Positions 1 to 12,811 of a DNA stretch of 12,811 bases are shown here, one piece after another. Positions within the stretch are counted from its first letter, which is position 1. The number at the start of each line of letters is the position of its first letter. The notes beneath the pieces were generated by a model. It was given only the letters and a program-made list of their open reading frames with translations. It had not been told where the DNA came from and searched no databases. The stretch is from a virus (lineage: Duplodnaviria > Heunggongvirae > Uroviricota > Caudoviricetes). The stretch is taken from IMG/VR virus record IMGVR_UViG_2609459798_000004; one strand, given 5' to 3'. Made by a program: the position numbers and the translations under genes.

Positions 1-2
1 CA

Positions 3-227
3 GGAAACACGACCCGCTTTATCAGTGGACACTTCCCTATACCATTCCCTAATCAGCCGATGGTTTCAGTCAGTGTTATGTCTGATGCCGTTCAGTCAGA
101 CCCGTCGAATCCTGCCCCGCAGGTTTTGTCTGTAAATTTTGAACATATCAGTAATTCAGCGTGGCGTGTGGCAACCAGTGATATCTCACAGCAATACAGA
201 TTCAGTTATATTTCGATAGGACGGTAG
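3..227 (+). CDS. Tail-fibre protein, C-terminal variable segment of the cassette currently in the plus orientation; 5' end lies outside the window
   Basis: Frame 3 is open from the window edge for 75 codons to TAG at 225-227 (not in the ORF track because it lacks a long Met-initiated stretch). It ends 2 bp before the ATG of the tail-fibre assembly gene, the usual fibre-then-chaperone arrangement. Position mirrors the minus-strand fibre cassette at 1244-1795. No family match recognised by eye, so identity rests on context. Confidence 0.45.
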   Translation, partial: GNTTRFISGHFPIPFPNQPMVSVSVMSDAVQSDPSNPAPQVLSVNFEHISNSAWRVATSDISQQYRFSYISIGR

Positions 228-229
228 AA

Positions 230-670
230 ATGCAGAAATATATTTTCAGTGCCGATAAAAATGCGTTTTTCCCTGTGGAGCTTAAAATCGCTTATCAGGA
301 ATCCGGCGAATGGCCCGGTGATGGAATCGAAATTGACGACACTGTTGCCGCCGAATTTATGAAGGAAGCACCAGAAGGAAAATACAGAGGTGTCATCGAC
401 GGAATGCCTGCATGGATTGATATTCCACCGCCAACTCATGAGGAACAAATTGCCGCAGCCGAACTGGAAAAGCAGCAATTGATTAATCAGGTCAACGAAT
501 ACATAAACAGAAAGCAATGGCCTGGTAAAGCGGCGATTGGTCGCCTGAAAGGTGGGGAACTGGCGCAATATAATTTGTGGCTGGATTATCTGGACGCACT
601 GGAACTGGTCGATACTTCCGGTGCGCCAGATATTGAATGGCCTACGCCTCCGGCAGTTCAGGCCAGATGA
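230..670 (+). CDS. Tail-fibre assembly protein (Tfa / P2 gpG-like chaperone)
   Basis: 146-aa ORF; AGGA-type SD upstream of ATG 230. C-terminus ...LWLDYLDALELVDTSGAPDIEWPTPP resembles the conserved C-terminal motif of Tfa-family chaperones as I recall it. Sits immediately downstream of the fibre C-terminal cassette. Confidence 0.8.
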   Translation: MQKYIFSADKNAFFPVELKIAYQESGEWPGDGIEIDDTVAAEFMKEAPEGKYRGVIDGMPAWIDIPPPTHEEQIAAAELEKQQLINQVNEYINRKQWPGKAAIGRLKGGELAQYNLWLDYLDALELVDTSGAPDIEWPTPPAVQAR

Positions 671-1244
671 CGTCTGGCGCTGTGCTGGTATCTGTTGCCG
701 TCACCGCGTCAATATAATCCAGCACAGCGTTAAGTCGGGTGTTTTCTGGCTGCGTCAGCTTCCGCCCGGCCTGTAATTTCAGCTGAATCAGACTGATGGA
801 AGCCATTGCAGCATCAATCAGCGACTGGCGCTGTGCTTCTGCCGCTTCTACTGCGGCGCTATGCTGTGCCTCGGTATCCGTCACCCATTTCTCACCATCC
901 CATTTATCGTATGGCGTTAACGGGGCGATAGTGGTTGTATTTTCAGGATAATCACCCGGAGCTGTGATTTCTTTCGATTCTCCTGTTTCGGTGCTATAGA
1001 TGATTTCACCGCGATGGTCTGGCACATATTCCCATGAGTTAAAATCTGCAGAACGGCAGATTGCATAACCAGCTTTATGTGTAACTGGTGCATCTAAACA
1101 AGAACATGCCGGGATACCGACGCCAACCGCAAGATATTCAGTTGATGTGGAAATATATTCCCGCGTTTCACCATCATAATTATAAATGGTAATGACTCCC
1201 GCTTTTATGGCAATGAGTTCGTTATTTAATACGGCTTTATTCAT
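642..1244 (-). CDS. Alternative tail-fibre assembly protein (Tfa') of the opposite-orientation cassette
   Basis: 200-aa ORF on the minus strand. C-terminus ...AVLDYIDAVTATDTSTAPDVIWPELPEA matches the Tfa-family motif. N-terminus MNKAVLNNELIAIKAGVITIYNYDGE... is, from memory, TfaE-like (e14 element). Its 3' end overlaps the plus-strand tfa by 29 bp (642-670), convergently. Confidence 0.8.
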   Translation of the reverse strand: MNKAVLNNELIAIKAGVITIYNYDGETREYISTSTEYLAVGVGIPACSCLDAPVTHKAGYAICRSADFNSWEYVPDHRGEIIYSTETGESKEITAPGDYPENTTTIAPLTPYDKWDGEKWVTDTEAQHSAAVEAAEAQRQSLIDAAMASISLIQLKLQAGRKLTQPENTRLNAVLDYIDAVTATDTSTAPDVIWPELPEA

Positions 1245-1795
1245 CAGGCAGCCCTCACGATATAATTAAAGGCAATGTTACGAGGACGGTTTTCGTTTGC
1301 AGTTGGAACAATTCTTGAAGCATCAAGGCCAATCACTTTTGGGTAAACAGCGCCATCTGTTCTTTCTGTCACCATACTTCTGATTAAGGAGAAATAACTA
1401 TTGTTCGTTGAGGGGTTCAAAGGCACTACTGCCCCCTTAAACGAGCCTACTGATTCCCATATTGAATAATTTTCGGTGTTTACAGTCTTGAACTCACCAT
1501 AGATATTACGTATGGCATCGCCCTGAGCGGATAATATTGCCCTCCCCGTATCCATACCACGTCCGTCATCCCAGCCACGAATAAACTCACCACGTAAATC
1601 AGGCAATTTATTTGTCGGGTAAGCCTTTGCCAGCTCCGGGTATTCTTCAGCAGAAAAAGCTGCTCCGTTGCATTTCAGCCAGCCTGTTGGCGGAGTGGCT
1701 GAAGGCCACGGAACAGGCACCCCAACAGGTAATGCAGAGCCTTCTCCCAAACCAACGTTTAAGAAAATGCAGAGGTAACAGCTAACTGGCATCAT
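1244..1795 (-). CDS. Alternative tail-fibre C-terminal variable cassette (Sv'-like); promoterless in this orientation, and the real reading frame enters at the crossover site near 1767
   Basis: 183-aa minus-strand ORF. Sequence ...GSALPVGVPVPWPSATPPTGWLKCNGAAFSAEEYPELAKAY... and C-terminus ...RNIAFNYIVRAA are typical of Mu S / P1 S / e14 StfE-type fibre tips as I recall them. Its stop (1244-1246) overlaps the start of Tfa' (ATGA). A hix-like crossover site lies within codons about 10-18, so the annotated Met is probably not the true N-terminus. Confidence 0.7.
   Translation of the reverse strand: MMPVSCYLCIFLNVGLGEGSALPVGVPVPWPSATPPTGWLKCNGAAFSAEEYPELAKAYPTNKLPDLRGEFIRGWDDGRGMDTGRAILSAQGDAIRNIYGEFKTVNTENYSIWESVGSFKGAVVPLNPSTNNSYFSLIRSMVTERTDGAVYPKVIGLDASRIVPTANENRPRNIAFNYIVRAA
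1742..1767. other. Candidate 26-bp recombination (crossover) site for the serine invertase (hix/gix/cix-like)
   Basis: TTCTCCCAAACCAACGTTTAAGAAAA: two imperfect 12-bp inverted half-sites (TTCTCCCAAACC / revcomp TTTTCTTAAACG) around a central AA dinucleotide. Compare hixL TTCTTGAAAACCAAGGTTTTTGATAA and gixL TTCCTGTAAACCGAGGTTTTGGATAA as recalled from memory. Located about 55 bp upstream of the invertase gene and inside the 5' end of the minus-strand fibre cassette, as in the Mu G and P1 C segments. Confidence 0.55.
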
Positions 1796-1822
1796 CTCCG
1801 GTTTTTATCCAGGGGGATGATC

Positions 1823-2389
1823 ATGCTTATTGGCTATGTACGCGTGTCAACAAATGACCAGAACACCGATTTGCAACGTAATGCACTGAACTGCGCGGGA
1901 TGTGAGCGGATTTTTGAGGACAAAATCAGTGGCACTAAGTCCGACAGACCGGGGCTGAAAAAACTACTCAGGACACTATCGGCAGGAGACACGCTGGTTG
2001 TCTGGAAGCTGGACAGGTTGGGGCGCAGTATGCGGCATCTTGTTACGCTGATAGAAGAGTTGCGCCAGCGTGGTGTGAATTTCAGAAGCCTGACTGACAG
2101 TATTGATACCAGTACCCCAATGGGCCGTTTCTTTTTTCATGTCATGGGTGCCCTGGCTGAAATGGAACGCGAACTGATAGTTGAACGTACCAGGGCGGGG
2201 CTGGCTGCAGCTCGTGATAAAGGCAGAGTAGGTGGACGCCGTCCTAAGTTGACCACCGAACAGTGGGCACAGATTGGACGCTTACTCGAGGCCGGAGAAT
2301 CAAGACAGCGTATTGCACTGATTTTTGATGTGGGTGTTTCCACAATTTATAGAAAATTTCCGGCAAATAAGAGTAATGAATCCCCCTGA
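1823..2389 (+). CDS. Serine site-specific DNA invertase (Pin/Gin/Hin/Cin family)
   Basis: N-terminus MLIGYVRVSTNDQNTDLQRNAL with the catalytic serine in VRVSTNDQ; conserved VVWKLDRLGRSM, GRFFFHVMGALAEMERELI and C-terminal HTH (GVSTIYRKF). The ORF track starts at ATG 1817, but AGGGGG at 1811-1816 gives good SD spacing only for ATG 1823, which also matches the family N-terminus. Confidence 0.9.
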   Translation: MLIGYVRVSTNDQNTDLQRNALNCAGCERIFEDKISGTKSDRPGLKKLLRTLSAGDTLVVWKLDRLGRSMRHLVTLIEELRQRGVNFRSLTDSIDTSTPMGRFFFHVMGALAEMERELIVERTRAGLAAARDKGRVGGRRPKLTTEQWAQIGRLLEAGESRQRIALIFDVGVSTIYRKFPANKSNESP

Positions 2390-2437
2390 ATCAGCATTAT
2401 TTTGATTATCCCTGCAAGCAGACAAATACCGTCATTT

Positions 2438-2455
2438 TGTGTGAATAACGGTACA
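2438..2455 (+). promoter_or_regulatory. Candidate Ogr-dependent late promoter element (TGT-N12-ACA dyad) upstream of FI
   Basis: TGTgtgaataacggtACA at 2438-2455, about 80 bp upstream of the FI start codon. P2 late promoters (PP, PO, PV, PF) carry a TGT-N12-ACA activator site centred near -55. No strong -10/-35 hexamers were identified by eye, so this is tentative. Confidence 0.3.
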
Positions 2456-2531
2456 ACTGCGCTTAGCTGTTTGTCAGGCACAATCACTTCAACATAGGGC
2501 GAAGCCTAATCCAATCAGGAGGTTCGCCACT

Positions 2532-3704
2532 ATGGCTCAGGATTACCACCACGGGGTGCGCGTTGTTGAAGTCAACGAAGGTACCCGATCCATTACCACG
2601 GTGAGCACCGCCATCGTGGGCATGGTCTGCACGGGCGATGATGCCGATGCAAAAATGTTTCCTCTTAATAAACCCGTGCTGATCACTGATGTGCTGACTG
2701 CCAGCGGTAAAGCGGGTGAGTCCGGCACGCTGGCCCGTTCGCTGGATGCCATCTCTGACCAGGCAAAACCCGTGACCGTTGTTGTGCGTGTGCCGCAGGG
2801 TGAAACGGAAGAAGAAACCACGACCAATATCATCGGCGCAGTGACTGCTGAAGGTAAAAAAACAGGCATGAAAGCCCTGTTATCTGCCCAGACACAGCTC
2901 GGCGTTAAACCGCGCATTCTCGGCGTGCCAGGTCACGATAACAAAGCCGTTGCGACTGAGTTGCTGAGTGTGGCGCAAAGCCTGCGTGGGTTTGCCTACC
3001 TGTCAGCGTATGGCTGCAAGACGGTACAGGAGGCGATCACTTACCGTGAAAACTTCAGCCAGCGCGAAGGAATGCTGATCTGGCCCGACTTTACTGGCTG
3101 GGACACGGTGCTGAATGCCGAAGCAACGGCATATGCCACCGCCCGTGCGCTTGGTCTGCGTGCCAAAATTGATGAGCAGACCGGGTGGCACAAAAGCCTG
3201 TCCAACGTGGGCGTGAACGGTGTCACCGGAATTTCTGCAGATGTGTTCTGGGATCTGCAGGACCCGGCAACCGATGCAGGTCTGCTGAACCAGAACGACG
3301 TCACCACGCTTGTGCGTAAAGACGGTTTCCGCTTCTGGGGTTCCCGCTGCCTGAGTGATGACCCGCTCTTTGCCTTCGAAAACTACACCCGCACGGCGCA
3401 GGTGCTGACGGACACAATGGCAGAAGCGCACATGTGGGCAGTGGACAAACCGCTGAACCCGTCGCTGGCGCGCGACATTATCGAGGGCATCCGCGCCAAA
3501 ATGCGCAGCCTGGTCAGTCAGGGGTATCTCATTGGTGGTGATTGCTGGCTGGACGAGTCGGTGAACGACAAAGACACTCTGAAAGCCGGAAAACTCACCA
3601 TCGACTACGACTACACGCCAGTGCCGCCACTTGAAAACCTGATGTTGCGTCAGCGCATCACCGATCAGTACCTGGTGAATTTCGCCAGCCAGGTCAGCGC
3701 GTAA
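2532..3704 (+). CDS. FI: Contractile tail sheath protein (P2 gpFI-like)
   Basis: 390-aa ORF with strong SD (AGGAGG) 6-7 nt upstream. Size and N-terminus ([39 protein letters not shown]...) match P2 FI sheath as recalled. Followed directly by the tube gene. Confidence 0.9.
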
Positions 3705-3713
3705 GGGGACAAC

Positions 3714-4229
3714 ATGGCTTTACCACGCAAATTAAAACACCTGAACCTGTTTAACGACGGGAACAACTGGCAGGGGATCGTTGAGTCGCTGACGCTGCCG
3801 AAATTCACCCGCAAATATGAGAAGTATCGCGGTGGCGGAATGCCGGGGGCAGTGGATGTGGATCTGGGGCTTGATGACAGTGCGCTGGACACAGAATTTA
3901 CCATTGGTGGTACTGAACTGCTGCTGTTTAAGCAGATGGGCAAAGCCACGGTGGATGGCATCCAGTTGCGCTTTACCGGCTCTATCCAGCGTGACGATAC
4001 CGGGGAAGTGCAGGCCGTGGAGCTTGTGGTGCGTGGACGTCACAAAGAAGTGGATTCCGGTGAGTGGAAGACGGGCGAAAGCAACACCACCAAAGTGACC
4101 AGTACCAACAGCTACGCGAAGCTGACCATCAATGGTGAGGTGCTCTATGAAGTGGACCTTATCAACATGGTGGAAATTGTGGACGGTGTGGACCTGATGG
4201 AAGCGCACCGCAACGCCCTCGGCCTCTGA
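3714..4229 (+). CDS. FII: Tail tube protein (P2 gpFII-like)
   Basis: 171-aa ORF 9 bp after FI, SD AAGGGGA. N-terminus MALPRKLKHLNLFNDGNNWQG... and size match the P2 FII tube protein as recalled. Confidence 0.9.
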   Translation: MALPRKLKHLNLFNDGNNWQGIVESLTLPKFTRKYEKYRGGGMPGAVDVDLGLDDSALDTEFTIGGTELLLFKQMGKATVDGIQLRFTGSIQRDDTGEVQAVELVVRGRHKEVDSGEWKTGESNTTKVTSTNSYAKLTINGEVLYEVDLINMVEIVDGVDLMEAHRNALGL

Positions 4230-4283
4230 TATATCTGAACGGCGCGGGATACCGCGCCAGAACCCAATTGACAGGACAGCAAA

Positions 4284-4586
4284 ATGAGCGATAAGCAGAC
4301 TGAAAAGACCATTCAACTGGATACCCCCATCAAGCGCGGTAAAACAGAAATCACCGAAATTGTGCTGCGTAAACCGCAGTCCGGTGCGCTGCGCGGTACA
4401 CGCCTGCAGGCCATTATGGATATGGATGTAAACGCGATGATGACCGTGATCCCCCGCATCTCCAGTCCGGCACTGACTGCACAGGAAATTGCAGAGATGG
4501 ACCCGGCAGATCTCACTGCCATGTCGGTTGAGGTTGTCACTTTTTTGTTGAAGAAGTCGGTGCTTGCCGGTTTACCGACAGCCTGA
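4284..4586 (+). CDS. E: Tail assembly chaperone gpE (zero-frame product)
   Basis: 100-aa ORF between tube and tape-measure genes, the position of P2 E. Contains a TTTTTTG slippery site near its 3' end. Confidence 0.8.
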   Translation: MSDKQTEKTIQLDTPIKRGKTEITEIVLRKPQSGALRGTRLQAIMDMDVNAMMTVIPRISSPALTAQEIAEMDPADLTAMSVEVVTFLLKKSVLAGLPTA

Positions 4587-4720
4587 CGGTTGACGATCTG
4601 GTGGCAGATATCGCCACCATTTTTCACTGGCCGCCATCCGTTACTGACGTTATGCCGCTGACCGAAGTGCTGGAATGGCGGTATAAAGCGATTCAGAGAA
4701 GCGGGGCCAACGATGAGTGA
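4284..4720 (+). CDS. Tail assembly chaperone gpE+E' produced by programmed -1 ribosomal frameshift
   Basis: After a -1 shift at T TTT TTG (4541-4547) the -1 frame stays open for about 58 codons (FFVEEVGACRFTDSLTVDDLVADIATIFHWPPSVTDVMPLTEVLEWRYKAIQRSGANDE) to TGA at 4718-4720, overlapping the T start codon (4713). Geometry matches the conserved P2 E/E' (lambda G/GT-like) frameshift. Confidence 0.6.
4541..4547 (+). other. Slippery heptamer TTTTTTG for the -1 frameshift in E
   Basis: T TTT TTG read in the E frame as ACT TTT TTG; the same heptamer is the P2 E/E' frameshift site as recalled. Confidence 0.6.
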
Positions 4721-7700
4721 TAACAACCTGCGTCTGCAGGTCATTCTTAATGCGGTTGACAAGCTCACCCGCCCATTTCGATCTGCGCAGGCCAGTTCAA
4801 GAGAACTGGCTGCTGCTGTCAAAAAATCCCGCGATGCAATAAAGCAGCTTGATCAGGCCGGGAGCAGTCTGGACAGCTTCCGAAAGCTGCAGGCAGAAAA
4901 TCAGAAATTAGGCGACAGGCTGAACTATGCCCGCCAGCGTGCAAATTTGCTCAGTCAGGAACTGGGAGCGATGGGGCCGCCTTCGCAACGTCAGGTTGTT
5001 GCTCTGGGCCGTCAACGGCTGGCTGTTCAGCGCCTGGAAGAACGCCAGAAAAAGCTGCAGCAGCAGACGGCGCTTGTGCGTGCTGAACTGTACCGGGCGG
5101 GAATTTCTGCGAAAGACGATGCGGGAGCAACTGCCCGTTTAGCCCGTGAAACATCACGTTATAACCAGGAACTTTCGAAACAGGAGGCGCGGCTGAAGCG
5201 ACTGGGGGAAGCTCAGCGCAGGATGAATGCAGCGCGTGCCAGTTATGCCCGTTCGCTGGAGGTGCGTGATCGTATTGCAGGTGCCGGAGCCACCACCACG
5301 GCTGCAGGGCTGGCAATGGGTGCGCCAGTGATGGCGGCAGTAAAAAGCTATACCAGCATGGAAGATGCCATGAAAGGTGTGGCAAAGCAGGTCAATGGTC
5401 TGCGTGACGATAATGGCAACCGCACTGCACGTTTTTATGAAATGCAGGATGCCATCAAGGCTGCCAGCGAACAGTTGCCGATGGAAAACGGTGCGGTGGA
5501 CTTCGCTGCACTGGTTGAAGGTGGTGCGCGCATGAACGTCGCAAACCCTGACGACAGCTGGGAAGATCAGAAACGTGACCTGCTGGCCTTCGCCAGTACG
5601 GCAGCAAAGGCGGCAACAGCCTTTGAGCTGCCAGCGGATGAACTGTCAGAAAGTCTGGGGAAAATCGCCCAGCTCTACAAAATCCCCACCCGCAATATTG
5701 AACAGCTCGGTGATGCGCTGAACTATCTGGATGATAACGCCATGTCGAAAGGGGCAGACATCATTGATGTGATGCAACGTCTGGGCGGTGTGGCTGACCG
5801 TCTGGATTATCGTAAAGCGGCGGCGCTGGGTTCCACCTTCCTGACACTGGGCGCTGCGCCAGAGGTTGCAGCCAGTGCAGCAAACGCGATGGTGCGTGAA
5901 TTGTCCATTGCCACCATGCAAAGCAAGAGTTTCTTTGAAGGGATGAATCTGCTGAAACTCAATCCTGAAGTGATTGAAAAGCAGATGACGAAGGATGCGA
6001 TGGGAACTATCCAGCGTGTGCTGGAGAAGGTGAACGCACTGCCGCAGGACAAGCGTCTGTCTGCCATGACCATGTTGTTTGGTAAAGAGTTTGGTGATGA
6101 CGCGGCGAAACTGGCAAACAACCTTCCGGAACTGCAGCGCCAGCTAAAACTGACAGCGGGCAATGATGCGCTCGGTTCCATGCAGAAAGAATCCGACATC
6201 AACAAGGACTCACTTTCTGCTCAGTGGTTGCTGGTTAAAACCGGAGCGCAGAATACCTTCAGCAGCCTGGGCGAAACGCTGCGCCAGCCGCTGATGGATA
6301 TTCTGTACACGGTGAAAAGCATTACGGGGGCGTTGCGCCGCTGGGTGGAAGCTAACCCGGAACTGACAGGCACACTGATGAAAGTAGCGGCTGTTGTGGC
6401 TGCGGTTACCGTAGGCCTCGGCACCTTAGCGGTGGCGCTGGCTGCAGTGCTGGGGCCGCTGGCAGTGATCCGTCTGGGATTCTCTGTGCTGGGTATCAAA
6501 ACGTTACCTTCCGTTACGGCAGCAGTAACTCGAACCAGCAGCGCGTTGTCCTGGCTGGCTGGAGCACCACTGGCACTGCTGCGACGCGGGCTTGCTTCAT
6601 CGGGCAACGCCGCAGGTTTACTTACTGCGCCGTTGTCGTCTTTGCGCCGCACGGCATCACTGACGGGAAATGTCCTGAAAACTGTAGCAGGTGCGCCGGT
6701 TGCACTGTTGCGGTCTGGATTATCCGGTTTACGTGCGGTTGCTGTGATGTTTATGAATCCATTGGCAGCACTACGCGGCGGGCTGGCTGCCGCAGGCACG
6801 GTGCTGCGAGTACTGGCATCTGGTCCACTAGCGATGTTGCACGTTGCCCTGTATGCCGTATCTGGTCTGTTAGGTGCTCTGCTTAGTCCGATAGGTCTTG
6901 TGGTTACTGCACTGGCGGGGGTGGCACTGGTTGTCTGGAAATACTGGCAACCCATCACCGCATTTCTCGGTGGCGTGGTGGAAGGATTCAAAGCGGCGGC
7001 AGGTCCCGTCAGTGCAGCGTTCGAACCGCTTAAGCCTGTGTTCCAGTGGATTGGCGACAAAGTGCAGGCGCTATGGGGCTGGTTTACTGATCTGCTGACG
7101 CCCGTTAAGTCGACCTCTGCCGAACTGCAGAGCGCAGCGGCAATGGGGCGACGATTCGGGGAGGCACTGGCGGAAGGGCTGAATATGGTTATGCATCCGC
7201 TGGACTCCCTGAAATCCGGCGTTTCCTGGTTGCTGGATAAACTCGGCATTGTCAGTAAAGAGGCTGCAAAGGCGAAACTGCCGGAAAGCGTGACGCGTCA
7301 GCAACCTGCGACGGTGAATGCAGACGGTAAAGTAATGATGCCATCGGGTGATTTTCCGTCATGGGGATATGGCTTTGCGGGGATGTATGACAGCGGCGGC
7401 TATATCCCGCGCGGGCAGTTTGGCATCGTCGGTGAAAACGGGCCGGAAATTGTTAACGGCCCGGCAAACGTGACCAGCCGGAGAAATACAGCTGCACTGG
7501 CTGCCGTTGTCGCCGGAATGATGGGTGTTGCTGCCGCGCCAGCAGAGCTTCCACCGTTGCATCCTTTGGCGCTTCCCGCAAAAGGCGGTGAAGCGATGGT
7601 GAGTCGTGCAGCTACTGTGCCGCCCATTTACCGGATTGAAGCACCGACGCAGATCATCATCCAGACACAGCCAGGACAAAGTGCGCAGGATATTGCGCGG

Positions 7701-7790
7701 GAGGTGGCCCGCCAGCTTGATGAACGTGAACGCAGGCTGAAGGCAAAAGCCAGGAGTAACTACAGCGATCAGGGGGGATACGACGCATGA
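4713..7790 (+). CDS. T: Tail tape measure protein (gpT-like)
   Basis: 1025-aa ORF. N-terminal region is coiled-coil-like (charged, Q/R/L-rich). Middle has hydrophobic Ala/Leu/Gly-rich segments with degenerate repeats (PLALLRRGL, PVALLRSGL, PLAALRGGL). C-terminal ...YDSGGYIPRGQFGIVGENGPEIVNGPANVTS is typical of tape-measure C-termini. Located between E/E' and U. Confidence 0.9.
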   Translation: MSDNNLRLQVILNAVDKLTRPFRSAQASSRELAAAVKKSRDAIKQLDQAGSSLDSFRKLQAENQKLGDRLNYARQRANLLSQELGAMGPPSQRQVVALGRQRLAVQRLEERQKKLQQQTALVRAELYRAGISAKDDAGATARLARETSRYNQELSKQEARLKRLGEAQRRMNAARASYARSLEVRDRIAGAGATTTAAGLAMGAPVMAAVKSYTSMEDAMKGVAKQVNGLRDDNGNRTARFYEMQDAIKAASEQLPMENGAVDFAALVEGGARMNVANPDDSWEDQKRDLLAFASTAAKAATAFELPADELSESLGKIAQLYKIPTRNIEQLGDALNYLDDNAMSKGADIIDVMQRLGGVADRLDYRKAAALGSTFLTLGAAPEVAASAANAMVRELSIATMQSKSFFEGMNLLKLNPEVIEKQMTKDAMGTIQRVLEKVNALPQDKRLSAMTMLFGKEFGDDAAKLANNLPELQRQLKLTAGNDALGSMQKESDINKDSLSAQWLLVKTGAQNTFSSLGETLRQPLMDILYTVKSITGALRRWVEANPELTGTLMKVAAVVAAVTVGLGTLAVALAAVLGPLAVIRLGFSVLGIKTLPSVTAAVTRTSSALSWLAGAPLALLRRGLASSGNAAGLLTAPLSSLRRTASLTGNVLKTVAGAPVALLRSGLSGLRAVAVMFMNPLAALRGGLAAAGTVLRVLASGPLAMLHVALYAVSGLLGALLSPIGLVVTALAGVALVVWKYWQPITAFLGGVVEGFKAAAGPVSAAFEPLKPVFQWIGDKVQALWGWFTDLLTPVKSTSAELQSAAAMGRRFGEALAEGLNMVMHPLDSLKSGVSWLLDKLGIVSKEAAKAKLPESVTRQQPATVNADGKVMMPSGDFPSWGYGFAGMYDSGGYIPRGQFGIVGENGPEIVNGPANVTSRRNTAALAAVVAGMMGVAAAPAELPPLHPLALPAKGGEAMVSRAATVPPIYRIEAPTQIIIQTQPGQSAQDIAREVARQLDERERRLKAKARSNYSDQGGYDA

Positions 7791-8272
7791 TGATGGTGCT
7801 GGGATTGTACGTGTTTATGCTGCGCACCGTGCCGTATCAGGAGCTGCAGTATCAACGCAGCTGGCGACATGCGGCAAACAGCCGGGTAAACCGACGTCCG
7901 TCCACGCAGTTTCTGGGACCGGACAACGACATGCTGACGCTTTCCGGTGTTCTTATGCCGGAGATAACAGGCGGCAGGCTGTCGTTGCTGGCACTGGAGC
8001 AGATGGCAGAACAGGGGAAAGCATGGCCCCTGATTGAAGGCAGTGGCACGATTTATGGCATGTATGTGATTGAGGGACTGAATCAGACTAAAACGGAGTT
8101 TTTCCGCGACGGTATGCCGCGCCGGATTGAGTTCACCCTGTCGCTCAAACGGGTGGATGAATCCCTGTCCGATATATTCGGTGATCTCAGTGCGCAACTG
8201 AATAATCTGCAGGACACAGCAACGTCTGCCTTAAGCGATATCAGTAAAACGGTGGGAGGGCTGCTGTCATGA
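7787..8272 (+). CDS. U: Tail protein gpU-like
   Basis: 161-aa ORF overlapping the T stop (ATGATGATG). N-terminus MMMVLGLYVFMLRTVPYQELQYQRSWRH... resembles P2 gpU as recalled; ...WPLIEGSGTIYGMYVIEGLNQTKTEFFRDGMPRRIEFTLSLKRVDE is conserved in the family. Confidence 0.85.
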   Translation: MMMVLGLYVFMLRTVPYQELQYQRSWRHAANSRVNRRPSTQFLGPDNDMLTLSGVLMPEITGGRLSLLALEQMAEQGKAWPLIEGSGTIYGMYVIEGLNQTKTEFFRDGMPRRIEFTLSLKRVDESLSDIFGDLSAQLNNLQDTATSALSDISKTVGGLLS

Positions 8273-9369
8273 ATTTCAGCTCTGAACTGCTTAACAAAGG
8301 CAACAAAACTCCCGCATTCAGCATCAGTATTGAGGGCAGGGATATCACCACTGTGCTGGATAACCGCCTGATGAGTTTGACGCTGACGGACAATCGGGGC
8401 TTTGAAGCGGACCAGCTTGATCTGGAACTGGACGACGCCGACGGAAAAATCGTGCTGCCGCGCCGTGGTGCGGTTATTACGCTGGCGCTGGGCTGGAAGG
8501 GGCAGCCGCTTTTCCCGAAAGGGGCATTCACGGTGGACGAGATTGAACACACTGGCGCACCGGACCGCCTGACTATCCGGGCGCGAAGTGCTGATTTTCG
8601 TGAAACGCTGAATACCCGCCGTGAAAAGTCGTGGCACAAGACCACCGTCGGGGAAGTGGTGAAGGAAATAGCTGTGCGGCACAAACTGAAGATGGCATTG
8701 GGTAAAGACCTGTCAGATAAACCCGTGGAACATATAGACCAGACCAATGAGAGTGACGGCAGTTTTCTGATGCGGCTGGCGCGCCAGTACGGTGCTATTG
8801 CGTCGGTGAAAAATGGCAATCTGTTATTCATCCGGCAGGGACAGGGTAAAAGCGCCAGCGGTAAACCACTACCGGTTATCACTATCACACGTAAGGACGG
8901 CGACAGTCACCGCTTTACCCTGGCAGATCGCGGAGCCTACACGGGCGTAATTGCCAGCTGGTTGCATACCCGCGAACCCGCGAAGAATGAAAGCACCACG
9001 GTGAAGCGTAAGCGCAGGACTAAGAAGCAGAAGAAAGAGCCGGAAGCGAAGCAGGGCGATTACCTGGTGGGTACAGATGAAAACGTGCTGGTACTTAATC
9101 GCACCTATGCCAACCGGAGCAACGCCGAACGGGCGGCGAAAATGCAGTGGGAACGCCTGCAACGCGGCGTTGCGTCATTCTCGCTACAACTGGCAGAAGG
9201 TCGGGCAGATCTCTACACGGAAATGCCAGTGAAAGTCAGTGGCTTTAAACAGCCGATAGATGATGCGGAATGGACCATTACGACTCTGACGCATACCGTC
9301 AGCCCCGATAACGGTTTTACAACCAGTCTGGAGCTTGAAGTGAGGATTGATGATTTCGAAATGGAATGA
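8269..9369 (+). CDS. D: Tail protein gpD-like (late control D / baseplate-hub family)
   Basis: 366-aa ORF overlapping the U stop by 4 bp (ATGA), in the P2 D position immediately upstream of ogr. Confidence 0.85.
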   Translation: MNFSSELLNKGNKTPAFSISIEGRDITTVLDNRLMSLTLTDNRGFEADQLDLELDDADGKIVLPRRGAVITLALGWKGQPLFPKGAFTVDEIEHTGAPDRLTIRARSADFRETLNTRREKSWHKTTVGEVVKEIAVRHKLKMALGKDLSDKPVEHIDQTNESDGSFLMRLARQYGAIASVKNGNLLFIRQGQGKSASGKPLPVITITRKDGDSHRFTLADRGAYTGVIASWLHTREPAKNESTTVKRKRRTKKQKKEPEAKQGDYLVGTDENVLVLNRTYANRSNAERAAKMQWERLQRGVASFSLQLAEGRADLYTEMPVKVSGFKQPIDDAEWTITTLTHTVSPDNGFTTSLELEVRIDDFEME

Positions 9370-9459
9370 TTCTTCGCAATGGAGAACTTTTAAGTTTGCA
9401 AAATGGAATAATGCGGTATCATTATTGTGAATTTAGCAAAAATGGGGAGAACTCGAAAA

Positions 9460-9678
9460 ATGATGATTTGCCCACTGTGTGGAAGTGCCGCCCATACTCG
9501 CAGCAGTTTTCAGGTATCTTCATTGACTAAAGAGCGTTACAACCAGTGCCAGAACATTAACTGCAGCCATACTTTTGTTACCCATGAAACTTTTGTTCGT
9601 TCGATTGCAACGCCAAAAGAGTCAAATCCGGTTCAGCCGCATCCAATGAAATCAGGACAGGTGGCGCTCTCTCTTTGA
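9460..9678 (+). CDS. ogr: Ogr/Delta-family zinc-finger late transcription activator
   Basis: MMICPLCGSAAHTRSS...YNQCQNINCSHTF has the C-x2-C-x22-C-x4-C zinc finger of Ogr. The ORF track starts at GTG 9427, but GGGGAGA (9445-9451) is placed for ATG 9460, giving about 72 aa as in P2 Ogr. Confidence 0.85.
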   Translation: MMICPLCGSAAHTRSSFQVSSLTKERYNQCQNINCSHTFVTHETFVRSIATPKESNPVQPHPMKSGQVALSL

Positions 9679-9758
9679 CGCTGCCGCCATTTTGTCGCCA
9701 TCGTTAAAAAACAGTGTTTCTAACATCATGATTTTAAACAGCTTAAATTTCAGGCAAC

Positions 9759-9801
9759 AAAAAACCCATCAACCTTGAACCGAAATGGCGGGGTTGATGG
9801 G
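9759..9801 (-). terminator. Candidate rho-independent terminator (minus strand), about 115 nt downstream of ybjL
   Basis: On the minus strand: CCCATCAACC, 17-nt loop, GGTTGATGGG, then TTTTTT (perfect 10-bp stem at 9765-9774 / 9792-9801, A-run on the plus strand at 9759-9764). No T-run follows on the plus strand, so it is not obviously bidirectional. Confidence 0.5.
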
Positions 9802-9913
9802 CTCCACAAAATGGGGACATCAAAGAAAAGCAGTGGCACTAATTAAGACTGATGCCCTGCGGAAAAGTTCTGCGGTTGTGCAAAAAAATTTCATTTTCAG
9901 GGCAACTTCAGTT

Positions 9914-11599
9914 TTATCCTAATCCTGGCCATACCATGACGATGATTGTCCCTGCCAGCGTCAGCAGGACGTTGGCGATTGCATAGGTGCCCGCATAGCC
10001 CAGCGCCGGGATGTTACTGCGAGCTGTATCACTGATGATCTCCATTGCCGGCGCGCAGGTACGTGCGCCCATCATTGCGCCGAACAACAGCGCGCGGTTC
10101 ATTCGCAATACATAAGCACCGAACAAGAAACAGATAACCACGGGCACCAGACTGACAATCAATCCGGCAATCAACATCTGACCGCCAATCGCGCCCAGGC
10201 CGTTATTAATACCGCTACCGGCGCTCAGACCAACGCCTGCCATAAACACCATCAAGCCGAACTCTTTCACCATGCTTAATGCACCCTGCGGAATGTAACC
10301 GAAGGTCGGGTGGTTAGCACGCATAAAGCCCAGCATAATTCCGGCGAATAACAACCCGGCAGCGTTCCCCATGCCGAAACTGAATGTGCTGAACTGGAAG
10401 GTGATCATCCCGATCATCAGCCCAATAACAAAGAAGGCGCAAAATGCCAGCAGGTCAGTGACCTGGCTGTGAATCGAGATAAAGCCGATGCGATCGGCGA
10501 TGGTTTTTACGCGACGGGCATCACCGCTGACTTGTAAAACGTCACCTTTGTTAAGCACGACGTTGTCATCTATCGGCATCTCAATCTGGCTACGAATGAC
10601 GCGGTTAAGGAAGCAACCGTGATCGGTCAACTTCAGTTGTGCGAGACGTTTACCTACAGCGTTATGGTTTTTAACGACCACTTCTTCAGTGACGATACGC
10701 ATGTCGAGAAGGTCACGATCGAAAACTTCTTTACCGTTACGGAAGCTGGGATCGAGTCGGGCATGGGCGTCGGGATAGCCTACCAACGCTATTTCATCGC
10801 CCATTTGTAGCACGGCATCACCGTCTGGATTTGCCAGAATCCCGTTACGTCGAATACGTTCAATGTAGCAGCCGGTTTGTCGATAAATACCCAGTTCACG
10901 CAGATTTTTGCCGTCGGTCCAGGCCACCAGCTCCGGGCCGACGCGATAGGCGCGGATCACCGGTAAATAAACCTTACGGTTGGCATCAGTGTCCAGGCCA
11001 CGTTCGCGGGCGATTTGCTGGGCGCTGGTCTGTAAGTCCTGATGCTGCAATTTCGGCAAGTAACGCGCACCAACAATCAAACTCACCAGACCGATTAAAT
11101 AGGTTAAGGCATACCCGAGGCTCAGATTATCCAGTGCCAGTGAGAGCTGCCTGCTTTCCATGCCGGAATGACGCAGTGTATCGCCAGCACCGACCAGAAC
11201 CGGTGTCGACGTCATAGAGCCTGCTAACATACCGGCCGTCAGGCCAATATCCCAGCCAAACAGCTTACCTAACCCTAAGGCGATCACCAGCGCACTGCCA
11301 ACCATCACCAGTGCTAACATTAGGTAATTTTTCCCATCGCGAAAAAAAATGGAAAAAAAGTTCGGTCCGGCTTCAACCCCAACACAGAAAATAAACAGCA
11401 TAAAGCCAAGATTAAGCGCATCGGTGTTAATGCTGAAATGTTGTTGGCCTAATAACAGCGATACGACTAAAACGCCAATGGAATTACCCAGTTGGATCGA
11501 ACCAAGTCGTAACTTTCCGAGACATAGCCCAAGCGCGAGGACCACAAATAATAACAGAATGTAATTCCCATTTAACAATTCGGCGACGTTTATATTCAC
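9914..11599 (-). CDS. ybjL: Putative transport protein YbjL (AAE/YidE-family membrane transporter)
   Basis: 561-aa ORF with GTG start; N-terminus [42 protein letters not shown]... and the hydrophobic / soluble-domain / hydrophobic layout match E. coli YbjL as recalled. Adjacent divergent ybjM fits the chromosomal gene order. Confidence 0.85.
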
Positions 11600-11868
11600 G
11601 GAGGCTAACTTCTTGTTTACTAGTAAGCTGTTGAAAGAAATGGTAATTTACGATAATGTTTTTTACCAGAATTCAGGGCGCAGATTCATTCAGCGCACCT
11701 AAACGATAGTAAAGTAACAATATATTTTACTAGTGTAATCACATTAGGTATCAACGGCTATATGAATTGCGTTGGCCTATATTAGCATGGAATGCGAAGC
11801 GGCTTTATCTTACTGAACGCCACACTGGCGAAAAATGTGTTCGATAGACGCAGTGTCAGGAGGAACGA

Positions 11869-12246
11869 GTGAAACATAAACAACGTTGGGCGGGGGCAAT
11901 CTGCTGTTTTGTCCTCTTCATTGTGGTGTGCCTTTTTCTGGCGACGCACATGAAAGGCGCTTTTCGGGCTGCCGGGCATCCTGAAATCGGCTTGCTATTT
12001 TTCATTCTTCCTGGAGCAGTCGCCAGCTTCTTTTCACAGCGTAGAGAAGTCCTGAAACCTCTGTTTGGCGCAATGCTGGCGGCACCCTGTTCGATGCTCA
12101 TTATGCGGCTGTTTTTTTCACCGACGCGCTCATTCTGGCAAGAGCTGGCATGGTTATTAAGTGCGGTGTTCTGGTGTGCGCTGGGGGCACTGTGTTTCTT
12201 ATTTATCAGTAGTTTGTTTAAACCACAGCACAGAAAAAATCAGTAA
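11869..12246 (+). CDS. ybjM: Inner-membrane protein YbjM
   Basis: 125-aa hydrophobic ORF with GTG start 4 nt after SD CAGGAGGA; divergent from ybjL and followed by grxA on the opposite strand, as in the E. coli chromosome. Confidence 0.8.
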   Translation: MKHKQRWAGAICCFVLFIVVCLFLATHMKGAFRAAGHPEIGLLFFILPGAVASFFSQRREVLKPLFGAMLAAPCSMLIMRLFFSPTRSFWQELAWLLSAVFWCALGALCFLFISSLFKPQHRKNQ

Positions 12247-12275
12247 AGCCCTCAACGCGAGGGCTTGTCAGACGA

Positions 12276-12425
12276 TCAGGCGTCCAGATTTTCTTTCACC
12301 CATGCAGCAAAATCGGTATAGCCGCCGATATGTTGCTGATCGACAAAAATCTGCGGCACGGTTTCTACGGGTTTACCTGCCTTTTGTTGTAGATCTTCTT
12401 TAGTGATCCCTTCCGCACGAATATC
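12276..12425 (-). pseudogene. grxA: Glutaredoxin 1 gene, 3' fragment only (about 49 codons), truncated by IS1
   Basis: Minus-strand translation DIRAEGITKEDLQQKAGKPVETVPQIFVDQQHIGGYTDFAAWVKENLDA-stop matches the C-terminal half of E. coli GrxA as recalled. The reading frame runs straight into the IS1 terminal repeat at 12426; the N-terminal part with the CPYC active site is absent from this side. Confidence 0.8.
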
Positions 12426-12811
12426 GGTAATGACTCCAACTTATTGATAGTGTTTTATGTTCAGATAATGCCCGATGACTTTGTCATGCAGCTCCACCGA
12501 TTTTGAGAACGACAGCGACTTCCGTCCCAGCCGTGCCAGGTGCTGCCTCAGATTCAGGTTATGCCGCTCAATTCGCTGCGTATATCGCTTGCTGATTACG
12601 TGCAGCTTTCCCTTCAGGCGGGATTCATACAGCGGCCAGCCATCCGTCATCCATATCACCACGTCAAAGGGTGACAGCAGGCTCATAAGACGCCCCAGCG
12701 TCGCCATAGTGCGTTCACCGAATACGTGCGCAACAACCGTCTTCCGGAGCCTGTCATACGCGTAAAACAGCCAGCGCTGGCGCGATTTAGCCCCGACATA
12801 GCCCCACTGTT
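12426..12811 (-). mobile_element. IS1 insertion sequence, IRR end (partial; continues beyond window)
   Basis: Begins GGTAATGACTCCAACTTATTGATAGTGTTTTATGTTCAGATAATGCCCGATGAC..., matching the IS1 right terminal inverted repeat as recalled, followed by the insB coding region on the minus strand. Confidence 0.9.
12441..12811 (-). CDS. insB: IS1 transposase InsB, 3' portion (5' end outside window)
   Basis: Minus-strand frame is open from the window edge: ...[122 protein letters not shown]-stop, matching IS1 InsB as recalled. The ORF track shows only the Met-initiated part, 12441-12707. Confidence 0.85.

Follow-up and report, generated by a model that had tools for sequence, protein, structure and literature searches.

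The arrangement of a tail-fibre inversion switch, probably a working one, in a P2-like prophage of Escherichia coli

Invertible tail-fibre segments of the Gin/Pin type have long been in the textbooks, with Mu, P1 and e14 as the classical cases. The order in and around the Mu G segment is Sc-gixL-Sv-U-U'-Sv'-gixR-gin, and the P region of e14 in E. coli K-12 is organised as stfP-tfaP / tfaE-stfE / pinE. Classical P2 has the order H-G-fun(Z)-FI; its single H-G pair is fixed, as stated in the reading of this DNA from its sequence alone (the sequence-only reading), fun(Z) comes next, and an invertase is absent. Among P2-like phages the switch is already common, annotated and experimentally documented. 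In Escherichia phage pro483 a module arranged like the present one, with the order H, tfa, tfa' (minus strand), collar tip (minus strand), invertase and sheath lies between a P2 I-type gene and FI. Inversion has been shown or inferred in Fels-2, which has an invertible fibre gene with the adjacent invertase Fin (PMC7953296), and in the P2-like prophages of EPEC E2348/69, where it was demonstrated experimentally (PMC4272514). One EPEC prophage contains three repeats and four variants, whereas only two sites were seen in the prophage family described here. Surveys of the P2 Z/fun hotspot have also recorded modules of this kind. The biology itself is therefore not new, and the value of the present locus lies in annotation and host-range prediction.

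The window, the whole 12,811-nucleotide stretch of DNA that was analysed, very probably carries a Gin/Pin-type DNA-inversion switch with two alternative tail-fibre tips in a P2-like (Peduovirus) prophage of E. coli. Positions 1-2389 comprise the right-hand ~1.76 kb (~93%) of an invertible tail-fibre segment of ~1.89 kb, together with the serine invertase gene. The P2 late tail genes are present in P2 order, namely FI, FII, E/E', T, U, D and ogr, as indicated by comparison with P2 and by Pfam matches to the sheath, tube, Phage_TAC_7, tape measure, GpU, GPD and Ogr_Delta families, and the tail genes visible in the window are complete. This tail order and the family of the fibre N-terminal domain are those of classical P2; however, the slot of fun(Z) is occupied by a second cassette and the invertase. 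Because the exact source genome was absent from the complete E. coli genomes searched, the region left of the window was studied in relatives, in which the upstream DNA encodes P2 capsid and terminase genes. The closest complete E. coli genome is 97.5% identical over the entire window, with best-match figures ranging from 97.5 to 98.9%. The prophage is integrated beside rybB/ybjL in E. coli, and a copy of IS1 (window 12441-12707) is located near it.

The architecture was compared with the sequences of the Mu G segment and the e14 P region. The succession of constant fibre part, site, tip, tfa, tfa', tip', site and invertase follows the Mu G and e14 P type, in line with the sequence-only reading. 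All five genes have the order and orientation found in e14, which shares the 29-bp convergent overlap of the tfa genes and has a right site only one base different. The corresponding products are 91% (TfaE), 86% (PinE), 58% (StfE) and 55% (TfaP) identical, so the earlier description of the minus-strand cassette as StfE/TfaE-like was correct. However, the fibre of the defective element e14 is a short remnant of 209 aa, whereas the fibre considered here has a full P2 H-type N-terminus and belongs to an otherwise complete-looking tail operon. The Mu system is alike in mechanism and layout, and its invertase Gin aligns over the full length with 75% identity. It differs in the size of the segment (~3 kb), in a GA/TC core dinucleotide, in its unrelated tips and in a Mu-type rather than P2-type virion backbone, and its chaperones are only about 30% identical to those of the window, in part only. 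The peduoviruses known to possess the module (pro483, Salmonella phage MET_P1_103_31, Fels-2 and the EPEC E2348/69 prophages) differ from the present prophage in cassette combination, allele of the constant region and integration site.

The four cassette ORFs and the invertase ORF listed in the sequence-only reading (3-227 and 230-670 on the plus strand, 642-1244 and 1244-1795 on the minus strand, 1823-2389 on the plus strand) were recovered at these coordinates with the expected domains. Positions 1-227 on the plus strand (ORF 3-227) are the 3' end of the expressed variable part, Sv, of fibre gene H and encode a gp53-like C-terminal tip (Pfam Gp53-like_C). The score of this tip is below the cutoff solely because the window truncates the ORF, and the full-length relative passes. 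Gene H starts about 1.18 kb left of the window; in one relative (L001) the complete gene at 10821-12227 corresponds to window positions -1179 to 227, and the constant part in relatives contains the full P2 H-type N-terminus with a Phage_tail_fib domain. The expressed tip is followed by its tail-fibre assembly chaperone, Tfa (230-670, plus strand; Caudo_TAP, E 8e-33), which is the TfaP-like protein of the above comparison. On the opposite strand a silent TfaE-like chaperone (642-1244; Caudo_TAP, E 5e-32; aligned with e14 TfaE over 200 aa) overlaps this gene convergently by 29 bp. It is preceded by the silent alternative tip, Sv', a StfE-like cassette at 1244-1755 on the minus strand with a Collar domain (E 8e-16). 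In an NCBIfam scan no model gave a name to the fibre tips or the chaperones.

The silent cassette lacks a start codon and starts exactly at the recombination site, from which its reading frame is open for 169 codons up to the stop. Only inversion, by joining it to the constant part of H, allows it to be read. The ORF at 1244-1795 does contain this cassette, but its first ~13 codons (bases 1756-1795) are located outside the invertible segment and are an artefact of ORF calling. A scan of positions 1-2600 for promoters and terminators gave counts not above shuffled expectation and no convincing promoter for either the invertase or the silent cassette. The minus-strand 183-aa "phage tail protein" is a promoterless cassette and not an independent gene.

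The right recombination site, of the hix/gix/pix type, occupies positions 1742-1767 and consists of TTCTCCCAAACC, a central AA at 1754-1755, where the crossover is placed, and CGTTTAAGAAAA. The 26-mer, TTCTCCCAAACCAACGTTTAAGAAAA, is present in a single copy in the window, had no match in 200 shuffles and, as noted above, is one base away from the e14 site adjoining pinE, in accordance with the hix-like site proposed earlier at this position. Its offset from the invertase start, -81, is constant in nearly all of 80 related loci. A second hix-like site was detected in the window neither with up to three mismatches allowed nor by a half-site scan, since the partner falls outside the window. In close relatives this left site precedes window base 1 by 118-143 bp and lies inside gene H, where it overlaps the codons for AYLGLGE. 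It is present in all five of the E. coli prophage relatives examined (L001-L005), each with exactly two sites, and in most IMG/VR loci. The central dinucleotide is TT in the left site and AA in the right one, and the two cores are therefore identical when read as an inverted pair. An inverted partner within the fibre gene had been predicted and does exist in relatives, but ~0.13 kb rather than 0.3-0.5 kb upstream, and with an outer half TTCTCGCATACC in place of the proposed TTTTCTTAAACG. Judging from these relatives, the source genome itself should also carry the left site.

Inversion of the segment in silico produced an in-frame fibre of 519 aa, and this fused form corresponds to an annotated fibre gene of strain MB19 (8522-10081). 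Each fused form has been annotated as a gene, in different genomes, and the two have different C-terminal Pfam domains. The synthetic flipped sequence was matched in one piece by strain MB19, with 100% coverage and 97.2% identity. Among complete E. coli genomes, at a coverage of at least 80%, 28 match the flipped form and 25 the window form, while the IMG/VR loci with a TfaE-like cassette include 22 in the window orientation and 14 in the flipped one. The segment of MET_P1_103_31 is likewise in the flipped state. A single orientation in all reads would, for the sequence-only reading, have marked a fossil; complete genomes and IMG/VR loci show both orientations in the prophage family, the strain itself being known here in one state. 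In strains LD22-1 and LD26-1 the prophage occupies the same site and has identical flanks of 9,569 and 9,645 bp, between which a 1,870-bp segment is inverted exactly at the central dinucleotides. The pair was not accepted as the product of one pure inversion event, as the segment also contains 6 clustered SNPs. Another pair of relatives (L012 and L025) was rejected as isogenic owing to 497 mismatches after flipping. Since any one assembly shows only one of the two states, it does not suffice to identify the receptor-binding tip of this prophage family.

The gene at 1823-2389 on the plus strand encodes an intact serine DNA invertase of the Gin/Pin/Hin/Cin family, with Resolvase (E 7e-53) and HTH_7 (E 1e-15) domains. 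Residues 1-184 align end to end to the Gin structure 3UJ3/4M6F (E 3e-93), and the catalytic Ser9 is present in the motif VRVSTNDQ; the enzyme is full length, and the damaged catalytic motif named in the sequence-only reading as another sign of a fossil was not found. The residues of Hin that contact Fis and the enhancer are Q151/R154/L155 and the basic residues at 47/48/51 (PMC3798978). In an alignment to the Hin DNA-binding domain (1HCR), Q151/R154/L155 correspond to Q150/R153/L154 of the invertase, and its helix-B sequence LKKLLR contains the basic residues K46, K47 and R50.

A candidate recombinational enhancer with two Fis sites is located at the 5' end of the invertase gene (1844-1915). 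A pairwise comparison of synonymous conservation over this region with pinE, gin and the MET_P1_103_31 invertase gave mixed results and was replaced by a diversity profile of 72 unique homologues. Synonymous diversity is lowest in codons 9-14 (1847-1864) and 26-31 (1898-1915), and the sole stretch of 12 nt or more without any variation is a 14-mer at 1850-1863. The two patches are ~51 bp apart, the first being ~100 bp from the hix centre, and the Hin enhancer has comparable spacing and a distance of ~100 bp from its site (PMC3798978). The low variation in the two patches is suggestive of an enhancer at 1844-1915, reduced synonymous variation being possible at the 5' end of any gene.

According to the proposed mechanism, the invertase would bind two inverted, imperfectly palindromic 26-bp sites, at 1742-1767 and at the upstream partner inside H. 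Strand exchange would take place at the central TT/AA dinucleotide, probably in a complex formed on an enhancer that is bound by Fis and located within the first ~100 bp of the invertase gene. Inversion may depend on Fis and the enhancer, as in related systems of this family. In the window state the constant N-terminal part of H would be joined to the gp53-like tip ending at 227, followed by Tfa (230-670). In the inverted state the same constant part would continue in frame into the Collar/StfE-like tip (1755 to 1244), with the TfaE-like chaperone (1244 to 642) next in line. The constant part can be joined in frame to either tip because the crossover site is located within the fibre gene. A lysogen population could then release virions with either receptor-binding tip, which would constitute host-range bet-hedging if the two tips differ in receptor specificity. 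With the parts in place, a frame-preserving geometry, an intact enzyme and both orientations occurring naturally, the arrangement is real and the switch probably works.

It is unlikely that the source genome contains a locked fossil, in which loss or mutation of the left site, or a defect of the prophage, would prevent inversion or leave it without consequence. The left site lies beyond the window edge, the IS1 copy at 12441-12707 is near the prophage, and a decayed example is provided by strain CFSAN051542, with an IS1 inserted in the segment. Nevertheless, the four cassette ORFs and the invertase are all intact, the silent tip is open from site to stop, every one of the five E. coli prophage relatives examined carries the left site, and the tail genes in view are complete.

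Even less probable is a role of the module in the service of the host, whereby this invertase or a trans-acting one of the Pin family would generate a chimeric StfE-type protein blocking the adsorption of other phages. Such an effect is reported for the e14 P segment, where PinQ acting on StfE2 blocks adsorption of T2 (PMC12529663). The resemblance of the silent tip and its chaperone to e14 StfE and TfaE agrees with this role, and the sites are nearly those of e14, which makes cross-reaction of Pin-family enzymes plausible. However, the cassettes are part of an apparently complete P2-type late tail operon, and the late tail operon of P2 is silent in lysogens. In addition, pro483 and MET_P1_103_31, both deposited as complete phage genomes, contain the module. 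The notion of two static convergent fibre operons, with the invertase as unrelated cargo of the Z/fun hotspot, can practically be dismissed, for although a variety of cargo is found in this slot among P2-like phages (bioRxiv 10.1101/2024.10.15.618418), the cassette of the minus-strand tip lacks a start codon and starts right at the recombination site, the scan of 1-2600 found no promoter-like sites above chance, and the two orientations with their precise junctions already contradict it.

The invertible segment was probably acquired in mosaic fashion. The sequence-only reading had described positions 230-1800 as AT-richer than the tail genes to the right, and the contrast holds for the segment, with 47.3% GC for 1-1755 versus 55.8% for 2532-9369. 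The segment is 99.9% identical to that of the Salmonella peduovirus MET_P1_103_31, while on either side of it the identity drops to 55-90%, and identical Tfa proteins occur in an unrelated non-P2 prophage carrying pinE. Together, composition, the shared segment and the shared Tfa proteins support the mosaic exchange suggested earlier. The 99.9% block starts about 45 bp before the left site and ends 7 bp beyond the centre of the right one. There is a slight chance that the segment represents a self-contained cassette exchangeable between diverged phages, with limits set by the recombination sites themselves. If the invertase did exchange cassettes intermolecularly, the usual cis-only rule for such enzymes would be broken. 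Homologous recombination in short conserved flanks is an alternative route for cassette exchange.

On the plus strand, the window opens with a 5'-incomplete fibre tip (Gp53-like_C, ending at 227), which scores below the domain cutoff only because the window cuts the ORF; the full-length gene of a relative passes. It is followed by a Caudo_TAP tail-fibre assembly chaperone gene, tfa (230-670). The minus strand carries a second Caudo_TAP chaperone (642-1244) and an ORF with a phage tail Collar domain (1244-1795), and a plus-strand gene (1823-2389) encodes a Resolvase and HTH_7 protein, the invertase. Downstream of the invertase lie P2-type sheath, tube, E chaperone, tape measure, U, D and Ogr genes, in an order identical to that of phage P2. 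The ORF listing and domain scans thus bear out every element named in the sequence-only reading, and its contrast with classical P2, in which H and G are followed by fun(Z) and no invertase is present, also stands. The two convergent chaperone genes share the same 29 bp overlap in the window (642-670), in the e14 locus (L007 3518-3546) and in the pro483 locus (L011 3738-3766), so that a single short stretch codes for both C-termini on opposite strands.

The 26-mer at 1742-1767 occurs once in the window and is absent from all shuffles. It is the only recombination site that the window holds, since base 1 falls within the invertible segment. Against 5,426 complete genomes of E. coli, the best match of the window is 97.5-98.9% identical, and in close relatives the same prophage occupies an identical chromosomal position. 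One of them is NZ_CM151387 (98.9% identical over window 1-2500); its fibre gene, H, starts 1,179 bp before window base 1, with the partner site, TTCTCGCATACC TT GGTTTAGGAGAA, at 118-143 bp upstream of that base. An inverted partner had been predicted and does exist in the relatives, but its predicted position and outer half were off. A half-site scan of five E. coli prophage relatives, e14, Mu and one Salmonella peduovirus found exactly two sites per locus. The left one has TT at its centre and the right one AA (TC and GA, respectively, in Mu), so that, read as an inverted pair, both sites have the same core. In H, the left site overlaps codons for AYLGLGE, and the minus-strand ORF across the right site reads ...NVGLGEGSALPVG.... 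In-silico inversion at the central dinucleotides yields an unbroken 519-aa fibre with the Collar tip, indicating that the first ~13 codons of the ORF at 1244-1795 (1756-1795), which lie outside the segment, are an ORF-calling artefact and that the N-terminus first assigned to the silent tip is spurious.

The synthetic flipped sequence matches strain MB19 in one piece (100% coverage, 97.2% identity), and in that strain the annotated fibre is this fused gene. At a coverage of at least 80%, 28 complete genomes match the flipped form and 25 the window form. Strains LD22-1 and LD26-1, in which the prophage adjoins ybjL, have identical protein accessions throughout and identical flanking DNA over 9,569 bp on the left and 9,645 bp on the right. 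The 1,870-bp segment between these flanks has opposite orientations in the two strains, with breakpoints precisely at the central dinucleotides, and one polymorphic base of the inner half-site moves together with its cassette. The pair also differs by six SNPs within 270 bp of the Collar/StfE-like tip (L004 9688-9958, compared with L005) against 19.2 kb of identical flanks, and more than one event must therefore separate the two strains. Such clustering suggests either patchy gene conversion by a paralogous cassette at another genomic location or an artefact of polishing. IMG/VR contributes 80 loci that encode a close homologue of the invertase; in nearly all of them the right site keeps a constant distance of -81 from the start of the invertase gene, which is also the spacing in the window. 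Both orientations occur among the 36 loci that have a TfaE-like cassette (22 as in the window, 14 flipped). Taken with the three small corrections concerning the position of the partner site, its outer half and the silent-tip N-terminus, the proposed interpretation is supported: this is a Gin/Pin-type invertible fibre switch, very probably active in this prophage family, the window itself showing one site only.

Some loci depart from this arrangement. Three IMG/VR loci (L033, L038 and L062) contain 3-4 hix-like sites each, and the site at -81 in L058 has an H-type outer half-site; these loci may represent variants with several segments, comparable to the four-state EPEC locus, or else copies that are rearranged or misassembled. 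In strain CFSAN051542 (NZ_CP020835.1 1253769-1257745), an IS1A is inserted inside the invertible segment, disrupting the switch.

Compared with PinE and Gin, the invertase shows 86% and 75% identity, respectively; its residues 1-184, including the catalytic serine (Ser9), align with Gin crystal-structure sequences (E 3e-93). Residues Q150, R153 and L154 align onto Q151, R154 and L155 of the Hin DNA-binding domain, and helix B carries the basic residues K46, K47 and R50; these Hin residues and basic helix-B positions are reported to be specific to Fis/enhancer-dependent invertases (PMC3798978). Pairwise codon comparisons over the presumed enhancer in the invertase gene had no clear outcome. Across 72 unique homologues, with the first few codons excluded, the two 6-codon windows of lowest diversity are codons 9-14 (1847-1864) and 26-31 (1898-1915). 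The sole invariant run of at least 12 nt in the 72 unique genes, gin and pinE included, is ACAAATGACCAGAA (1850-1863); it spans the codons that follow Ser9 and is a candidate for a Fis site. The low-diversity patches are ~51 bp apart, the first ~100 bp from the centre of the right site, a spacing that fits the geometry described for Hin (PMC3798978) and is consistent with a candidate enhancer within the invertase gene.

The segment has a lower GC content (47.3%) than the tail genes (55.8%), in agreement with the AT-richness noted earlier. Identity to e14 is 91% for the silent chaperone (to TfaE) and 58% for the silent tip (to stfE). The whole segment is 99.9% identical (1753/1755 bases) to that of Salmonella phage MET_P1_103_31, which carries it in the flipped state; when the two are made colinear, identity is 98-100% within the segment and falls beyond it to ~90% and then 55-80%. 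A non-P2 contractile-tail prophage near pphA (L092 6532-9376) encodes the same tfa and tfaE protein accessions together with pinE, with a short 231-aa fibre ahead, and this locus shows a tfa/tfaE cassette pair common to different phage types. The likeness to e14, the near-identity to MET_P1_103_31 between diverged flanks and the shared Tfa proteins indicate that unrelated phages have exchanged the segment as a module, in line with the sequence-only reading. In the comparison with MET_P1_103_31, the first right-hand mismatch is at 1762, seven bases beyond the crossover centre, and on the left high identity begins ~45 bp outside the site. Swapping of the segment between phages at its recombination sites, which has some novelty, and ordinary homologous recombination in short conserved flanks are equally compatible with these data.

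Neither the invertible fibre switch as a kind of element nor the context in which it occurs here is new. The same layout is already deposited for pro483, a classified peduovirus, and in Salmonella, Fels-2 pairs an invertible fibre gene with an adjacent invertase, Fin (PMC7953296). In two P2-like prophages of EPEC E2348/69, phase variation by inversion was detected from sequencing read patterns (PMC4272514), the PCR confirmation in that study being quoted for the e14 locus. For this hotspot, a survey of P2-like phages mentions both invertases and neighbours in inverted orientation (bioRxiv 10.1101/2024.10.15.618418). All five genes are annotated by RefSeq in hundreds of genomes, and, of the 5,426 complete genomes, ~522 contain 80% or more of the 12.8-kb window.

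At the right end of the prophage, the RybB small RNA gene is located at 9756-9834 on the minus strand (Rfam, 105 bits). Homology to K-12 starts exactly at the rybB 3' end, so that the right prophage junction (~9755/9756) abuts the rybB terminator, suggesting that the 3' end of an sRNA gene serves as the integration site of this P2-like phage. An IS1 transposase fragment (DDE_Tnp_IS1, E 6e-48; 12441-12707, minus strand) directly follows ybjM, a position occupied by grxA in most related genomes.

Follow-up and report, generated by a model that had tools for sequence, protein, structure and literature searches.

The segment between ogr and ybjL at positions 9679–9913 of the window (the whole stretch of DNA that was analysed, 12,811 nt) was assigned with high confidence as the attR of a P2-like prophage of the Fels-2/186-type group, formed in the 3' end of the small-RNA gene rybB by site-specific recombination of the tyrosine-recombinase type. 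The evidence comprises the break of collinearity with prophage-free E. coli genomes, a short direct repeat at the int end of related complete prophages, a full-length rybB gene in the gap and the structure of the phage arm.

Organisation of the window

The junction is flanked by the following genes:

4713–7790 (+): tail tape measure gene, gpT-like; Pfam PhageMin_Tail; relatives annotate tape measure.
7787–8272 (+): gpU-like tail gene; Pfam Phage_P2_GpU, E = 2e-44.
8269–9369 (+): gpD-like late control/baseplate hub gene; Pfam Phage_GPD.
9460–9678 (+): ogr, zinc-finger late-gene activator, final phage gene before att; Pfam Ogr_Delta, E = 6.7e-22.
9914–11599 (−): ybjL, chromosomal, aspartate:alanine antiporter family; Pfam Asp-Al_Ex and TrkA_C; RefSeq annotation.

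The late genes stand in the order T-U-D-ogr, which by the Pfam matches is that of rybB-site P2-like prophages, with ogr ending at 9678 next to the attachment site; every late gene of the window is an intact open reading frame. The start of ogr at 9460 is the start annotated in relatives, where the product has 72 aa, and a promoter-like site was located ahead of the gene (9395–9422). The gap from the ogr stop to ybjL (9679–9913) has a length of 235 bp; a preliminary description of this DNA had given the same gene succession and the same gap, and the Pfam matches and open reading frames agree with it. A tRNA or tmRNA gene was looked for as a possible target and none was found within the window.

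Tail-fibre segment: A Resolvase-family invertase gene (1817–2389, +) adjoins opposed tail-fibre and tail-fibre-assembly ORFs (642–2389); the tail-fibre segment was met in both orientations in related loci (L015 and L017, 4163–7677), the fibre gene being of 504 or 468 aa and the assembly genes being swapped, which suggests an invertible host-range switch.

IS1 in grxA: The end of an IS1 element (GGTAATGACTCCAACTTATTGAT) begins at 12426, inside grxA, where the collinearity with K-12 ends; an IS1 transposase fragment lies at 12441–12707 on the minus strand, and glutaredoxin 1 (grxA) thus appears to be interrupted in the genome of the window.

Prophage boundary and attachment core

Two segments define the boundary:

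9756–9769: common core AACAAAAAACCCAT; final 14 nt of rybB; predicted strand-exchange segment in K-12-type hosts.
9744–9769: extended segment of att identity, TAAATTTCAGGCAACAAAAAACCCAT; no mismatch to the B2-type attB allele or to attL of CFT073; 21/26 with the K-12-type attB.

Prophage-free E. coli: rcdA (ybjK) and ybjL converge over 174 bp that contain rybB, and rcdA abuts rybB. The K-12-like empty site was aligned with window positions 9744–12425 at 99.5% identity, the match being perfect only from 9756; collinearity begins at 9756 exactly, or at 9744 with mismatches tolerated. The preliminary description had read a right (ogr-side) junction of a P2-like prophage, with its boundary somewhere in 9679–9913, and both statements are confirmed by this break after T-U-D-ogr. 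It had also proposed a comparison with prophage-free E. coli and a search for a direct repeat at the int end as checks; collinearity extends no further into the phage genes, and the repeat is present in related complete genomes (14 bp in NZ_CP033250.1, 27 bp in CFT073).

NZ_CP033250.1: The equivalent of 9679–9913 is identical to the window (0 mismatches) and belongs to a complete prophage, from ogr to int; a second copy of AACAAAAAACCCAT lies at a distance of 36,021 bp, flanked by the rcdA stop codon and the int end of the phage. The sites read as follows, attL being taken from the related genome (slashes delimit the core):

attB: ...TAGAT / AACAAAAAACCCAT / CAACCTTG...
attL: rcdA-...TAGAT / AACAAAAAACCCAT / TTATGTAAACGGG...
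attR: ...TTTCAGGC / AACAAAAAACCCAT / CAACCTTG...

AACAAAAAACCCAT is the sole segment common to attL, attR and attB in the locus of this prophage (L001) and K-12, and it was taken as the att core because it is repeated at the prophage int end, adjoining rcdA, in related complete genomes. On the RNA strand the core (AUGGGUUUUUUGUU) comprises five bases at the end of the stem, the U-tract and the GUU with which rybB ends. A matching attL (AACAAAAAACCCAT followed by TTATGTAAACGGGTT, adjoining rcdA) is to be expected in the genome of the window itself, judging from the relatives with an identical junction.

CFT073: The arrangement is the same, with a repeat of 27 bp, and only 5 positions of 9679–9913 differ from the window. 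The prophage PhiECO3 of this strain was placed at 908870–942351 (Nilsson 2011, PMC3448106); on verification of the coordinates, 908870 and 942351 proved to be the first core base at attL and attR, respectively, between rcdA and ybjL.

attB alleles: B2-type strains (empty sites of Z247 and M70; attL of CFT073) carry TAGATAAATTTCAGGC before the core and share 26–27 bp with attP; K-12-type strains carry TAGATAAGTTTTAGAT, with 14 perfect bases and 21/26 overall; ATTTCAGGC precedes the core at attL in several other enterobacterial genera too. From the identity of 26–27 bp in the one type and 14 bp in the other, the core of the phage is put at ca. 26 bp (9744–9769); in K-12-type hosts strand exchange would be confined to 9756–9769. 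Both alleles (K-12 type, L002/L003; B2 type, L022/L023; L021, position 2371) were found occupied. The ST2747 genome (L024) does not contain the exact 14-mer core.

Occurrence of the site and history of the insertion

Of 5,426 complete E. coli genomes, 4,227 matched the empty-site query without a break, and in ca. 22% the rybB site was split at the core; in all eight chromosomal split genomes that were sampled the rcdA-side match ends not more than one base from the last core base. The ogr-rybB-ybjL junction was counted in 1,115 genomes (at least 80% of the 1-kb query covered). The site has been described repeatedly: P2-type prophages of E. coli W, B and Crooks ("Rybb*") were listed as inserted at the "rybB ncRNA" (Archer 2011, PMC3032704), the prophages PhiECO1, PhiECO2 and PhiECO3 of E. 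coli HS, ATCC 8739 and CFT073 were assigned to it (Nilsson 2011, PMC3448106), and Felsduovirus prophages occupy it as defence hotspot #29 (Hochhauser 2023, PMC10121019); sRNA genes were treated as prophage targets in general by Bobay 2013 (PMC3603311). The suggestion of an unusual integration site, made in the preliminary description, was not upheld, the site being split in about 22% of the complete genomes and covered in at least three papers: the rybB attR is ordinary, frequent and already in the literature. The prophage of the window is a member of the group with regulation and integrase of the Fels-2/186 type, for which recent work uses the name "Felsduovirus".

The prophage may have reached this lineage by homologous recombination of a larger prophage-bearing segment (e.g., by transduction or conjugation) and not by integration in the lineage itself. 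This history is possible, if rather unlikely; the same prophage and junction occur across about a fifth of E. coli genomes, and phage arms and host flanks are found in several allele combinations, but it concerns the past of the junction and not its nature, since the att structure is the same either way and one window cannot distinguish the two.

A decayed or truncated remnant, that is, a real junction with a right end deprived of a functional int end and a fossil attR, is improbable. The left end lies beyond the window, no complete E. coli genome came closer than 97.5% identity over window positions 1–12425, and the IS1 in grxA at 12426 indicates IS activity nearby; against this, all late genes of the window are intact ORFs, complete 36-kb prophages that possess int and attL have the 235-bp gap in identical form, and an identical tape-measure protein is encoded in many assemblies with the same junction. 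Among the listed contigs that encode the identical tape-measure protein, none carried the IS1 insertion in grxA.

Variants: The prophage of NZ_CM176618.1 (L006, 5447–5809) has a diverged ogr and an extra gene for a hypothetical protein of 120 aa between ogr and attR, so that small cargo can occupy the att-proximal end. The cargo of related prophages varies at two fixed positions (L001, 26596–30462 and 37145–38821; L021, 11826–14186 and 3951–4922): between the portal gene and the replication genes, a DprA-like protein with a P-loop NTPase in one prophage and a TIGR02391 protein in the other; between cI and int, a DUF4041/T5orf172 protein in one and a hypothetical protein in the other. These two positions fit the published defence hotspots of these phages. 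One lysogen (GCA_029533395.1; L018, 17821–18766) has lost ybjC, nfsA and rimK between grxA and ybjN; the loss of nfsA (nitroreductase) is of interest for nitrofuran susceptibility.

The rybB gene and its terminator

The following elements were located on the minus strand of the gap:

9756–9834 (−): rybB small-RNA gene; Rfam RF00110.
9763–9803 (−): stem of the rybB intrinsic terminator hairpin, with the U-tract at 9759–9764; RNA fold; inverted repeat CCCATCAACC/GGTTGATGGG.
9844–9870 (−): sigma-E-type promoter-like site for rybB, GAACTT-16 nt-TCTTA; motif match just upstream of rybB.

The match to RF00110 scored 105.3 bits (gathering score 40; E = 1.6e-22) and covers model positions 1–79 of 79, not truncated. 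The 79 nt in the window are identical to rybB of two prophage-free genomes (L002 and L003), where the gene occupies a conserved position, flanked by rcdA (ybjK) and ybjL and oriented like ybjL. The preliminary description had overlooked the gene, full-length as it is in the gap. Its statement that no tRNA is present is right for the window and misleading all the same, for the part of a tRNA gene is filled by the sRNA gene rybB. From the published RybB sequence (5' GCCACUGC...) the true 5' end lies probably at 9837. The GAACTT-16-TCTTA motif has its sole match in the window at this site (0.07 expected by chance); it is a predicted promoter, and its assignment to sigma-E follows the established regulation of RybB.

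Terminator hairpin: A stem of 12 pairs is followed by the U-tail UUUUUUGUU; MFE −24.1 kcal/mol, z = −3.3, none of 200 shuffles being as stable. No terminator was found by a generic scan of 9300–10100, because the rybB loop exceeds the loop limit of the scan; the identity of the terminator was settled by direct RNA folding and Rfam. The minus-strand terminator hairpin noticed in the gap beforehand is therefore real. It had been offered as a ybjL terminator and/or a part of the att core: it does overlap the core, and the former name is incomplete, the hairpin being by Rfam first of all the terminator of rybB; transcripts running through from ybjL, which has the same orientation, would be terminated by it as well. 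That it is a plain ybjL terminator, the target of the phage being a terminator between genes instead of an RNA gene (the earlier reading), is scarcely credible: the hairpin does follow the ybjL stop by 110 nt, on the strand of that gene, and read-through would end in it, but the full-length RybB match (105 bits) ends exactly with hairpin and U-tract, the sigma-E-type promoter-like site stands between rybB and ybjL, and the site bears the name rybB in the literature (PMC10121019, PMC3032704).

Phage arm, attP and integrase

Between ogr and the core the following were distinguished:

9679–9755: phage-derived P arm of attR, 77 bp; absent at empty sites; continuous with the int-side arm in the attP of Klebsiella phage KP12.
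9682–9703 (+): tandem pair of 11-bp repeats, TGCCGCCATTT TGTCGCCATCG, putative Int binding sites of the arm type; match to the 186-type consensus.
9721–9733 (−): IHF-like site AATCATGATGTTA, weak; one mismatch to WATCAANNNNTTR.

Arm repeats: These begin four bases past the ogr stop. The consensus is tgccGCCActt for integrases of the 186 type and tgTGGaCa for those of the P2 type (Nilsson 2011, PMC3448106); the pair in the window matches the former, as in rybB-site prophages. In related prophages the tandem pair also occurs on the int-side arm, as TGCCGCCACTT TGTCGCCACTT, and is conserved there in representatives of eight species. IHF-like matches were no commoner across the window than expected by chance; the site at 9721–9733 is suggestive through its position between arm repeats and core, and that position is all that counts in its favour.

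attP: The reconstructed site (ogr arm, core, int arm) is continuous in Klebsiella phage KP12, with 96.1% identity over the junction; the junction of an attP circle would contain the sequence TTTCAGGCAACAAAAAACCCATTTATGTAAACGGG. The record of Klebsiella phage 4LV2017 annotates attL/attR as (G)CAGGCAACAAAAAACCCAT, with the core inside. Paired with a half-stem from the phage, the core of attP and attL forms a terminator-like hairpin downstream of int, ACCCGUUUA-CAUA-UAAAUGGGU followed by UUUUUUGUU, which is only modestly stable (−9.4 kcal/mol, z = −1.3); the phage copy of the core imitates the rybB terminator in its 3' half, and hairpin and U-tract are kept in both hybrid sites. An exact 29-mer over the attL/attP junction was found in species representatives of Raoultella, Silvania, Klebsiella michiganensis, Citrobacter freundii, Leclercia, Scandinavium and two cryptic Escherichia lineages. 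The KP12 sequence (OM835953.1, clone KP12_3; L004) is filed under Vequintavirinae, yet it is a 34.8-kb P2-like genome with ogr-attP-int, probably a co-isolated induced prophage.

Integrase: The related copies encode, next to attL, a tyrosine recombinase with Int_N and Phage_integrase domains; identity is 98.8–99.4% to the integrases of the Klebsiella and E. coli phage group, ca. 55% to the nearest outside it (from other P2-like phages) and 39% to P2 Int. A canonical P2 att was rejected on this last value, on the arm repeats, of the 186 type and not tgTGGaCa, and on the lack of any match of the attP query to a P2 record at blastn sensitivity. The preliminary description had not recognised the canonical P2 core in the gap, which is explained by the integrase, only 39% identical to P2 Int.

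Relation to known systems

rybB-site prophages: PhiECO1/2/3, the "Rybb*" elements and the hotspot #29 prophages share with the window the site (rcdA on one side, rybB-ybjL on the other), the core, the 186-type ogr arm and the late-gene order; differences of the PhiECO-type prophages from the window are allelic only, the window being known without cargo and int end. Klebsiella phages 4LV2017 (Elveevirus) and KP12 have the same attP arms and core and an integrase 98.8–99.4% identical to the E. coli copies, but differ in host genus, in tail-fibre and cargo genes and in a longer identity with the Klebsiella attB.

186-like phages: Coliphage 186 (tRNA-Ile), Fels-2 and SopE-phi (ssrA) likewise use a tyrosine integrase at the 3' end of a structured-RNA gene which the attP copy restores, and have arm repeats of the tgccGCCActt type in common with the rybB-site prophage; their targets are tRNA and tmRNA genes, whereas that of the rybB-site prophage is an Hfq-dependent sRNA gene, with a short core of 14–27 bp.

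Phage P2: The gene order T-U-D-ogr-attP-int is the same as in the rybB-site prophage; the two differ in the integrase (39% identity) and in the repeats (tgTGGaCa in P2, 186-type in the other). The P2 core has a length of ca. 27 bp and may match attB imperfectly.

Other sRNA loci: In the passages of PMC3603311 that cite Balbontin 2008 and Wassarman 2001, the loci ryeB/ryeA (SdsR/SraC) and ryeE (CyaR) are named as phage insertion sites; on that account they resemble rybB as terminator-bearing sRNA genes targeted by P2-like elements, and differ in the sRNA and in the specificity of the integrase.

Proposed course of integration

The attP of the phage carries the last 14 nt of rybB and about 12 nt that follow, i.e., a copy of the descending half of the terminator stem, of the U-tract and of the sequence just downstream. 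Strand exchange within the core (9756–9769 in a K-12-type host) would place the phage DNA directly after an exactly rebuilt rybB; the sequence of the sRNA is thereby unchanged, including the terminator and the U-tail to which Hfq binds. On the other side, at attL, the same 14 nt would combine with the phage-borne half-stem to the terminator-like hairpin downstream of int. The two tandem 186-type repeats of the 77-bp P arm would be bound by the N-terminal domain of Int; this binding and the exact cleavage positions are put forward from the sequences of the sites.

The genes ogr and rybB are convergent, and a scan of the plus strand between them found no terminator with a U-tail. Read-through from ogr might give an RNA antisense to RybB and, in lysogens or on induction, weaken the response to envelope stress that runs through sigma-E and RybB; such a grip of the prophage on the sRNA is speculative and very unlikely.

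Significance

The main value of the assignment lies in correct annotation: the boundary is placed to the 14-bp core at 9756–9769, and the "terminator" in the gap is in fact the 3' end, an essential part, of a conserved sRNA of the envelope-stress response. The rybB site is a standard hotspot of P2-like prophages with variable anti-phage defence cargo. The principle has been documented before, and the junction is a clear case of it: an sRNA gene used by a phage as others use tRNA genes.

Follow-up and report, generated by a model that had tools for sequence, protein, structure and literature searches.

An IS1 insertion interrupts the chromosomal glutaredoxin 1 gene grxA of Escherichia coli in a sequence that ends within the element

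The 12,811-nucleotide stretch of DNA analyzed here, referred to in the following as the window, carries the 3′ end of grxA joined directly to part of IS1, a transposable element common in E. coli. E. coli grxA is a non-essential redox gene that encodes glutaredoxin 1, belongs to the OxyR regulon and lies in a wild-type locus with the order ybjM–grxA–ybjC–nfsA. Our preferred reading, to which we assign a probability of about 0.88, is that a 768-bp IS1A element transposed into codon 37–39 of the chromosomal E. coli grxA gene, in the same orientation as the gene. The following features were recognized at this end of the window:

11869–12246, plus strand: ybjM, the intact convergent neighbor (from the list of open reading frames and the annotation of the identical sequence in locus L001)
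12246–12266, minus strand: terminator-like hairpin immediately past the grxA stop, between ybjM and grxA (terminator scan)
12276–12425, minus strand: 3′ fragment of grxA (glutaredoxin 1), codons 37–85 and a TGA stop (translation)
12418–12425, no strand assigned: IS1 target-site copy abutting the right inverted repeat (IRR), CGAATATC; the second copy is 776 bp away in relatives
12426–12811, minus strand: first 386 bp of IS1 (IS1A type) from its right end, with transposase and grxA read in one direction; the element is truncated where the window ends
12426–12448, no strand assigned: right terminal inverted repeat of IS1, GGTAATGACTCCAACTTATTGAT
12441–12811, minus strand: 3′ part of insB (InsAB′ transposase), with a TAA stop at 12441–12443 and 122 C-terminal codons (12441–12809)

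The grxA fragment at 12276–12425 translated in frame as 49 codons and a stop, DIRAEGITKEDLQQKAGKPVETVPQIFVDQQHIGGYTDFAAWVKENLDA, corresponding to residues 37–85 of the 85-residue GrxA protein. An IS1 insertion truncating grxA had been predicted from the sequence, with the 3′ end of the gene at 12276–12425, IS1 from 12426 onward and about 49 C-terminal codons remaining; translation, profile matches and identity to a known IS1 copy bear out these coordinates, and the codon count is exact. The fragment matched the NCBIfam profile NF008401 (GrxA family glutaredoxin) over profile positions 37–84 of 87 with an E value of 1.7e-24 and 85.8 bits (cut-off 84), while its score against TIGR02183 was 77.8 bits, below the cut-off of 106.5. 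What the window holds is a gene fragment and not a full-length GrxA equivalog, and the CPYC redox motif is absent from its translation. All 150 of its 150 nucleotides are identical to a feature annotated as “grxA, incomplete, missing N-terminus” in NZ_CP104681.1.

Wild-type sequence, identical to that of 17MR471 with its intact grxA, makes up the 3′ 150 nt of the gene as well as the terminator hairpin and ybjM, which converges on grxA. In the allele described here, the 108 nt at the 5′ end of grxA, CPYC codons included, are split off from the remainder. The hairpin consists of a 9-pair stem, AAGCCCTC...GAGGGCTT, followed by a T-run, and the 3′ end of the grxA locus is intact. Because the intact ybjM adjoins the grxA fragment, the chromosomal context is ybjL–ybjM–grxA. 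With ybjC–nfsA found past IS1 in relatives, the gene occupies its conserved position between ybjM and ybjC.

The IS1 end, GGTAATGACTCC..., starts exactly at 12426, abutting grxA codon 37. From there to 12811, the sequence agrees at every base (386/386) with the IS1A of E. coli 2022CK-00450, and it equals positions 1–386 of the 768-bp IS1 in loci L001 and L003 when numbering starts at the IRR. The right terminal repeat pairs with the left repeat ATCAGTAAGTTGGCAGCATCACC of L001 over 23 nt with 78% complementarity, 722 nt apart, so that terminal repeats of about 23 bp typical of the IS1 family (GGTRATG...CCAACTTAYTGAT) are accounted for on the right in the window and on the left in L001. The insB fragment belongs to an IS1-type DDE transposase: it matched PF03400 (DDE_Tnp_IS1) over profile positions 10–131 of 131 (E = 9e-72, 240 bits) and NF033558 (IS1 family transposase) with 120.1 bits against a cut-off of 100. 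The 100% identity over 386 bp, the 23-bp repeat GGTAATGACTCC... and the C-terminal end of DDE_Tnp_IS1 are all shared with the IS1A/IS1R-type elements of E. coli and Shigella, from which we found no structural difference except that the window contains only half of the element. With both parts 100% identical to annotated genes in complete genomes, the junction is far beyond chance.

The grxA frame had been described as running without interruption into IS1 at 12426. It does cross the junction, but it remains open for only five codons (VGVIT) before the TAA at 12441–12443, which is the insB stop and is in frame with the grxA fragment, so that the minus-strand translation across the junction reads ...HYQ* VGVIT DIRAEGITKEDLQQKAGKPVETVPQIFVDQQHIGGYTDFAAWVKENLDA*. 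A fusion of GrxA with InsB, in either order, was considered and rejected on account of this in-frame insB stop five codons before the grxA fragment. A fusion from the 5′ side was likewise rejected, as the 5′ grxA fragment of related genomes stops six codons into the left repeat.

The other side of the element was examined in genomes that share the junction. A probe of 200 nt centered on the grxA/IS1 junction was searched in 5426 complete E. coli genomes and gave a single uninterrupted 100% match in four of them: 2022CK-00450, isolated from urine in the USA; KMi029, from river water in Japan; and Z226-5 and Z226-6, from one patient in China. The last two have been reported as the same strain (PMC11368089). 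In the three carrier loci examined (2022CK-00450, KMi029 and Z226-5), the RefSeq annotation gives the order “grxA, missing N-terminus” (150 nt), IS1A, 5′ grxA fragment and ybjC–nfsA. The 5′ fragment is a 117-nt glutaredoxin feature labeled “missing C-terminus”, corresponding to the 5′ 39 codons, with CPYC at residues 11–14. The N-terminal part with the redox motif had been predicted to be displaced or lost; in these relatives it is displaced, by 776 bp, and not lost. The IS1A between the two fragments is complete at 768 bp, with its coding sequence annotated as having a programmed frameshift (insA/insB′), and the frameshift motif GTTTTTT (AAAAAAC) is visible in L001 near 7283. In carriers of this exact allele nfsA is untouched, with a 240-residue NfsA annotated.

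The 8-bp sequence CGAATATC was found on both sides of IS1 in L001, L003, L004 (Z226-5), L022 and L023, forming a direct repeat (D3) with a spacing of 776 nt in L001, and occurs only once in the intact grxA of 17MR471. IS1 normally generates a target duplication of 8 or 9 bp (PMC12428005); such a duplication is present in the relatives, and the window itself shows one copy. Because the closed carriers contain a complete 768-bp IS1, the 5′ part of grxA and the duplicated CGAATATC, the allele in the carrier genomes is a simple IS1 insertion with an 8-bp duplication. The elements that the original prediction had said to look for past 12811 (the remainder of a 768-bp IS1, the 5′ part of grxA and the target duplication) were all found in the relatives, and the identical junction in closed genomes supports its view of a genuine insertional inactivation of a chromosomal redox gene. 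By analogy with these relatives, the window's own genome would continue past 12811 with the rest of IS1, a second CGAATATC, the 5′ 39 codons of grxA, the grxA promoter and ybjC–nfsA, and the event would have been a simple transposition with an 8-bp staggered cut.

The window stops 386 bp into IS1, and this position proved to be a common one: a look-up of the partial InsB product expected at the edge of the window returned a large number of unrelated draft contigs breaking off at exactly this point of the element, 386 bp from its right end (L030–L036; 358 blocks indexed). The end at 12811 is therefore almost certainly just an ordinary place for a draft assembly to break, in a multi-copy repeat at which short-read assemblers would be expected to stop. 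Assemblers thus have a reproducible break point inside IS1 in NCBI drafts, which is relevant when contig ends are read; a contig broken 508 bp from the left end, such as the draft contig L024, would share 126 nt with one broken 386 bp from the right end. A common contig end in what is probably a fragmented short-read assembly could suggest that a collapsed IS1 repeat had been attached wrongly to the end of the contig and that grxA is intact in the cells. We regard such an artefact as highly improbable, since 386 bp separate the junction from the edge of the sequence, and since the identical junction, the complementary one and the target duplication all occur in closed genomes of isolates from three countries (USA, Japan and China). 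The complementary junction also appears across hundreds of blocks in the sequence collections, and a wrong join would not fall on the very site at which other sequences have a proper 8-bp duplication. The artefact that the original prediction had named as its own refutation thus does not apply to this junction.

Of the 5426 complete E. coli genomes, 5408 have grxA in one piece, 10 have only part of it and 8 lack it. IS1 ends were located at several places in the gene, counting from the last base of the stop codon:

127–135: EcPF5, opposite orientation, 9-bp duplication
143–150: the allele described here, same orientation as grxA, 8-bp duplication
167: IMT16316 and EC19, 664-bp deletion into nfsA
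174–182: SW071610, 9-bp duplication
227: WP5-W18-ESBL-11, 873-bp deletion into nfsA

GN03551 has a further IS1 copy in ybjC, and 17MR471 has one where ybjC and nfsA overlap. In ETEC4091, which has lost nfsA, an IS1 lies between ybjC and rimK. An apparent shared orientation of the IS1 copies near grxA was rejected as meaningful, because the search joined pieces on one strand only; EcPF5, found with a grxA-only query, has the opposite orientation.

An IS1 in grxA can also mark the place where the element has caused neighboring DNA to be deleted or inverted, and sequence other than 5′ grxA, possibly nfsA or rimK, would then follow the element in the window's genome. IS1 joins the grxA region to nfsA or rimK, with no target duplication, in four to five genomes (WP5-W18-ESBL-11, IMT16316, EC19 and ETEC4091). 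Nitrofuran resistance is known to arise when nfsA is lost, IS1 being known to cause such losses (PMC8767348), and a secondary deletion starting from the left end of IS1 would leave the junction in the window unchanged. However, none of these deletion alleles uses the site at 143–150, their ends on the grxA side being at 167, 227 and 453, and every sequence found that has the exact junction and spans IS1 (L001, L003, L004, L022 and L023) is a simple insertion with the duplication. We consider a deletion or inversion unlikely, and a simple transposition into grxA remains our preferred explanation.

The grxA–ybjC–nfsA region as a whole has seen repeated, independent IS1 activity within about 1.5 kb (L002, L005–L010 and L014), including simple insertions in grxA, in ybjC and in the ybjC/nfsA overlap, as well as deletions with IS1 at their edge, in which nfsA has lost its 5′ part or is missing altogether. 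SW071610, which has IS1 in grxA, additionally has an internal stop in nfsA. In a draft genome with the same tape-measure protein as the window (L019 17822–18765, GCA_029533395.1), ybjC, nfsA and rimK are missing between grxA and ybjN with no IS1 at the gap, making this an nfsA-loss allele of a different origin. Inactivation of nfsA by IS1 is a described route to nitrofurantoin resistance (PMC8767348). The pattern of IS1 in grxA–ybjC–nfsA probably reflects nitrofuran selection acting on a region that IS1 likes. The resistance alleles, with IS1 in ybjC/nfsA or bridging grxA to nfsA, involve the same element in the same 1.5-kb neighborhood as the insertion described here; in the latter, however, it is grxA that was struck, and the genomes that share the exact allele have an unbroken nfsA. 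To our knowledge, IS1 in grxA confers no drug-resistance benefit.

The allele can be found, already annotated, in hundreds of E. coli assemblies in public databases. The 5′ remnant in carriers encodes a 45-residue peptide (MQTV...DIRVMLPTY) comprising 39 GrxA residues followed by VMLPTY from the left end of IS1. An exact look-up in a large protein collection returned this peptide on 188 contigs, with 399 blocks in the index, and partial versions of 37–39 residues on about 200 more. Among the carriers of the remnant are a closed genome that lacks the neighboring prophage (L022), a 970-kb metagenome contig that has it (L023) and a draft contig that ends 508 bp into IS1 from the left (L024), in which the left end of IS1 adjoins CGAATATCTACATAGTGATACTG..., from 5′ grxA. 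Both halves of the split gene had already been annotated as pseudogenes by PGAP; the allele is known in this sense, present and annotated as a split pseudogene in public databases, and represents an ordinary event. A literature search on grxA together with IS1 found nothing specific. An exact 34-mer of the grxA/IS1 junction had no matches in the viral_contigs, metagenome_contigs or genome_contigs collections, the phage collection did not contain this locus but only IS1 copies and Salmonella ybjL relatives, and a look-up of the 1025-residue tape-measure protein for contigs extending past 12811 returned only long contigs with an intact grxA. Many other truncated GrxA variants were found in the protein collection (P0001–P0038), including frameshifts and other fusions; a 55-residue frameshift form (P0011) is present on 119 contigs, and partial forms are named from Shigella. 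Because of these many variants, grxA pseudogenization is seen to be sporadic but recurrent in E. coli and Shigella.

The right-hand part of the window is closely matched in the carriers. Positions 9640–12811 are base-for-base identical to 2022CK-00450, and 10826–12811 to KMi029, which is an ST216 isolate (supplement of PMC11832570); all differences from these two lie in the prophage, on the left side of the window. The two genomes differ from each other by only 13 nt over 23.7 kb. Because the prophage part of the window is about 200 nt different from these two ST216-type carriers, the source strain is not simply one of them. The insertion is the derived state, because locus L021, which is 99.89% identical to the window over 1804–12425, including both prophage and backbone, has an intact grxA.

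Across the carriers, the same IS1 site, orientation and 8-bp duplication occur on three 5′ grxA haplotypes:

P9/H28/H34: the common haplotype
S9/R28/Q34: Z226-5 (L004 1601–2376)
P9/R28/Q34: two ENA metagenome contigs (L025 760–790)

These haplotypes bear on whether the allele arose once. The identity of site, orientation and duplication in all carriers would be expected if they descended from one insertion, making the allele a pure lineage marker, with the flanking haplotypes acquired later by recombination or mutation. The close similarity of KMi029 and 2022CK-00450 is consistent with such a descent, as is the fact that most contigs on record share one 5′ haplotype (P0039, on 188 contigs). 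Z226-5, however, is about 510 nt away from the ST216-type carriers over 23.7 kb, counting differences in the left flank and at three positions within IS1, and one difference, the nearest distinguishing SNP, lies only 6 bp beyond the duplication. The third haplotype carries the same junction in metagenome contigs, and both backbone haplotypes also exist with an intact grxA (17MR471 and L021). Only 13 nt separate the junction from the nearest SNP, and a recombination break in that interval is improbable; we regard a single origin as possible but rather doubtful. Independent hits on one site are the more parsimonious account of these haplotypes, compared with descent plus recombination. On balance, we lean toward CGAATATC being an integration hot spot for IS1 that has been hit independently at least two to three times, and/or toward loss of glutaredoxin 1 being mildly favored in some lineages, and away from one inherited neutral accident. 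Three further IS1 ends fall within 135–227 nt of the 3′ end of grxA. Loss of glutaredoxin 1 could be favored, for example, through slower re-reduction of OxyR.

The predicted consequence of the insertion is the loss of glutaredoxin 1. With grxA split, the promoter-proximal piece would make only the 45-residue peptide, in which the thioredoxin fold lacks its C-terminal half. The distal piece would have no start codon of its own and be preceded by the in-frame insB stop. From what is known of the thioredoxin fold, neither fragment should give an active glutaredoxin. E. coli tolerates the loss of glutaredoxin 1, for which thioredoxin and the other glutaredoxins of the Trx/Grx systems act as backup. 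The most plausible phenotype, judging from general knowledge, would be slower OxyR re-reduction. The insertion should have no polar effect, given that grxA is monocistronic and that ybjM runs toward it.

The carriers fit the suggestion in the original prediction of an IS1-rich lineage: all four closed genomes (4/4) have at least 40 IS1-containing pieces per record, compared with a median of 10 places per genome, a level of at least 40 being reached by about 390 records. As for the remainder of the window, positions 1–9678 comprise the late/tail module of a P2-like prophage, with tail fiber genes, sheath, tube, the 1025-residue tape measure, gpU, gpD and ogr, and about 235 bp separate the end of the prophage from ybjL. 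Coverage of the window reaches 80% or more in about 520 of the 5426 complete genomes. Compared with each of the relatives examined, the prophage is a mosaic; positions 4000–6000 are near-identical to the ST216-type carriers, and 6000–9640 are about 130 nt different. The grxA::IS1 allele is known from a locus that has the prophage (L023) and from one that lacks it (L022). Window positions 1–1292, with the tail fiber and tail fiber assembly genes, align in inverted orientation to 2022CK-00450, and the inverted segment is adjoined by a gene for a 190-residue serine recombinase (1817–2389), with Resolvase and HTH_7 domains in the homologous loci. This segment looks like an invertible host-range segment of the Gin/Cin type, and the left end of the window, lying inside it, may be the other assembly break.

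The allele amounts to a natural glutaredoxin 1 knock-out in a lineage of E. coli rich in IS1, with ST216-type isolates among its members, and as such it matters little. It can serve as a cheap lineage marker, and it recalls that a contig stopping within IS1 conceals the other half of a disrupted gene. The neighboring IS1-linked deletions are relevant to nitrofuran-resistance surveillance, through nfsA, and recurrent use of one 8-bp site would be a small data point on the target choice of IS1. For the biology of E. coli, the carriers offer a natural background in which to ask whether loss of glutaredoxin 1 alters OxyR shut-off or oxidant tolerance.
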